Program-made: the position numbers and the translations under genes | Notes under the pieces: generated by a model | The model's input: the letters and a program-made list of their open reading frames with translations, nothing else | Told to the model about the DNA's origin: nothing | The model's database searches: none | NCBI GenBank assembly: GCA_965262915.1 | Contig: OZ253564.1 | Span: 2,144,001-2,208,000 of the forward strand | Source of the DNA: Candidatus Spongiisociaceae bacterium | Lineage (GTDB): Bacteria; Actinomycetota; Acidimicrobiia; Spongiisociales; Spongiisociaceae | Direction: 5' to 3' | DNA: 64,000 bases | Shown here: positions 1 to 64,000 of the stretch, in pieces | Numbering within the stretch: the first letter of the stretch is position 1 | Layout: every line of letters starts with the position of its first letter

Positions 1-2
1 TG

Positions 3-1844
3 GTGCCTGTTCAGCGAAAAGGCGAGGACGCCGAGGTCGTTACGCAGTTCGAGATGCACGCCATCGAAGAACTGGGTCTGCTGAAGGTGGACATACTCGG
101 CTTGCGCACCCTGTCCACCATCGAGAGAACCCTCGAACTGGTCGAGAGCAAAACGGGTAGGCGTCTCGACATCGACCAAATCGATCTCGAGGACAGGGCA
201 ACTTACGAGATGCTCTGCCGGGCGGACACGATCGGTGTCTTCCAGCTCGAGGGAACGGCCATGCGTTCGCTGATCCGGAGCCTCGGGCCGGACCGATTCG
301 AAGACATGATTGCCCTCGTGGCCCTGTACCGGCCCGGTCCGATGTCCAACGACTGGCACAACGCCTACGCCGATCGTAAGAACCGGCGTCAGGCGGTGGA
401 CTATCCCCATCCGGCCACCGAAGGGGTGTTGGGCGAAACCTACGGTCTGATGATCTACCAGGAGCAGGTGATGCAGATCGCCCGGGACATCGCCGGCTAC
501 ACGATGGCCGATGCGGACGCCCTCCGTAAGGCGATGGGCAAGAAGATCACGGCGATCATGAAGAGAGAACGGGAGAAGTTCATCTCGGGTGTGGTGGCCG
601 GCGGCGAGAGCGCCGGCTTCGGTGGGGAGCTCTTCGACTCGATCGAGGGGTTCGCAGGATACGGATTCAACAAGTCCCACAGTGCGGCGTACGGTCTGCT
701 GGCCTACCAGACCGCCTACTTGAAGGTTCACTTCCCGGCCGAATTCATGGCCGCCCTCCTCACGTCGGTCCGGAGGGACAAGGACAAGACCGCGATCTAC
801 CTGAACGAGTGCCGGACGATGGGCATAGAGGTGCTGCCGCCGTCGGTGAACATGTCCGAGAGCGACTTCACCGTCCAGGACGCCAAGATCGTATTCGGGC
901 TGTCAGCGGTACGTAACGTGGGTTCGGGGATGGTGGACAAGATCACCGAAGCCCGAAAGGGGGGAGGTCGGTTCGCTGATTTCCAGGACTTCGCAGACCG
1001 GGTGGACACCTCGGTTCTGAACAAGCGTATCGTGAGCTCTCTCATCAAGGCCGGGGCCTTCGATCAGCTGGGGCATCCCCGCCAGGGCTTGTTCCTGGCC
1101 TACGAGCTGCTAATCGAGCGGACCATCGGGCGCAGGCGTCAGGAGGACCGGGGACAGTTCAGCCTGTTCGGCGAGGACATAGGCATACCCGACTTCGATC
1201 CGGTGGAGATCCCGGACCAGGAATGGCCGAAGAAGCTCCTGCTGTCGTTCGAGAAGGAGATGCTGGGGATGTACGTGTCCGACCATCCTCTACTCGGTCT
1301 CGACGGGGTGGTGCAGCGGCTCACGACTAGCACGATCTCGGGCTTGAGGGACTATCCCGACGGGTCCGAGGTCACCATCGCCGGGATCGTCAGCGGGATA
1401 ACCCGGAGGTTCACCAAGGGCGGGGATCCGATGGCGTTCTTCAACCTCGAGGATCTGGAGAGCTCGGTGGAGGTGCTGGCCTTCCCCAAGACGATGGCGC
1501 AATCGGGTGCTCTGATACAGGATGATGCGATCCTGGTGGTGAAGGGTCGGTTGAACAATTCGGGTGATGATCTGAAGGTGCGCTCGTTCATGATCGTCGA
1601 ACCGGATCTGACCCCCCGGTCGGAACTACGGCTGACCGTACCTGCCGGGGTCCTGTCGAGGGACACGGTGGGGAAACTCAAGGAGATACTCATCAACCAT
1701 CCGGGCTCCGCACCGGTATTCGTGGAGATGACCTCCGACGGCCGTTTCAAGATACTGCGACTCGACGACCAGTTCCGGGTCGATCGGACCTCGGCCCTGC
1801 TGGCCGAGATCCGGAATCTGCTGGGCGCCACAGCCGTAGCCTGA
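3..1844 (+). CDS. dnaE: DNA polymerase III alpha subunit, 5'-truncated by window edge
   Basis: GLLKVDILGL, GVFQLE, YQEQVM, FAGYGFNKSHSAAY motifs; QFSLF clamp-binding motif and C-terminal OB fold point to replicative DnaE1. Confidence 0.97.
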   Translation: MPVQRKGEDAEVVTQFEMHAIEELGLLKVDILGLRTLSTIERTLELVESKTGRRLDIDQIDLEDRATYEMLCRADTIGVFQLEGTAMRSLIRSLGPDRFEDMIALVALYRPGPMSNDWHNAYADRKNRRQAVDYPHPATEGVLGETYGLMIYQEQVMQIARDIAGYTMADADALRKAMGKKITAIMKREREKFISGVVAGGESAGFGGELFDSIEGFAGYGFNKSHSAAYGLLAYQTAYLKVHFPAEFMAALLTSVRRDKDKTAIYLNECRTMGIEVLPPSVNMSESDFTVQDAKIVFGLSAVRNVGSGMVDKITEARKGGGRFADFQDFADRVDTSVLNKRIVSSLIKAGAFDQLGHPRQGLFLAYELLIERTIGRRRQEDRGQFSLFGEDIGIPDFDPVEIPDQEWPKKLLLSFEKEMLGMYVSDHPLLGLDGVVQRLTTSTISGLRDYPDGSEVTIAGIVSGITRRFTKGGDPMAFFNLEDLESSVEVLAFPKTMAQSGALIQDDAILVVKGRLNNSGDDLKVRSFMIVEPDLTPRSELRLTVPAGVLSRDTVGKLKEILINHPGSAPVFVEMTSDGRFKILRLDDQFRVDRTSALLAEIRNLLGATAVA

Positions 1845-1891
1845 ACCGTCCGCCTGTCGGGCTCATCGGCCATCGGGGCTGCTCGCCAGGC

Positions 1892-3031
1892 TTACCCCAG
1901 GCAGGCGGTGACCACTGCATCCCACGAGGGCGACCGGGGGTCGATGAGGTCGAAGTGGTCGGCCTCGGGGAGTTCTACCAGGCGGGCATCGTCACCGGAC
2001 GCGAGAGCTGCTTCGATGAACCGGCGGCTCTGGTCCGGGAGCACGTCATCGTCCCGGTGGCCATGTACCGCCACGATCGGTGCGCCGCACGGGAGCGCCC
2101 GGATCGGGTCCACCCGGTCGAGGCTCGTTTCTGGTTCGTCGCCCAGGAATCCGGCCAGAAGGTCCTCGAAGCCGGACCCGAGCCGGCGGAGGTCGAGCAT
2201 CCCACCAAGGGATACGAGACGGACCGGACGCCTCCGGGCGGCCTTGGTGGCGAAGAAACCGAGGTGACCCCCGGCCGAGTGGCCGACCACGGTCACGTCT
2301 GACGGTTCGATCGGGTAGTTGCCGGCTATCGAATCGAGGGCGTCCACGCCGGCGACGACGTCGGCGATCGTCTTACGCCAGCCGCCGACCGGGGGGATGC
2401 GCCGGTACTCGATACTCCAGGTGGCCAAACCTCGGGCGGCGAGGTCCACCGCAGCGCCGTCCATGGTGTCACGGGTGAAGTAGTCGAGCCAGCCGCCCCC
2501 ATGGATCAGCACGGCCACCGGATGAGGACCCGTCCCGTCGGGGAGCCGGAGGTCCCCAACCTGATCGGGATGCGTCCCGTAGCCGAGCGTCACCGGCGGA
2601 TGTTCGGCCCGGTAGTGAAGGTGGGCGATGGCCGACAGGTAACCTTGGACGCCGCGCCCGAAGATCTGGTAGGCGCAGGCCGGTTCGATCCGCGAGATCC
2701 GCCGCCACGCTTCCCTGCGGCGCACGTTGGAGATGTGGATCTCGACAGTCGGAAGGCCCACGGCTTCGATGGCGTCAGCTAGCGCGTAGCTGGTGTGGGT
2801 GTACGCGCCCGGGTTGAACACGATCGCGTCGGCCGTCTTCCGGGCGGCGTGGATAGCGTCGATGAGGGCGCCCTCGTGATTCGACTGGAAGGCTTCCAAC
2901 CGGTGGCCGTACTCGGCTGCCCCGGCCCGGCACAGTTCCTCCACCTCCGCGAGGGTGGTGGCCCCGTACACCTCGGGTGCTCGGGTTCCGAGCAGGTTGA
3001 GATTGGGCCCGTTGAGAAGCAGGATCCGCAT
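1892..3031 (-). CDS. aroQ: Type II 3-dehydroquinate dehydratase fused to C-terminal alpha/beta hydrolase
   Basis: N-term LNGPNLNLLGTR..YG, NPGAYTHTS, EIHISN; C-term IHGGGW, GHSAGG, HG..DD.V, DHF in one uninterrupted ORF. Confidence 0.9.
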   Translation of the reverse strand: MRILLLNGPNLNLLGTRAPEVYGATTLAEVEELCRAGAAEYGHRLEAFQSNHEGALIDAIHAARKTADAIVFNPGAYTHTSYALADAIEAVGLPTVEIHISNVRRREAWRRISRIEPACAYQIFGRGVQGYLSAIAHLHYRAEHPPVTLGYGTHPDQVGDLRLPDGTGPHPVAVLIHGGGWLDYFTRDTMDGAAVDLAARGLATWSIEYRRIPPVGGWRKTIADVVAGVDALDSIAGNYPIEPSDVTVVGHSAGGHLGFFATKAARRRPVRLVSLGGMLDLRRLGSGFEDLLAGFLGDEPETSLDRVDPIRALPCGAPIVAVHGHRDDDVLPDQSRRFIEAALASGDDARLVELPEADHFDLIDPRSPSWDAVVTACLG

Positions 3032-3043
3032 GATCGGCCAGCG

Positions 3044-3092
3044 TAGTCTGTAGTCTCTAGTCTGTAGTTTCCTGTCTGTAGCTTCCAGACTC
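3044..3092. repeat. Degenerate period-7 tandem repeat (TAGTCTG/TAGTCTC), about 7 units
   Basis: tagtctg tagtctc tagtctg tagtttc ctgtctg tagcttc cagactc. Confidence 0.8.
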
Positions 3093-3242
3093 TATTTTTA
3101 TTACTCGTTAGTAAATGTTAACCACCGACCACCGACACATTTGTCGATTTAGCCAGTTGAATATCGAGATTACTGTTGTTCTATAGCCTGTAGTATCTGT
3201 GTTCGTGCATAGTGGGACGATAGCGGCTGGGGAACCGAAAGC

Positions 3243-3431
3243 ATGACGGCGATTACGGAATCCTTGGTGGATGCCAAGGATGACAAGGTGAAGGCACAAC
3301 TGGAGACAGAGGTCGCGAAAGCGGTTGGCAACCTTCAGCGGTCGATGTACCAGACCGCGTTCTGGGTAGCCGGTACCGTTGTGGCGGCTCTCGGGATAGC
3401 CGTTTCCATCCTGTTATCGCAACTCTCGTAG
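3243..3431 (+). CDS. Small coiled-coil protein with C-terminal transmembrane helix (DUF1640-like)
   Basis: 62 aa; helical N-part, then hydrophobic FWVAGTVVAALGIAVSILL; AT-rich upstream region. Confidence 0.55.
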   Translation: MTAITESLVDAKDDKVKAQLETEVAKAVGNLQRSMYQTAFWVAGTVVAALGIAVSILLSQLS

Positions 3432-3518
3432 GTTCGCCGCTGGCCCGGCGGTCGATGACAGAAGATGCCTGGTCAGCGGACCGCGGGCCAACCGATCACA
3501 CCGTTTTCCAGCACCCTC

Positions 3519-4343
3519 CTAGTCCAGTTCGTACCACTCCACGGCTTCCGGAGTCAGGAAGTCGCGTATCCCGTTGACTATCCATCGGTGTCCGGTGTCG
3601 AGGAAGGCGAACACGCCGTCGACGCCCGCGCCCAACGGTGTCCCACGGGCGAACATGGTCAGGATCAGGAAGTCGGCGCCGCCCTCGGACCGGGCGGTTT
3701 CCAGCCGCCCGTACAAACGTCCCACGCGCCGGCCGTCGGCGTCCGGAATCACGTACTGGGTGATGATCCGCATCGCCTCGAGGTCCGGGAGGTACGCGCC
3801 CCGGCGCCCGGAGAAGATGCGTGCTACGCGGTCCAAGCCGCCAGGATCGTCCCAGAGGCCCCCTGACTGGAACTGGAACCGGTAGCTGATCTCGCACTGG
3901 AGGGGCTTGAACTCACCGAGATCGGTGTCTTGCGCGAACTCGATCAAGCTGGTGAGGGACTCGGTGAAGTCGGAGCGCACCGAGCCATAGCCCGGGTAGG
4001 GGGGAGGTGTTCCGTTGGCGGTGGCCCGGCCGGTCGCTCGCCAGTTCCGGGCGAACCAGTTGCGTTGGACCTGTATCAACCCGCTTCCGTCTTCGTTGCT
4101 GAACCATCTGCGGATGTTGGTTATGGGGCTGGCAGACGGCAGGGCCGCCAGGCTTCCGTCGGGTTCTTCGATGAACGGCTTGTGAGGAGCTTTCTCCTCG
4201 TCGGTGGGGAACTGCTCGACGTAGCACAGGTCCCGCAGGTCGTCGAGTTCGTACCGCAGCATGCGGTGGAACTCCTCGAAGCCCACACTCAGGGCTACTT
4301 CGACCAGCCCGCCGGTGGACGATGTCTTGAAGTCTTCAGGCAC
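3519..4343 (-). CDS. TIGR04255-like protein of unknown function
   Basis: LVEVALSVGF, RRWF...LIQVQ..WFARNWR, YPGY, QCEISY motifs; GTG at 4343 preceded by GGGAG. Confidence 0.7.
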   Translation of the reverse strand: MPEDFKTSSTGGLVEVALSVGFEEFHRMLRYELDDLRDLCYVEQFPTDEEKAPHKPFIEEPDGSLAALPSASPITNIRRWFSNEDGSGLIQVQRNWFARNWRATGRATANGTPPPYPGYGSVRSDFTESLTSLIEFAQDTDLGEFKPLQCEISYRFQFQSGGLWDDPGGLDRVARIFSGRRGAYLPDLEAMRIITQYVIPDADGRRVGRLYGRLETARSEGGADFLILTMFARGTPLGAGVDGVFAFLDTGHRWIVNGIRDFLTPEAVEWYELD

Positions 4344-4599
4344 GCGCGCTCCCACCGTGTTGCTACAGGATGATCGCAAAGGATACCAACATAGGCGATG
4401 GGCGAATCTCCGGCGGCGTCTCCGGTTGATTTTGGATGCCGGTGTCACCAGAACCGGTCGCGAGAATCGGCGTCCCACCTGGCGCGGTTAGGCTGGCCAG
4501 GTGTCCGGGGGCCCGGTAAGAGTTGGGTCGATGCATCCTTGCACCCGTTGAGGCCCGGACGATGATGGACTCACAGCAGGACACGTAAGGAGGCCGAGC

Positions 4600-5367
4600 A
4601 TGGGCGTATCCGGCCGCGTGGCGGTCATCACGGGGGCGGCGTCGGGTCAGGGCCGGGCTACGGCCCTGCGGTTGGCCGGAGAAGGCGCCCTGGTGGGTGC
4701 GCTGGACATCGATTCCGCGGGACTCGACAGTCTGGTCGAGGAGATATCCGCGATGGGAAGGCGGTGCCGCGGTCTCCCCGTTGATGTGTCCGACGCGGGA
4801 TCGGTAAAGTCGGCTTTCGAGGAGATCGAGGGCGATTTGGGCCGCGCCTACGTTCTGGCCGCAGCCGCGGCGATCTATCCACAGGCGGCTCTGTCCCACC
4901 AGCGGGATCCGGAAGAGACCGCCCGGGTCTTCGACGTGAACCTCGTGGGGGTGATCCACTGCACGAGTGCTGCCACAGCGCAGATGATCGAGGAAGGCCG
5001 CGGGGGGCGGATCATCCTGTGGTCGTCGATCGGGGCAGGCGCCGCCATAGCGGGCCATGCCGCGTACTGCGCGGGGAAGGCGGCCATCGAAGGACTGGGC
5101 CGGGCGCTGGGTGCCGAACTCGGACCCTACGGCATCACCGTCAACACCATCGCCCCCGGCGCCATCGACACCCCGATGATCGCCGACATACCGCCCGACC
5201 CGGCCTACTTCGAGATCCTGCCCGTCGGCCGGGCGGGGCGGCCCGACGAGGTGGCCCACCTGGTGAGCTACCTGTGCTCGGACGCGTCCGGATTCATGAC
5301 CGGCGCAGTGCTGGCCCTCGACGGGGGCTTGAGCGGTATCAACGGGGCGGTTCGACCGGAAGTGTGA
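4600..5367 (+). CDS. SDR family NAD(P)-dependent oxidoreductase
   Basis: TGAASGQG, YCAGK, PGAIDTPM; AAGGAGG RBS. Confidence 0.92.
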   Translation: MGVSGRVAVITGAASGQGRATALRLAGEGALVGALDIDSAGLDSLVEEISAMGRRCRGLPVDVSDAGSVKSAFEEIEGDLGRAYVLAAAAAIYPQAALSHQRDPEETARVFDVNLVGVIHCTSAATAQMIEEGRGGRIILWSSIGAGAAIAGHAAYCAGKAAIEGLGRALGAELGPYGITVNTIAPGAIDTPMIADIPPDPAYFEILPVGRAGRPDEVAHLVSYLCSDASGFMTGAVLALDGGLSGINGAVRPEV

Positions 5368-5425
5368 AGGCCGGTGTCCGGCATAGGGTTAGAAACGACG
5401 CCCCATCCAGAACGGAGGTGAACGC

Positions 5426-6445
5426 ATGAAGAACGCGGTTACGGTCACGGGCCTCATCCCCGCGGACCAGATCGGTAGGACGCTTCCCCACGAACACCTC
5501 TTCGCGACCATGACCTATGCGTATCCGGCGAGCAGCGAGGAGGCATACCGGCCCATCACCATCGACCGGCTGGGCGAGATCCGCTCCGACCTCATGACCA
5601 ACGTCAACAACATCCACCTCGACAGCAGTTGCGGCCAGGCGCTGGAACTCAAGAAGGCCGCCGACGCCGGCATCGACACGATTGTCGAGCTGACCACCGG
5701 GCCTATCGGGAGGAACCCCGAGAGGATGGTCGAGGTGTCCGAGTTCACGGGTGTCAACGTAATTTCGGGAACGGGCCAGTACCTGGCTCACCACCAGCGT
5801 CCGTGGGCCCTCGAGGCGTCCAGGGAGCAGCTGGCCGAGGTCATGATCCGCGAGCTGACGGAAGGGATCGGCGACACCGGGATCCGAACCGGTGTGATCG
5901 GGGAGATCGGGCTCTTCGAGCCGGTTCGTCCCGAGGAGCTGAAAGTTCTTGAAGCGGCCGTCCTCGCCCAGCACGCTACGGGCGCTCCTCTGTGGGTGCA
6001 CCTCATGAACGTACCGGTGGCGGCCGATGCCCTGGCGGTGTTCGACGAGTACGAGCCGATCTGGGAACGCACTGCCTTCTGCCACATGGACTTCGACATC
6101 CGCGACCTCACCTGGCACGAACGGGCGATGGAGCGGGGCATCAGTGTGGAGTTCGACTTCTTCGGCTCCGTATGGCTACCCATCGACCACTACATCCACT
6201 GCCCGACCGACCCGCAACGGTTGGCGGTTCTGGCCGACTGGTCTGAGAGAGGCTATGCCGACCGGGTACTCATCAGCCACGACGTCTGCAGCCGGGTGCA
6301 GTTCACCTCGCATGGCGGTTACGGGTATGCCTACATCCCGACGATCGTTCCCCGACTCATGGATCAGATGGGCATCGACAAGGAACTCCTGGACCGCTGG
6401 ATGATCGACACCCCCCGCCGTCTCCTGGCCTGGGCGGACTCGTAG
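5426..6445 (+). CDS. Phosphotriesterase-homology protein (PHP/PTE amidohydrolase)
   Basis: HEHL, GVIGEIG (Glu bridge, PHP type), VH, CHMD, SHD metal ligands; GGAGG RBS. Confidence 0.9.
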   Translation: MKNAVTVTGLIPADQIGRTLPHEHLFATMTYAYPASSEEAYRPITIDRLGEIRSDLMTNVNNIHLDSSCGQALELKKAADAGIDTIVELTTGPIGRNPERMVEVSEFTGVNVISGTGQYLAHHQRPWALEASREQLAEVMIRELTEGIGDTGIRTGVIGEIGLFEPVRPEELKVLEAAVLAQHATGAPLWVHLMNVPVAADALAVFDEYEPIWERTAFCHMDFDIRDLTWHERAMERGISVEFDFFGSVWLPIDHYIHCPTDPQRLAVLADWSERGYADRVLISHDVCSRVQFTSHGGYGYAYIPTIVPRLMDQMGIDKELLDRWMIDTPRRLLAWADS

Positions 6446-6517
6446 CCGTGCCATCGTCTGTCCACGCCGATGTCATAGGATGTGGACTATCACCAGAGAC
6501 CTAGGAGGCTTTCCGGC

Positions 6518-6808
6518 ATGTTCAAGCGGGTAGTTCATCCCGGTGAGATCCTCGCGGACGAACTGGCGGAGATGGGTATGACGCCTACGGAGTTCGCTCG
6601 TCAGATCGAAGTACCGCCGAACCGCATCAGCCAGATCATTGCCGGTAGGCGTTCCGTCACGGCCGACACTGCGCTACGGTTCGGACACTGGTTCGGGGTC
6701 GAGCCGCGGTTCTGGCTCAACCTACAGGCGCGGTACGCCCTGGTGATCGCCGATCAACGCGTCGGCGGCATGGTGCGCGCGTTACCGACGGCTGCTCAGA
6801 GTGCGTGA
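6518..6808 (+). CDS. higA: HigA family XRE antitoxin (orphan)
   Basis: HPGEILADEL, RSVTADTALRF, FWLNLQ..Y; AGGAGG RBS. Confidence 0.9.
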   Translation: MFKRVVHPGEILADELAEMGMTPTEFARQIEVPPNRISQIIAGRRSVTADTALRFGHWFGVEPRFWLNLQARYALVIADQRVGGMVRALPTAAQSA

Positions 6809-7136
6809 TGTCGCGAGGAACAGGGAAGACTGGCTCGATGAGATAGTCGTCGAGCAGCGATACAGATGGACCAGGCCCACTCCGACCCTGCTCGAAGGCT
6901 TGCTCCGGCAGGATCTTCCCTGCCGGATAAGACAATCCTACGCAGGCAACCACCCCGTTCTCCATGTAGCGATCGGGACCAACGGTACCCACAACTACTG
7001 GCAATGGGCCACTCTGGATCGGGAGACTTCCGAGCCATTGTCGAAAGAGGAAGCCATAGCCGGTCTCCGGAAAATCATCGAGCTGACAATGATCACGTCC
7101 AGAAGCAGCGTCGTTCCCAAGCTGATGAGCGCATGA
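6801..7136 (+). CDS. Hypothetical protein
   Basis: 111-aa ORF overlapping the higA stop and coupled (ATGA) to the next gene; no recognised motif. Confidence 0.4.
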   Translation: MRDVARNREDWLDEIVVEQRYRWTRPTPTLLEGLLRQDLPCRIRQSYAGNHPVLHVAIGTNGTHNYWQWATLDRETSEPLSKEEAIAGLRKIIELTMITSRSSVVPKLMSA

Positions 7137-7268
7137 CGCTGGTGGATACCATCCCGATAACGTCCCCGAGGGATGTAGCCCGCCGGGCTGTCGCAACAGT
7201 TTCCGCCCCCCACAACGATCTGAAAGCTTTGGAGACCGTTATATGGCTCATCGATGCTCCTATGGTTG

Positions 7269-8499
7269 TCAAGTCGGTGATGTGGCCGGTTCGTGGGTTA
7301 GGAGCCAGGTCTGGTATTGGCTGGCGAGTTGGTGGTTGTGGTCTCGGCCGCGTTCGAGTGCGGAGATGCGGCTGGGGTGGGTTCCGAGCTGTTGGGCGGC
7401 CTGGGTGACGGTGATGTTGGCGTGTTGACGTCGGCGGCGGAGCCGGGCGCAGTTCGGGGTTGGTGGCGGGTTGGTCAGCAGTCGGTAGATCTGTGGGGCG
7501 ATGTGCCGCTTGAGGCAGCGGATGATCTCTTTTCGGTTCTTTCCTTCCCCCTGGCGCCGTGCCACGTATTGGTTGGTGGCTGCGTCGTGGCGTATCCGGG
7601 TGGTAGCGCATCGGCCAGAGCGCGTTGTTGGCTTGGCGGTTACCTCCCCGGTTGAGACGATGCCGGATGGTCTGTCCCGATGATGCCTGGACGGGGCTGG
7701 CGCCACACAGCGCCGCGAAGGACCGTTCTGATTTCATCCGCTGGGGGTTGTCGCCGGCTGCGACTAGCAGGGCGGCTGCTGTGTCAGGGCCCACACCTTT
7801 GGCGGCTAACAGAGCCGGGTTAGCCTCGGCGCAGAGGCGACGGATCTCGATCTTGAGTTCTGCGATTTCTGTGTCGAGGGCTTGGTATCGGCGGGCCAGG
7901 TAGCGTAGAGCCATCTTCGCGTACGCCGCAGTGGTCTGTGCTTGGCCGGGACGCCAGCGGGCACAGACCCGAACCCGGGCCTTGAGCTTGAGACCTCTGA
8001 GCTGGCGTTTTACCTGTTCAGGTGCGGTAACGGTCACAGAATGTATCTGGTTAGCGGCCTGGGTGCGGGCCTTGGTAGCCGAGCGGCGGGCCACCAACAA
8101 CATCCGTATGCACTCAACGGGGCCGTCACCAGATTTGGGAACTGCGGTAGCTTGCCCCGAGGCCGCTGCCCGAGCTGCCGCCTCGGCGTCGACACTGTCG
8201 GTCTTGCCGCCCCGCTGGCGGCGTAGCTGCCGGTTCGGCCGGTTCACTTCTACCACCTCGATGCCCGCCGCCATCAGATAGCGGGCTAGGCCGGCGCCGT
8301 AGCTGCCGGTGCCCTCCACTCCTACCCGGAGCAGGTGCCCGTGGGTTCCGAACCACCTGGTCATCTGCTCATATCCGACCGGATCAGCCCCGAACGGAGC
8401 GGTTCCCAGCACTCGACCGGCGTTGTCGACCACCGCCGCAACATGGGTATCACGATGGGTATCAACCCCACCGAACACAACCCGACCATCTTCTTCCAT
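7269..8499 (-). pseudogene. IS110 recombinase with frameshift near 7610 and C-terminal HTH extension
   Basis: GVDTH, VEGTGSYG, KTDSVDA (DEDD), ASSG, RLNRGGNRQAN; C-terminus ATTRIRHD...RCLKRHIA continues in the 7269-7706 frame. Confidence 0.88.
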
Positions 8500-8543
8500 G
8501 ACGCCTTCCTCCTCTGCGGGATAGAATCACTTCCTAATCCTCG

Positions 8544-8717
8544 GACCCGGAAGGCGGTTGGACAGGCCACTCACGGTGGAGAACTCGAAGGCTCCTATTA
8601 GGTCACATCCGCCCCGGGTCAGGGGGTTACACCCCCAAGCTGGGAACAGGCCGACAGATCGATGAAAAGGCACAAGGCCAGATTTCAGTTGGGTCAGACC
8701 CGTCCCAGCCCAGGAAC
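8544..8717 (-). ncRNA. Putative IS110 bridge RNA (ends approximate)
   Basis: Two stem-loops with internal loops; guides ACTGAAATC (8689-8681) and TCATCGAT (8665-8658) match the target; ATAGGAGC (8598-8591) and TGAGTGG (8573-8567) match the donor. Confidence 0.8.
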
Positions 8718-8737
8718 CTTCTAAGTATGAGTGGATT

Positions 8738-10039
8738 TCAGTGGGGAGTGACGGTGGCCAATAGGTCCCAGTTGGGTTTCCCCGCGTAGAGGAGTGCCCG
8801 TATTCGGTAGTTCGCGAAGTTGCGGAACCCGAACGCGATGCGTTTGATCCTCTTGATGAGGTTGTTGAGGGCTTCGGTGGGTCCGTTGGTTACCTTCGAG
8901 ATGTGCCAGTTGGTGATCTGGGGGGTCCAGCGGGCGATGGTACGTCCGAGCTTGTTGATCTCGGGTGGGCAGGATTCGTCCTGGAGGTCGTCTGCGAGCT
9001 GGAGGGTGTATTGGAGAGCGAGGGCGGGACTGTCGACCCCGTAGATGCCTCTCACGGTTTCCTTCGCGTGCCAGGCTGTGCGCACTTCGCCGTGGGGGTC
9101 ACCAGCGTCGAGGAGTCCGCGCAGGCGGGTTTGGCCGCGGTCGCTGATCTTGTCGTGGGCGGCGGTGAGGAGCCGCCGTATCCCATAGAGTGGGTCTCCT
9201 TTCCGGCCTCTGTGTCCGAGGGTTTCGTTTTGGACTCTTCTGCGTACTTCGTCGAGACGCTGGTTGGCGAGGCGGCTGACGTGGAACGGGTCTGCTACTT
9301 GGAGGGCGTGGGGCAGCACCCTGTCATACGCCTTCCGATACGAACCGGACATGACCCGACACCGCCCAGCGGATACCCCCAAGCCAATCCGCCGGTTGTG
9401 ACCGGAACCAGGCTGCGGCGCTTTCTGCCGTTCTACCAGGGACTATGTCGATCAGCTGGTGGCCCCCAACGTCGACGACAGAGGTGCACCAGACTTTGGT
9501 GCGCCACCGGCCTTTCCGCCAGAACAACGCTTCTTGTCGATGCCCACAGCTCCGACCTCGCCTATCCGATCGGTGTCGGCTTCCAACAGGGCTTCGCCCC
9601 AGCGGACGACCTCGTTGTTCACCGTATGCCAATCACAACCCAACTCCGCGGCGACCTCGTCGATCGGACGGCCCCGCCCACCCACCTGGACGGTCACCCA
9701 CCGCGCCGCTCGGGATGTCAACAACGCCCGTTCGGGACCAATCGTGGGGTCTTGCTCGATGAACGACCTGATCCCACAGTCCGGATTCGGACACGTCCAG
9801 CGCCGTTTCCTCCACCGCAGCCGCACAGGCCGACCGAACGCCGGTAAATCCACCAACACCACACTCCGATAGCCCTTCGACCACACCGACCCGCCACATG
9901 CCACACACAACGGGCGGGCCTTGCGGGACCCGATCACCACCTCAAGAGGTGCACCCTCGCCCGGGTCGTTGATCCCCACCAGATCAACCTCGCCTAGGCC
10001 TACCAACTTCTCGCACATGCGCGTAGGATCAGCTTCCAC
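8738..10039 (-). pseudogene. ISL3 transposase with frameshifts near 9535 and 9360
   Basis: Zn finger C..CG / RRWTCPNPDC, GID, DMSGSY, VADPFHV, TNGPTEALNN.IKRIKR.AFGFRNF.NYRIR spread over three frames. Confidence 0.9.
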
Positions 10040-10590
10040 AGGGGTCCTCCTGCCTCGGATGTCATTACCAACACCCGATTATGGAGGACCCCCCATCACT
10101 TCTGGTGGATTACCACTCCCCCTGGCAGATCCCCTACTCCCCACTCATTTCCGAAGAGCCCGTTATATTCGAGTTGTGCCTGAACGTCAAGCAGTGGGCC
10201 GAAGCAGATGGCAACGTTTTCGTTGAAGAGGAAGAGAGCCGCTTTGTGATCACCGTTCAGGATCATGGAGTGGGTATTCCCGCGACTATGAGAAGGGCTT
10301 TCTCGGGGTTGAGCAACGAGGAAGCCGTCGCTCGCGCCTTGGCAGCAGGCGGTACCTCGTCGGGGCAACAGTGGCGCGGATTCGGGTTGGCGGACGCGAC
10401 AGATATGTCGAACAGGGAAGGTTTCAGCGTCTACCTGGAAACCTAAGATGTGGCGATCTGGTCCGTCGATGGCTCCCTGACCTTCAGCTACAAGAGCGAG
10501 GGTGCTATCGCGGGAACACGGATCCAGATCATCTATTCCGTCCTTTAGTAGGCCTTCGCCGGGTCGTGAATACCGCCTATCTCTTCTCGA

Positions 10591-10849
10591 TCAGCCGGCC
10601 GACAAGTACCTGTGGATAACGCTGGACAACAGTGTCTGATAGGGTATCCCTTCATCCATCGCCCGGGAGTGGGCAAGATTGAAGTCGCGCCCGGTTCCTC
10701 GCAGATTCACTCGCTTGGTCTTGTTGAACGTATTGCGAGCTGCCTGACAGGCTATCTCGACTTCGTGTTCAGGGTCAGGTCCAGAGCGCAACGCCGCGTT
10801 CGAATCGGTCGAGAATGTCGCGCTCCTCCGCGCTCATTTCGTCGTTCAC
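10591..10849 (-). pseudogene. BrnA/CopG-like RHH antitoxin, frameshifted, orphan
   Basis: N-term MSAEERDILDRFERG in one frame; K.KRVNLR...AMDEGIPYQTLLSSVIHRY in another. Confidence 0.7.
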
Positions 10850-10921
10850 GATGGTTTCGGAAACACGATATGGCGGACGTCGGCTAAGAGTCCAACGTCA
10901 TTCGAACAGCCGACAGAGCTT

Positions 10922-12010
10922 TCAGCGCCAGTCGAGTAGGACGCCGATCATGTCACGGTCCCCGGCATCGAGGTCGGCGAACGCGACATCTATCTCATCG
11001 GATGGATAGGTGTTGGTGTGCATGGCTTCGAGATGGAGCCTTCCCCTCAGGTAGAGCTCGAATAGGTACCTTACGTTCTCGATAGCCGTGAACCGGGTGA
11101 GCCGTCGGGCCGGGTCTTGATAGGGGGCGTTGCTGGTTCCGAGTATGGAGGCTTGTTTGTTGTAGAAGTCTGCTGCCAGCAGCGGCCCGACATCTTCGGG
11201 GTGCAGGGCGATGGCCACCATTCTTCCCTGATCGTCGAGGATACGCATGCCCAAGTCGAGTGGTGCCGACCCCACCGCTGCTTCGATCACTACGTCGATC
11301 CCGAACGGTTGGAACCGGTTCATCAGAGCAGCCTCGAATCCGCTCTCCATAGGGTTCAGGATCAGCGCTCTGGGGAGTGCCGTGGCAGCCCTTTGGCGCC
11401 GGACCGGGTTGATTTCCAGACAAGCAAGGTTGGCCCCGATCGCGTCGGCCACGAGCGCAGCCCCGAACCCGATCAGGCCGAGTCCGATAACCGCCACGTT
11501 GAGACCCGGAGTGAAGCCACCCCGGCGAAGGGCGTGCAGTCCCAAGGTGGGCAGGTAGCCGAATGTGGCGGCTTCGGTAGGAACGCCGTCCGGGACCTTG
11601 ATCGCCTGCCATTCCCGTGTATCGAGGATCGGCTGATGTCTGGCCTGAGCGAAGGCGCGGTCACCTTCGACCAAAGAGCGAACCCCCGCACCGACCTCAA
11701 CCACCTCCCCGATCAGGTTGTAGCCGGAGTTGACCGGGAACTTGGCGCCCGAGGGTTCGTTCCGGCTCGTTACCCGGTAGCTGGGTATGACGCCCATACC
11801 TTCGGTGATAGGGACGTCGATGTCGGCGAAGCAGTCCCATACCTCCTTCACCATGGGATCGCCGCGGTAGAGGCGGAGTTCGGTTCCAGGGCTGATGAGG
11901 CTGACAAGGGTCCTGAGGCGGACCCTTCCCGGTTCAACGGTGTCAGGGATAGTCACATGTGCCCAGTCGAACTTGCCGGGAGCCACGATGAGTGGTCGGT
12001 CCACGTCCAT
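10922..12010 (-). CDS. MDR (zinc-binding type) dehydrogenase
   Basis: LISPGTEL, GY..IGEVVEVG, VIGLGLIG. Confidence 0.85.
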   Translation of the reverse strand: MDVDRPLIVAPGKFDWAHVTIPDTVEPGRVRLRTLVSLISPGTELRLYRGDPMVKEVWDCFADIDVPITEGMGVIPSYRVTSRNEPSGAKFPVNSGYNLIGEVVEVGAGVRSLVEGDRAFAQARHQPILDTREWQAIKVPDGVPTEAATFGYLPTLGLHALRRGGFTPGLNVAVIGLGLIGFGAALVADAIGANLACLEINPVRRQRAATALPRALILNPMESGFEAALMNRFQPFGIDVVIEAAVGSAPLDLGMRILDDQGRMVAIALHPEDVGPLLAADFYNKQASILGTSNAPYQDPARRLTRFTAIENVRYLFELYLRGRLHLEAMHTNTYPSDEIDVAFADLDAGDRDMIGVLLDWR

Positions 12011-12030
12011 GTTCTACCCCTTCTCCTCGT

Positions 12031-13044
12031 CTAGGCCGGATTCGGGTCTTCGGGGAAGTAGCAATGCACCGAGTGGCCTTCCACCGGGATGTCGGCGGGG
12101 GGGAACTCACTCGCGCAGACCTCCTCGGTCTTCCAGCAACGGGTCCGGAATGGGCATCCGCTCGGAGGGTTCCGGGGGTTGGGGAGGGTCCCTTCGAGGA
12201 TGATCCGCTCGCTGCTGGTGGTGATCATGGGGCTGGCCGATAGCAGGGCTCGCGTGTAGGGGTGGAGCCGGTGGTCCCTGACTTCGGCGACGGGCCCTTC
12301 CTCGACTTTGTGTCCGAGGTACATGACGGCAACGCGGTCCACGAGCCAGGAGACCGCCTGGATGTTGTGGCTGATGAGGATGACGGAGAGGTTGAGCGCG
12401 TCGCGGAGTTCTGCCACAAGATTGAGGATCTGGTTCTGGACGCTGACGTCGAGGGCCGAGGTGGGTTCGTCGGCTACCAGGAGCGAAGGGTTAAGGGAGA
12501 GGGCTCGGGCGATGGCCACTCGCTGGCGTTGACCTCCGGACAGCTCTTCAGGGCGTTTGTCGGCTGCGTCGCGGGGGAGGTGGACCATGTCCAATAGTTC
12601 TTGGACCCTGGCGTCTCTGGCGGCGCGGTCGCCGATGCCGTGGATTATAAGGGGGTCGGCCAGGGTGTCGCGTACCTTCAGACGGGGGTTGAGGCTGGAG
12701 GTAGGGTCTTGGAAGACGATGGCGACTTGGCGGGCGAAGGTCCGGCGGCGCCACTTGGCTGACTGCTTCCAGATGTCGGTTCCGTCGAAGATGATCTGCC
12801 CTGCGGTAGGGCGGATCAGCCCCACCACGCAGCGGGCCACCGTGGACTTGCCGCAGCCCGATTCGCCTACGAGGCCGAGGGCTTCTCCGGGGGCTACGGT
12901 CAGCGAGAGGTCCTCCACCGCGTGGACTTTCTGTCTTCTTGGAGCGCGGTAGTGATGGGTGAGGTTCTCCAAACGGAGCAGATCTTCCCCACTTGAGCCC
13001 CGACCGACCCCGGCGGTCGTCGCTGCAGCCAACTGGGAGGTCAT
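12031..13044 (-). CDS. Peptide ABC transporter ATP-binding protein (DppF/OppF-like)
   Basis: GESGCGKS, LSGGQRQR, HPYT, GCPFRTRC. Confidence 0.95.
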   Translation of the reverse strand: MTSQLAAATTAGVGRGSSGEDLLRLENLTHHYRAPRRQKVHAVEDLSLTVAPGEALGLVGESGCGKSTVARCVVGLIRPTAGQIIFDGTDIWKQSAKWRRRTFARQVAIVFQDPTSSLNPRLKVRDTLADPLIIHGIGDRAARDARVQELLDMVHLPRDAADKRPEELSGGQRQRVAIARALSLNPSLLVADEPTSALDVSVQNQILNLVAELRDALNLSVILISHNIQAVSWLVDRVAVMYLGHKVEEGPVAEVRDHRLHPYTRALLSASPMITTSSERIILEGTLPNPRNPPSGCPFRTRCWKTEEVCASEFPPADIPVEGHSVHCYFPEDPNPA

Positions 13045-14030
13045 CGTGCCGCTCCGGCCATGGCTTGGCCTACGGGGAAGTAGCAGGCTAGATCGTGGCG
13101 GTCACCGACTTCCTCGAGAAGGGGCGGGATGTCCGCACATGGTTGTCCGGCGTTTTCGCACCTCTCGACGAAGCGGCATCCGGGTGAGAACTCCAGTGGG
13201 CTGGGGACCACACCATCGATGGAGCGGGCGGGTCGTTCTCTTGCTTCGAGGCTGACGATCGAAGCCAACAATCCTGCGGCGTATGGATGCCGCGGGTTGT
13301 GGACGAGTTCTTCGGTGTGTGCTGCTTCCACCAACTGCCCCGCGTACATGACCATGGTGCGTTCGCACAGTTCCTTCACCAGTGCGAGGTTGTGGGTGAT
13401 GAGGATGGTGGTGAAGGACAGTTCGGCCTGCAGTGACCGTAACAGTTCGACGATCTGCGCCTGCACCGTTTCATCCAAGGCGGTGGTGGGCTCGTCGCCG
13501 ATCAGGATCGAGGGGCGGCGAGCCAGCGCCATGGCGATCAGAACCCGCTGGCGTTGCCCTCCGGATAACTGGAAAGGGTAGGCGGCGGCGATAGCCTCGG
13601 GGTTGGGGAGATGGACCAGCTCGAGCAGTTCGTACATGCGCCCAGCCTTGCGATCACCGTCGAGGCGCAGCGCCTGGCGCAACTGGGCCTTGACCGTCAT
13701 CCCGGGGTTGAGGCTCATCAACGGGTCTTGGTAGACCATGCCGATCTCCCGACCCATCAGCTTGCGGCGCTCGGTCGTGGACAACTCAAGTACATCTTGG
13801 CCCTTCCAGCGGATGGACCCTGTCGCTTCGACCAGGCGCGGCAAGAGGCCGATGACGGCCAACCCGGTCAGCGTCTTGCCACACCCCGACTCGCCCACGA
13901 TTCCCAGGTTCTCGCCCTCGATCACCGAGAACGACACGCCCGACACCACCGGAGTATTCCCGTAGGCGTGCCGGATATGGATGCTGAGGTCCTCCACCTC
14001 CAGGATCGGCATACCGGGCGATGAGGTCAT
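13041..14030 (-). CDS. Peptide ABC transporter ATP-binding protein (DppD/OppD-like)
   Basis: GESGCGKT, LSGGQRQR, DEPTTALD, GCRF..RC. Confidence 0.95.
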   Translation of the reverse strand: MTSSPGMPILEVEDLSIHIRHAYGNTPVVSGVSFSVIEGENLGIVGESGCGKTLTGLAVIGLLPRLVEATGSIRWKGQDVLELSTTERRKLMGREIGMVYQDPLMSLNPGMTVKAQLRQALRLDGDRKAGRMYELLELVHLPNPEAIAAAYPFQLSGGQRQRVLIAMALARRPSILIGDEPTTALDETVQAQIVELLRSLQAELSFTTILITHNLALVKELCERTMVMYAGQLVEAAHTEELVHNPRHPYAAGLLASIVSLEARERPARSIDGVVPSPLEFSPGCRFVERCENAGQPCADIPPLLEEVGDRHDLACYFPVGQAMAGAAR

Positions 14031-14977
14031 GACTGGCCCAACAAGTGGCGCCTACCACCGAGACGGTCCGCCATGCTCTCCGCCACCGTATTGAGCGCCA
14101 GTACGGTGAGGAAGATCGCGATACCGGGGAACGTCGTATACCACCAGGTGCCGGCGTACACGAACTGGGCGCCGTCGCGGATCAGGTTCCCCCAAGTGGG
14201 AGTGGGCGGTGGGAGCCCGGCCCCGAGGAAACTGATGGACGCCTCCAGTATCACCGCGTCCGCCGCTACCAGCGTGAAGAACACCAGCAGCGGAGTGGCG
14301 ATGTTAAGGGAAATATGGCGCAGCAGGATACGGAGCTGGGAGCTACCCATTGCCTTCAGGGCGGAGACGTAGTCCTCGGCCATCTGGTCGAGGACCGCGG
14401 CGCGGATGTAACGGGCCATGATGGGCGTGTACACGACGGTGAGGACCAGCAGCAGGGTCCACAAAGACTGGCCGAAGGCCGAGGCAACCACGACAGCCAG
14501 CACTACCGCCGGAAACGCGAACTGGATGTCCATGAGACGCATCAGTACGTCGTTGATCCATCTGCGCCCCCGATTCGGGGCGGTGGAGGCTGCCACCATT
14601 CCGATCGTTCCTCCCAGGATCAGGGCGCAGAGCGGTGTCACCACCGCTACCAGCGCCGACATCCTCGATCCATGAATCACCCGGGATAGGATGTCGCGAG
14701 CTACCTCATCGGAGCCCATGATGTGCTCCGGCCAGTCGGGACCCGTGTTCGGCAGGGTCAGCGCCACCTTATAGGGATCGTAAGGTGACAGCCAGTGGGC
14801 GAAGATGGCCACCAGTATGACGAACACGACCCAGCCCAACCCTAACTTGGCCCGGAATGGAAGCGTTCCGAGCTTCACCGGACCGGCGGGAGTGGCCTTC
14901 ATGGCGGTTTCCACGGATTTCGGGCCGAACCTCATCCATGACCGGTGATCGGTGCGGCGGTCGCGGCCTTCGCTCAT
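14027..14977 (-). CDS. Peptide ABC transporter permease (DppC-like)
   Basis: H.MG.D..RDILSR, EDYV EAA loop, SFLG.G..PP.P.WG. Confidence 0.95.
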   Translation of the reverse strand: MSEGRDRRTDHRSWMRFGPKSVETAMKATPAGPVKLGTLPFRAKLGLGWVVFVILVAIFAHWLSPYDPYKVALTLPNTGPDWPEHIMGSDEVARDILSRVIHGSRMSALVAVVTPLCALILGGTIGMVAASTAPNRGRRWINDVLMRLMDIQFAFPAVVLAVVVASAFGQSLWTLLLVLTVVYTPIMARYIRAAVLDQMAEDYVSALKAMGSSQLRILLRHISLNIATPLLVFFTLVAADAVILEASISFLGAGLPPPTPTWGNLIRDGAQFVYAGTWWYTTFPGIAIFLTVLALNTVAESMADRLGGRRHLLGQS

Positions 14978-14980
14978 GCG

Positions 14981-15961
14981 TTACGAGCTTTCACGGGCAC
15001 TCGGCTTGAAGATGATGAACGCTACGTCGGCGGCCAGGTTGGCGAGGATGAACATCACGGCGGCGATCAGGGCGATTCCGGTGACTATGTTGAAGTCGCC
15101 CGTGGTGGCGGAATTCATCATCTGCCACCCCAGGCCGGGGATGTTGAAGACCCTCTCGACCAGCACCGCACCTCCCAATAGGTAACCGGCCTGCAATCCC
15201 AACACTGTCAGGGGGGCCACCAGCGCGTTGCGGAGCACGTTCTTGCGGACGATCACCCGATCCCGGAGCCCGATTCCACGGGCGGTGCGCACGTAGTCCT
15301 TCTCCAACTCGTCCAGTACCGACGAACGCACCACCCGGGTCAGGAAACCCCCGACAGGGAGAGCTATCGACAGTGTGGGGAGGATGAGGGACTTCAACCA
15401 TGCGACTGGATCTTCGGAGAAGGGAACCCACCCGCCCGCGGGCAGCAGCGGACTCTCAAGGCCCAAGATCGAAGTCAAGTTGAGGGCAAAGATCTGGATA
15501 AGCAGCAGCGCCAGCCAGAACACCGGCATGGAGAGGCCCCCGAACGTGACCGCCCTGACGACCGCATCCCACCAGCTCCCCGCGAAATAGGCGGAGGTCA
15601 CCCCCAGAACGAAGGCTATAAGGGTACCCAGGATCACCGAACTCGCCGCTAGCGTCAGAGTGATACCTACGTGCTGTTGCAGGATATCCAACACCGGCCG
15701 GCTGCCGTAGATGCTCACACCGAAGTCGCCGCCGGCGAGGTCGCGCAAGTACCGCCCGTAACGGATAGGTATCGGATCGTTGAGTCCGAACTCCTCGGCG
15801 AGTTGCTCGCGGGCCTCGTCGCTGGCATACAGTCCCAGACCCGCGTAGCGGGCGTCAATGGGAGAGACCTCCAGCATTACGAACACGTAGAACGTGACGC
15901 CGATCAAGACCGGCAGGGCCTGAATGAGACGCTGCAGGACGACCCTGCCTACTGCTCCCAT
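14981..15961 (-). CDS. Peptide ABC transporter permease (DppB-like)
   Basis: GL.DP...RY..YL..L..GDFG.S, DYVRTAR..GL, LRNAL, VE.VF.IPGLG. Confidence 0.95.
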   Translation of the reverse strand: MGAVGRVVLQRLIQALPVLIGVTFYVFVMLEVSPIDARYAGLGLYASDEAREQLAEEFGLNDPIPIRYGRYLRDLAGGDFGVSIYGSRPVLDILQQHVGITLTLAASSVILGTLIAFVLGVTSAYFAGSWWDAVVRAVTFGGLSMPVFWLALLLIQIFALNLTSILGLESPLLPAGGWVPFSEDPVAWLKSLILPTLSIALPVGGFLTRVVRSSVLDELEKDYVRTARGIGLRDRVIVRKNVLRNALVAPLTVLGLQAGYLLGGAVLVERVFNIPGLGWQMMNSATTGDFNIVTGIALIAAVMFILANLAADVAFIIFKPSARESS

Positions 15962-16032
15962 CAGACCCTACCGGTCTCAAGCAATATCAATGCGATATCA
16001 GCTCTGTTTCTGTTTCGTATGCCAGAGGCAGA

Positions 16033-17766
16033 TTACTTCCCGGAGGGATGGACGCCGAAGAGCGTCATGCCCAGCGTCTGGGGCATCTGGTAGCCGGCTA
16101 CCGACTTGTTCCATGCATGGGCGATGGGCTGGAACAGGATCGGAACCGCACCCGCCTCCGTGACCAGGACCTCGTTGGCCTGCGCGTACAACTCGTTCTG
16201 CTTGTCGAAGTCCGGCTCCTCGAGCGCCGCGTTGAGGAACTCGTCGAGCTTCGACGGAACGCCGGGCGTGGCGAAGCTGGCGTTATCCGCCCAGCCGCTC
16301 CACCAACCACGGAAGAGACCGTCCGGGTCGTAGCTGAACACTTCGAAGCCGATCGTCGCCACCCACGCGTCGTACCGGGCGGGGCCGCCGTCTTCCGGCT
16401 TCATGATGTCGGACACCCAACGGGCGTCGATCGAGTCCACGAGCAGAAGCGGGTCGAAACCGCCCATCTGCAGCGTCTGGGCAAGCAAGGGCGCCTGGGG
16501 ATAGACATAGGCCCACTCCACCACGCCGAGCTGGAACTGCACGGGCGCATTGTCCGGGTCGTGTCCGGCTTCCCTCAGCAGCGCCTTCGACTTCTCGGGG
16601 TCGAAGTTGTACTGCATCTGGGGCTCGATGTACCTGGGGTCCTCGGGGGGCAGGGGCGAGCGGGCGATCCGACCCTCCCCTTGCAGCCCGATCGAGATCA
16701 ACTGCGGTGTATCGATCGAATACATCACCGCTTGGCGCACCAACTGGTTGTCGAACGGCGGCTTGGTGGTGTTGAACATGATCATTTCGAGGAAAGAGGT
16801 CTCCCGAGCGATGCCCAACTCCAGGTTCGGCGAGTCTTGGATGGCTCGATACAGCTGGGGCGACACACCATCGAGGATCTGGGTCTGGCCCGCCTCGGTC
16901 TGGGCGATCCGCGACGCCAGTTCCGGAATTGCCACATAGGTGATGTCCTTGGCCGCCAGAGGTTGGGGACCCGTGTAGCCGTCGTAACGCTTGAACACGT
17001 TGAGTTCGGTGTCGAACGGAGCCGCAACCATCATCGATCCGGACGAAGGAGTCGGCGCGAACGAGTAGTCCATACCGCCCACGGACTCCACAACCGCCTC
17101 GGGAAACGCCTTGATGGCGGAAATGCGCTGGAACAGGATGTCCGCGGGCACCTTCTGTGCCAGATTGATCTGCAACTCGTCATCCGCCACTATGTCGATC
17201 GACTCAATGAAGGTGATGTACTGGGTGAAAGGAGACCCGAGCTCTCGCTCCGGCTTCAGGCGGTCGTAGCCGTAGACGATGTCCGCGGCGGTGATGGGCG
17301 TACCGTCGGTGAACGTCCGGTCGGTACGTATCTTCACGCTGTAGGTGAGATCGTCCACCTGCTGGGGCATCTCGGCCGCCAGCCCCGGAATCAGCGAGCG
17401 ATCGGGCAGCTTGATGAGCAGACCTTCGAACGTGTGCTGCCCGGTGCTCAGGGCGCCACCGGTGGTCCTGTTGCTGTCGAGCGAGATCCACCCCGCGACC
17501 TGAGCGAGCGTGATGCTCTCGAAGTCCGCCGGAGCCTCGTCCATCATGGCGGTGGTGGTGGTCTCTTCCATGGCCGCGGTGGTTTCTGGGGCTGCCTCCG
17601 CCGGTGCTGCGGTGGTCTCGGGGGCCGCGGCGGCCGGCGCCGCAGTTGTGGTGGCGGGCTCGTCGTCATCACCACAAGCGGCCAGCACGGTCGGCGCAAC
17701 TGCGCCTACCCCGATAATGAGTCCACTTCGCTTGAGGAACTTTCTGCGGTCCATCGGCTCGGTCAC
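16033..17766 (-). CDS. ABC substrate-binding protein family 5 (Tat lipoprotein)
   Basis: DRRKFLK twin-Arg, LAAC lipobox, A/T/E-rich linker, F.DG.P.TA.D, PFD...VRQA. Confidence 0.93.
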   Translation of the reverse strand: MTEPMDRRKFLKRSGLIIGVGAVAPTVLAACGDDDEPATTTAAPAAAAPETTAAPAEAAPETTAAMEETTTTAMMDEAPADFESITLAQVAGWISLDSNRTTGGALSTGQHTFEGLLIKLPDRSLIPGLAAEMPQQVDDLTYSVKIRTDRTFTDGTPITAADIVYGYDRLKPERELGSPFTQYITFIESIDIVADDELQINLAQKVPADILFQRISAIKAFPEAVVESVGGMDYSFAPTPSSGSMMVAAPFDTELNVFKRYDGYTGPQPLAAKDITYVAIPELASRIAQTEAGQTQILDGVSPQLYRAIQDSPNLELGIARETSFLEMIMFNTTKPPFDNQLVRQAVMYSIDTPQLISIGLQGEGRIARSPLPPEDPRYIEPQMQYNFDPEKSKALLREAGHDPDNAPVQFQLGVVEWAYVYPQAPLLAQTLQMGGFDPLLLVDSIDARWVSDIMKPEDGGPARYDAWVATIGFEVFSYDPDGLFRGWWSGWADNASFATPGVPSKLDEFLNAALEEPDFDKQNELYAQANEVLVTEAGAVPILFQPIAHAWNKSVAGYQMPQTLGMTLFGVHPSGK

Positions 17767-18036
17767 GGCCTACTCCTCCTCCTGAGTGCGCACATACACA
17801 AATGGCCGCACGCACCAAGCGGGCGACCTAACCCGGACATCTTACGCACCGAGGATGAACCGGGCAAGCCGACCCGCCGCCTGGCCCGCCATCCGGTAGC
17901 CGATGGGGCAGGAGGGAACTGGCAAGATCGTCAGCCGACGATGCTCCGGCGGCGCAGCGGCGTCTGAGGATCCTGTCGCTGTGTGCGGCTCCGACTCGGG
18001 CTGTATTGTCTGGCCGAGAGTAAAGGAGGGTGACTG

Positions 18037-19734
18037 ATGGCGGAGACTGCCTTTCTTCCTGCCGGTATCGACGTGCTCAACAATGTAAGGGTGCCGATGC
18101 GCGATGGCGTCGAGTTGTCCATCGACATCTACTTCCCGGCCAAGGGCGATGGGCCCTTTCCGGTGATCCTGGCGAGGACCCCGTACGACAACATGTCGGA
18201 CACCCTGATCGACGGCGCCATCTTCTTTGCCCAGAACGGCTATGCCTTTGCCGCCCAGGACTGCCGCGGGCGCAACGACTCGGACGGCCGCTTCAACCCG
18301 TGGATCCAGGAGTACGAAGACGGATACGACACGCTCGAGTGGCTCGGTTCGCAGACCTGGTGCGACGGTAACGTCGGCATGCACGGCAGCTCGTACCTGG
18401 GCGGCGTGCAGTGGATGGCGGCCGTCATGGACAGCCCGTATCTCAAGGCGATCGCTCCCCAGGTCATCGGCGACGATCTCCACGGTTCGCTGCACTACCA
18501 GGGAGGGGCGTTCACGTTGCACTTCAACGCCACCTGGTCCTTCCGCATGGGAGGACGCACCTGGCAACTCATCGACCGGTTCGACTGGAAGCGCATATTC
18601 CCGGTCCTGCCCCTCCGAGCCATCCCCGAGTTCGGCGGCAAGGACGTTGACTTCTTCGGGGACTGGTTGGACCATCCCGACTACGACGGCTACTGGAAGT
18701 CGCTAGCCGTCAGGGAGCAGTACGAGAGCGTGAAGATCCCGGTGCTGCAGATCGGCGGCTGGTACGACATCTTCGCCGGTGGAACCATGAACAACTTCGT
18801 CGGTATGCGCGAACGTGGCGGGTCGGAGGTCGCCCGCAACCACCAGCGGGTCGTGATGGGGCCGTGGCATCACCACACCAACACCGAGACCTTCGCCGGG
18901 GAAACCGACTTCGGTAACGCCTCGGTGCTGGATGTCAACCACATCGCGTTGCGGTGGTACGACCATTGGCTGAAAGGCATGGACAACGGCGTCGAGCGGG
19001 ACCCGCCGCTGCGCATCTATACGATGGGCACCGATGAGTGGCGCGACGAGCACGAGTGGCCGCTTGCCAGGACCGAGTTCACTCCTTGGTATTTCCACAG
19101 TGACGGGTCGGCCAACTCGCTCCTGGGCGACGGTACGCTGTCGACCGGGCCACCCACCGACGAGCCCGGCGACGGATTCGTCTACAACCCTGCGTTCCCG
19201 ACCCCCACGGTTGGCGGCGCCACCTGCTGCAGCCCCGAGATCGTCGATTGGGGCTCTTTCGATCAACGACCGGTCGAGTACCGCAACGATGTCCTCGTCT
19301 ACACGTCGGAGCCGCTCGAAGCGGATCTCGAGGTTACCGGGCCGGTGGTTGTCAAGCTGTTCGCCGCCACCGACGGCCGGGACACGGACTTCACCGCAAG
19401 GCTGGTCGATGTCCACCCGGACGGGTATGCCAGGAACCTATGCGACGGCATCATCCGGGGCCGGTATCGGGAGACCCTCGAGCGTCAGGATCTGCTGGAG
19501 CCGGGCGAGGTCTACGAGTTCACCATCGACCTGTGGGTCACGAGCAACGTGTTCGAGAAGGGCCACCGCATCAGGGTTGACATCTCCAGCAGCAACTTCC
19601 CCCGCTTCGACCGCAACCTCAACACGGGCAACCCGAATGCTGACGACACCGAAGTCCGGGTTGCTCGCCAGAGGGTGTATCACGACACGACTCGGCCCTC
19701 CCACATACTGCTGCCCGTGATACCTCCCGGTTGA
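18037..19734 (+). CDS. CocE/NonD family hydrolase
   Basis: VPMRDGV.L, RTPY, QD.RGR..SDG, GSSYLG, GGWYD, GPW.H, SSNFPRFDRN; AAGGAGG RBS. Confidence 0.95.
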   Translation: MAETAFLPAGIDVLNNVRVPMRDGVELSIDIYFPAKGDGPFPVILARTPYDNMSDTLIDGAIFFAQNGYAFAAQDCRGRNDSDGRFNPWIQEYEDGYDTLEWLGSQTWCDGNVGMHGSSYLGGVQWMAAVMDSPYLKAIAPQVIGDDLHGSLHYQGGAFTLHFNATWSFRMGGRTWQLIDRFDWKRIFPVLPLRAIPEFGGKDVDFFGDWLDHPDYDGYWKSLAVREQYESVKIPVLQIGGWYDIFAGGTMNNFVGMRERGGSEVARNHQRVVMGPWHHHTNTETFAGETDFGNASVLDVNHIALRWYDHWLKGMDNGVERDPPLRIYTMGTDEWRDEHEWPLARTEFTPWYFHSDGSANSLLGDGTLSTGPPTDEPGDGFVYNPAFPTPTVGGATCCSPEIVDWGSFDQRPVEYRNDVLVYTSEPLEADLEVTGPVVVKLFAATDGRDTDFTARLVDVHPDGYARNLCDGIIRGRYRETLERQDLLEPGEVYEFTIDLWVTSNVFEKGHRIRVDISSSNFPRFDRNLNTGNPNADDTEVRVARQRVYHDTTRPSHILLPVIPPG

Positions 19735-19739
19735 GCGGC

Positions 19740-20060
19740 GTTTGGTTCAACGCCCACGCCGGCGAGTCGAGTACCTGTACGGCCTGCTTCATCGTCCGGT
19801 CCCTCGGGCCGACGGTCCGATCGTGATGGTTCTACCTGGAGAGGAGCGCCGGGATGAAGTACTACCTCGGGCCCTGCGTGACCGGCGGAGTGATTCAGCT
19901 CGCTATCGAGATCATGGAGGAAAGAGGGACTGGGGGCCGAGGACATCGATGAGATCACAGCCACCATCGCGAGTTGCTACCGGCACCACCGATCGGCCCC
20001 TGACCAAAGAGCAGCTGGAGGGGGTCGACGATCTCAGGGACTTGACGAAGCTCCACGCGC
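19740..20060 (+). pseudogene. Degraded remnant, possibly MmgE/PrpD family
   Basis: Fragments KYYLGPC..GGVIQLAIEIMEE / LGAEDIDEITATI / DRPLTKEQLE..VDDLRDLTKL across frameshifts. Confidence 0.35.
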
Positions 20061-20305
20061 CGTCGGGTGGCTGGGTAGTGGCTCCCTGTGGGGATCAAAA
20101 ACGTCGACGGCGCAAATGCGACCGTCGCCGGCAAGAGTTCGGCGGTATCGAGCCCGGCCGCGATGATCGCCGGGTCGACGCCGGTCGGCACCGGCGCCTC
20201 GATACGCGGCCGACGCAGTGACATCCGACGGCCGGTTTTTCTCGCATCCCATCCGGAACTTGCGTATGCTGGCGCCCGCCGAGAGTGAACTCGTCAAGGC
20301 ATGGG

Positions 20306-22408
20306 ATGGCCGGATCAACTAGCAACGAATTACGAATAGGTGTCGACATCGGGGGTACGTTCACCGATCTGATGATGATCGGCCGCTCGGGCCGGGTCGA
20401 GATCGGCAAGGTTCTCACGACCCCCGACCCGTCACAGGGGGTCGAAGAGGTGCTGGTACAGACCCTCGAGCGTTCGGGCCAATCCGGTGCTTCGGTTCGC
20501 CATTTGGTCCACGGAACCACCCTGGTCACAAATGCCATCATCGAGCGCAAGGGGGCCCTCACCGCACTGCTGACCACCGAGGGATTCCGGGACTCTATCG
20601 AGATCGGCCGCGAACACCGCTACGAGCTGTACGACCTGAATCTGGAACACCCCAAGCCGCTCGTGCCGCGCCATCTCCGCTTCGAGGTCCCCGAGCGGAC
20701 CCTCGCCGATGGGACGCAGGCGATCGAACTCGGCGAAGACCACGTGGCGCGCCTTGTCGGGGAGTTGGCCGCCGCCGGGGTCGAGGCGGTGGCGATCTGC
20801 TTCCTCCACTCGTTCACCAACCCGGACTCCGAAGAGCGCACCCGGGCTGTCGTCAATGGAGAAGCACCGCAGATGCGGGTCTCGATTTCCTCCGAAGTCG
20901 TTCCCGAGATCGGGGAGTTCGAGCGGGCTTCGACCACCATCGCCAATGTATACGTGCAGCCGCTTGTCGAGCGTTACCTGGTCGGACTCCAGCGTCGGCT
21001 GGGAGAGATGGAGTTCGCGGGACAGCTGTTGGTCATGCTGTCCAGCGGCGGTGTGGCGACTCTCGACACCTGTGTCCAGTTTCCGATCCGTCTCCTCGAG
21101 TCGGGTCCCGCCGCGGGTGCGCTCGCCGCAGCCTCGGTGGGCGCCGCCATGGGCCGGGACTCGTTGCTGTCCTTCGACATGGGGGGCACGACCGCCAAGC
21201 TGAGCGTGGTGGACGGCGGAGAGCCGCTGGTGACCCATGACTTCGAGGTGGATCGCCGCTACCGCTTCAAAAAGGGATCCGGCCTTCCGGTCAGGGTGCC
21301 GGTCATCGAGATGATCGAGATCGGCGCCGGCGGGGGATCGATTGCCCGGGTCGACTCGCTGGGGCTTCTCAAGGTCGGGCCCGACTCCGCCGGGGCCGAT
21401 CCGGGACCGGTCTGTTACTCGAGGGGCGGGCGGTCCCCGACCGTAACCGATGCCGATCTGGTCCTCGGGTACCTGGACCCCGACTACTTCCTCGGTGGCG
21501 CTATGAAGCTCGACGTGGCCGCCGCCGGAGCCGCCCTCGCCGAGAGCATCGGCGACCGGCTGGGGATGTCGGTGCCGGAAGCCGCCTGGGGTGTTCACCA
21601 GGTGGTCAACGAGGCCATGGCCAACGCCGCTCGCGTTCACGTCGTGGAGCGGGGAAAGAACCCGAGAGCCCTGCCGGTGGTCGCCTTCGGCGGGGCCGGT
21701 CCGGTTCACGGGTACGGTGTCGCCGAGTTACTCGGCAGCACCGAGTTGGTGTTGCCGTACGGTGCGGGCGTGACCAGCGCGATGGGTCTGCTGGTAGCGC
21801 CGCTCGCCTTCGACTTCGTACGGTCCTATTACGGGAGGCTCGACGAACTGGACTGGAGCGAGGTCAACAGCATCTTCGAGGAGATGGAGCGGGACGGAAC
21901 CGAGCTGCTGGTCGAATCGGGCGCCGGACCCGACGAGATCGTCCACACAAGGACCGCCGACATCCGGTACGTGGGCCAGGGACACGAGATCCGAGTTCCG
22001 ATCCCGGACGGCATCCTGACCATCGCAGAGCGCCAGACGATATACGAGGACTTCGACCGGGTCTACCAGAGCCTCTACGGCAGGGAAGGACCACCGGTCG
22101 GCCTCGAAGCCCTCACCTGGAGGGTGGTGAGCCGGGGACCGCGGCCCGAGCAGGTAGGGGCGGACCCCGACGACGTGAGAGGCGATGCGGAGGCGGCCCG
22201 CAAGGGTGAACGTCCGGCCTACTTCCCGTCTGCGGGAGGATTCGTGCCCACGCCCGTATATGACCGTTACCGGCTGGGTTCCGGTTCCACGATGATGGGA
22301 CCGGCGATCATCGAGGAGCGGGAGTCCACAGCGATCATCGGACCCGGGGGCCGGGTGCACGTGGACGACCGGCTCAACATCGTCGTAGCGGTAGGAGGGG
22401 GAACATGA
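20306..22408 (+). CDS. Hydantoinase A/oxoprolinase family protein
   Basis: GVDIGGTFTD, HGTTLVTNA, ESGPAAG, DMGGTT, GAGGGSIA, GGAGP.H. Confidence 0.95.
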   Translation: MAGSTSNELRIGVDIGGTFTDLMMIGRSGRVEIGKVLTTPDPSQGVEEVLVQTLERSGQSGASVRHLVHGTTLVTNAIIERKGALTALLTTEGFRDSIEIGREHRYELYDLNLEHPKPLVPRHLRFEVPERTLADGTQAIELGEDHVARLVGELAAAGVEAVAICFLHSFTNPDSEERTRAVVNGEAPQMRVSISSEVVPEIGEFERASTTIANVYVQPLVERYLVGLQRRLGEMEFAGQLLVMLSSGGVATLDTCVQFPIRLLESGPAAGALAAASVGAAMGRDSLLSFDMGGTTAKLSVVDGGEPLVTHDFEVDRRYRFKKGSGLPVRVPVIEMIEIGAGGGSIARVDSLGLLKVGPDSAGADPGPVCYSRGGRSPTVTDADLVLGYLDPDYFLGGAMKLDVAAAGAALAESIGDRLGMSVPEAAWGVHQVVNEAMANAARVHVVERGKNPRALPVVAFGGAGPVHGYGVAELLGSTELVLPYGAGVTSAMGLLVAPLAFDFVRSYYGRLDELDWSEVNSIFEEMERDGTELLVESGAGPDEIVHTRTADIRYVGQGHEIRVPIPDGILTIAERQTIYEDFDRVYQSLYGREGPPVGLEALTWRVVSRGPRPEQVGADPDDVRGDAEAARKGERPAYFPSAGGFVPTPVYDRYRLGSGSTMMGPAIIEERESTAIIGPGGRVHVDDRLNIVVAVGGGT

Positions 22409-24147
22409 CCACGCGACCGAGACTGGATCCGGTCCTCATCGAGGTCTTGTGGAGCCGGGTGTTGTCGGTGGTCAACGAGCAGCAGGTTGCTCTGCAGCGA
22501 ACGGCCTTCAGCACCATCGTGCGGGAGACCCAGGACCTGGCCTGCGGCGTGTTCGACACCAACGGTTGGATGATGGCCCAGTCGATCACCGGAACCCCCG
22601 GGCACATAAACGCGATGGCCACCGGGGTGCGCCATTTTCTCAAGGAATACCCGCCCGGCACGCTCCGACCCGGCGACGTTCTGATCACCAACGACCCTTG
22701 GATGACCGCCGGCCAGATCAACGACATAACGGTGCTGACGCCGGTCTTCAAGAAGGGCGTCGAGGTGGCGTACTTCGCCAACACCTGCCACGCGGCCGAC
22801 ATCGGGGGACGGATCCTCTCCGCGGAGGCTCGCGAGGTGTACGAGGAGGGTCTGCGCATCCCGATTATGAAGCTCTACGACCGGGGGAGGATCAACCAGG
22901 ACCTGATCTCGATCGTCAGGGCCAACGTGCGGACCCCGGACGAAACGGTGGGCGATCTGTACGCACAGACCTCGTGCAACGACGTGGGTGCTCGGGCGCT
23001 GCTGGGTTTCATGGACGAGTTCGACCTCGACACGATCGACCCCCTCTCCTACGAGATCATCACCCGCTCCGAGGAGGCGATGCGGAGATCCATCCGCGAG
23101 ATTCCCAACGGCGTCCACCGGCACGAGACGTGGAGCGACGGTTTCGAGGAGCCGATCCTGATCAAAGCGGCGGTAACGATTGACGACGAGGACATCCTCA
23201 TCGATTTCGCCGGTTCGTCGCCCGAGAGCGTCCGGGGCATAAACGTGGTTTTCAACTACACCCACGCCTACGCCTCGTTCGCCATGAAGGCGGCCATAAG
23301 CCCCGATGTTCCCCACAACGACGGTGCCTTCCGCCCGGTGCACGTGTCGGCGCCTCCCGGGTCGATCCTCAACTGCCTGGAACCGGCGGCGGTGGCCTCC
23401 CGTCACCTGATCGGCCACTTCCTGCCCGGCGTGGTGTTCGGGGCGCTGGCGGAGGCGTTGCCCGACCGGCTCATGGCGCCCGGTTCGGACCCGATCTGGA
23501 TCTCCATCTGGAGGGGGAGAGCGGCGCGATCGGCCGACCGGTTCACGTTCAGCCTGTTCCAATGCGGCGGCGCCGGGGCCCGGGCATCCAAGGACGGGCT
23601 CAACACGACCGGCTTTCCCAGCGGCGTGGCGGGGGTGCCGGCCGAATCCGTGGAGACCCTCACCTCGATGGTCCAGCACCGCCGGGAACTGCGGACCGAC
23701 TCCGGGGGACCGGGCAGGTTCAGGGGAGGGCTCGGGCAGTGGACCGAGATGAGTTGCCGCACCGACGAGGCGTGGACGGTCTCGGCCATGGTCGACCGGA
23801 TCTCCTATCCCGCCGAGGGGTTGCTGGGAGGTGGGTTCGGCGCGTCCGGCGAGTTCCGGATCGACGGGACCCGGGAGGCGGAGCCGAAACGGCTTCTGGT
23901 GCTCGATCCCGACAACCGGGTGCAACTCAACCTTCCGGGCGGCGGCGGTTACGGAGATCCCTTCACCCGGGATCCCGAGGCGGTTCTGTGGGATGTAATC
24001 GAGGGGTATGTCTCGATCGAGGCGGCCAGGCGAGACTATGGGGTGGTAATCGAATACCTCGGCGCCGAGGACCAACTCGTACGCCTCCCGGACGACTACC
24101 GGCTCGATCCGGAGGCAACAGATCGAGCGCGGCAGATAGATTCCTGA
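22405..24147 (+). CDS. Hydantoinase B/oxoprolinase family protein
   Basis: TAFS.IVRE..D, ITNDPW, H.ADIGG, EEGLRIP, DSGGPG.FRGG.G, GGGGYGDP; ATGA coupling to upstream gene. Confidence 0.95.
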   Translation: MTTRPRLDPVLIEVLWSRVLSVVNEQQVALQRTAFSTIVRETQDLACGVFDTNGWMMAQSITGTPGHINAMATGVRHFLKEYPPGTLRPGDVLITNDPWMTAGQINDITVLTPVFKKGVEVAYFANTCHAADIGGRILSAEAREVYEEGLRIPIMKLYDRGRINQDLISIVRANVRTPDETVGDLYAQTSCNDVGARALLGFMDEFDLDTIDPLSYEIITRSEEAMRRSIREIPNGVHRHETWSDGFEEPILIKAAVTIDDEDILIDFAGSSPESVRGINVVFNYTHAYASFAMKAAISPDVPHNDGAFRPVHVSAPPGSILNCLEPAAVASRHLIGHFLPGVVFGALAEALPDRLMAPGSDPIWISIWRGRAARSADRFTFSLFQCGGAGARASKDGLNTTGFPSGVAGVPAESVETLTSMVQHRRELRTDSGGPGRFRGGLGQWTEMSCRTDEAWTVSAMVDRISYPAEGLLGGGFGASGEFRIDGTREAEPKRLLVLDPDNRVQLNLPGGGGYGDPFTRDPEAVLWDVIEGYVSIEAARRDYGVVIEYLGAEDQLVRLPDDYRLDPEATDRARQIDS

Positions 24148-24268
24148 AGTCCACAACAAAAAGCAAGGAACGTTGTATAGCATTGTGTTACTTCGTGTAT
24201 AGTAGTAGCAGCTACGTATGCTGCGACCGACTACTCGTCTGCGAGCCGCTACGACACGAGGGGATCAA

Positions 24269-24730
24269 ATGGAACAGGCAATCGTCAGCATCGTCGGCCT
24301 CATCCTCGCCGTCGTTCTCTACCAGGAACGCACGCGCCGTGCTGATGCCGCTGCCCTCCGCCGAGATATGAACGCCGGGTTCACCGTATTGCGGGACGAG
24401 TTCAAGGGAGAGGTCGCGGGAGTCCGTGATGAGTTGAGGGGGGAGATTTTGGGTGTGCGTGGGGAGGTTGTGGGTGTGCGTGATGAGTTGCGTGGGGAGA
24501 TTGTGGGTGTGCGTGGGGAGATTTTGGGTGTGCGTGGGGAGGTTGTGGGTGTGCGTGATGGGTTCAGGGGGGAGATCGTGGCGGTGCGCGACGAGTTGAA
24601 GGCTGACATGAGTTCGGGGTTCGCACGGATGGACCGGCGGTTCGACAACCTAACCGCCGGCCTCGTCGCTCTGGCCGAGAGTGTTGGTCAGGTCAAGGGC
24701 CGGACCGAAGTCCTCACGACCGCCGACTGA
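24269..24730 (+). CDS. Membrane-anchored coiled-coil repeat protein
   Basis: N-terminal TM IVSIVGLILAVVLY, then RGE(I/V)(L/V)GV and RDEL repeats; GAGGGG RBS. Confidence 0.7.
   Translation: MEQAIVSIVGLILAVVLYQERTRRADAAALRRDMNAGFTVLRDEFKGEVAGVRDELRGEILGVRGEVVGVRDELRGEIVGVRGEILGVRGEVVGVRDGFRGEIVAVRDELKADMSSGFARMDRRFDNLTAGLVALAESVGQVKGRTEVLTTAD
24415..24600 (+). repeat. In-frame 21/33-bp tandem repeats
   Basis: Exact 46-bp repeat at 24440-24485 and 24515-24560; G/T-dominated strand. Confidence 0.85.
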
Positions 24731-24742
24731 CAAGCCGACGAA

Positions 24743-26077
24743 TCAGGAGTCGGTCATCGACGTGACGACGGCCTCCGCGATCCGTCCGGCGACCTCGCTC
24801 GGTCTGAATCTCCGAATACTGCCGTCGGGAAGGCGCGCAATCCACCGATCCACATCTGGCAGTTGGAGAGTGAACTCCTGCAGCCCGGGGGATTCCGACC
24901 CGGCCCGATCCCACGGGCGATAGCCGGTGGGATCCGGGATCGACCAGAAGATAGACGGCCCTGGGCCGATATCCTGCCAGTTCTTCATCTGAGGGCTGCG
25001 GTATCCGCTCCAGGCCAGCCAGCGTCGATCTCGGAGGGCGGGGACCTTCACATCCATGCGATACAGCCAGGAGTTCCCCGCCGGATCGCCCCTAACGAGC
25101 GCTGCGTAGTCATCCAAGAGCAGTTCGTCGTGGTAGCGGCGCGTCGAGACCTCGCCGACGCTGCCCAATGCGGCTTCGAGGGCGTCATCCACTAGCGAGA
25201 ACAGCAGGCGTACCGCGTCATTCCAGATCGCGACCTGGCGCTCCTGAGCCCTGCGTAGCTCGGCTTGGGCACGGTCATAGCCCTCGATCGCGGTTGCCTT
25301 ACGCTCCAAGTCCCGCAAGGCGTCCTCCGCGCGGGCGAGGATCAGTTCCGAGATGGGTCCGAGGTCACCCCCGAGGTCGGACTCGGCTAAGGCCTCGAGG
25401 TACCTGGGACGGTCCTTGCGCCGGATGATGATGCTCGGTAGACCCGCCCTGATCAGTTCGAGGTTCATCACCGCTCGAGAAGTGCGTCCGTTGCCGTCCG
25501 AGAACGGGTGTATGTGGGCTATCCAGGTCTTCAACACGATTGCTCGAAGAAGAGCCTGTCCGCCATCGTTGGACAGGGACCAGCCCTGCCACTCCTCCAT
25601 CGCGGACATGACTTCGTTCCAGGATGCTGGGGGACGATGTCCCGATCCCCCGATCCTGACCTCCTGGGTGCGAAAGAGGCCTGCTCCCGGCCTATCGCCA
25701 AGGATCAGAGCATGCAGCTCCTTGACCTGATCGAGACCGGTGGGGGATCTGTCTTTGGCGAGGTCGACCATCCGTTCCAAGGCCTTCGAGAGGTTGACGG
25801 CATCCTTCGAGTAGGCGGGATCGTGTCCTGTGATCGTTATGCCCTTCGACACTGCCAACTCGGTCTCGCCCACGCTCAAGGTACTGCCTTCGATGGCATT
25901 GGACTCTGCGATCTGCCGGAAGCGGGTATCGCCGAAGTATGCCCGCAGCGTCTGTTCGGAGAGATCTCCCCGTTCCCTGAGCAGGTCCACACGTTTCTGG
26001 AGTTTGTTGGCTTTGTCGAAGACCCACTTGCCTGTGTCTTCGAGGCTGTAGGGACTGCCGTCCAGACTGACTGTCAT
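24743..26077 (-). CDS. Fic family protein with N-terminal inhibitory motif and C-terminal extension
   Basis: HPFSDGNGRTSR Fic motif; SNAIEG inhibitory-type motif. Confidence 0.92.
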   Translation of the reverse strand: MTVSLDGSPYSLEDTGKWVFDKANKLQKRVDLLRERGDLSEQTLRAYFGDTRFRQIAESNAIEGSTLSVGETELAVSKGITITGHDPAYSKDAVNLSKALERMVDLAKDRSPTGLDQVKELHALILGDRPGAGLFRTQEVRIGGSGHRPPASWNEVMSAMEEWQGWSLSNDGGQALLRAIVLKTWIAHIHPFSDGNGRTSRAVMNLELIRAGLPSIIIRRKDRPRYLEALAESDLGGDLGPISELILARAEDALRDLERKATAIEGYDRAQAELRRAQERQVAIWNDAVRLLFSLVDDALEAALGSVGEVSTRRYHDELLLDDYAALVRGDPAGNSWLYRMDVKVPALRDRRWLAWSGYRSPQMKNWQDIGPGPSIFWSIPDPTGYRPWDRAGSESPGLQEFTLQLPDVDRWIARLPDGSIRRFRPSEVAGRIAEAVVTSMTDS

Positions 26078-26311
26078 CGTCGGTGCTCCCGTATCGGATA
26101 GAGCCCGCCGGATACTACCGACATGCCGACCGTCGATTTCGTTGTGGATGCACAGTCGGCGAGCAACCGGCCTTGACCCGTGCGGATGGCCCGCGACCGG
26201 GAGCGAGCAAGCCTTACGAACCGGTTCGCCCGCGGATCTATGTCCTCAGAACCTACCCGGGTAGGTGGAAAGCCGGCTCGCGAAAACTTTCCTGCGCGAG
26301 GGGATTGAACC

Positions 26312-26333
26312 TGTCACACCGGTGTTGCACCAT
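26312..26333 (+). promoter_or_regulatory. Putative PafBC/RecA-NDp-like promoter with no leaderless ORF
   Basis: TGTCAC-ACCGGTGTTG-CACCAT; same spacing as the three other copies. Confidence 0.45.
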
Positions 26334-26626
26334 GAGTGTTACCAAACACCCGCGCGGTCTCGAACCGGACGTCATTCGGCCGCCCGATGGGTCATCGATG
26401 TCGGAACCCGGTCGCCCAGGACGGGTAGGGGAGAACGCGCTCCGATCCCAGGCAAGGTGGTGGAGGGGGAGGGCCCGGTGGAAAGAACTCTGCGGGCGGT
26501 TTTCGCGGTCTTTCGATAGTGAGAACCAGAGCAACTAACTTACGAGCCGTCACGAAGCAGCTGTTGACGATGGCTCGGATCTCCCCGGCCGGCGCCTGTC
26601 CGCGCATGTTCTCGGAACGACTGATA

Positions 26627-27997
26627 TCAGGTGGCTATGTAGACATTCTTGAGTTCGGTGTAGTAATCGAGGGCGTCGGGGCCCAGGGCCCGGCCGACTC
26701 CGGATTGCTTGAATCCCCCGTAGGGCGTTGCGATACGCACCGACCAGTTGGAATTGACCGACAGGGTGCCGGCCTCCAGTGCCCGGGCGACCCGGAGTGC
26801 CTTGGAGCCGTTCTCCGTCCAAACCGAACCGGACAGGCCGTAGATGGTGTCGTTGGCGATGGAGATGGCCTCCTCCTCGTCTCCGAACGGCATGACGCAG
26901 GCGACTGGACCGAAGATCTCGTCCGTCACGACGCGGGCGTCGGGAGAGTTCGGGGTTACAACGGTGGGGGCGAACCAGAATCCCGGTCCGTCCGGCGCGG
27001 TGCCCCGGGCCACGACCGTGGTGTCCTCATCGAGGAACGAGGCGACCTTGGCCCGATGCCGGGCCGTGATCAGGGGTCCCATCTCGGTGCTCTCGTCCAT
27101 GGGGTCACCCACCCGCATGGCGGCGACGTTGGCGGAGAGCAGGTCCAGGAAGCTATCCATGGCGGTTCGCTCGACAAGGATCCGCGAGCGGGCGCAGCAG
27201 TCCTGACCGGCGTTGCCGAACACGGCGCCCGGAGCGGCGGCGGCCGCCCGCTCGAGGTCGGCGTCGGCGAACACGATGTTGGCCGACTTGCCGCCGAGTT
27301 CGAGGGTCACCCGCTTGATGGTCTCGGAAGCCCGTGCGCTGATGCGCTTGCCGACCTCGGTGGAGCCGGTGAAGGTGATCTTGGCCACATCGGGGTGGTC
27401 GACGAGACGCTCGCCGACCACGCTTCCCGGTCCCGCGACCACGTTGAACACACCTTCGGGCAGTCCCGCTTCCAGCGCGATGCGTTCCAGCTCCAGGGCG
27501 GTCAGCGGGGTGAGCTGCGCCGGCTTCAGGACCACCGTGTTGCCGGCGGCCAGCGCGGGGGCCGCTCCCCAGGAGGCGATGGCGAGGGGGAAGTTCCAAG
27601 GGGTGATCATGCCCACCACGCCCATCGGTTCCTTGAACGTCATGTTGATGCCACCGGGGACGGGGATGGTCCTTCCGGACAGGCGCTCGGCGGATCCGGC
27701 ATAGTAGGCGAAGGTGGCCGCCACCACCCCTATCTCGCCCAGCGCGTCGTTGATCGGTTTGCCCACGTTGCGGGACTCCGTCCGGGCCAAGGACATGGCC
27801 TGCTCCTCAACCGCCACGGCGATCCGCCGGAGCAGGGTGGCCCGATCTCCGGCCGAGACGTTCCGCCACGTTTCGAAGGCCAGCTTCGCCCGGGCCACGG
27901 CCCGGTCGGTCTCTTCCAGGCCCGCCGAGGGAAGCCGGGCCATGACTTGGCCGGTCGCCGGCTCGATGACGTCTATGGAATCTCCCACCGTGCTCAT
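26627..27997 (-). CDS. Aldehyde dehydrogenase (aminoaldehyde dehydrogenase-like)
   Basis: ITPWNFP, FTGST, LELGGKS, GQDCCA, EIFGPV, PYGGFKQSG. Confidence 0.93.
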   Translation of the reverse strand: MSTVGDSIDVIEPATGQVMARLPSAGLEETDRAVARAKLAFETWRNVSAGDRATLLRRIAVAVEEQAMSLARTESRNVGKPINDALGEIGVVAATFAYYAGSAERLSGRTIPVPGGINMTFKEPMGVVGMITPWNFPLAIASWGAAPALAAGNTVVLKPAQLTPLTALELERIALEAGLPEGVFNVVAGPGSVVGERLVDHPDVAKITFTGSTEVGKRISARASETIKRVTLELGGKSANIVFADADLERAAAAAPGAVFGNAGQDCCARSRILVERTAMDSFLDLLSANVAAMRVGDPMDESTEMGPLITARHRAKVASFLDEDTTVVARGTAPDGPGFWFAPTVVTPNSPDARVVTDEIFGPVACVMPFGDEEEAISIANDTIYGLSGSVWTENGSKALRVARALEAGTLSVNSNWSVRIATPYGGFKQSGVGRALGPDALDYYTELKNVYIAT

Positions 27998-28214
27998 CCC
28001 CAACTCCGTTCTTACTCGGTTCGCGCTTTCCGGCATTCGTTCAGACCGCGCGTCAGGATGGTCCCGATTTGTTTCGAACCGACCGGCCGCGGGGTTGGTA
28101 GTCTGCCCTCGCAGTCGGCGCGCAACCTGGCGGATGGCCCGGACGGCCCTAGGGTACAACCGGATCCTGAGCACCCCATCCACGCCGGCCGCCGATCAGC
28201 GAGTGGAGGTTCAA

Positions 28215-30311
28215 GTGCAGCTGAAAGCACCGTTGGTAGAGCCCGGCGCCAGTTCCGTTCTCCAACTGGAGGTGGTAAAGCCGTACCGCGTGATCGTTTC
28301 GGGTGACGGTGCGTGGGTGGAGGACTCCAGCGGCAAGCGATACCTCGACGCCATGAGCGGTGGCTCGATGGCGGCCACCCTCGGCCACGGTCGAAGCGAC
28401 CTGATCGAGGTGGCCTGGGAACAGTCCCGCCGGGCCGGCTACCTCGACAACAACCGTCTGACCAACCCCTGGCAGGAAGCCCTGGCCGCAGAGTTGGTAG
28501 AACTGGGACCGCCCGGGTTCTCGAGGGCGCGATTCGTCACGGGCGGGTCGGAGGCCAACGAAGCCGCCATCCGCGCCGCCCGCATGTACCACGTCACCCG
28601 GGGCGAGCCGCAGCGGTGGCAGATCATCTCGCCGGCCCAGTCCTATCACGGCCCCACGATGCAGACCCTCGCCCTCACCGGCCGGCCCGGACTGCACGGC
28701 GCCTTCGGTCCCTACCTGAGCCGCCACCGGCACATCCCGCCCGCCACCCGGCGCTTCGACCCTACGGGACAGCAGGCCCTCGATGCGCTGGACGAGGCAT
28801 TGGAGCAAGTCGGCCCCGAGAACGTATCGACCTACTTCTGCGAGCCGATCAGCGCCGCTTCGCTACCTGCGTACTCGCCCCCCGCGCGGTTCTGGGAGGG
28901 TCTGGCGGAGCGGCGCGAGCGGTACGGGTTCCTCGTCTGCTTCGACGAGGTGGTCACGGGAGTGGGGAGGACCGGTAACTGGTTCGCCGCCAACGACCTC
29001 CCCATCGTTCCCGACATGATCGCCACGGCCAAGGGGCTGGGAGCCGGCTACACGGCCATCGGGGCGGTCCTCTATGCGGCTCATGTCTACGAAGCCATCG
29101 CCGCCGGGACGGACTCCTTCAGCCTGGGTCACACATGGGACGGCTCTCCGCTGCCCTGCGCCGTGGGTCTGGCGGTGCTCGGAGTCCTCAAATCGGAAGG
29201 CTGGATCGACCATGTGGCGAGTCGGGGCCCGTCGCTGCGTCGGGAGTTGGAGGCGGCCTTGGAGGGGAACGATCTCGTGGGAGAGGTGCGGGGACGGGGC
29301 TACCTGCTGGGCATCGACTTCGTGGACCCCCGAGACGGTCAATCCTTCCTTCCCCCCGAGCTGGGAGTGGCGGGCCGGATCGAGCGAGCCGCGGCTCGCA
29401 ACGGTCTGCTGGTGCTCGGCACCCAACCCACCCGGGACGGCTTCGCGGGCGACCAGCACCTCTTCGCGCCGCCCTTCCCCACCCCGGATGCGGACCTGGC
29501 GGGGATGGTGGAGCGCATGGCGACCGCTGTGGGCGAGGTGGCTGCCGAGGTGAGGGACGAACTCGGTGGGACCCTGTCGCCCGGGGGCGGTCCTTCCGAT
29601 TCGCCCTCACGGCTGCGCGTGCTGATCGTCCAGCACGAGGAGCCCACCCCGGCCGGGTTCGTCCATGAGTGGTTGGTGGACCAGGGCGCCGACGTGGAGA
29701 TCTACCGCATCGACCTCGAGCAACGCCGTGTCGATCCCACTCGCTACGACCTCATCGTCTCGCTCGGGTCGGAATTCGCCGCATTCGACGATTCGATCCC
29801 CTGGATCGACCGGGAGAAGGACCTATTGGTGGAAGCCTACGGGGCCGATGTTCCGATCCTGGGCCTCTGCTTCGGTGGCCAGCTACTCGCCAGGGTCCTT
29901 GGTGGCGATTCCTATCGGGGAGAGCTATCGGAAGTCGGTTGGTTACCGGTTCGGACCCTTGATGAGGATCTCGTGCCCCGAGGTCCCTGGTTCCAGTGGC
30001 ACTTCGACACCTTCTCCGTACCGCCGGGCGGCGAACTCGTAGCCGACAGCGAGGCCGGTCCCCAGGCGTTCGTGATGGGCCGCAGTCTCGGGGTCCAGTT
30101 CCACCCGGAGATCACCAACGAGATCATGGACGATTGGGTTGCGGTCTACCGCCACGAACTCGACGATGAAGGAGTGGATCCCGACGCCCTGCTGGAGGAG
30201 ACCAGGCAGCTGGCCGCCGAATCGCGGGCCGTCGCTGCACAGATGCTGGAGCGATTCGCCGAGGACATAGCCGGCTTGGCTCTCCCGATACGAGGCGAGT
30301 GCGGATCATGA
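28215..30311 (+). CDS. Class III aminotransferase fused to C-terminal class I glutamine amidotransferase domain
   Basis: YLDA.SG, GGSEANE, SYHG, DEVVTG.GRTG, AKGL, GHT; then GLCFGGQ and QFHPE; GTG after GGAGG. Confidence 0.88.
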   Translation: MQLKAPLVEPGASSVLQLEVVKPYRVIVSGDGAWVEDSSGKRYLDAMSGGSMAATLGHGRSDLIEVAWEQSRRAGYLDNNRLTNPWQEALAAELVELGPPGFSRARFVTGGSEANEAAIRAARMYHVTRGEPQRWQIISPAQSYHGPTMQTLALTGRPGLHGAFGPYLSRHRHIPPATRRFDPTGQQALDALDEALEQVGPENVSTYFCEPISAASLPAYSPPARFWEGLAERRERYGFLVCFDEVVTGVGRTGNWFAANDLPIVPDMIATAKGLGAGYTAIGAVLYAAHVYEAIAAGTDSFSLGHTWDGSPLPCAVGLAVLGVLKSEGWIDHVASRGPSLRRELEAALEGNDLVGEVRGRGYLLGIDFVDPRDGQSFLPPELGVAGRIERAAARNGLLVLGTQPTRDGFAGDQHLFAPPFPTPDADLAGMVERMATAVGEVAAEVRDELGGTLSPGGGPSDSPSRLRVLIVQHEEPTPAGFVHEWLVDQGADVEIYRIDLEQRRVDPTRYDLIVSLGSEFAAFDDSIPWIDREKDLLVEAYGADVPILGLCFGGQLLARVLGGDSYRGELSEVGWLPVRTLDEDLVPRGPWFQWHFDTFSVPPGGELVADSEAGPQAFVMGRSLGVQFHPEITNEIMDDWVAVYRHELDDEGVDPDALLEETRQLAAESRAVAAQMLERFAEDIAGLALPIRGECGS

Positions 30312-30337
30312 GTTCATCGACCGGAGGGAGTAACCGG

Positions 30338-31690
30338 ATGACCATCGACGCGGCATCCACCAGCGTATTCCCGAAGTACCTGGATAGGGGCTACCCGAGC
30401 ATCCAACGTGCCCGCGGTGTCTGGCTTCACACGACCGGCGGGAGGAGGATCCTCGACGCCTGCTCGGGAGGTACGATGGCGGGAGGCCTCGGCCACGGGG
30501 TCGAGGAGATCGTGGACGCCGCCGCCGCCGGGCTGGGTGACATCGTCTACTACTACGCCCATCACTTCACCAACCTGCCGCAGGAGCGGCTGGCGGCCCG
30601 TCTCGTGGAGCTAGCGCCGGAGATGGCCAGGGTCCGCTTCCTGAGCGGAGGTTCGGAAGCCAATGAGACCGCGCTGCGTCTGGCCCGCCAGTACCACGTG
30701 GATCGTGGCGAGAGCGGGCGATGGCGGGTCATCTCACCGGCCCAGGCCTACCACGGCGCCACGATGGCCACCCTCGCCCTGGTCGGTCGCCCGGGCATGC
30801 AGGCGCCCTTCGGTCCCTACCTGTCCGAGCACCTCCACATCCCACCCTGTACGGAGCGCTTCGACCCGACCGGCGAGGCAGCCCTGGACGCTCTGGACGA
30901 GGCGTTGGAGCAGGCCGGTCCCGAGAACGTGTCTGCATTCTTCTGCGAGCCGGTCAGCGCGGCTTCCCTACCCGGCTACTCGCCCCCGACCCGTTTCTGG
31001 GAGGGGCTGGCCGAGCGGCGGGACCGGTACGGCTTCCTGGTCTGCTTCGACGAGGTGGTTACCGGCGTCGGGCGCACAGGACGCTGGTTTGCCTACCAGG
31101 GCTTGCCGATCACCCCCGACATAGTGACCATCGGCAAGATGCTGGGAGGCGGCTACTTCCCGCTTGCCGCCACCATGTGCCGTGAACCGGTGTATGACGC
31201 CCTGGCGTCCGGTTCGAAGGACTTCGACCTGGGGCACACGTGGGACGGTGCCCCGCTCGGCTGTGCGGTCGGCCTCGCGGTGCTCGACTACATCGAAGCA
31301 CATGGTCTGGTCGAGCGGGTGGCCGAGAGGGGTCCGTCGGTGCTCGAACAGTTGCGGTCGGCCCTCGAGGGCTACGCGATCGTGGGCGAGGTCCGGGGCC
31401 GCGGGTTCCTGATGGGTGTCGAATATGTGGATCCGCGGGACGGTTCCTCCATCCCGCCCGAATCGCTGGAAATAGCCGGACGGATCGACACCTGTTCGAT
31501 GGACAACGATCTCGTCGTGATGTCTACGCATCCCAACGCCGATGGCTACGCGGGGGACCAGACGGTCTTTGCGCCCGCGCTCACTGCCACGGACGAGGAG
31601 CTGGCCGAGATGATCGAGCGGTTCGCTCGCGTGGTGGGGGAGGTCGACAGGACGGTGAGAGACCGCGTGGCGAACGGAGGAACGATATGA
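30338..31690 (+). CDS. Class III aminotransferase (alternative start 30308)
   Basis: SGGSEANE, AYHG, DEVVTGVGRTG, GKMLGGGYFP, GHTW. Confidence 0.93.
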   Translation: MTIDAASTSVFPKYLDRGYPSIQRARGVWLHTTGGRRILDACSGGTMAGGLGHGVEEIVDAAAAGLGDIVYYYAHHFTNLPQERLAARLVELAPEMARVRFLSGGSEANETALRLARQYHVDRGESGRWRVISPAQAYHGATMATLALVGRPGMQAPFGPYLSEHLHIPPCTERFDPTGEAALDALDEALEQAGPENVSAFFCEPVSAASLPGYSPPTRFWEGLAERRDRYGFLVCFDEVVTGVGRTGRWFAYQGLPITPDIVTIGKMLGGGYFPLAATMCREPVYDALASGSKDFDLGHTWDGAPLGCAVGLAVLDYIEAHGLVERVAERGPSVLEQLRSALEGYAIVGEVRGRGFLMGVEYVDPRDGSSIPPESLEIAGRIDTCSMDNDLVVMSTHPNADGYAGDQTVFAPALTATDEELAEMIERFARVVGEVDRTVRDRVANGGTI

Positions 31691-32979
31691 CCTGGACGCC
31701 TTCCGACGACGGCTTCGTACTGCTCGGCATGCCTGATGTGCATGGCTCCATCCGGGGCAAGGCGCACCGACCCGGTGCCTTCCGGTCGGCGGTCGAGAAG
31801 GGCACGGTGATGACCGACCTGTGGCTGGGCCTGGATCCGGTCGACATGCCGATCACCGACTACCAGGACTACGGGATCAACACGGGCGCCCCTGACCTCC
31901 TGCTGGCGCCGGACCCCGACACGCTCCGCCCGCTGGCGTGGAGACCGGGGTGGGGGATCTGCCTGGCCGACCCGAGCTGGCCGGACGGTTCCAGATGCAG
32001 GCTGGCTTCCCGCGAGGTGCTGCGCGACGTCCTCGCCGACCTGGCCGACCTCGGCTATGAGGTGATGGCCGGCTTCGAGTACGAGGTACGGATCTTCGAC
32101 GGGGCGGGCCAACCCCTTTCGACGGGTCTCAGCTACAGCCTGGGGGAGATCGGCCGTTTCGACCGGCTGCTGGAGGTGCTGGTGCCGGCTCTCGAGGGTC
32201 TCGGGGTGAACCTCGAAGCGGTCCACACCGAAGCGGGTCCGGGGTTGCTCGAGCTGAACATCTCGGCGCGGCGGGGTCTGGCGGCCGCCGACGACGCCGC
32301 CTTGCTCAAGTTCGCGGTCAAGGACGTAGCAGCTTCCCTGGGTCTCACCGCCAGCTTCCTGGCCAAGACCATGCCGCTCGAGGAGGGATCGAGCGGGCAT
32401 GTCCACCTGTCGTTCTGGCAAGGAGAGGAGAACGCCTTCGCCCCCGATGCCGAGGGAGAGTTCCCCGATACGTGCATGGCCGCAGTAGGAGGCCTTCTCG
32501 ACCATCTCGCCGCCGCGTCCCTCCTGGTGAACCCCACCGTCAACTCCTACAAGCGCCTGGTTCCCGGTTACTTCGCGCCGGTGAACGTGAGTTGGGGATA
32601 CGAGAACCGCTCCACGTCGGTGCGTGCCATCCGGGGTGACCGCCCCGCTCGTTCCCGCCTGGAGTGTCGCCGTCCCGGCGCCGACGCCAACCCCTACCTG
32701 GCCCTGGCGGCGCTGGTTGCGTCGGCCATCATCGGGATCAGGGATGGGGTGGAGCCGCCGGCGCCCGAGACCCAGGATGTCTCCGAGAGGGCCGACCTGC
32801 CGCCGCTGCCCAACTCCCTGGAGAGTGCCCTCAGAGCTTTTCGCGCCGATACCGCTTTGCGGGAGGCATTGGGCACGGATTTCAGCGGCTACTACGACAT
32901 ATCAAGGGCCTGGGAGCTAAGTGCCTGGCAGAAGAGCGTCAGCGACTGGGAGCGGGAACGCTACACCCGAGCCGTCTAG
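31687..32979 (+). CDS. Glutamine synthetase-like protein (gamma-glutamyl ligase, PuuA/PauA-like)
   Basis: D.HG..RGK, E.E, H.E.GPG..E, GSSGH.H.S, NSYKRL..G..AP, NR, E.R.PG.D.NPY. Confidence 0.9.
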   Translation: MTWTPSDDGFVLLGMPDVHGSIRGKAHRPGAFRSAVEKGTVMTDLWLGLDPVDMPITDYQDYGINTGAPDLLLAPDPDTLRPLAWRPGWGICLADPSWPDGSRCRLASREVLRDVLADLADLGYEVMAGFEYEVRIFDGAGQPLSTGLSYSLGEIGRFDRLLEVLVPALEGLGVNLEAVHTEAGPGLLELNISARRGLAAADDAALLKFAVKDVAASLGLTASFLAKTMPLEEGSSGHVHLSFWQGEENAFAPDAEGEFPDTCMAAVGGLLDHLAAASLLVNPTVNSYKRLVPGYFAPVNVSWGYENRSTSVRAIRGDRPARSRLECRRPGADANPYLALAALVASAIIGIRDGVEPPAPETQDVSERADLPPLPNSLESALRAFRADTALREALGTDFSGYYDISRAWELSAWQKSVSDWERERYTRAV

Positions 32980-33088
32980 TCTCGGTCACTGAAGTGACGC
33001 TCGCTCGGCTGATACCCGACGCAGATGTGGACGGAACCATCGGAGATACCGTCCGAACACCGACCCGATCCAGCGATGGAGTTGAGCA

Positions 33089-33514
33089 ATGCCGGACACG
33101 GTAAGGAGAGCGCTTGGAGGGGCGTTGTTTGCCTACGCCGTCATCTACGCGGTACAGGTTGTCTTCAACATCTTCTATTCCGGTCTGCTCCCCCGCATGG
33201 AGGTGTACCGGGTCATGAACTACTTCACGGCGGTGGGCATTCTGGTATCCGTTGTCGTCGTCTGGAGACACAAGCTGGAAACGGACGATCCGGACACGGC
33301 GCCTGGCCGGCAGCTGGCGGCTCAGGCCGGGTTCTACTGCACTCTGGCCCTGGCCATATGGTTCTTCACCCTCTGGTTCCAGTTGCTCACCCTGGGTGAC
33401 GGCGAGTCCTTGAGCGAGGCCGACAACGTTGCGTGGTACCTCGTCTCCGTGCTCAACCCGCTGGTGCTTGGAACCACCGGCGCCCACCTCAGGAAATCGG
33501 CAGGCGCTCGATGA
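33089..33514 (+). CDS. Hypothetical membrane protein (about 4 TM helices)
   Basis: Four hydrophobic segments; GGAG upstream. Confidence 0.7.
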   Translation: MPDTVRRALGGALFAYAVIYAVQVVFNIFYSGLLPRMEVYRVMNYFTAVGILVSVVVVWRHKLETDDPDTAPGRQLAAQAGFYCTLALAIWFFTLWFQLLTLGDGESLSEADNVAWYLVSVLNPLVLGTTGAHLRKSAGAR

Positions 33515-33714
33515 AGAAGGTTGCCGACGAGCAGGTAATACTCGACAGGTAGGGCCGGATGGGGTCGCTGGTATTGGAGGAACCGGACGGGAGTGTCGTC
33601 CTTAGGGGCACCAAGACCAGCAAGTGCTCCTGGAAGCAAACCTACCCTGCAATGGCTGCCGAGGGAGAGGACTGGAGCGACTTCGACATCACTGCCGCTG
33701 ACGACCTGTGGTGA
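33511..33714 (+). pseudogene. Degenerate AbrB/MazE-like antitoxin
   Basis: ...DR*GRMGSLVLEE...VVLRG...SWKQTY.AMAAEGEDWSDFD.TAAD.L with internal TAG; TGATG coupling to toxin remnant. Confidence 0.55.
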
Positions 33715-33888
33715 TGACGGACTTCCCCGAGCGGTGCGCCGTCCACTTCGCCGGTCTCAACCTTGCGGTCGGAAGTAAGACCGCAAAGGTTCGTCCTGTT
33801 GTGATAGCCGGCCGGAACGAGATGAGCAGGTTGATGAGCTTTGTTGTGGTTTGCTCTTCACCTCTACGCTGCTCCACCCGGGCTGCAC
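33714..33888 (+). pseudogene. Degenerate, truncated MazF/PemK toxin
   Basis: P.R..V.FA.L...VGS...K.RPVVI...NEM.R....VVVC, then frameshift and truncation. Confidence 0.65.
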
Positions 33889-35148
33889 TCATCTGTAGGG
33901 AGCCGTGTCGGTGCCGGGTGACTTGACCATTCGGCCACCCTTCCAGACCATGGTGATCTGAGAGGAGTCTCCGAGGACCGAGATGTTGTCCAGTGGGTTG
34001 GTGGCGACCGCGATCACATCGGCGTCGTAGCCTTCGGCCAGCAAACCGGTCTTGGGCGCCCGAGGGCCGAGGGTCAGCGGACCGTTGGCGGTGGCCGCCT
34101 CGATTGCCTGTATCGGGGTCATGCCGGCCTTGACCAAGGCGGCGAGTTCCAGACCGTTAGTGCCCCAAGGTCCGCCACTCACCATGATGTCGGCCCCGGT
34201 GGCGATGGGGATTCCCGAGGCGATGGCGAGTCGCATCGCGGCGGAATGCGTCCGCTCGACCTTGGCCTGAGCCTGCCATGCCCAGTCCGGGATCTGGCCC
34301 TTGAGCGACACCAGGTACTCGACGGCGTGGCGGGTCGGAACCGCCATGGTCCCCATCTCGAGCATCAACTCGGCCGTCTCCTGATCGAGAGTGCTGCAGT
34401 GTTCGATGGTCTTGACGCCGGCCCGGGCAGCCGCTGCAACTCCCGCTAGTCCGTGGCAGTGGGCTCCCACCGCCATCTCGGCCATGGCGGCCTCCTCGAC
34501 GATGGCCCGCAGTTCCTTGTCGTTGAACTGGCGGTGGTCCGGATGGTCGAAATGGCTCATGGTGCCGCCCGTGGCGTTGATCTTGATGACCTTGGCACCG
34601 ACCCGGATCTGGCGCCGGACAGCCTTGATGCACTCCGCCACCCCGTCGCAGACGGCCACCCAACCCACGCCCGAAGCGGCCAGGTCGTCCCGCCAGGACT
34701 CGGGCATCCAGTGGATGTCGCTGTGCCCGGCGGTGGGCCCGAGTGCCGACCCTGCGCCGTATATGTTGGGTCCGATGAGCGTTCCCTCGTCGGCCAGCCG
34801 CCCCAGGTGGACACCCATACCTCCCATCTCGCGGGTGCTGGTGAACCCCGCCATCAGGAGCGTGTGCGCGTCGCGGGCCGCCCGCACTGCCAGCATGGGC
34901 AGCGGGGTGGTGGCCAATTGCGTTAGATCGGCTGACTCGGTCCCGAAGAAATGGGAGTGGCAGTCCCACATGCCGGGCATGACCACCGGCACGTGATGGG
35001 TCTCGCTGCGCGGGGTCTCGGGTGCATCCGCCCGCGTCCCCGCGTAGGCGATGGTCTCGCCGTCGATCACCAGGCACCCGTCGGGTACCGGATCGCCCCG
35101 TCCCGGAATCAGCAGACTGGCCTCTATGCGTATCGAATCGGTTGTCAC
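33889..35148 (-). CDS. Metal-dependent amidohydrolase (prolidase-like)
   Basis: MPGMWDCHSH, GFT..REMG, GHSD, IKI.ATGG, AHCHG, TIEH, G.DAD; GTG after GGAGG. Confidence 0.92.
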   Translation of the reverse strand: MTTDSIRIEASLLIPGRGDPVPDGCLVIDGETIAYAGTRADAPETPRSETHHVPVVMPGMWDCHSHFFGTESADLTQLATTPLPMLAVRAARDAHTLLMAGFTSTREMGGMGVHLGRLADEGTLIGPNIYGAGSALGPTAGHSDIHWMPESWRDDLAASGVGWVAVCDGVAECIKAVRRQIRVGAKVIKINATGGTMSHFDHPDHRQFNDKELRAIVEEAAMAEMAVGAHCHGLAGVAAAARAGVKTIEHCSTLDQETAELMLEMGTMAVPTRHAVEYLVSLKGQIPDWAWQAQAKVERTHSAAMRLAIASGIPIATGADIMVSGGPWGTNGLELAALVKAGMTPIQAIEAATANGPLTLGPRAPKTGLLAEGYDADVIAVATNPLDNISVLGDSSQITMVWKGGRMVKSPGTDTAPYR

Positions 35149-35211
35149 ATCTTCCTCCCCGGACCGCACGATAGGCTTGATCGCCCGCTGTTTGCGACGA
35201 GGGGATCCCCT

Positions 35212-35646
35212 TTGCGAGTCAAGAGGAAGGTCTTCATCAACCGGAACGTGGACGTGGTGTTCGGGTACCTGGCCTCGCCCGTAAACGAGCCGCGGTGGCG
35301 GGGGAGCGTGCTGCGAAACACACCCGACGAACCGGTTGTTCTCCGGCTGGGGTCCACGGGCGACAGCCTGATCCGGTTCATGGGCCGCGAGGTGGATGTC
35401 CCCTGGGAGATAGTGGAATTCGTCGACGACGCTCGGCTGTGCCGGGAGTACAAGTCGCGTGTCCGGGGGGGACGGGATCTCTATGTGTTGCAGCCGTTCG
35501 GGATCGGGTCCACCATCGTCGAGGTTGAGGTACAGGTCGAGGTCGCCGGTCTGGTGGGCTTGCTCACCACGAGCCGGCGCTCCTCGATGGAGCGCGAACT
35601 GCGAGCCGACCTCCAACGACTGAAAGCAGTCCTCGAAACCAGCTGA
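35212..35646 (+). CDS. SRPBCC (polyketide cyclase/dehydrase-like) protein
   Basis: V.INR.VD.VF.YL....N.PRW ... ADLQRLK.VLE; TTG after GAGGGG. Confidence 0.75.
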   Translation: MRVKRKVFINRNVDVVFGYLASPVNEPRWRGSVLRNTPDEPVVLRLGSTGDSLIRFMGREVDVPWEIVEFVDDARLCREYKSRVRGGRDLYVLQPFGIGSTIVEVEVQVEVAGLVGLLTTSRRSSMERELRADLQRLKAVLETS

Positions 35647-35894
35647 CCGTCGAGCAGAAAAACGTTACCTAGCCGGCCGCCGGTAGCTTTGATCTGGGGT
35701 TGGGGGGATCTGATCCCTGCGCGCATGTAGGACTTGCTGATGGTCGTAGCGAAGTTGATCCGCCGGGTCTCAGCGATACTGGAGACGGACCAGTTGGGGT
35801 GATGATCCGTTTTCCGATTCTCCGCGTCGGGTAGACGGCTCCGTAGCGGGAGTCATACGTTTTACATGATCTAGTGATATTTACAGGTTGGATG

Positions 35895-35944
35895 TGTCAC
35901 AGGGCCGTGGTACAACTTACATCATGGATAACGAACACACGTTC
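35895..35944 (+). promoter_or_regulatory. PafBC-like promoter (35895-35916) and LexA SOS box (35932-35945)
   Basis: TGTCAC-N10-TACAAC-N7-ATG; CGAAC-ACAC-GTTCG. Confidence 0.7.
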
Positions 35945-37213
35945 GCTCTCGTCAGGGACACCACGGGCACCAACACTGCGACCGGCCCGGCATCCGACCA
36001 GTCGGTCAACGACGCCGTCGAGCGGATCAGAGTCGCGCTCGCGGAGTTGAACCAGGTGCGGATAGGTCCCATGTCCCGGCCCGAAGCGCACCGCACGCTG
36101 GGACTGCTGAGTCAGGCTCAATCGGTGGTCACCTCTTTGATGTGTGACGTAGGCCGCCAGGTCGCCGACACCGAGCCTGATAGTGATCCTGCCGAGGTGC
36201 TGCGGCAAGGAGCGCGCCTGCCGAGCCGGGAATCCAAGCGGATGGCGAAGGTAGCCCGGCAGCTGTCGGAAATGCCCAAAGTCCGGGAACGCTTCTCGAC
36301 CGGTGACATCACCCCGACCCATGTCAACGCGCTGGCCAACGCGGCGGAGAAGGTCGGACCCGACGCAGTGGAAACCGACGAGGGGCTGTTGGAGGCCGCC
36401 GACCAGATGTCGCCGGACAGTTTCAACCGGCACGCCCGGAAGTGGTCCGACCGCAAGCTCATCGAAGCGGGTCTCGACCCGCTCGAGCGGCAGCGGCGGG
36501 CTCGCGAAGCCAAGCTATGGGTGGAGAAGGAAACCGGGCTCGGAGTGCTCATGGCGAAGGTCCCTCGACCCCAGTTCGAACACTTCCGCCAAGCCATCGA
36601 CAGCCACTACATGCGCCTTGTACGGCAGGACGGAACCGACAGCCCCGATCCCGACCAAGTGCGCACCCCCACCCAGCGTCTCGCCGATGTGGTGTTCGAA
36701 CTGGTAACCAACCGCAACGCGGTCACCGGCGAATTCGTCACCGAGAACGTTGGGATCAGGGCCAAGGCCTCCACCCAGCTAATCCTCGTCGCCTCCGTAG
36801 GTGTGCTGGACGGCACCGACCCCGGTGGGCAGATCGAGATGATCGGGGTCGGCCCCGTGCCCCGCCACATCCTCGCAACGCTGTCCCCGGACACCGAACT
36901 GGCCGGCATGATCTTCAACCGGGCAGGCCGTCCGCTCTGGTTAGGCCGGAACCAGCGCCTCGGCAACGCAGCCCAACGATTGGCGGTTGCCGTACGAGAC
37001 GGCGGATGCTTCGACTGCGGCGCCCCGATGCACCGATGCGAACTCCACCACATCCGCGAATGGCACCGCGACCGTGGCCGAACCGACATCCACAATCTTG
37101 TCGCCGTCTGCCGCCGGCACCACAGGTGGCTGGATACCAACAACCTCGTAGTCCGGCGAACCCCCAACGGCTACCAGACCCGACCCCGAGCCGGACCAAG
37201 CCCGCCGGGATGA
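35924..37213 (+). CDS. DUF222 domain / HNH endonuclease protein (13E12-repeat-like)
   Basis: R...QR.AD, PLWLGR.QRL....QR.A...RDGGC..CG, CELHH..EW....G.TD..NL...C..HH. Confidence 0.9.
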   Translation: MDNEHTFALVRDTTGTNTATGPASDQSVNDAVERIRVALAELNQVRIGPMSRPEAHRTLGLLSQAQSVVTSLMCDVGRQVADTEPDSDPAEVLRQGARLPSRESKRMAKVARQLSEMPKVRERFSTGDITPTHVNALANAAEKVGPDAVETDEGLLEAADQMSPDSFNRHARKWSDRKLIEAGLDPLERQRRAREAKLWVEKETGLGVLMAKVPRPQFEHFRQAIDSHYMRLVRQDGTDSPDPDQVRTPTQRLADVVFELVTNRNAVTGEFVTENVGIRAKASTQLILVASVGVLDGTDPGGQIEMIGVGPVPRHILATLSPDTELAGMIFNRAGRPLWLGRNQRLGNAAQRLAVAVRDGGCFDCGAPMHRCELHHIREWHRDRGRTDIHNLVAVCRRHHRWLDTNNLVVRRTPNGYQTRPRAGPSPPG

Positions 37214-37353
37214 TCTCCCGCGCGGAGATCTGACATCTCACCACGAGCACCCCAGGCCCAATCTCGGCGGATACAGGAATGTTTCCCCTCTTGGATCAGG
37301 GGGGTGGAGGGTTACCGTCCGCCCGTGTGCCCGCAGCGGAGTTGGGCGACGCG

Positions 37354-38553
37354 CTACTTCCCGGGTCGCCGGCTACTCCATACGGCGCGGGGTAGCCGCT
37401 TCTCCTTATCGACGAACGGCAGAGTGTCCACGGTCGCCTCATGTGGCGTTCCATCGTGCTCATGCAACAAGACCCTCTTGCCGAACCAGTCATCGTCCGG
37501 CAAAGGCCGATCGAAGCGCGCATAGCCGATTCCCGTATTCAGCGTGGGCGACCACGTTCCGATCGTCACATGCCCGACCGGGCCGTTTTTGAAGTGGACC
37601 TGCATTCCGGCTTCCGGTGCAGCGGTAGCACAGACCAGGCCAAACAGGAGCTGGCTGCGATCGGCCTGTTCCAACGCGGCTCGGCCGACGAAGTCTTCTT
37701 TGTCGAGTCTGACAAACTGCCCGAGACCTGCACCGAACGGTGTCAAGTCCGGATCGATATCGCTGCCGTTGTCAAGAATTCCAGACTCGATACGTCGAAT
37801 TCCCATCGACGACCCCGAGCTGAACTTCATGCCAAAAGGCTCACCGCAGGCGAATAGATCATCCCAGAGGGCATCATGATCTGTCGGTCTTGGGCCGCTA
37901 TTGCAGTAGATCTCGATTCCCACTTCCCCTGTCCACCCGGTGCGTGAGACCCACAATGTTTGGCCGCAGACGTCAAAGAATCCAGCGTGAAAGTATTTGA
38001 AGTCGGCCGATAGTCCACCGCCAGTCGCCGCATCCAGCACGTCAAGGGATTTTGGTCCCTGAATCTGTAGTACTCGTGAATTCGGATCGGAGACTTCTAC
38101 ATCAAGCCCGATAGCGTTCGCCTTGAGCCAGCTGGTGAACTTGCCGTTTGCCTTGACATACCAGTAGCGATCTTCCGCCAGTCGCATGACTACTCCGTCC
38201 ATCAGAACAGTGCCATCTTCATTGCAGGCGATGCCGTAGCGACATCGACCGATTCCGAGTGTCTCGACTCTGCACGCGAGGACTCTCTCGAGCAGTCTGG
38301 CAGCATCTGGGCCGATGATCTCGAGCGGTTTCTCCGGAACGTCGTACAACAGGACGCCATGGCGCAACTTCCAATACTGAGGAATAGGGTCCTCGTCATG
38401 GGTCGTCTTGAGCGGATACAGGCGATCGCAGTACAAGCCGAAGACCGTCTCATCAGTCACATATCGGTGAGCAAAGGGTGACTGGGCGAGTCGGAACGAA
38501 CTCAACCGGACCGTATCGAACGATTCGATATAGAAGTGTTTGTCCCCCATCAT
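37354..38553 (-). CDS. GcvT-family aminomethyltransferase (THF-dependent demethylase, DmdA/LigM-like)
   Basis: I.GPDA, C..DG....DG, QIQGPKS, SRTGWTGE.G.EI, RRIESG, KEDFVG; lower GC than flanks. Confidence 0.88.
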   Translation of the reverse strand: MMGDKHFYIESFDTVRLSSFRLAQSPFAHRYVTDETVFGLYCDRLYPLKTTHDEDPIPQYWKLRHGVLLYDVPEKPLEIIGPDAARLLERVLACRVETLGIGRCRYGIACNEDGTVLMDGVVMRLAEDRYWYVKANGKFTSWLKANAIGLDVEVSDPNSRVLQIQGPKSLDVLDAATGGGLSADFKYFHAGFFDVCGQTLWVSRTGWTGEVGIEIYCNSGPRPTDHDALWDDLFACGEPFGMKFSSGSSMGIRRIESGILDNGSDIDPDLTPFGAGLGQFVRLDKEDFVGRAALEQADRSQLLFGLVCATAAPEAGMQVHFKNGPVGHVTIGTWSPTLNTGIGYARFDRPLPDDDWFGKRVLLHEHDGTPHEATVDTLPFVDKEKRLPRAVWSSRRPGK

Positions 38554-38622
38554 CTATACCTCAAATACGGGATAGGCGAAGTGTTTATGATAGCAGAACA
38601 GTGAGAACCTGAGCGCGCCGCT

Positions 38623-39987
38623 TTAGTACAGTTCCAAGTACTCGTTGGTCTCCCAGGCGCTGATCCCGTCGGTGCGCTGCGAGTCCGGGTCCTCGTCCTC
38701 CTCCGCGGCGTACCTTCCCAACTCGTAGCGCCGGACGGCCAGCATCGCGTCCTTGAACTCCTGACCGAAGAACTCGGTGGTGGCGGCGCTGGCCTCGAAG
38801 TGGTCCAGTGCCTCTCCGAGCGTGGCAGGAAGCTTCTCCAGAGACTCGTCTTCTTCCGCCGGTACCCCCTTGCGCGAGGGCGGCGGCGGTTCCAACCCCC
38901 TCTCGATCCCGTCCAAACCGGCGGCCAGGATGGCGGCGCCGGCCAGGTAGGGGTTCATCAAGGCGCTGGGGGACCGGGTCTCGACCCGGGTGGCGTCCGG
39001 ACCGGCTGCCTTCACCCTGAGGAGGGCGGAGCGGTCCTCCAATCCCCAGGAGATGTTGGTGGGGCTGAAGGTGTGGGTCCGGCGTCGTCGGCGGCAGTTG
39101 ATGGTGGGGGCGAGCAATGCGTCGATGGCGTTGGCATGGGTGATGAGTCCGGCCACGAACTGGAGGCCCACCTCGCTGAGTCCCTGGTCGTGGGATTCGT
39201 CGGCCATCACGTTCTGGCCGCTGTCCTTGTCCACCAGCGACATGTGGATATGGCAGCCGTTGCCTGAATGATCCACCCACGGCTTGGTCATGAAGGTGGC
39301 CACGTACCCGTCCTGGTGGGCGATCTGCTTCACGCCGTTCTTGAACGTGAAGGCCTTGTCGGGGCCGTCGAGGCCGCGGCCGGGGGTGAAGTTGATCTCC
39401 CACTGCGACCCGGCGTACTCGCAGTTGGAGGTGATGATGTCGATACCCACGCCGGGCATCAGGTCCACGATCCTGTTGATCGTCGGGACCCACTCGTTGC
39501 GGACCACGTTGAAGATGTGGTACCCCTCGAAGAGGCGCTCGTGGGTCTCGCCGTCGAGGAGGTAGAACTCGAATTCGCACCCGGTCATCGGTTCGAACCC
39601 CATGCTGTGGGCCTTCTCGAGGACCCGGCGGTATACGGCCCGCGGTGTGGCCTCGAGGGTCTTGCCGTCGTACCACTGGGCATCGCAGATCAGGCGGGCG
39701 GTCTCGGGCGCCCAGGGCACGGTGGCGGCGGTGGTTGGATCGGGGAACAGCAACTGGTCTCCGTAGCCGACCTCTTCGTTGTAGAGACTTCCGGGAACTA
39801 CATCGGAGCGTGTGTCGAGAACCGCGGCGCCCCCGTACATGTTGAGGCCCCTGCGTGCGAAGCCAGGGGCGGCGTTGAGAGGCACGATCTTGGTGCGGGA
39901 GGTGCCATGCAGGTCGGGCAACTCGAAGCGTACCCGCTTGATTCCCTGTGATTCCCAGTCGTCGAAGATCTGATCGAACTCGGACAC
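38623..39987 (-). CDS. Glutamine synthetase-like protein
   Basis: DLHG..R.K, EFEFYL, E....QWEIN, ATFM.KP, SGNGCH.H.S, NPYL; GTG after GAGGAGG. Confidence 0.9.
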   Translation of the reverse strand: MSEFDQIFDDWESQGIKRVRFELPDLHGTSRTKIVPLNAAPGFARRGLNMYGGAAVLDTRSDVVPGSLYNEEVGYGDQLLFPDPTTAATVPWAPETARLICDAQWYDGKTLEATPRAVYRRVLEKAHSMGFEPMTGCEFEFYLLDGETHERLFEGYHIFNVVRNEWVPTINRIVDLMPGVGIDIITSNCEYAGSQWEINFTPGRGLDGPDKAFTFKNGVKQIAHQDGYVATFMTKPWVDHSGNGCHIHMSLVDKDSGQNVMADESHDQGLSEVGLQFVAGLITHANAIDALLAPTINCRRRRRTHTFSPTNISWGLEDRSALLRVKAAGPDATRVETRSPSALMNPYLAGAAILAAGLDGIERGLEPPPPSRKGVPAEEDESLEKLPATLGEALDHFEASAATTEFFGQEFKDAMLAVRRYELGRYAAEEDEDPDSQRTDGISAWETNEYLELY

Positions 39988-40099
39988 CTTCCCAACCTCC
40001 TCGTGGCCGGCCCTCCGCTCAGGCATGTCAAAGGCCCTCGCCGTGCGAGGACCGATTATAAGGGGTTGGCAGGCTGCCGTTCTTCGAGTGGCGACCACC

Positions 40100-40134
40100 A
40101 CCACGGAATACGGACCACCGACCACGGAACAACG
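40100..40134. repeat. Degenerate period-7 repeat (ACCACGG-like)
   Basis: accacgg aatacgg accaccg accacgg aacaacg. Confidence 0.55.
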
Positions 40135-40152
40135 ACCGGGTATAGTCGGCCG

Positions 40153-41499
40153 ATGACGACATCACACCCCCGCGAATCGGCGGTTTTCTACCGCAGTCCC
40201 GACGACGAATACCCCATGATCGTGCGCGCCGAGGGATTCCACCTGTGGGACTCCTCCGGCAAGAGGTACCTCGACCTCTCTAGCGGCATATCGGCTACCG
40301 CAGGAATCGGCCAGGGCAGGCCGGAGATAGCCGAGGCTATGGCTGCCCAAGCGCGAACCCTGTCCTTCGTCCACAACTCACGGGTAACCAACGACCAGCA
40401 GGAGTTGCTGGCCGCCCGCCTGGCGGAACTGGCCCCGGAAGGAGTCGGAAAGGTGATGTTCACCTCCGGCGGGTCGGAGGCGAACGAGCTGTCTATTCGC
40501 ATAGCGCGCCAGTACCACTTGTCCCGGGGCGACTGGGAGCGGATCAAGATCGTGGCGCTCGCGCCGAGCTATCACGGCGCCACGGTCGGGGCACTGTCGA
40601 TGACCGGCCGCTGGGATGTGAACCGCGCCTACGACCCGCACCTGATGCACACGGTCAAGGTGACGGCGCCGGTCGGCTTCCGGGGGCCCTTCGCCGGTCT
40701 GGATGGCGAAGCCCTCGCCGAACGCGCGGCATCCGCCGTGGAGGACGCCATCGAAGCGACCGGGCCTCATACCGTGTCGGCGTTCATGGGCGAGCCGGTA
40801 TCCCCATCGGCGGGCATGCCCGTGCCGCCTGCTTCGTACTGGCAGAAAGTGCGCGACATATGCGATCGGCACGGGATCCTCCTCATCACCGACGAGATCG
40901 TGACCGGCGCCGGACGAACCGGCGAGTTCCTGGCCATGGAACACTTCGGGGTGGTACCCGATCTCTGCAACCTCGCCAAGGGACTCAGCGGGGGTTACAT
41001 GCCTCTGGGAGCGACGCTCGTAAGGAACGAGATCGTCGGCGAGATAGCGGTCCAGAATCGCCGCATGGCCGAGGTTCACACGTTCAGCGGCGCCCCGGTT
41101 TCCTGCGCGGTGGGTTTGGCGGTACTCGAGGTCATAATCCGGGAAGGCCTGGTCGAGCAGGCTGCCAAGCGGGGGGCCTTCCTCCGCTCCCTGCTCGAGC
41201 ACGAGTTGGGCCACCTGCCCGTCGTGGGTGAGATCCGCGGTATCGGCCTCATGCAGATGGTCGAGTACGTGCGGTCGCGAGACGGCCGTGAGAAGTTCCC
41301 GGCGGAGTCGAAGGTGGCCGCATCGCTGTCCGCCGCCATGTACGAGCGTGGGGTGGTGCTGAACACGCTCGGCTCGCAGAGTGCCCTGGTGGGGGATTGC
41401 ACGGTCTTCTTCCCGGCGCTGACGATCGGCGAATCGGACCTCGAGCAAGGGGTTAGCGTGCTTCGCGAGGTGTTGGAGGATCAGCATGGCCGATGGTGA
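40153..41499 (+). CDS. Class III aminotransferase
   Basis: YLD.SSG, SGGSEANE, SYHG.T, DEIVTG.GRTG, AKGLSGGY.P, HTFSG. Confidence 0.93.
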   Translation: MTTSHPRESAVFYRSPDDEYPMIVRAEGFHLWDSSGKRYLDLSSGISATAGIGQGRPEIAEAMAAQARTLSFVHNSRVTNDQQELLAARLAELAPEGVGKVMFTSGGSEANELSIRIARQYHLSRGDWERIKIVALAPSYHGATVGALSMTGRWDVNRAYDPHLMHTVKVTAPVGFRGPFAGLDGEALAERAASAVEDAIEATGPHTVSAFMGEPVSPSAGMPVPPASYWQKVRDICDRHGILLITDEIVTGAGRTGEFLAMEHFGVVPDLCNLAKGLSGGYMPLGATLVRNEIVGEIAVQNRRMAEVHTFSGAPVSCAVGLAVLEVIIREGLVEQAAKRGAFLRSLLEHELGHLPVVGEIRGIGLMQMVEYVRSRDGREKFPAESKVAASLSAAMYERGVVLNTLGSQSALVGDCTVFFPALTIGESDLEQGVSVLREVLEDQHGRW

Positions 41500-42460
41500 G
41501 ATCACTCTCGGGAAGATCGTTGACGCTCACGAGCGCATGGACCCACCTGTGCGGGTCACACCGATCCTCCCGGTGGCCCGGTCCTCGGGCGAGGTGGGGC
41601 GGGAGCGTCTCTTCCTGAAGGCCGAAAACCTGCAGGTGACCGGGTCTTACAAGGCCCGGGCCGCCTTCCACATCCTCCGCTCCCTCGACGACGAGCGCCG
41701 CCGGAAGGGCATCGTCATGTCCTCGTCGGGGAACTTCGCCCAGGCTTTCGCCTATGCCGGACCGGTTGTCGGGTCGCCGGTGGCCATCGTCATGCCCGAC
41801 TACACGGCTGACGTAAAGGTGCAGTCAACCCGGGACTACGGCGCGCAGGTGGTTCTCTGCCCGACGTTTGCCGATCGGGATCCAACCGTCGAGCGGCTGG
41901 CGGCGGATCAGGGGATGATCGCCCTGCACTCGTTCGAGGACCCCGAAGTTCCGATCGGTCATGCCGGCATCGGCTTGGAGATCCTCGAACAGGTTCCCGA
42001 TGTCGAGACGGTGCTGATACCCATCTCGAGCGGCGGGCTGGCGGCCGGTATCGCGGTGGCGATCAAAGAGAACAGGCCGGACGTGGCGGTCCTCGGAGTC
42101 CAGCCGGAGGGCGGTAACGCGGCATACGTGTCGTGGCAGGCCGGGGAAGTGAGAACCATCGAGCACTGGGACTCCATGGCGGACGCGCTTTCGGGCCGGC
42201 GGCCGGGGGTGCTTCCTTTCCGTTACCTACAGCGCTACCTCGACGACATCCTGCTGGTGACCGAGGAGGCCATAGCGGAGGCGGTCAGGACGATCCTGTT
42301 CCGCACCAAGACCCTCGCCGAGCCGGGAGGGGCGACCGCCGCGGCGGCTTTCCTCGACGGCTTGGTGGACAACGACCGGGTGACCGTGGCGATCGCGTCG
42401 GGTGGCAACATCCAGCCCGTCATCCTGGAGAAGATCCTGGCGGGGACCGGTGGTGGTTGA
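41486..42460 (+). CDS. Threonine/serine dehydratase-like PLP enzyme (fold II)
   Basis: KAENLQ.TGSYK.R, SSGNFAQ, SSGGL, EP.GA, SGGN. Confidence 0.9.
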   Translation: MADGEITLGKIVDAHERMDPPVRVTPILPVARSSGEVGRERLFLKAENLQVTGSYKARAAFHILRSLDDERRRKGIVMSSSGNFAQAFAYAGPVVGSPVAIVMPDYTADVKVQSTRDYGAQVVLCPTFADRDPTVERLAADQGMIALHSFEDPEVPIGHAGIGLEILEQVPDVETVLIPISSGGLAAGIAVAIKENRPDVAVLGVQPEGGNAAYVSWQAGEVRTIEHWDSMADALSGRRPGVLPFRYLQRYLDDILLVTEEAIAEAVRTILFRTKTLAEPGGATAAAAFLDGLVDNDRVTVAIASGGNIQPVILEKILAGTGGG

Positions 42461-42481
42461 GCGAATGACACGAGGTGAGCG

Positions 42482-43282
42482 ATGAGTGAGTCGCGTCCGC
42501 GCATAGGGATTGTCGGGTTCGGCCTCATCGGTTCCTACGTGTACCGCCAGATCGTCACCCGACCGGAACTCGGGCTCGATGTGGCGTTCGTGCACAACCG
42601 CAGTCCGGGGAGGGTCGCGCATCTGCCCCCGGAGACGGTCCTTGACGATCTCAGGGACTTTGCCGGGCGCGAGCCCGATCTGGTGGTCGAACTGGCCCAT
42701 GCGTCTGTGACGGTGGCCCACGGCACGGCATTTCTACGCCACACCGACTACATGCCCCTCTCTCTCACCGCCCTCGCCGACGCCGAGCTGGAACGCGCTC
42801 TCCTGGACACGTCCCGGGCCCATGGCACCCGGTTCTACATTCCTCACGGGGCGGTCGTGGGATTGGAGGCCATTGCCGAAGGTCGGGACCAGTGGGACGA
42901 GGTGACCATGGTGATGCGCAAGAGCCCTTCGAGCATCGACTTCACCGACCACCCCACCCTCACGGCCGACGAGATCTCGGGCGACACGGTGATCTACGAC
43001 GGCCCCACCAGGGGTATCTGCCCGTTGTTTCCCCGCAACGTCAACTCGCACGCGGCGCTGGCCCTGGGAGGCATCGGATTCGACCGGACCAGATCGGTGC
43101 TGGTTGCCGTGGCGGATTCCCACACGTCCGACATCGAGATCATCGCCCGTGGCGAGGCTGCCGATCTGACGATCAGGCGGGTCAGCCCCATGAAAGGCGT
43201 CAGCGGTATGTTCACCCTCATATCGGCCCTCGGCAGCGTCGTGCGGGCCAAGAGCCCGGGCGCTGGACTACAGATCTGCTGA
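42482..43282 (+). CDS. Aspartate dehydrogenase (NadX)-like protein
   Basis: IGIVGFG.IG, VVE.A, GA..GL, RK.P, FP.NVN. Confidence 0.85.
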   Translation: MSESRPRIGIVGFGLIGSYVYRQIVTRPELGLDVAFVHNRSPGRVAHLPPETVLDDLRDFAGREPDLVVELAHASVTVAHGTAFLRHTDYMPLSLTALADAELERALLDTSRAHGTRFYIPHGAVVGLEAIAEGRDQWDEVTMVMRKSPSSIDFTDHPTLTADEISGDTVIYDGPTRGICPLFPRNVNSHAALALGGIGFDRTRSVLVAVADSHTSDIEIIARGEAADLTIRRVSPMKGVSGMFTLISALGSVVRAKSPGAGLQIC

Positions 43283-43307
43283 TCGGGGTCCGTGACCCGG
43301 CGTCGGC

Positions 43308-43342
43308 CTGACTACCGACTACCGACACCTGGCACCTGGCAC
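43308..43342. repeat. Period-7 repeat between convergent genes
   Basis: ctgacta ccgacta ccgacac ctggcac ctggcac. Confidence 0.65.
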
Positions 43343-44140
43343 CTACTCATACCAGCCCACGCATCCGGGATAGATGTTGCCGCGGACGGGGATCATGCGG
43401 TGGGTGAACCACCCGCTCTCCTGGTCGGTGTAGGTGCAGCGTCCGCTGAAGTAGATCGTGACCAGCCCGCGCCGGGAGTGATCCGACGCGTTCGGTCCGC
43501 TCATGTGGATGGTCTCGCAGTGATGGATGCATGCGTCACCCGCCCTGAGCTCGACCGGCTCGAAGGCGAGTTCGTCGGGGTCGAGGTCCGGGGCCGCTCC
43601 ACCGAACAGGGCGTCCTTGCTGAAGTCCCGGTCGTGCCTGAAGACCTGGCGGTGGCTGCCGGGGACGAACTGGGTGCATCCCCGTTCAAGGGTGGAGTCG
43701 TCCAGTGCCAGCCATACCGAGAGCTTGCCCTTCCCGGACCAGAAGACGTCCCAGTAGGCGTTGTCCTGGTGGGGCGGCGCGGCGCTCCCGCCGGGAGGTT
43801 TCAGGAAGGTCTGGTCGGTGTAGTAGACGATGTCCGGACCGATCAGGTCCTCCACCACGTCGAGCGTCTTGGCCCGCAGAGTGTAGGTGTCGAGGAGTTC
43901 CCGGCTGGCGTGGGCGGCGTGCATGAGCGCCCGGAACTTCTCGGTCCGCGGGATGTCGGTCCGGTCGGCGAGGACCGGGTCGACATCGACGTGGATGTTC
44001 TCGTCAGGAGGGTCCTGCTCGACGAGGCGGTCCATGATCCTGCGGATGTCGGCGAGTTCGCCGGCGTCGACGAAGTTCTCGACTCTCAGGAACCCGTTAC
44101 GCTCCCAGGCACCGATCTCTTCCACAGTGAGTGCTTTCAT
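43343..44140 (-). CDS. Phytanoyl-CoA dioxygenase family (PhyH) protein
   Basis: KPPG, HQD..YW, W.ALDD...E.GC..F.PGSH, H.S.PN.S...RR. Confidence 0.92.
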   Translation of the reverse strand: MKALTVEEIGAWERNGFLRVENFVDAGELADIRRIMDRLVEQDPPDENIHVDVDPVLADRTDIPRTEKFRALMHAAHASRELLDTYTLRAKTLDVVEDLIGPDIVYYTDQTFLKPPGGSAAPPHQDNAYWDVFWSGKGKLSVWLALDDSTLERGCTQFVPGSHRQVFRHDRDFSKDALFGGAAPDLDPDELAFEPVELRAGDACIHHCETIHMSGPNASDHSRRGLVTIYFSGRCTYTDQESGWFTHRMIPVRGNIYPGCVGWYE

Positions 44141-44286
44141 GCTCCCTATGTTCCCTCTCGACGGATACGGAACTTTACCAAGAGCGATGAGCCGATCGGC
44201 TCACGTCGCCACAAGGGACGTTCACGAGGATCACCGATCACAGGAGTTGGACCCGGCGACCAACCAGCGGCCATCGGCCACCGTCG

Positions 44287-45078
44287 ATGACTGATCGCAG
44301 GCTTCAGAACCGCTTCGATCTGGTTCTGGCCGAGGCTTTCCGCCAGACCATCCGCAACTGCGGGGGCGAGATCTGGGAGGCGAACGGTGTGGTCTCGTGG
44401 GCCGGTTCGCTCACCCAGGCCTCGCCCGCCCACGCCAACGGAGTGATGCGCCTCAACCGGCTGATGTCCGGGCGCGAGGTCCTGGGCATAACCTCCGGGT
44501 TCTTCCGGGCGAGAGGCCACGGGTACACGGTGCTGGTGCGAGCCGACGACCGGGCTCTCATCGCGGAGATCGAGAGAGCCGGCTGGACGATGGACACCGA
44601 GCACGCAGCGATGGTGCTGGCCGAGCCGCTTGCCGGGGCGCATACCGAGGACGGGGTGGAGATCCGTCGGGTCAAGGACCCTACGGGGATGCTGGAGTTC
44701 TGCGCCACCGTAACCGCAGGATTGGGGTCGGGCCAGGACGTGCAGCGGTTCGTGAACGTGGCCCTACGGCGGATCCAGGCACTGTTGGGTCCCACCAAGG
44801 CGGCCTTCGTGGCGTACGAAGAGGGGACTGCCGCGGCCAGCGTCCTGTCAATGCTCATTGAGGGTGTGGTCTTTCTCGGGTGGATATGCACCAAGCCGGA
44901 TCACCGCCGCCGAGGGCTCGCCACCGCGGTTACCAGTGCCGCCATCCGGGCCGGTCTCGAGCAGGGTGCGACCCTGGCCGCCGTGTTGAGTCCTCTCCCG
45001 GCGGCACCGATGCCGGCTGCCATGGGGTTCCAGGAGGTAGGGCGGTACAGGGAATACGTGTTCCCGCCGCGGGGATAA
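44287..45078 (+). CDS. GNAT family acetyltransferase
   Basis: I.T.P.HRRRGLATA motif A; MGF..VG. Confidence 0.8.
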   Translation: MTDRRLQNRFDLVLAEAFRQTIRNCGGEIWEANGVVSWAGSLTQASPAHANGVMRLNRLMSGREVLGITSGFFRARGHGYTVLVRADDRALIAEIERAGWTMDTEHAAMVLAEPLAGAHTEDGVEIRRVKDPTGMLEFCATVTAGLGSGQDVQRFVNVALRRIQALLGPTKAAFVAYEEGTAAASVLSMLIEGVVFLGWICTKPDHRRRGLATAVTSAAIRAGLEQGATLAAVLSPLPAAPMPAAMGFQEVGRYREYVFPPRG

Positions 45079-45216
45079 GCGTCGCATGATCAGTGCTTGA
45101 CATCGGTTGCTTCGAATGTGGCGATCGGGTACGGGCTCCGACCGATGACCCTGTTTTGTACATCTCCCCGCCCTGGTCTCCTACTCAGGCTCCCCATCTT
45201 GTATATGATGTACGTC

Positions 45217-45507
45217 ATGGTGACCGTCACCGTCAGTCAGGCAAGAGGGACGATATCTCACCTAGTCGATCGCGTTCTCGAAGGTGAGGAGGTCACGTTG
45301 ACTCGATATGGTCGGCCTGTCGCGGTGCTTGTCCGGCCCGATAGGTTGGCGAGTCGTCGTGGCGCAGAGTCCCTCGACCCCTCAGTAGTCATCGACTATG
45401 CCCTCTCCCAGGGTAAGAAGGCCCACCTCACGGATCTTGCGGGTCTCTCTGTCGAACGTGCCGAGGCGCTCGTAGCCGAAGTAAGAGCCTCCCGCGCACG
45501 CCGCTAG
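45217..45507 (+). CDS. Phd/YefM family antitoxin
   Basis: VTVSQAR..IS.LVDRV..GEEV.LTR.GRPVAVLV. Confidence 0.9.
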   Translation: MVTVTVSQARGTISHLVDRVLEGEEVTLTRYGRPVAVLVRPDRLASRRGAESLDPSVVIDYALSQGKKAHLTDLAGLSVERAEALVAEVRASRARR

Positions 45508-45516
45508 GTCCCACCC

Positions 45517-45987
45517 GTGGATGCATTTGATGCCGACGCATTGATCTATGCGGCCGCACCGGGGCACGAATTGGGACGAAGGGTCTTGGCTCTCTTCCCT
45601 TCCGAACCTCCGGAGACTACGGGGAGCGCCGCCGGGATCGGATCGGTCTACCTGATGCCGGAAGTGCTGATCAGACCGGTCCGTAACCAAGACCTTGACG
45701 AGTCGGTTGCTCTGGGCGCGCTGCTCGCCCGGCTCGATCTGCGTCCCGCGGACGATGCTACCGGTCGGCTAGCCGTCATCCTCGGCGCCAAGTACGGGCT
45801 CCTTGCCGGGGATGCGATCCACCTCGCAACGGCGGTCCAAGCCGGGGCACGGCGATTCATCACCAACAACAGCAGGGACTTCCCGAAGTCGATCACGGAG
45901 ATCAGCATCACGTATCCGGCTGATCTTCCCGACCCGACGGCTCAGGAGGGTGCTGAGAAACCCCGTGCAAAGGGGTTCGCCGGCTAG
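45517..45987 (+). CDS. vapC: PIN domain (VapC) toxin
   Basis: FDADALIY, PEVL, L.AGDAIHLATA, FITN..DF. Confidence 0.88.
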   Translation: MDAFDADALIYAAAPGHELGRRVLALFPSEPPETTGSAAGIGSVYLMPEVLIRPVRNQDLDESVALGALLARLDLRPADDATGRLAVILGAKYGLLAGDAIHLATAVQAGARRFITNNSRDFPKSITEISITYPADLPDPTAQEGAEKPRAKGFAG

Positions 45988-46055
45988 CCCATAACACTCA
46001 GACCAGGTAGTTTGCCAACCCGCGAACCCCGCAAGATTCGTTTTTCAGCACCCTC
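45946..46055. mobile_element. 110-bp MITE-like element with IS5/IS1182-like ends
   Basis: TIR GAGGGTGCTGAGAAAC (45946-45961) vs GTTTTTCAGCACCCTC (46040-46055), 15/16 match; inner IR 45972-45988 / 46014-46030; flanks TCAG and CCAG. Confidence 0.65.
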
Positions 46056-46115
46056 CCAGGAACTCTCCACGCGGCGGGCCATTCGTATAGGGACCGGCCG
46101 CCCGTAGACTGACCG

Positions 46116-48032
46116 GTGCGGCGATGGGAGGACCCGATTTTCCACGGTTCGGGAGGAGGTTGGTGGTCCTACCTGAACTATGACCAGAGCCAACCGGGAC
46201 CGGAGCTGGACCGGGCACTGCTGAAGCGGGTCTTCGCCTACGGCCGTCCGTATCGGTGGCTGCTGGTAGGTGTGCTGGCCACCATCCTGGTGGTCTCGGT
46301 GCTGTCGGTGATCCCTCCGCTGCTGGTCCGGGAGCTGATCGACCGCGCCATCCCCGAGGCCGATGTCGGGCGTTTGACGCTGCTCGGCGTGGGGATGGTG
46401 GCCGTGCCCCTGGTGAACGTGTCGGTGGGCGCGCTGCAGCGATGGATGTCCGCCAAGGCCGGGGAGGGCATCATCTTCGACCTGCGCCGCAGCCTCTACA
46501 CCCATCTTCAGGCCATGTCACTGCGCTTCTTCACCGAGACCAAGACCGGTGAGCTGATCTCGCGCCTGAACAGCGACGTTGTCGGTGCACAGACAGCGAT
46601 AACCGGCACTTTCGTCACCATCATCTCCAACCTCATCTCGGTGGTGGTGATCCTGATCGTGATGGTCCGGGCCGAGTGGCGGCTAACCCTGCTGGCGGTG
46701 GCCGCACTGCCCCTGTTCGTCTTCCCGGCCCGCAGGGTGGCACAGGTTCTGAGAGGGATCACCCAGCGTCAGATGCAGCACAACGCGGCGATGGCCGCCA
46801 TCCTCAGCGAGACGTTCAACGTGAGTGGCGCCTTGCTGGTGAAGCTGTTCGGCCGCCGCCGGGAGGAGGTGGCGAGGTTCTCGGAGGAGGCCGGGATGGT
46901 GCGGGACCTGGGTGTTCGTCAGGCCCTGATCGGCCGCTGGTTCTTTGCGGCTCTCGGTCTGGTGGGCGCCATGGGCACGGCGGCTGTGTTCTGGGTGGGT
47001 GGCTACCTGGTGATCCAGGGAGACCTGAGCCTCGGTACGGTGGTGATGTTCTCGTCCCTGCTGGTCCAGCTCTACGGTCCTCTGTCCGCCATGTCCAACG
47101 CCCGAGTGGAGTTCGCCACCTCCCTCGTCTCGTTCGAGCGGGTGTTCGAGATCCTGGATCTACCCCACGAGATCGTGGAGAGCCCCGACCCGGTGGACAT
47201 CCGGCCGGTCCGTGGGGCGGTCGAGTTCGACCGGGTGTTCTTCCGCTACCACACACCCGGAACCTCGGGCCTGGCTGCCGTGAGTCGCCCATGGAAGCCC
47301 CAGGATGGCGATGCTCCGGTCGCGCAGGCGAGTCGACCCTGGGCAATCGAGGAAGTGACATTCCGGATCGAACCAGGCGAGTTCGCCGCGGTTGTCGGTC
47401 CTTCCGGGGCCGGCAAGACCACGGTGACCTACCTGGTTCCCAGGCTCTACGACGTCGACCGTGGCCAGGTGAGAATCGACGGCAAGGATGTGCGTGATGC
47501 CACGGTCGGGTCCCTCGAGGACGCGATCGGGGTGGTCACCCAGGAGACGTTCCTGTTCCACGACACGATCGCGGCCAACCTCCGGTACGCCAAGCCGCAC
47601 GCGAGCCAGGAGGAACTCGAGGAGGCGGCCCGGGCGGCGAACATCCACGACTTCGTAGCGTCCTTGTCGGACGGGTACGAGACGGTGGTGGGAGAGCGGG
47701 GCTACCGCCTGTCGGGCGGCGAGAAGCAGCGGGTCGCGCTGGCCCGCGTGATCCTCAAGGACCCCCAGATCCTCATTCTCGACGAGGCCACCGCCCATCT
47801 CGACTCCGAGTCCGAAGCCCTGATCCATGAAGCACTGGAGCGGGTCATGGTGGGCCGCACGTCGCTGGTGATCGCCCACCGCCTCTCCACCATCCAGGCC
47901 GCCGACCGGATCCTCGTGCTGGACGAAGGCCGGTTGGTGGAGGAGGGAACGCACGCGGAGTTGCTGGACTCGGGCGGTCTCTACGCCCGGTTGTACAGAA
48001 CCCAGTTCCGCCACCAGAAGACCCCGGCCTGA
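46116..48032 (+). CDS. ABC exporter, fused permease/ATP-binding (MsbA-like)
   Basis: ABC membrane domain; GPSGAGKT, LSGGEKQR, ILDEATAHLD, IAHRLST. Confidence 0.95.
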   Translation: MRRWEDPIFHGSGGGWWSYLNYDQSQPGPELDRALLKRVFAYGRPYRWLLVGVLATILVVSVLSVIPPLLVRELIDRAIPEADVGRLTLLGVGMVAVPLVNVSVGALQRWMSAKAGEGIIFDLRRSLYTHLQAMSLRFFTETKTGELISRLNSDVVGAQTAITGTFVTIISNLISVVVILIVMVRAEWRLTLLAVAALPLFVFPARRVAQVLRGITQRQMQHNAAMAAILSETFNVSGALLVKLFGRRREEVARFSEEAGMVRDLGVRQALIGRWFFAALGLVGAMGTAAVFWVGGYLVIQGDLSLGTVVMFSSLLVQLYGPLSAMSNARVEFATSLVSFERVFEILDLPHEIVESPDPVDIRPVRGAVEFDRVFFRYHTPGTSGLAAVSRPWKPQDGDAPVAQASRPWAIEEVTFRIEPGEFAAVVGPSGAGKTTVTYLVPRLYDVDRGQVRIDGKDVRDATVGSLEDAIGVVTQETFLFHDTIAANLRYAKPHASQEELEEAARAANIHDFVASLSDGYETVVGERGYRLSGGEKQRVALARVILKDPQILILDEATAHLDSESEALIHEALERVMVGRTSLVIAHRLSTIQAADRILVLDEGRLVEEGTHAELLDSGGLYARLYRTQFRHQKTPA

Positions 48033-48042
48033 GTCGGCCTGT

Positions 48043-48399
48043 TCAGGCGCCCACCGTTCTCGATACCAAAGGCGATCGGTGGGCGAGTAGCAGGAGAGTC
48101 CCGTCGTGGCACATCCACAGATGTTCGTTCACCTTGAACCACCGGTGCGGTGGCGTCACCCGGAGTGCGGCGCTGTCGGCAGGCCAACGCGAACGGTAGG
48201 CGAGCACCTCGTCGGCGGGTGCGCGGATCGTGTCCACCCGGCCCACCAACTGGTAGTCGCCGAACACCGTCGACATGGCATCCCACGCGTCCCGGCTACC
48301 CGTGCCATCGCCGAACCGGACCCTACGGCACTCCTGGCACGCTCCTACCCATATGCCACGATGGACCGAGTGGGCCATGGTGTGATTCGCGCACCGCAT
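48043..48399 (-). CDS. Hypothetical protein with possible Cys/His metal site, probably leaderless
   Basis: MRCANH...CQEC; ATG exactly 7 nt after a PafBC-like -10 element. Confidence 0.55.
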   Translation of the reverse strand: MRCANHTMAHSVHRGIWVGACQECRRVRFGDGTGSRDAWDAMSTVFGDYQLVGRVDTIRAPADEVLAYRSRWPADSAALRVTPPHRWFKVNEHLWMCHDGTLLLLAHRSPLVSRTVGA

Positions 48400-48406
48400 C
48401 GAGACA

Positions 48407-48428
48407 ATGGTGCCATGGCGGTGTGACA
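48407..48428 (-). promoter_or_regulatory. Putative PafBC/RecA-NDp-like promoter
   Basis: TGTCAC-ACCGCCATGG-CACCAT-N7-ATG. Confidence 0.55.
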
Positions 48429-48514
48429 CTTATGGTGATTTCGCTGTGACAGGGCGAGGGCGGGCGGACCGTGCGATCGGTTGAGGGTGCGAGACTTCCG
48501 GCGTCTGGATCGAT

Positions 48515-51286
48515 GTGTCGGATGGCTCTCGCCGACGAGCGGCGCCGGCCGGACTACCGTCAGGCAGACCGATGATGGTCACGGGTGCCAGCGGTTGTGG
48601 ACGGGCGTTAGGAGCGGCTCGAGTGGCCGTGCTGGTGGTACTGGTCCTGGCGGTGGCGGTGGCGGGCCGGGCGGCCGACGGGGAGGGTTTCTCGGATCTG
48701 GGCGAAGGTGGGGTGCACCGCCCGGCGATAGACGCGCTCGATGCGGCCGGGGTGTTCGAGGGCACCGAGTGTGCAGCGGGTCGGTTCTGTCCTGAGGATC
48801 CGATCCCGCGCTGGGTGGTAGCGGTGTGGTTGGTGCGGGTGCTGGACGACGGTGCGCTACCGCCCGGGGTGGGCGTTTCGTCGTTTGCCGATGTCGACGA
48901 AGGTCTGTGGTGGGCACCGTTCGTGGAGCGTCTGGCGGCTCTCGAGGTCACTGCCGGCTGTGGGGTGGATCCGTCGCGGTTCTGTCCGGACGATCCGGTC
49001 ACCAGGGCGCAGATAGCCACGTTCCTCACCCGCGCCTTCGGTCTCGAGCCCGGTCCTCCCGCCGGTTTCGAGGATGTGGCGGGTGGTGTTCATTCCGGGA
49101 GTATCGATGCTCTGGCGGCTGCGGGGATCACTGCCGGCTGTGGGGTGAATCCGTTGCGGTACTGCCCGGATGAGCCGGTGAGCAGGGGTCAGATGGCGAC
49201 CTTCATAGCCCGGGCCGAAGGGCTGGTTCCCCTGCCCGGTACCGTCCAGTCCTACCGGATCGGCTTCACTCGTCAGCATCTTCCGGTCGACCGGGTCTAT
49301 GTAATGAGCTCCAACGGCGCCTACCAGCGGCAGCTCGTTCCCGAGGGCAGTGGCTGGGGAGCGGTGTGGTCGCCGGACAGCACGCGTATCGCGTTTACCA
49401 GTGAGCATGGTTCGGAAACCGCGTCGCGTATCTTTGTGGTCGACCCCTACTACGGCAACGAGGCGCAGGACCTCGGCATCGGTTACTCCCCGGTGTGGTC
49501 GCCGGACGGTACCCGTTTCGCCTTCTCCAGCTTCGGGGAAAGCGCTACCGACGTTCTGGTTATGGATGTCGACGGTACAGGTCGCCGGAAGCTGGCGGTG
49601 GGACAGGACCCGGCATGGTCGCCGGACGGTCTGAGCATTGCCTTCACGCGTACGGTCGAGGGTGTCGACGGCGTCTTCGTGATCGGAGTCGACGGTACCG
49701 GTGAGCGTTACCTGGGCGAGGGGAGCGGGCCCGTGTGGTCGCCGGACGGCATGGAGGTAGCGTTCACCCGCGCCGTCGACGGTGGTGACGATCTGTTCGT
49801 CATGAACTCCGACGGCTCGGACCAGCGGCAACTCACTCACGCCGACGGCAACGACCGGAACCCGGCTTGGTCGCCCGATGGCGAACGTATCGCCTTCGAC
49901 AGCGAACGTGACTCCGACCTGTCCGAGGAGACCCCGGATAGCGACATCTATGTCATGAACGCCGACGGTTCCGACCGGCGGAGGCTGACGGACGGCGGTG
50001 TCAGGAACTACAGGCCGGTCTGGTCGCCAGACGGGGTCCGCATCGCCTACACCAGCCACGAGTGGCGGTACTTCTACATATATTCGATCAACGCCGACGG
50101 TTCTGACCGGCAACGGCTCACCTACACGAGCGATGATCGGGACCCGGTGTGGTCGCCCGACGGATGGAGCATCGCGTTTACGAGCGACCGGGAGGGGAAC
50201 TATCTGAGTCTGGTGACCGAGATCGACGGTACCGATCAGAGTCGAGTGGTCGATACAGGTCCCGGAGCACCGGTCTGGTCCCCCGGCGGGGCCCACATTG
50301 CCTTCTCTTGCTGTCCCGGCTATCTCGGGTACATCTCCGTCGTTGACACCGGAGAAGCCGGCTTTCCCCGACGACTCGCCGAGACGGCCGGTACCGACTG
50401 GGACAAGGACCCGGTCTGGTCCCCCGACGGTACCCGCATGGCCTTCACCCGCTCCGTCAGCGCCGAGAACGAATTGGGATTCGTTGACGAGATCTTCCTC
50501 ATCGACGCCGACGGAACCAACCTGACGCAAGTCACCCACACCGACGGCGGGGCCTACGGAGCAAGCTTCCCTGTCTGGTCTCCGGACGGTACCCGTATTG
50601 CCTTCACCCGGTCCCGGGATCTCAACCCTGCTCCGAATATCTCGAACATCGACGTCGAGTTGCTCGTCGTGAACTCCGACGGAACCGATCAGAGCCTGGT
50701 GGCCCAGACCTACGGTGACGATCACAACCCGGTGTGGTCGCCCGACGGTACCCGCATCGCCTTCCACCACAGCACGCAGTCCACCACCAAGATCCTCGTT
50801 GTGAATGCCGACGGCTCCGACCAGCGGATACTTGCGCGCACCCGCGGCGAGGAATGGGGTCCGAGGTGGTCTCCGGACGGTACCCGTATCGCTTTCACGG
50901 GAATCACCAGGCGCGGAGGAGTCCCCAGCGTCTTCGTCGTGAACGCCGACGGCACTGACCAGAGGAACCTGACGTTCGGGGCGGGTCCGAGGTGGTCTCC
51001 GGATGGAACCAGCATCGCTTTCGTGGACTATGGGGACACCGGCTTCACATTCGAGATCGTCCGCGCTAACCCAGACGGAACCAACCAAAGGCTTCTTACG
51101 AGAACCGGGCCCGAAACGGCCCCCTCGGGTTTGGTGTGGTCGCCTGACGGGAGCCGCATCGCCTTCAGCAGCAGCCATGACGGTGACGACGAGATCTACG
51201 TGGCGAACGCGGACGGGACCGGCCAGACGCAACTCACCGACAACACCTTCTTCGCGGACTCGGATCCGGTCTGGATACCCGGCTGA
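48515..51286 (+). CDS. Secreted SLH-domain protein with TolB-like (PD40) beta-propeller repeats; start uncertain
   Basis: Signal peptide; three F.D...G.T.GC...FCP...TR.Q.A SLH-like repeats; 14 WSP(D/G)-type repeats plus terminal PVWIPG. Confidence 0.9.
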   Translation: MSDGSRRRAAPAGLPSGRPMMVTGASGCGRALGAARVAVLVVLVLAVAVAGRAADGEGFSDLGEGGVHRPAIDALDAAGVFEGTECAAGRFCPEDPIPRWVVAVWLVRVLDDGALPPGVGVSSFADVDEGLWWAPFVERLAALEVTAGCGVDPSRFCPDDPVTRAQIATFLTRAFGLEPGPPAGFEDVAGGVHSGSIDALAAAGITAGCGVNPLRYCPDEPVSRGQMATFIARAEGLVPLPGTVQSYRIGFTRQHLPVDRVYVMSSNGAYQRQLVPEGSGWGAVWSPDSTRIAFTSEHGSETASRIFVVDPYYGNEAQDLGIGYSPVWSPDGTRFAFSSFGESATDVLVMDVDGTGRRKLAVGQDPAWSPDGLSIAFTRTVEGVDGVFVIGVDGTGERYLGEGSGPVWSPDGMEVAFTRAVDGGDDLFVMNSDGSDQRQLTHADGNDRNPAWSPDGERIAFDSERDSDLSEETPDSDIYVMNADGSDRRRLTDGGVRNYRPVWSPDGVRIAYTSHEWRYFYIYSINADGSDRQRLTYTSDDRDPVWSPDGWSIAFTSDREGNYLSLVTEIDGTDQSRVVDTGPGAPVWSPGGAHIAFSCCPGYLGYISVVDTGEAGFPRRLAETAGTDWDKDPVWSPDGTRMAFTRSVSAENELGFVDEIFLIDADGTNLTQVTHTDGGAYGASFPVWSPDGTRIAFTRSRDLNPAPNISNIDVELLVVNSDGTDQSLVAQTYGDDHNPVWSPDGTRIAFHHSTQSTTKILVVNADGSDQRILARTRGEEWGPRWSPDGTRIAFTGITRRGGVPSVFVVNADGTDQRNLTFGAGPRWSPDGTSIAFVDYGDTGFTFEIVRANPDGTNQRLLTRTGPETAPSGLVWSPDGSRIAFSSSHDGDDEIYVANADGTGQTQLTDNTFFADSDPVWIPG

Positions 51287-51465
51287 GCCGAGGGGGAGAC
51301 AGCCGCGATCGGTTGGTGTGATCGACAGTGAGGGCGGTCTTCCGATCGAGTAGGTTCACGATTACCGGTCACGGTTGTTGCCCACAGTATCGACGTTATA
51401 TATGACAGCAATCCGCTATTATTAGGACATATATCCGACATAAGAGTCCATGCGGAGGAGTTGGC

Positions 51466-51798
51466 ATGTCGAGCATGGTCGGCGTGATAGATGGGATGCT
51501 TGTCGGGAAGGTTGTGGATCCGCCCGATGTAGCCAAGGTGACCAGAGCTACAGCGCGTAGCGTTTCGAGATGGATGGAGGGAGTTGAGCCTCGACGGGCG
51601 GCCGAGGAACGGTTGCTGGAACTCCGCTCCGTCGTCGATCTGCTCCGGCAGGTGATGCGCGACGAACCGGCGCGAATCTGGCTGAGGAGTCCCGAACCTG
51701 AACTTGCTTATGAGAAACCCCTCGACCTGATCGAACGAGGCGAGTACCGGAGGGTGATCGGCGTGCTGTTGGCGTTGGCCGAAGGCGTCACGGCGTGA
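51466..51798 (+). CDS. Xre/MbcA/ParS-type antitoxin (DUF2384)
   Basis: N-terminal HTH; WL..P.P.L..EKPLDL...GEY.RV; GGAGGAG RBS. Confidence 0.88.
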   Translation: MSSMVGVIDGMLVGKVVDPPDVAKVTRATARSVSRWMEGVEPRRAAEERLLELRSVVDLLRQVMRDEPARIWLRSPEPELAYEKPLDLIERGEYRRVIGVLLALAEGVTA

Positions 51799-51799
51799 C

Positions 51800-52327
51800 G
51801 TGAGCGAGCGCGTCGAGCGTGCGTCCACCGCACCCCGACATCGATATGAGGGGGAGGCCTTTCGTTACATGTCCGTACGCCGGAACCTTCCCATGAGCGG
51901 GGAGGGGGCGCGAATCCACGGTGGCCGGTTCAATCCGCCGAACAGCTTTGCGGTTGTCTATCTGTGCACGACTCGATCGTGCGCGGTGGCCGAGTTCCGG
52001 CGCGCGGGCCAACTCCGGACGATCGGAATCACAGGTCTGCTTCCTCGTGCGCTGTACCGATACGGGGTGTCGCTCGAAAGTGTCCTCGACCTGAGCGAAG
52101 GGCGGAGTCGAGATCACTTGGAGGTGACCCTGGAACAGGTTCTCGGAACCGACCTCGATCTTCCCCGCCGCATTGGTGAGGCGGCTTATGGGAGCGGTTT
52201 CGAGGCCATTGCGGCACCCTCGGCAACAGGTGTGGATCATGTTGTCGCCGTCTTCCCGGACCGGGTAGGAGTCGGCGACCTGGTTCCCCGGCTCGAGGAG
52301 ATCTGGGCCCTCCTGAGCGATCTGTAG
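51800..52327 (+). CDS. RES domain toxin (NAD-consuming, MbcT/ParT-like)
   Basis: FR, SG.GA...GGRFNP, VYL.....A.AE, APSA. Confidence 0.9.
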   Translation: MSERVERASTAPRHRYEGEAFRYMSVRRNLPMSGEGARIHGGRFNPPNSFAVVYLCTTRSCAVAEFRRAGQLRTIGITGLLPRALYRYGVSLESVLDLSEGRSRDHLEVTLEQVLGTDLDLPRRIGEAAYGSGFEAIAAPSATGVDHVVAVFPDRVGVGDLVPRLEEIWALLSDL

Positions 52328-52513
52328 GTTCACGTAGCTCGGAAAGCGCCGCTCGTCGGGCCGAGCCCGAGCATTCGGCCGGCTCCTCCGATGCGGATGG
52401 GAGGATGCCAGTGGACATGAGTCGAGATCGTGCCACCGACCCTCTGGTCCCTGCACCGCATCCGGCTAGCCCTCGAGATCACACCCGAAGACACCTCGTC
52501 CCGCGGTCGGCGG

Positions 52514-53419
52514 TTAGCCGGAATCGGACAGGAGGGTCATCCGGACATCGACCTCCAGCCGCGAATCGCTGCCTCCCTCGATTACCCCTTTCGTCGGCGG
52601 AACGTCGTCATAGTCGCGACCCACGGCTATCCGCACGTATCGTTGGTCGGCGAGCCTACGGTTGGTGGGGTCGATACCGATCCAGCCCGCGCCGGGTAGC
52701 CGGATCTCGGCCCAAGCGTGCGTCGCTGCTCCAGAGGCGGATCCCGCTTCTCCTACTCCGTTCTCGGTCACGTAGAGGTATCCAGAGACGTATCTGGTGG
52801 GGATGCCCCACGAGCGGGCGACGGCCACCAATACATGGGTGTAGTCCTGGCACACCCCTTTCCTCGAGACGAGGATGTCGTCGATGGGCGAGTCGACCGA
52901 TGTTGCGCCCGGTGTGTACGAGAAGGCGTCGTTGAGGGCCGCGGACAGTGCCAGCACCTCGACCAGAGGATCGGTGTCCGGTTCCATGCCTAGCTGCGTG
53001 ACGAACTCGGCAAGCGCGGGCGAGGGGCGCGCCCCGGGGCTGGGTCCGGTGAAATCCCACCATCGCGGATCGTTCCCCATCGAGCGGACCTCATCCCAAG
53101 CACCGGCCTCCAGACGGTCGGGTAAGGGGGGCGGCGGGTCTACCTCGACGTCAGAAGTCGAAACTACCTCCAACCTATCGTGCTCCCGGTGGAGGGTCAG
53201 CACATGCCTGGTGTTGCCGAAGGGGTCCGTCTCGGTGGTGAAACTCGCCGGAGGTGTTGTCTCGACAGAGAAGTCGAGCAGCCTCTGTCCGGGGGATTCG
53301 AGTGGTCGGAGGCATAGCGACATCGTGCATCGACGAACCGGGGCAGTGTATGCGAACCGCGAGACGTGTTCGATGTGGTAGCGCGTCGCTTCTCCCGTGC
53401 CGTTGCCGGGACGGGTCAT
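52514..53419 (-). CDS. Transglutaminase family protein
   Basis: Y.I.H.S.F.Y, D.FGN, GVCQDY.H, P.RYVSGY, HAWAE, DPTN, GRDY.DV.P. Confidence 0.93.
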   Translation of the reverse strand: MTRPGNGTGEATRYHIEHVSRFAYTAPVRRCTMSLCLRPLESPGQRLLDFSVETTPPASFTTETDPFGNTRHVLTLHREHDRLEVVSTSDVEVDPPPPLPDRLEAGAWDEVRSMGNDPRWWDFTGPSPGARPSPALAEFVTQLGMEPDTDPLVEVLALSAALNDAFSYTPGATSVDSPIDDILVSRKGVCQDYTHVLVAVARSWGIPTRYVSGYLYVTENGVGEAGSASGAATHAWAEIRLPGAGWIGIDPTNRRLADQRYVRIAVGRDYDDVPPTKGVIEGGSDSRLEVDVRMTLLSDSG

Positions 53420-54413
53420 TGGTAGGCGCCGCCGGCCCTCCCCGCGATGGGAGCCACGACGGGGTAGTCGAAATACGTCGTGGTCACGAGGTCGTGGAGC
53501 CGGCGGCAGGCGCTGCGGATCTCCCGGAGCAGAGCATCCCGGTCGGTCGCGGCAGGCCACTTGTTGTCGACGAGATGGCGGATGTGCTCGGATTGGCGCC
53601 GGGTCCGGTCGGTGGACGCGGCGTCGGGTCCTGGTCCGACCGCGACCAACTCGCTGCACAACTCCGAGACCGACAGACTGAGGGAGTCGGGGAGTCGGGG
53701 AGTTGGGGGTTGGTCACCAGCAGGTCCAGGACCCGGTCGGGTTCGATGGCGGCGCTGGAGGCGCGGTTGTAGGCCTCGAACGCGTAGTAGTGGCGTAGCA
53801 GGCTCGTCCAGTAGGCGTCAGCCGGGACCTCGAACAGCCGGACCGCGGCTATCTGGGCGATCAGCAGGGAAGACGAGAGCTGGGCGCGCTCAACGTAGTT
53901 GCCCAACTGCACGAAGTGCCACGCGTCGTCTCGGTACAGGGTGGATGAGGTCACACCCCGGAACGTATCGATCTCGGCAGCCGTCTCGGCGTAGAAGTTC
54001 TCGGGAGATCTGAGCCAGATGTCCTGTATCGCCATGCCCTGGAGCCGTAGGTGGGACCGGTTGAGGCAGGTCCACATCTCGGCCGAGATGTGGTGGCGCA
54101 TCTGGCGTGCGTTCTCCCGACCCTGGGCGAAGCAGGTACGGATCGAATCCGGGTTGGTGGGCTCGAATGTGAGGTCGTCGGTGAGCGTGAAGGAGTCGGC
54201 CAGGGTGTACAGGTCGTCGGTGTCGAGTTCCAGTGCACCGGCCTGCGGTTGCCGCTCGAAGGCGCCGTATATCCGGTGCCAGCCGAAGTAGATGTCCCGG
54301 GGCGGGCTTTCCACGAGGGACTCGGTCTGCTGCTTGAGGAGCCGGGATAGGTGGCGGGCCCTCTCCAAGTAGCGGCCCATCCAATACAGCCCGGCGGCGC
54401 TTCTGGACAGCAT
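53416..54413 (-). pseudogene. Alpha-E domain protein frameshifted by an 8-bp duplication at 53682-53697
   Basis: MLSR.A..LYWMGRYLERA, RENAR..R..IS.EMW, LG..VERA; deleting one GGGAGTCG restores PQLPDSL.LSV..L...TTYF. Confidence 0.85.
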
Positions 54414-54419
54414 CGCGGA

Positions 54420-55853
54420 TCAGTCCTCCAGCACCCAGAAGTCCTTGCCGCCTCCGCCCTGGCTGGAATTGACAACCAGGCTGCCGCGGCGAAGGGCGAT
54501 ACGGCAGAACGCTCCGGGCACCATTCGGGTCTCGCGCCCGGACAGGATGAAGGGACGCAGGTCTACGTGGCGAGGCTCCAGGCGACCTTCGATGAGGCAG
54601 GGCGCACGCGACAGGGCGAGCGTGGGTTGGGAGATGTAGTCGGCGGGATCCGCCCTCAGCCGCATCGCGAAGTCGTTGCGCTCGGCAGGCGTCGAGTGGG
54701 GGCCGATCAGCATCCCGTACCCGCCCGACTCGCCCACCCGCTTCACCACCAGACCTTCCAGGTTGTCGAGGGTGTACTCGAGGTCCTCGGGGCGCCTGCA
54801 GAGGTAGGTCTCGACGTTCTCGAGCAGCGGTTCGGCACCCAGGTAGTAGCGGATCATGTCTGGAACGAAGGCGTAGAGGCTCTTGTCGTCCGCTACGCCG
54901 GTTCCGGGGGCGTTGACCAGCGACACGTTTCCCAGGCGGGCGGCATGCAGCAGACCGGGCACACCGAGCAGGGAATCGGGACGGAAGACCAACGGATCCA
55001 GGTAGTCGTCGTCGACCCGCCGGTAGATCACATCCACCCGTTTCAGCCCCGAGGTGGTACGCATGTACACGTAGCCGTCTTCGACCAGGAGATCGCGGCC
55101 CTCCACCAGGTCGGCGCCGATCTGGCGGGCCAGGAACATGTGCTCGTAGAAAGCAGAGTTGTAGATACCCGGGGTAAGCAGTGCCATCGTCGGATCCGAG
55201 GGGCCCTCGGGCGCGAGTTCGCGCAGGGTCTGGGCGAGGACGAGCCCGTAGTTCTCGATGTCTCGCACCCGGGAACGGCGATAGAGGAGCCGATGGGCGG
55301 ACTTGGTTGCCTTCCGGATGGCAAGCATGTACGACACTCCGGAGGGCACGCGCAGGTTGTCCTCGAGGACGCGGAACCCGTCGGTGGTGCGAACCAGGTC
55401 GGTCCCGCAGACCGCCGCCCACACGCCGTGGGGAGCCTTGAAGCCCCGCATCTCAAGGCGGTATTGCGGGCAGTCCCGGACCATGTCCGCGGGTATCACC
55501 CGATCGGCGATGATCCGGGCTTCGCTGTAGATATCCTCGAGGAACCGGTTGAGGGCGGATAGACGTTGTTCCAGACCGGCTGTGAGGTCACTCTATTCCG
55601 TTGCGGACATCACGCGAGGTATGCAGTCGATGGGGATGATTCGCTCGGTTTCCTCGTCGTCGCCGTAGACGGTGAACGTGATTCCTTCGTTGGTGAAGGA
55701 GCGGGTGACCCACTCCCCGATGGCGCCCAGGTCGGGAGGCGACAAGCGCCCTAGTGTGTCGTAGAGCTCCTGAGAGTGGCGATGCGGCGAGCCATCGACC
55801 CCGAACATCTCGTCGTATATGGCCGCGTCAAGGTCGTAGCTGTCGAAGTTCAA
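54420..55853 (-). pseudogene. Circularly permuted type 2 ATP-grasp protein with in-frame TAG at 55593-55595
   Basis: YDEMF, GITF.VY, ERIIP.D.IPR, E*..L..GL.QR, VLEDNLR.PSGVSY, YRRVDD, SGGYGM, VVNSSQGGG.KD; both ORF pieces are in the same frame. Confidence 0.88.
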
Positions 55854-56010
55854 AAGGTTGACCTCGGTCTTGCGCCGTGATCAGTTCGAGCGGCGATGAT
55901 CGTATCCCTTCCGTTCCCGCCCGGCCATCCCGTGGTGAGGGACGCCCGATTGCGGGGCCCGGCGATGTTAACGATCGACGCGATGAGCCTCGTTGCGGGC
56001 ACGGTGGCCG

Positions 56011-56550
56011 CTAAGCCTCGCCGAGCCGTTCGAGTTCGGCCACGCTGCCCCTGTCCGGGCCGGGACAGGTCGGTTTGGTGGGTTCCGGGATCACCAGAAC
56101 CGGGACCTTGGAGGCGGCCGTTACCGTCATCGAGATGCTGTTCCAGGCTGACCCGGTGAAGAGACGGCGGGTCGCGCCGAGCACGATCAGGTCGGCGTCG
56201 ATCATCTCGGCGGTCTTGAGGATCTCGTCGGCGACGTCGCTCGCCTCCACGAAGACCGTTCGCGGTGCGATGTTGCGGCACTTCAGTGCCGCCACCACGG
56301 GTGCCACCATCTTCGAACCCCTTTCCCGGACGTAGCGCTCGGCGGCGGTGCTGGTGCTCGGTCCGGTCCGTTCCGGGGATGAGGCGTCGAACGGCCGCCA
56401 ATCGTCGGCGGCGAGTTCCTCGAGGAACTCGTGAGGAGTCTGGACCACGTTCATGACTGTCACCGCGCCGCGGGAACCGGCCAGGACTTCGACAATGTCG
56501 GCGACCGGTTCGGGAGGTAACACTCCGGCGGTGGTGACGAGGATACGCAC
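56011..56550 (-). CDS. Universal stress protein (UspA)
   Basis: RILV, A..IL..A....ADLIVLG, S....V......PVLVIP. Confidence 0.85.
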   Translation of the reverse strand: MRILVTTAGVLPPEPVADIVEVLAGSRGAVTVMNVVQTPHEFLEELAADDWRPFDASSPERTGPSTSTAAERYVRERGSKMVAPVVAALKCRNIAPRTVFVEASDVADEILKTAEMIDADLIVLGATRRLFTGSAWNSISMTVTAASKVPVLVIPEPTKPTCPGPDRGSVAELERLGEA

Positions 56551-56804
56551 AATTCAGAATCTAGTGGTCTGTCTGTGAAACGGCGGCGTGGTATGCGCCG
56601 GTAGCGAGGGGCGCCGATGGCAAGTTGTTTCGCAGGCAGACCACTCGGTGGTGATGTCGGACGATGGAGACTCAAAGGCCTTCCGTTCGGGCAGGCGGAA
56701 CCCGCTCGGTCTCGGGATAGAGGTTCCGGCCGGGGCTGCGGTTACTCTCGAATCGGAACCTTCGTAAAGAAGGCGCCGCGGTAGCGCGATACGAGGAGGT
56801 GGAC

Positions 56805-57305
56805 GTGCCCGAGCCCGTACTCATCAACAGGGTCACATGGATGATTCCCAACGCCCTGGCCCTTGTGGGGTCCCGGTCGGGTGACGAGTGGAACGGTATG
56901 ACCACCTCCTGGATCACCCAGCTGTCCATGGAGCCGGTCATCATCGGGATCGGGGTCGACAACAAGGCGGTCACCCACCGCCTGATAAGCCGGGGCGGCG
57001 CATTCAGTGTCAATCTCTGGTCGCCCGAAGACACCAGGGTGTTCGTCAAGTTCTCCAAGCCGGCGGTCAAGGCAGGGATGACGCTGAACCGCCGACCCAT
57101 CCGCGAGGGGATCACGGGGGTACCGATATTCGAGGAGGCGATCGCATGGATGGAGTGCGAGGTCCGCAGGTCCATGGACTTCGGCACCCACACCCTTTTC
57201 GCCGGTGAACTGGTGGCAGCCGGTATCGTCGACGATTCCGGCCGGGCCGCCTGGATAGGGGATACCCGCATGAAGTACGGGGGCGTACGCCGGGGCGGTC
57301 ATTGA
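56805..57305 (+). CDS. Flavin reductase-like protein
   Basis: NGMT.SW.TQ.S.EP, F.VN, TG.PI...A.AW.EC.V, G.HTLF.GE; GAGGAGG RBS. Confidence 0.88.
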   Translation: MPEPVLINRVTWMIPNALALVGSRSGDEWNGMTTSWITQLSMEPVIIGIGVDNKAVTHRLISRGGAFSVNLWSPEDTRVFVKFSKPAVKAGMTLNRRPIREGITGVPIFEEAIAWMECEVRRSMDFGTHTLFAGELVAAGIVDDSGRAAWIGDTRMKYGGVRRGGH

Positions 57306-57458
57306 TCAGCCCGGGCGATATCCGGTTGATCCGACTGGGAGGGTGGTGCAAAACCCCTTCACGGCCCGTCGACCGATGACATAATGCCTGTTCAGAGGAA
57401 GACGGGCCGTTGCTCCCCAACGTTTTGGACCACCCTCCTGGAGGGCTGAAGGAGATCG

Positions 57459-58217
57459 ATGGAGGCACGTATGGACGGCAAGGTCGCGGTGGTAACGGGT
57501 GCCTCCCGCGGGATCGGTGAGGCGATAGCGGCCGGGTTCCTGGCCGAGGGTGCTCGCGGGGTGGTGATCACCAGCCGTCGGAAGGAGAACATAGAAGCGG
57601 CGGCGGACCGTCTCGCCGATCCGGGCCGGGTGGTTCCGGTGGTCGCCAAGTCGGATACCACCGACGGGGCGGCGGCCGCCATCGATGCCGCCGTCGACCG
57701 GTTCGGGGCCTGCGATGTGCTGGTCAACAACGCCGGCACCAACCCGGCCTACGGGCCGCTGATGGATGTCGATCTCGGAGCGGTGAACCGGACCTGGGAG
57801 GTGAACCTCCTCGGTCCCCTGGTGTACACGAGGGTCGCCTGGGACCGGTGGATGAAGGATCGTGGGGGTGTGGTCTGTAACAACGCGTCGGTGGGCGGCC
57901 GCCTCCCGGGCCACGGTATGGGTGCCTACAACATCTCCAAGGCCGGCCTGATCTACATGACCCGGCACCTGGCCCTCGAGCTGGCTCCGGGGGTGCGGGT
58001 GGTGGGGGTGGCCCCCGGGGTGGTCAGGACCCGATTGTCACGGCTTCTCTGGGAGAACGAGGATGCGGCAGCCTCGCTGCACCCGCTGGGAAGGATCGGT
58101 GAGCCGGTCGACGTGGCCGGGGCGGTTGCGTTCCTCTGCTCGGACAGGGCGTCCTGGATCACCGGCGTCACGTTGGATGTGGACGGCGGCATCGCCAACG
58201 CTTCGGGATACGTGTAG
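57459..58217 (+). CDS. SDR family oxidoreductase
   Basis: TGASRGIG, NNAG, YNISK, PLGRIG.P. Confidence 0.93.
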   Translation: MEARMDGKVAVVTGASRGIGEAIAAGFLAEGARGVVITSRRKENIEAAADRLADPGRVVPVVAKSDTTDGAAAAIDAAVDRFGACDVLVNNAGTNPAYGPLMDVDLGAVNRTWEVNLLGPLVYTRVAWDRWMKDRGGVVCNNASVGGRLPGHGMGAYNISKAGLIYMTRHLALELAPGVRVVGVAPGVVRTRLSRLLWENEDAAASLHPLGRIGEPVDVAGAVAFLCSDRASWITGVTLDVDGGIANASGYV

Positions 58218-58223
58218 GGGTTC

Positions 58224-58258
58224 GGTTGCCGGTTGCCGGTTGCCGGTTGCCGGTTGCC
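58224..58258. repeat. Perfect heptamer tandem repeat (GGTTGCC)x5
   Basis: Read directly from sequence. Confidence 0.95.
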
Positions 58259-58358
58259 CGAGTATGAGATAGTCGTGCCTTCCCCTATGTTGTATTAGTA
58301 GACGCTAATACCGACTACGCGTCAAGGGACCACGAATCCACGAGCCACGGACCACGGC

Positions 58359-59132
58359 CTAGCCCTGGCACGATGGGCACCAGAACGTTGTGCGGCCGGC
58401 GGTTGTGGATTTCCTTATGCCGATTCCGCAGCGGCGGCACGGCCGGTTCGCTCGTTCGTACACGTACAGGTTCATGCTGGCGCGGCGGGCGCCGGTCGTG
58501 GTGCGGCGGCGGCCCGCGTTGAGCCGCAGGTGCCGGGCGCATCTCCGCAGCATCCGATCAACCAGTGCGTCGTCCACCTCCCCGATCGGCGTCGCGGGGT
58601 GGATCCCCATCTCGAACAGCACCTCGTTGCGGTAGACGTTGCCGATCCCCGAAACCACCGACTGATCGAGTAGGACCTCGGTGACCGTGGTTCGTGGATC
58701 CCGGCGCCGGGACCGGACCAGCACTTCTTCGAGGTCGGGTACCGGCACGCTCAGGTCCGGTCCGAGACTTGCTACGGAAGCCCGCACCTTGGGGGAACGA
58801 TCGAGTTCCACCGTGGGGGCGTTGTAACACCGGATCGCCCAACCGGCGGTTTCCAAAGCCACGCGGGCGGCGCCGTCGCCCCGTCGCCCGGTGGGCGGTC
58901 CGAACCACCAACGGCCGGTCATGCCAAGGTGTACCCGGAGGGTCCAGCCGCCCTCGAAGTCGATGAGCAGGGGCTTGCCGACCGCCCCGACCTTTCGTAC
59001 CCGGGCGTCCCGGAGCCGGTGCGCGTGCCGCCGTACACAGCGGGCACTGCCCCCCAGACGCACGAGGGGACGCCCGCCGATCCGTTCCCGGATGCGGTCG
59101 GCGACGCCATGGACGGTGTCGCCCTCTGGCAT
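58359..59132 (-). CDS. nei: Fpg/Nei DNA glycosylase (endonuclease VIII)
   Basis: MPEGD, HLGMTG, LGPD, LLDQ..VSGIGNVY.NE, C..C / TFWC..CQ zinc finger. Confidence 0.93.
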   Translation of the reverse strand: MPEGDTVHGVADRIRERIGGRPLVRLGGSARCVRRHAHRLRDARVRKVGAVGKPLLIDFEGGWTLRVHLGMTGRWWFGPPTGRRGDGAARVALETAGWAIRCYNAPTVELDRSPKVRASVASLGPDLSVPVPDLEEVLVRSRRRDPRTTVTEVLLDQSVVSGIGNVYRNEVLFEMGIHPATPIGEVDDALVDRMLRRCARHLRLNAGRRRTTTGARRASMNLYVYERANRPCRRCGIGIRKSTTAGRTTFWCPSCQG

Positions 59133-59140
59133 ACAGACCA

Positions 59141-62100
59141 CTAACGGCCCCGGTAGGCCAGACCGTGCAGGCTGACCGCGAAACCACTCTCGAGTAGCGC
59201 CGGACCCAGCGGATGGTCGCCGGCCGGCTCGCCGTCGATGGTCTCGATGATCAGGCGGCGGTGCCGCAGCCCTATCTCGGTCAGGGCTTCGGCGGCAGCC
59301 GCGTGCAGATCCGGCTCCCGGGTTAGCAGGACAGCCTTCTTACCGCCCCGCTCGAGGAACACGAGCGGGCTTCCGTCGTGGAGGATCACGTAGGCGCCTG
59401 CCGAGCGGGAGGCCCGGCCTTCGGCTTGCTCCGGCCACGGGACCAGCGTCCCGTACGGGTTGGCCGGGTCTGCGGCTGCCAGTACCAGCACCTCGTCGCC
59501 TTGCTCGGCAGCCCGTAGCCGGTCCAGAGCCCCGGGAAGGGCGAACTGGAGCCCTCCCAGACCCTCAACGAAGTAGCCGCGGCGGATGCTCCCCGTCTCC
59601 TCCAGGTGGTTGAGCACCGGGTACAGGGTGGTGAGCCCGCCCGGGATGTTCTCCGCCAGAGCCCCGGCCCGGGTCAGGACTCCCTGGCGCTCCAGTAGCA
59701 ACTCGGTCCACGCCGCCGCCCATACCGAGTCCGCGGCAGGGATCGGGCACAGATCGGTCACCATCGACCAGCGGCCCGAGGAGGAAGGGGGCATCGTGGA
59801 TGGCAGGTGGGGACGGGCCCGGACCGGGCGTCGGCGCACCTTTCCCAATTGCAGGGCGCGGAGGGGAGCGAGGGTGTCGTTGGTGATCTCTCCCGACCAC
59901 ACCAGGTCCCATAGGGCGTCCAGGGTGTCCTCGAGGCGTGTTCCTCCCGATGCGGTGTGGATGTCGCGGAAGAACGAAGCGCCCCGTGCCGAGAGATGGG
60001 CGCGGATCGCCTCGTGGAGTTCCGACTCGGGAGGATCCTGTTCGGTGGGCCGATGCAGGATGGGCAACCGGTCGCGCAGGTACAGCGCGATCCGGCCGTC
60101 ACGCGGTCCGATGGACCCGCGGCCGACCCAGACCACCTCGCCGGACGCCATGAGTTGGTCCAGCATCCCGGGGGTGTAGTCGAGGCGGGCGGTGAGAACA
60201 TCCCGTTCGAGGATGGAGGCGGGGATCGGAACGCCTTGGAGGGTGCGGATCGTCTCCACCAGCGCCGCTATGTGGCAGCGCCCGGTGCGACCCACCCCCT
60301 GCCAGGCGGGAAGGAACCGTCCCAGCGCGGTCTGCTCCACTGCTTCGATCTCACGGCGCAGCACCGCCAGGCTGCGCCGCTTGAGGCGCCGCAGGACGCG
60401 GTTGTCCACCCACTCCTGACCGGCGCCACCCGGTCGGAACGCCCCTCGGGTAACTCGTCCCGCCCGCTCGAGCGTTCCGAGCGTGTTCTGTACGACCGCC
60501 AGGGGTAGGCCGAGCGCAAGTCCCGCCTCTTCGGCCGTGAAGGGTCCATGGGTACGTGCATAGCGGCCCACCACCTCACCCAGGGAATCGGGTCCGCCCT
60601 CCAGGAAGGCATGGGGGGTTCCGGGAGGCGGCTGCACTCCCACAGCGTCGCGTAGCCGACCGGCGTCTTCGATGGCCGCCCAGGCCGGCACCCCGGCCAC
60701 ATGTACCTGGATCGCCCGCCGGGCCGACTCCAGCTCGCTGAGGATCTCTGCTGCATCACCGGCGACAAGACGGGCGGCCACCCCCTCCCCGGTGAGCGGT
60801 CCGAGGGCGCGCAGGAGGTCAGCCACACCGTCCCTCCCCCTGACCTTGCGGTCCTCCGCCAGGCGCTGCAGCTCCAGTTCCACCGACGCGACCACGTCTT
60901 CGTTGAGGAGTTCACGCAGTTCGCCCTCACCGAGCAGTTCCCGCAACAGGTCACGGTCCAGGGTCAGGGCCGCCGCCCGCCGCTCGGCAGGTGCGGTGTC
61001 CCCTTCGTAGAGATAGGAGGCGACGAACTCGAACAGGAGCGACGATGCGAAGGGGCTCGCACCCGCGGTGTCGACTTCGACCACCCGGACCTTCCGGGAT
61101 CTGATTTCGCCGAGGATTGCCTTCGACGCGGGGAGGTCGAAAACGTCCTGGAGGATCTCCCGGTACGTCTCCAGGATGATCGGGAACGAGCCGAAGCGCG
61201 TGACTATCGCCATCAGGTCGGAAGCCCGCCGTCGCTGGAGCCACAGAGGCGTGCGCCCGCCGGGGCGGCGGCGGGGGAGGAGGAGGGCCCGGGCGGCGGC
61301 CTCCCGGAACCGGGCGGCGAATATCGCCGTGCCCGAGAGTTCGTCGATCAATATCGACTCGAGTTCGTCGGGGTCGATGAGCAGATCATCGAGGGTGGGC
61401 AGGTCGTCGGTGTCGACGAACCGGAAGGAGATCCCGTCGTCGCTCCAGATGACATCGAGATTGCGCCCGTAGCGGTGGCGGAGGCGCTGGTTGATGGCCA
61501 TCGCCCACGGGGCATGGACCCGTGCCCCGAAGGGGGAGAGGACGGCGATCCGCCAGTCGCCGATCTCGTCGCGGAAGCGTTCGACGACGATCGTCCTGTC
61601 GGTGGGAAGCACGCCGGTTGCATCCTTCTGGTCGGAGAGGAAGGCGACCAGGTTGGAGGCTGCCCACGCGTCGAGATGGTGCTGGTCGCGGAGCGTGGCT
61701 ACGGCTGGTCCGGGCTCCAGCGCACCGAAACGGCGGATGAACCGGCCGATGGCCCTTCCGGTGTCCAGTGGACGGCCCTCACGGTCGCCCCGCCAGAACG
61801 GCATCCGGGCAGCCGGCTCGGCCGGGGCCGGGATCACCTCCACCCGGTCGGCGGTGATATCGCTGATCCGCCAGGTGGAGGTGCCGAGGATGAACACGTC
61901 GCCCGGGCGAGACTCGTAGACCATCTCCTCGTCGAGCTCCCCGACCCGGCTCCCGTCGGGGAGGTTGACGGTGTAGAGACCCCGGTCCGGGATGGTTCCG
62001 GGGTTGGTCACCGCCAGGCGTTGGGCGCCCGAACGGGGGGTGAGGGTGTGGGTCACCCGGTCCCACACCAGGCGGGGCCGCAACTCTCCGAACAGCTCCG

Positions 62101-63532
62101 AGGGGTAGCGCCCCGCCAGCATGTCGAGCACCGACTCGTAGGGACCGCGGGCGAGGTCACGGTAGGGGCCCGCCCGCCGCACCGTCCCGTACAGTTCGTC
62201 CACGTCCCAGTCGTCCATCGCGACCGCCGCCACGATCTGCTGGGCCAGTACATCGAGCGGGCTCTGGGGAACGGTGGTCGGTTCCACCGCACGGGCGAGC
62301 ATCAGATCGGCCACCACGGTCGCCTCCAACAGGTCCCCGCGGAACTTGGGGAAGATCTTGGCGATGCTGGTGGCGCCCACCTGATGGCCGGCCCGGCCGA
62401 CCCGCTGGAGGCCCGACGCCACGCTAGTGGGTGACTCGATGTGGATCACCAGATCGACCGCACCCATGTCGATACCGAGTTCCAGCGTCGAAGTGGCCAC
62501 CACGGCCGGTAGATCCCCCCGCTTCAGGAGGTCCTCGATCAGCAGGCGCTGGTGGCGAGACACCGAACCGTGGTGGGCGCGGGCTATCTCCTGGTCGGCC
62601 AGGTTGTTGAGCTCGGTACACAGCCTCTCGGCCAGCCTCCGGGAGTTGGCGAAGACGATGGTGGATCGGTGGGCCCGGATCAGGTCGAGCAACCTGGGGT
62701 AGACGGAGGGCCAGATGGACCGGTAGCCCGTATCCGCGGGATCGGAGTTGAGCGGATCGGGGGGCGCCGGAGCAGCCATGTCCTCGACCGGGACGACGAG
62801 TTCCACCTCCAGTCCCCGATCGCTCGGAACGTCGACGACGGTCACCGGCCGGGGCGTCCAGGTATCGCCCTCAACCGTGCCGCCGGCCATGAACTCGGCG
62901 ATGACCGGCAAGGGCCGTTGGGTGGCAGAGAGGCCGATCCGCTGGGGAACGACAGCGGTGATCTCCTCGAGCCTCTCGAGCGACAGAGCCAGATGGGAGC
63001 CCCGCTTGGTGCCCGCCACCGCGTGTACCTCGTCGAGGATCACCCATCGGATCGAGGCCAGTATCCGGCGGGCCTGGCTGGTGAGGATCAGGTACAGGGA
63101 CTCGGGGGTGGTGATGAGGATGTCCGGGGGATGCCGCTGCATGCGCCGCCGGTCGGCCGCCGGGGTGTCCCCGGTGCGGATGGCCGCCGCCACTTCGGCG
63201 AGTGGGGCCGTTCCGTAGCGGGCCGCGGCATGGACGATTCCAGTCAGCGGCGCCCTCAGGTTGCGCTCCACGTCGTGGGCCAGGGCCTTCATCGGGGATA
63301 TGTACAGCACCCGGCAGCGGCTTGCCCGAGCGGGGACGGGTTCGGTGAAAAGCCGATCGAGTGTGTAGAGGAAGGCGGCCAGGGTCTTCCCCGATCCGGT
63401 GGGGGCGTGGACGAGGGTGTGATCACCCGCGGCGATGGCCGGCCATCCTCTCGCCTGGGCCGGGGTGGGCGCGGGGAACGACTCCTCGAACCAGGTCGCT
63501 GTGGCAGGGGAGAACAGATCGCGCAACACCAT
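59141..63532 (-). CDS. lhr: Lhr ATP-dependent SF2 helicase (long form)
   Basis: PTGSGKT, ITTPESL, DEVH, GLSAT, HHGS, LELGID, QRVGRAGH, GTIPDRG, RGYFVEGLGG.QFA, AADPANPYG. Confidence 0.95.
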   Translation of the reverse strand: MVLRDLFSPATATWFEESFPAPTPAQARGWPAIAAGDHTLVHAPTGSGKTLAAFLYTLDRLFTEPVPARASRCRVLYISPMKALAHDVERNLRAPLTGIVHAAARYGTAPLAEVAAAIRTGDTPAADRRRMQRHPPDILITTPESLYLILTSQARRILASIRWVILDEVHAVAGTKRGSHLALSLERLEEITAVVPQRIGLSATQRPLPVIAEFMAGGTVEGDTWTPRPVTVVDVPSDRGLEVELVVPVEDMAAPAPPDPLNSDPADTGYRSIWPSVYPRLLDLIRAHRSTIVFANSRRLAERLCTELNNLADQEIARAHHGSVSRHQRLLIEDLLKRGDLPAVVATSTLELGIDMGAVDLVIHIESPTSVASGLQRVGRAGHQVGATSIAKIFPKFRGDLLEATVVADLMLARAVEPTTVPQSPLDVLAQQIVAAVAMDDWDVDELYGTVRRAGPYRDLARGPYESVLDMLAGRYPSELFGELRPRLVWDRVTHTLTPRSGAQRLAVTNPGTIPDRGLYTVNLPDGSRVGELDEEMVYESRPGDVFILGTSTWRISDITADRVEVIPAPAEPAARMPFWRGDREGRPLDTGRAIGRFIRRFGALEPGPAVATLRDQHHLDAWAASNLVAFLSDQKDATGVLPTDRTIVVERFRDEIGDWRIAVLSPFGARVHAPWAMAINQRLRHRYGRNLDVIWSDDGISFRFVDTDDLPTLDDLLIDPDELESILIDELSGTAIFAARFREAAARALLLPRRRPGGRTPLWLQRRRASDLMAIVTRFGSFPIILETYREILQDVFDLPASKAILGEIRSRKVRVVEVDTAGASPFASSLLFEFVASYLYEGDTAPAERRAAALTLDRDLLRELLGEGELRELLNEDVVASVELELQRLAEDRKVRGRDGVADLLRALGPLTGEGVAARLVAGDAAEILSELESARRAIQVHVAGVPAWAAIEDAGRLRDAVGVQPPPGTPHAFLEGGPDSLGEVVGRYARTHGPFTAEEAGLALGLPLAVVQNTLGTLERAGRVTRGAFRPGGAGQEWVDNRVLRRLKRRSLAVLRREIEAVEQTALGRFLPAWQGVGRTGRCHIAALVETIRTLQGVPIPASILERDVLTARLDYTPGMLDQLMASGEVVWVGRGSIGPRDGRIALYLRDRLPILHRPTEQDPPESELHEAIRAHLSARGASFFRDIHTASGGTRLEDTLDALWDLVWSGEITNDTLAPLRALQLGKVRRRPVRARPHLPSTMPPSSSGRWSMVTDLCPIPAADSVWAAAWTELLLERQGVLTRAGALAENIPGGLTTLYPVLNHLEETGSIRRGYFVEGLGGLQFALPGALDRLRAAEQGDEVLVLAAADPANPYGTLVPWPEQAEGRASRSAGAYVILHDGSPLVFLERGGKKAVLLTREPDLHAAAAEALTEIGLRHRRLIIETIDGEPAGDHPLGPALLESGFAVSLHGLAYRGR

Positions 63533-63539
63533 GACCGAG

Positions 63540-63561
63540 AGGGTATCGCGGGCGTGTGACA
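63540..63561 (-). promoter_or_regulatory. PafBC/RecA-NDp-like promoter of lhr-nei (leaderless)
   Basis: TGTCAC-ACGCCCGCGA-TACCCT-N7-ATG (63532). Confidence 0.7.
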
Positions 63562-63588
63562 CGGTCGGTGGCCGGTAGCGGGTCACGG

Positions 63589-63670
63589 GCAACTGGCAAC
63601 TAACAACTGGCTACCAACGGTGCCAACCGCCAACCTCGGTATTCAACTCCGACCGACAACTACCGACTAG
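63589..63670. repeat. Degenerate heptamer repeats (GCAACYR-like)
   Basis: gcaactg gcaacta acaactg gctacca ... caaccgc caacctc ... ccgacaa cta ccgacta. Confidence 0.65.
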
Positions 63671-63868
63671 CCCCGATTCTTCAGGCTTGGAGGGTCACGT
63701 CCTTGAATCTGGTGGGGCTGGGACCTCTGACGAGGGGTTTGTGAGTGTTGACGAGCCCGGTGTCCCGTACAGCCGTTTCACTCCCAGGGTGAGCGGCGAC
63801 TGAGCGCACTTGTCGACTTCACCCGGCCGGTAGTGGAACATTGGGCCAGTGTGTCTGAAGAATCAGGG
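63671..63868. mobile_element. About 200-bp MITE or internally deleted IS with IS1380-like ends
   Basis: TIR CCCCGATTCTTCAG (63671-63684) vs CTGAAGAATCAGGG (63855-63868), 13/14 match; extra partial right end GAAGAATCAGGG at 63945-63956. Confidence 0.55.
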
Positions 63869-63960
63869 CTCGTATCAGGCTTGACTACTGACCGCCGACC
63901 ACTGGCCACTGACCCCGGGCCAACCCCCAAACCGGCTAGCCCGCGAAGAATCAGGGCTAA

Positions 63961-63996
63961 CAACCGCCAACCGCCAACCGGCAACCGCCAACCGGC
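63961..63996. repeat. Heptamer tandem repeat (CAACCGC/CAACCGG)
   Basis: caaccgc caaccgc caaccgg caaccgc caaccgg. Confidence 0.85.
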
Positions 63997-64000
63997 ACCT

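Follow-up and report, generated by a model that had tools for sequence, protein, structure and literature searches.

A probable bridge RNA of an IS110-group insertion sequence with guides to the end of ISL3 elements in an acidimicrobial genome

The target of IS621, an insertion sequence of Escherichia coli, is REP. The excerpted reports on IS621 and on ISEc21 state that both elements were shown experimentally to require an RNA (PMC11208160, PMC11187229), and in IS621 an invariant CT core occupies positions 8 and 9 of donor and target (PMC13626964). IS4321 and IS5075 are described in an excerpt of PMC11187229 as inserting in Tn21-family repeats. Among the literature matches listed, which comprise titles and abstract openings, we found no report of an IS110 element targeting an ISL3 repeat; the supplementary target tables of Durrant et al. 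could already include the present clade or single-base cores. One paper holds both 'bridge RNA' and 'ISL3', and its title concerns E. coli resistance genomics.

The window analysed here, 64,000 nucleotides from the genome of a Candidatus Spongiisociaceae bacterium, carries an insertion sequence whose left end is very probably the bridge RNA of an IS110-group element, with guides aimed at an ISL3 end, and thus a new member of a known family (Table 1). The element proper (copy c00) reads ACTCATA...GGAGCAT plus one C that it has in common with the target (8733 or 7253), and is 1480 nt long. Its junctions are ...CACTGAAATC|CACTCATA... and ...ATAGGAGC ATC|GATGAGCC. The same genome holds 43 matches to the element, 31 of them aligned over at least 1150 nt, and the approximately 31 related copies use 7 different target-guide sets. 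Subfamilies A and B, only about 81% identical, both occupy an ISL3 element at its right inverted repeat. A second ISL3 element is targeted at its ends by three other subfamilies, and an IS21-like end by one.

Judged from the protein sequence, membership in the IS110 group is clear from Pfam (DEDD_Tnp_IS110, PF01548, 1.3e-24; Transposase_20, PF02371, 1.6e-15) and from PDB, where an intact 409-aa paralogue matches the IS621 transposase (8wt6, E = 2.8e-11). The GVEGTGSY, KTDSVDA and SSGQT motifs of this paralogue align to IEATGTY, KTDTVDA and ESGSS of IS621; it has both the N-terminal DEDD (RuvC-like) domain and the C-terminal Tnp domain with the catalytic Ser, with E, D..D and SG in register. 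The frameshift of the window copy falls after the Ser motif, and its C-terminal part, HTH included, continues in a different frame (ORF 7269-7706). Copies c01, c03 and c07 have the same +1 shift near 7609. Because its own recombinase gene is frameshifted, the window copy is not autonomous and would move only with recombinase from sibling copies. A frame-repaired recombinase, initially thought necessary for experiments, is superfluous because intact 409-aa paralogues are present, one of them at L006:1744-2973. The non-coding stretch from the left tip (8732) to the recombinase ATG (8499) spans 233 nt, and just 15 nt separate the stop codon (7269) from the right tip. The long non-coding region thus lies upstream of the gene, and the hallmark of the IS1111 group, a long non-coding region downstream of it, is absent.

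Table 1. Features of the locus, in window coordinates
Feature	Position	Strand	Basis or remark
IS110-group insertion sequence, subfamily A, copy c00	7253..8733	-	Ends from 24 full-length copies versus unoccupied sites
DEDD/Ser recombinase gene, frameshifted by an extra G near 7609	7269..8499	-	Pfam, indel map, intact paralogue
TTGACA, putative -35 box in right end	7267..7272	-	17 nt from CATACT (8729-8724) in a circle joined via one C
Bridge RNA structured core, outer closing stem and two arms	8532..8718	-	Alignment A1, RNAalifold, pair counts, column-to-window map
Arm 1, target-binding loop arm	8637..8711	-	Stem 8711-8693 / 8655-8637; inner hairpin 8679-8669
Left target guide ACUGAAAUC	8681..8689	-	Equals 9 nt of the ISL3 repeat at 8742-8734 (9/9)
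String ACTGAAATC	8689-8681	-	String check
Right target guide UCAUC, then conserved GAU	8658..8665	-	UCAUC 8665-8661; GAU 8660-8658
String TCATCGAT	8665-8658	-	String check
Linker hairpin GGGGG/CCCCC between the arms, GGGGGTGTAACCCCC	8622..8636	-	String check and alignment
Arm 2, donor-binding loop arm	8547..8617	-	RNAalifold, pair counts, column map
Left donor guide AUAGGAGC, then C-U-U	8588..8598	-	Guide identical to 7263-7256
String ATAGGAGC	8598-8591, again 7263-7256	-	String check
Right donor guide UGAGUGG	8567..8573	-	UGAGU pairs with ACTCA of the left end
Host ISL3 element	8734..10160	-	Left repeat GGCTCTTCGGAAATGAGTGGGGAGT begins at 10160
Left half of target, ACTGAAATC within ISL3 right inverted repeat	8734..8742	-	Includes ISL3 transposase stop TGA 8740-8738
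Right half of target, outer tip of ISL3 right inverted repeat (GATGAGCC)	7245..7252	-	

A fold with two arms, the target loop 5′ and the donor loop 3′, was obtained as the RNAalifold consensus of a 14-sequence alignment. Paired cells reached 91.8% in this alignment versus 85.7% in shuffles, none of 500 shuffles being as high, and at most 52.8% when the partners were slid against each other. Both sides had changed in 16 of the 41 pairs, i.e. compensatory changes. The single-sequence fold of 8742-8500 was mildly above chance in stability (MFE −97.8 kcal/mol, z = −2.34; 3/200 shuffles equally stable). It recovered arm 1 and buried arm 2 in a long-range structure, which was dropped in favour of the alignment-based fold. 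The two arms proposed in a first-pass annotation of the locus are therefore borne out by the alignment, and the minimum free energy fold of the single sequence yields only the first of them. The linker hairpin is dispensable, as subfamilies F and H lack it. With a sequence profile (nhmmer on alignment A1), the bridge RNA region was found in 26 of 30 related loci; an Rfam search of window positions 6500-10500 with E up to 1 matched no family.

Each arm carries a pair of guides. In the target loop, UCAUC (8665-8661) is the reverse complement of GATGA at 7252-7248, and the adjoining GAU (8660-8658) that of the donor tip ATC. GAU is invariant in 14/14 aligned RNAs and, by analogy with the core-binding or handshake positions of IS621, would pair with the donor tip and not with a target core. 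Both ends of the element itself are matched by the donor guides, the right end by the identical AUAGGAGC and the left end by its reverse complement UGAGUG. The C-U-U that follows the left donor guide faces donor A-T-C as a mismatch, a U:A pair and a U-G wobble. In the right donor guide UGAGUGG, the sixth base, G, forms a pair with the shared C; the final G, like a handshake guide, pairs with the base preceding this C in the target. This seventh position, G or U, tracks the target base in 5 of the 7 guide classes and is unpaired with it in subfamilies C and D. The six strings quoted in the first-pass annotation all lie where it had placed them on the minus strand, and its assignment to an IS110-group bridge RNA with the guide order and strand logic of IS621 is supported. 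It had also correctly recognized the target as the right terminal inverted repeat of ISL3 overlapping the transposase stop. Two ORFs (10039-9452 and 9382-8738) together represent the split transposase of the host ISL3, and the 8-bp ISL3 target duplication ATATAACG adjoins the right half of the target at 7244-7237.

The crossover has to be drawn differently from the initial proposal. Deleting the element in silico gives ACTGAA-ATC-GATGA, which is a reconstruction; the natural empty site has one more C. Empty ISL3 right repeats read ACTGAAATCCGATGA (ACTGAAATC-C-GATGA) in 16/17 cases in the genome itself and in 5/5 cases in four other genomes, the native right repeat carrying ..AAATCCGATGA.., and the ISL3 left repeat has a GG that matches the CC of the right repeat. 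Since the empty repeats hold this extra C, the donor (..GGAGCAT-C-ACTCATA..) and the target share one C only. The supposed contiguous 14/14 match is thus off by one base, and the ATC taken for a 3-nt core is the right tip of the element, kept in all subfamilies irrespective of target. In 24/24 full-length copies, the target's base is kept at the left junction and the donor's T at the right junction. Readings of the core as ATC, CA or TC were each rejected, as none reproduces the unoccupied sites.

It could still be argued that the real target is the 14-nt ACTGAA-ATC-GATGA, i.e. an ISL3 repeat minus one C, with a shared core of 3 nt or TC, a left end CACTCA and a circle junction GGAGC-ATC-CACTCA. 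Such a target would allow perfect contiguous pairing in the canonical IS621 register, with the 9 nt of the left guide running up to the cut and the right guide matching over 8 nt; UGAGUGG would pair with seven contiguous bases, CCACTCA; and one empty site of this kind exists in the genome (306086, minus strand). Beside the prevalence of CC in empty repeats and its GG counterpart in the left repeat, several repeat-proximal variants of occupied ISL3 copies also occur among empty CC copies, so that the C would have to be lost repeatedly before insertion. Moreover, the extra C is present in 9/9 empty sites of subfamily G and 8/8 of subfamily D, where unequal cores (TT versus TC) would be required at the cut position, and the optimal 17-nt promoter spacer arises from the one-C junction. 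We therefore regard the 14-nt target as very unlikely and retain the crossover at a single C. D-type empty sites were present in 2 of 101 related genomes; in the genome itself, no empty sites of subfamilies D and E were found. In lacking a shared core dinucleotide, the element departs from the IS621 scheme in a single detail, which leaves the family assignment untouched.

The question raised in the first-pass annotation, whether other copies occupy ISL3 inverted repeats, can be answered in the affirmative. The genome contains 46 ISL3 right repeats, comprising 16 that are occupied, 16 that are native and empty, one without a C, and 13 with mismatches to the left target. Occupancy is 16/32 for matching repeats versus 0/13 for the variants (Fisher p = 0.0014). 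The 16 occupied repeats would not be independent if all ISL3::IS110 composites descended from one insertion spread by ISL3 transposition or gene conversion, a history with which the identity of 16/16 junctions at the crossover and the non-independence of kin copies are compatible. In such composites, however, the outer 9 bp of the ISL3 repeat are parted by 1.5 kb, which would be expected to block ISL3 transposition. Furthermore, subfamilies A and B both sit at this site, each on several ISL3 repeat-proximal variants, the same pairing of element and repeat occurs in another genome (loci L027 and L029), and the other five guide classes offer independent support. A single spreading insertion is accordingly even less probable than the 14-nt target, and repeated guided insertion remains our reading of the composites.

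Covariation speaks for RNA guidance. Across the 7 guide classes the scaffold of the RNA is constant, and the 9-nt and 5-nt guide blocks vary together with the flanks, the left target guide following the left flank. Of the full-length copies, 23/24 match their own flanks, at 12 to 14 of 14 guide positions. Non-cognate combinations of guide and flank match at a mean of 6.3 and a maximum of 10 of 14 positions. Compared class by class, the seven guide sets agree with their cognate flanks at 13 to 14 of 14 positions. Because of this covariation in 7 classes, the guide matches are far beyond chance. In other genomes, L027 and L029 show the same guides at the same repeat, L036 and L040 (approximately 56-57% protein identity) combine different guides with a 14/14 match, and L034 and L044 match at 13/14. 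The left target guide occurs in two registers: the C is preceded by 9 nt in subfamilies A, D and G and by 8 nt in subfamilies C, E, F and H, and is followed by 5 nt in either case. The guide of A, D and G is thus one base out of register with the crossover relative to the others. Among the subfamilies of this genome the donor guides are nearly invariant, so that donor covariation depends on one position: an A-to-G change in the left donor guide of subfamilies C and D is mirrored by A-to-G in their right ends. In more distant relatives, guide (CACUGU) and left end (AGTGAT) are both switched. That the left end is a mere 5′ leader and promoter of the recombinase mRNA, its likeness to the flanks a by-product such as a captured flank and the target picked by the protein, is the most remote of the alternatives: the Rfam search matched no family and the extra C-terminal HTH could bind DNA, but both guide blocks follow the flanks in 7 classes on an unchanging scaffold with unchanging donor ends, the 3′ block is in every case reverse-complementary, as it must be to pair with DNA, stem pairing is kept through compensatory changes, and the homologous IS621 and ISEc21 need an RNA in the experiments described in the excerpts of PMC11208160 and PMC11187229. 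The reading as a genuine bridge-RNA-guided IS110 element is well supported.

An RNA is presumably made, and probably from a promoter assembled at the circle junction, as judged by sequence motifs. Modelled circle junctions place a -35/-10 pair together in 24/24 copies; 20 of these pairs score at least 10/12 and the other four are weaker. TTGACA and CATAnT are 17 nt apart across the modelled junction in 20/24 copies, a count taken from sequence only. In the integrated context, promoter prediction gave no minus-strand promoter. Runs X17 and X18, the latter labelled RNA and the former presumed so by guess, contain Logan contigs 163-192 nt long that map to 8554-8741 and are compatible with either strand, with various transcript ends and with DNA. 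A 262-nt contig from run X20 lies on 8588-8791, an assembled contig from which strand and ends are not readable. Taken together, the RNA-library contigs over the bridge RNA region are a weak hint of transcription. No joint of right and left end was present among the contigs listed for four runs; the stretches of the recombinase gene that lack contig cover are uninformative.

We propose that the 5′ non-coding end of the element (8733-7253, minus strand) encodes a bridge RNA with two internal loops. By analogy with IS621, the 5′ side of loop 1, ACUGAAAUC, would read like the top strand to the left of the crossover and pair with the bottom strand, and its 3′ side, UCAUC, would pair with top-strand bases to the right of the crossover. 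The joined ends of the element would be read likewise by loop 2 (AUAGGAGC.. and UGAGUG.). Strand exchange by the DEDD/Ser recombinase would then take place at the one shared C. The element would enter the right inverted repeat of ISL3 at 9 bp from its tip, just past the transposase stop, and split the repeat. Insertion in this manner would disable the ISL3 copy, and the IS110 element would gain a harmless landing site that is available in many copies.

More tentatively, and with the balance leaning against it, the clade may rely on one invariant base for crossover, and position 8, which belongs to the constant CT dinucleotide of IS621, may have turned into a handshake position; the guide RNA of one subfamily may also carry a sibling's circle to its own target. 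At position 8 the donor has T and the targets have C, A or T. The target base there would be recognised jointly by the left target guide and the right donor guide; for the donor base, the readers would be the left donor guide and the nucleotide that adjoins the right target guide. Target base at the left junction and donor T at the right junction is what would be expected if only top-strand information were fixed, and thus lends natural-history support to the copy-out and top-strand-insertion models of recent preprints. Guidance across subfamilies is conceivable because the donor code is common to all of them. Copy c02, which has A-type guides and matches its own site at just 6 of 14 positions, is a possible example.

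By itself, a further IS110 bridge RNA is ordinary. This genome, however, holds a natural reprogramming series in which at least 7 target-guide sets are combined with one nearly constant scaffold and donor code, empty and occupied sites lie side by side, and nearly all guide sets point to termini of other insertion sequences (ISL3 of two types, IS21-like). As a clean natural data set it reveals which guide positions can vary, and it suggests that a core of one base may suffice and that the left guide can shift its register by one. One family of mobile elements is moreover seen to colonise another systematically, with half of the matching ISL3 copies occupied and the colonised copies probably disabled. 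The series should be useful for the engineering of bridge recombinases and for the study of transposon conflict; it opens no new category.

The resemblance to IS621, as far as the excerpts of PMC11208160 and PMC11208158 describe it, covers the non-coding RNA upstream of a DEDD/Ser recombinase, the order of target loop and donor loop, a left guide of top-strand sense and a right guide that is the reverse complement in each loop, guide lengths of 9 nt (left) and about 5 nt (right), handshake-like pairing with the other DNA by the bases that directly follow the right guides, and the placement of the -35 box, here putative, in the right end and of the -10 box, likewise putative here, in the left end. 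In contrast to IS621, the protein, only remotely similar, is 409 aa long with an added C-terminal HTH, a single C is shared instead of a dinucleotide, sibling elements use two left-guide registers, and the target is the end of an insertion sequence. According to excerpts of PMC11187229 and, for ISPpu9 and ISPpu10, to the abstracts on these elements, ISEc21, ISPpu9 and ISPpu10 have the same IS110-group organisation with a seekRNA or bridge RNA, need this RNA in cis or in trans and use multi-copy repeats as targets, but these are extragenic repeats or conserved intergenic sequence and not IS ends as here. The term hyperparasite, which the first-pass annotation had used, is overstated in view of a precedent, as IS4321 and IS5075, cited in PMC11187229, are RNA-guided DEDD elements landing in the terminal inverted repeats of another transposon. 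Those belong to the IS1111 group, have subterminal inverted repeats, carry their long non-coding region on the downstream side of the transposase gene and are hosted by Tn3-family transposons, whereas the elements described here carry this region upstream and are hosted by ISL3 and IS21-like insertion sequences in Acidimicrobiia.

The element in the window consists of an IS110-group bridge RNA and its recombinase. The first-pass annotation had proposed such an RNA, and all strings that it quoted are present in the sequence at the positions stated. The proposal is borne out by guides that covary with the flanks, by a two-arm fold and by an intact 409-aa paralogue whose acidic and serine motifs fall into register when it is aligned to the structure of the IS621 transposase (8wt6). 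In the host genome (5.06 Mb, single contig), the element has 43 matches, of which 31 have alignments of 1150 nt or more, and copies were divided into subfamilies according to their identity with the window copy. Alignment of their left ends revealed a constant scaffold with a first part, GGGTCTGACyCa, 9 variable nt, UGGC...GCCUUu, 5 variable nt, GAUCUGUCG, and a second part, GACCUnAUAGGAGCyUU ... CCGUGAGUG[G/U]. Both variable blocks vary in step with the flanks. The 9-nt block is identical to the left flank, and reverse-complementing the 5-nt block gives the first 5 nt beyond the conserved right tip GGAGCATC. In 23/24 copies with both ends, guides and own flanks agree at 12-14 of 14 positions; between classes, agreement averages 6.3 positions and does not exceed 10. 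In a 14-sequence alignment, 91.8% of cells were paired in the two-arm fold versus 85.7% in shuffles, none of which (0/500) was as highly paired, and pairing reached at most 52.8% when the partners were slid. Double-sided changes occurred in 16 of the 41 pairs.

Subfamilies of IS110 copies in the host genome (identity of C to H to the window copy, 71-83%)
Subfamily	Identity to window copy	Copies	Left target guide	Right flank
A	93-100%	8 (c00-c07)	ACTGAAATC	GATGA
B	about 81%	9	ACTGAAATC	GATGA
C			GGTGAAATC	CTTGG
D			ACTGAAATT	CCCAC
E			AAAGAACAC	AACGC
F			CCTCGTAAC	ATGAC
G			CCGGGAAAC	CGGGG
H			CGCGAAAAC	GTGGG

The scaffold is subject to some variation. In subfamilies C, D and E (copies c19, c20 and c22-24), about 40-50 additional nt separate the left tip from arm 1; these GC-rich bases may form a further hairpin. 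The linker hairpin between the arms is absent from F and H. A compound nest at G000:C1:4464044-4466850 (loci L008 and L019) contains the A-type copy c06, broken at about position 1350, then a 224-nt A-type right-end piece and a truncated c09, which is 82% identical to the window copy and has a right flank matching that of the subfamily D copy c20.

Relatives in Acidimicrobiia and a few other MAGs show the same guide/flank behaviour, and a sequence profile of the RNA matches 26/30 related loci. Loci L027 and L029 have the guides of the window copy and occupy the same ISL3 repeat; L036 and L040 (about 56-57% protein identity) have different guides with a 14/14 match to their own flanks. Both the right donor guide (CACUGU) and the left tip (AGTGAT..) are altered in L036, L040, L042 and L046, which are distant relatives. 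At the level of BLAST, 10/28 genomes of this family contained RNA-like sequence, compared with 0/72 among the searched genomes that belong to the order's other families.

Features of the window locus (slash, junction)
Feature	Position	Strand	Basis or sequence
Recombinase ORF	8499-7093	-	Pfam DEDD_Tnp_IS110 + Transposase_20
Second-frame ORF with HTH	7706-7269	-	Pfam
ISL3-family transposase, two pieces (195 aa, 214 aa)	10039-9452 and 9382-8738	-	flanking ORFs, Pfam
ISL3 left inverted repeat	from 10160	-	GGCTCTTCGGAAATGAGTGGGGAGT
Left IS110 junction	8742-8720	-	...GTCACTCCCCACTGAAATC/CACTCATACTTAG...
Right IS110 junction	7266-7237	-	...CAACCATAGGAGCATC/GATGAGCCATATAACG...

The host ISL3 element of the window is complete, its right repeat being interrupted by the IS110, and both together are bounded by an 8-bp duplication, ATATAACG. 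The target had been described as an ISL3 repeat overlapping the transposase stop codon, and the TGA (8740-8738) indeed lies within the stretch matched by the left target guide. Since the transposase gene (8738-10039) is split into two ORFs, this ISL3 copy is probably dead, leaving aside the IS110 insertion. The insertion point is 9 bp from the tip of the repeat, so that this ISL3 end has probably been inactivated as well.

Whether other copies sit in ISL3 inverted repeats was a question raised by the first-pass annotation. Among the 46 right repeats of this ISL3 type in the host genome, 16 carry an A or B copy, 16 are unoccupied and read ACTGAAATCCGA[T/A]GA, one is a single C shorter and 13 have left-target mismatches (8 of them reading ..AAACGCGATGA). 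None of the 13 variants in this census is occupied; the difference (16/32 vs 0/13, Fisher p = 0.0014) is only indicative because the copies are kin. CC is also present in 5/5 unoccupied repeats of four other genomes, and RNA-library contigs of the empty repeat align as far as window position 8733. As unoccupied repeats carry CC, comparison of empty and filled sites gives ACTGAAATC-C-GATGA as the natural target and ACTCATA...GGAGCAT plus one C as the contribution of the element itself. Empty sites of subfamily G read CCGGGAAAC-C-CGGGG (9/9), those of D read ACTGAAATT-C-CCCAC (8/8, from 2/101 related genomes), and those of C, F and H consist of 8 nt, then C, then 5 nt. The earlier target ACTGAA-ATC-GATGA was thus one base off, and its ATC core is not supported: in all subfamilies, regardless of target, these three bases form the element's invariant right tip. 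The sole shorter repeat, ACTGAAATCGATGA (G000:C1:~306086, minus strand), could be an excision footprint in the canonical guide register or a plain 1-nt deletion.

In the numbering of IS621 (1-7 left, 8-9 core, 10-14 right; PMC11208158), the donor reads AGGAGCA-TC-ACTCA. The GA that follows the right target guide pairs with donor T8-C9 and the next U with donor A7; in IS621, these are the positions of core binding and handshake. In the left donor guide, AUAGGAGC-y-U-U, a mismatch at position 7, described as tolerant in IS621 (PMC11208160), is followed by U:A and a U-G wobble. As its seventh base, the right donor guide has G if the target carries C immediately 5′ of the shared C (A, G, L027/L029), U if the target carries A there (E, F, H and loci L022, L023, L030/34/44), and a U mismatched with T in C and D. 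By these pairings, position 8 is no shared core here and appears to behave like an additional handshake position. In every full-length copy, the left junction retains the position-8 base of the target and the right junction the donor T. Top strands of IS621 are cut after position 9 (PMC11208158). If both strands were exchanged with a 2-nt stagger, position 8 would be left as a heteroduplex, from which both outcomes would be expected. Fixation of top-strand information, put forward in two recent preprints, fits the uniform outcome; a 1-nt stagger would account for it as well, and so would biased repair. The register of the left guide differs too. In C, E, F and H, it takes in the shared C; in A, D and G, the 9-nt guide stops one base short, and the adjacent RNA base is a U that could wobble-pair opposite the C. 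Either a slipped guide or a bulged DNA base may account for the difference. By analogy with IS621 (PMC13626964), guides pairing with non-cognate DNA after exchange would favour insertion and hold integrated copies.

The window copy shares an extra G near 7609 with the subfamily A copies c01, c03 and c07, which shifts the frame after the serine motif. All four, at different ISL3 sites, also share a substitution adjoining this G. The common frameshift at different sites suggests that a non-autonomous lineage went on spreading. A 418-codon open frame is intact in c02, c04, c05 and all B copies, and the RNA guides of the window copy are identical to those of intact copies. The window copy is probably a non-autonomous one that is moved, or has its RNA used, in trans. 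A modelled one-C circle junction would assemble a candidate promoter, with TTGACA (7272-7267) 17 nt from CATACT (8729-8724). It scores at least 10/12 in 20/24 copies and 8-9/12 in the other four; for the integrated context, prediction gives no promoter on the minus strand.

Judged from their sites, other subfamilies likewise target mobile-element ends. A second, distinct ISL3-family element (398-aa transposase; locus L073, G000:C1:686500-691500, about 2770-4110), flanked by inverted GCGCG[A/G]AAACGTG, bears at its two ends a C site upstream of the transposase start, an F site over the stop codon and an H site at its outer boundary. Sites of the D type are located about 90 nt upstream of a gene for an IS21-like transposase (Pfam rve + Mu-transpos_C_2). 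The G target is a short repeat present in 9 copies; at the one locus that was examined, no transposase gene adjoins it. The conflict between IS110 and ISL3 works in both directions: copy c14 (G000:C1:4175386-4178303), itself in an ISL3 repeat, has received an inverted ISL3 about 30 nt short of its right end. This ISL3 shows an 8-bp duplication, ACCAAACC, and is followed by the rest of the right end. In another genome, a relative (L032, about 2410-2620) with the left target guide TTGACAAAC is inserted after ..GATTTGACAAC, the -35-box region at the right end of a different IS110 from the clade, and thus appears to target its own kin. Copy c02 (G000:C1:3663635-3665110; L003, L067), with A-type guides, occupies a non-ISL3 site, ..AAAGAACCC/C.../ACCGC.., which agrees with the guides of c02 itself at no more than 6 of 14 positions but resembles the subfamily E guide set (8/9 and 4/5, +1 register). 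E-type RNA guiding in trans, a donor-only 'half-match' off-target event and gene conversion are possible explanations.

Targeting of transposon ends is already known from IS4321 and IS5075 of the IS1111 group, which target transposon terminal repeats (PMC11187229); in the literature searched, we found no description of ISL3 repeats being targeted by an IS110-group element. In summary, the bridge RNA system is real and belongs to a known group, the IS110 group, with the same mode of working as IS621. In contrast to IS621, donor and target share one base only, the left guide occurs in two registers, the protein has an additional HTH and the target belongs to another class.
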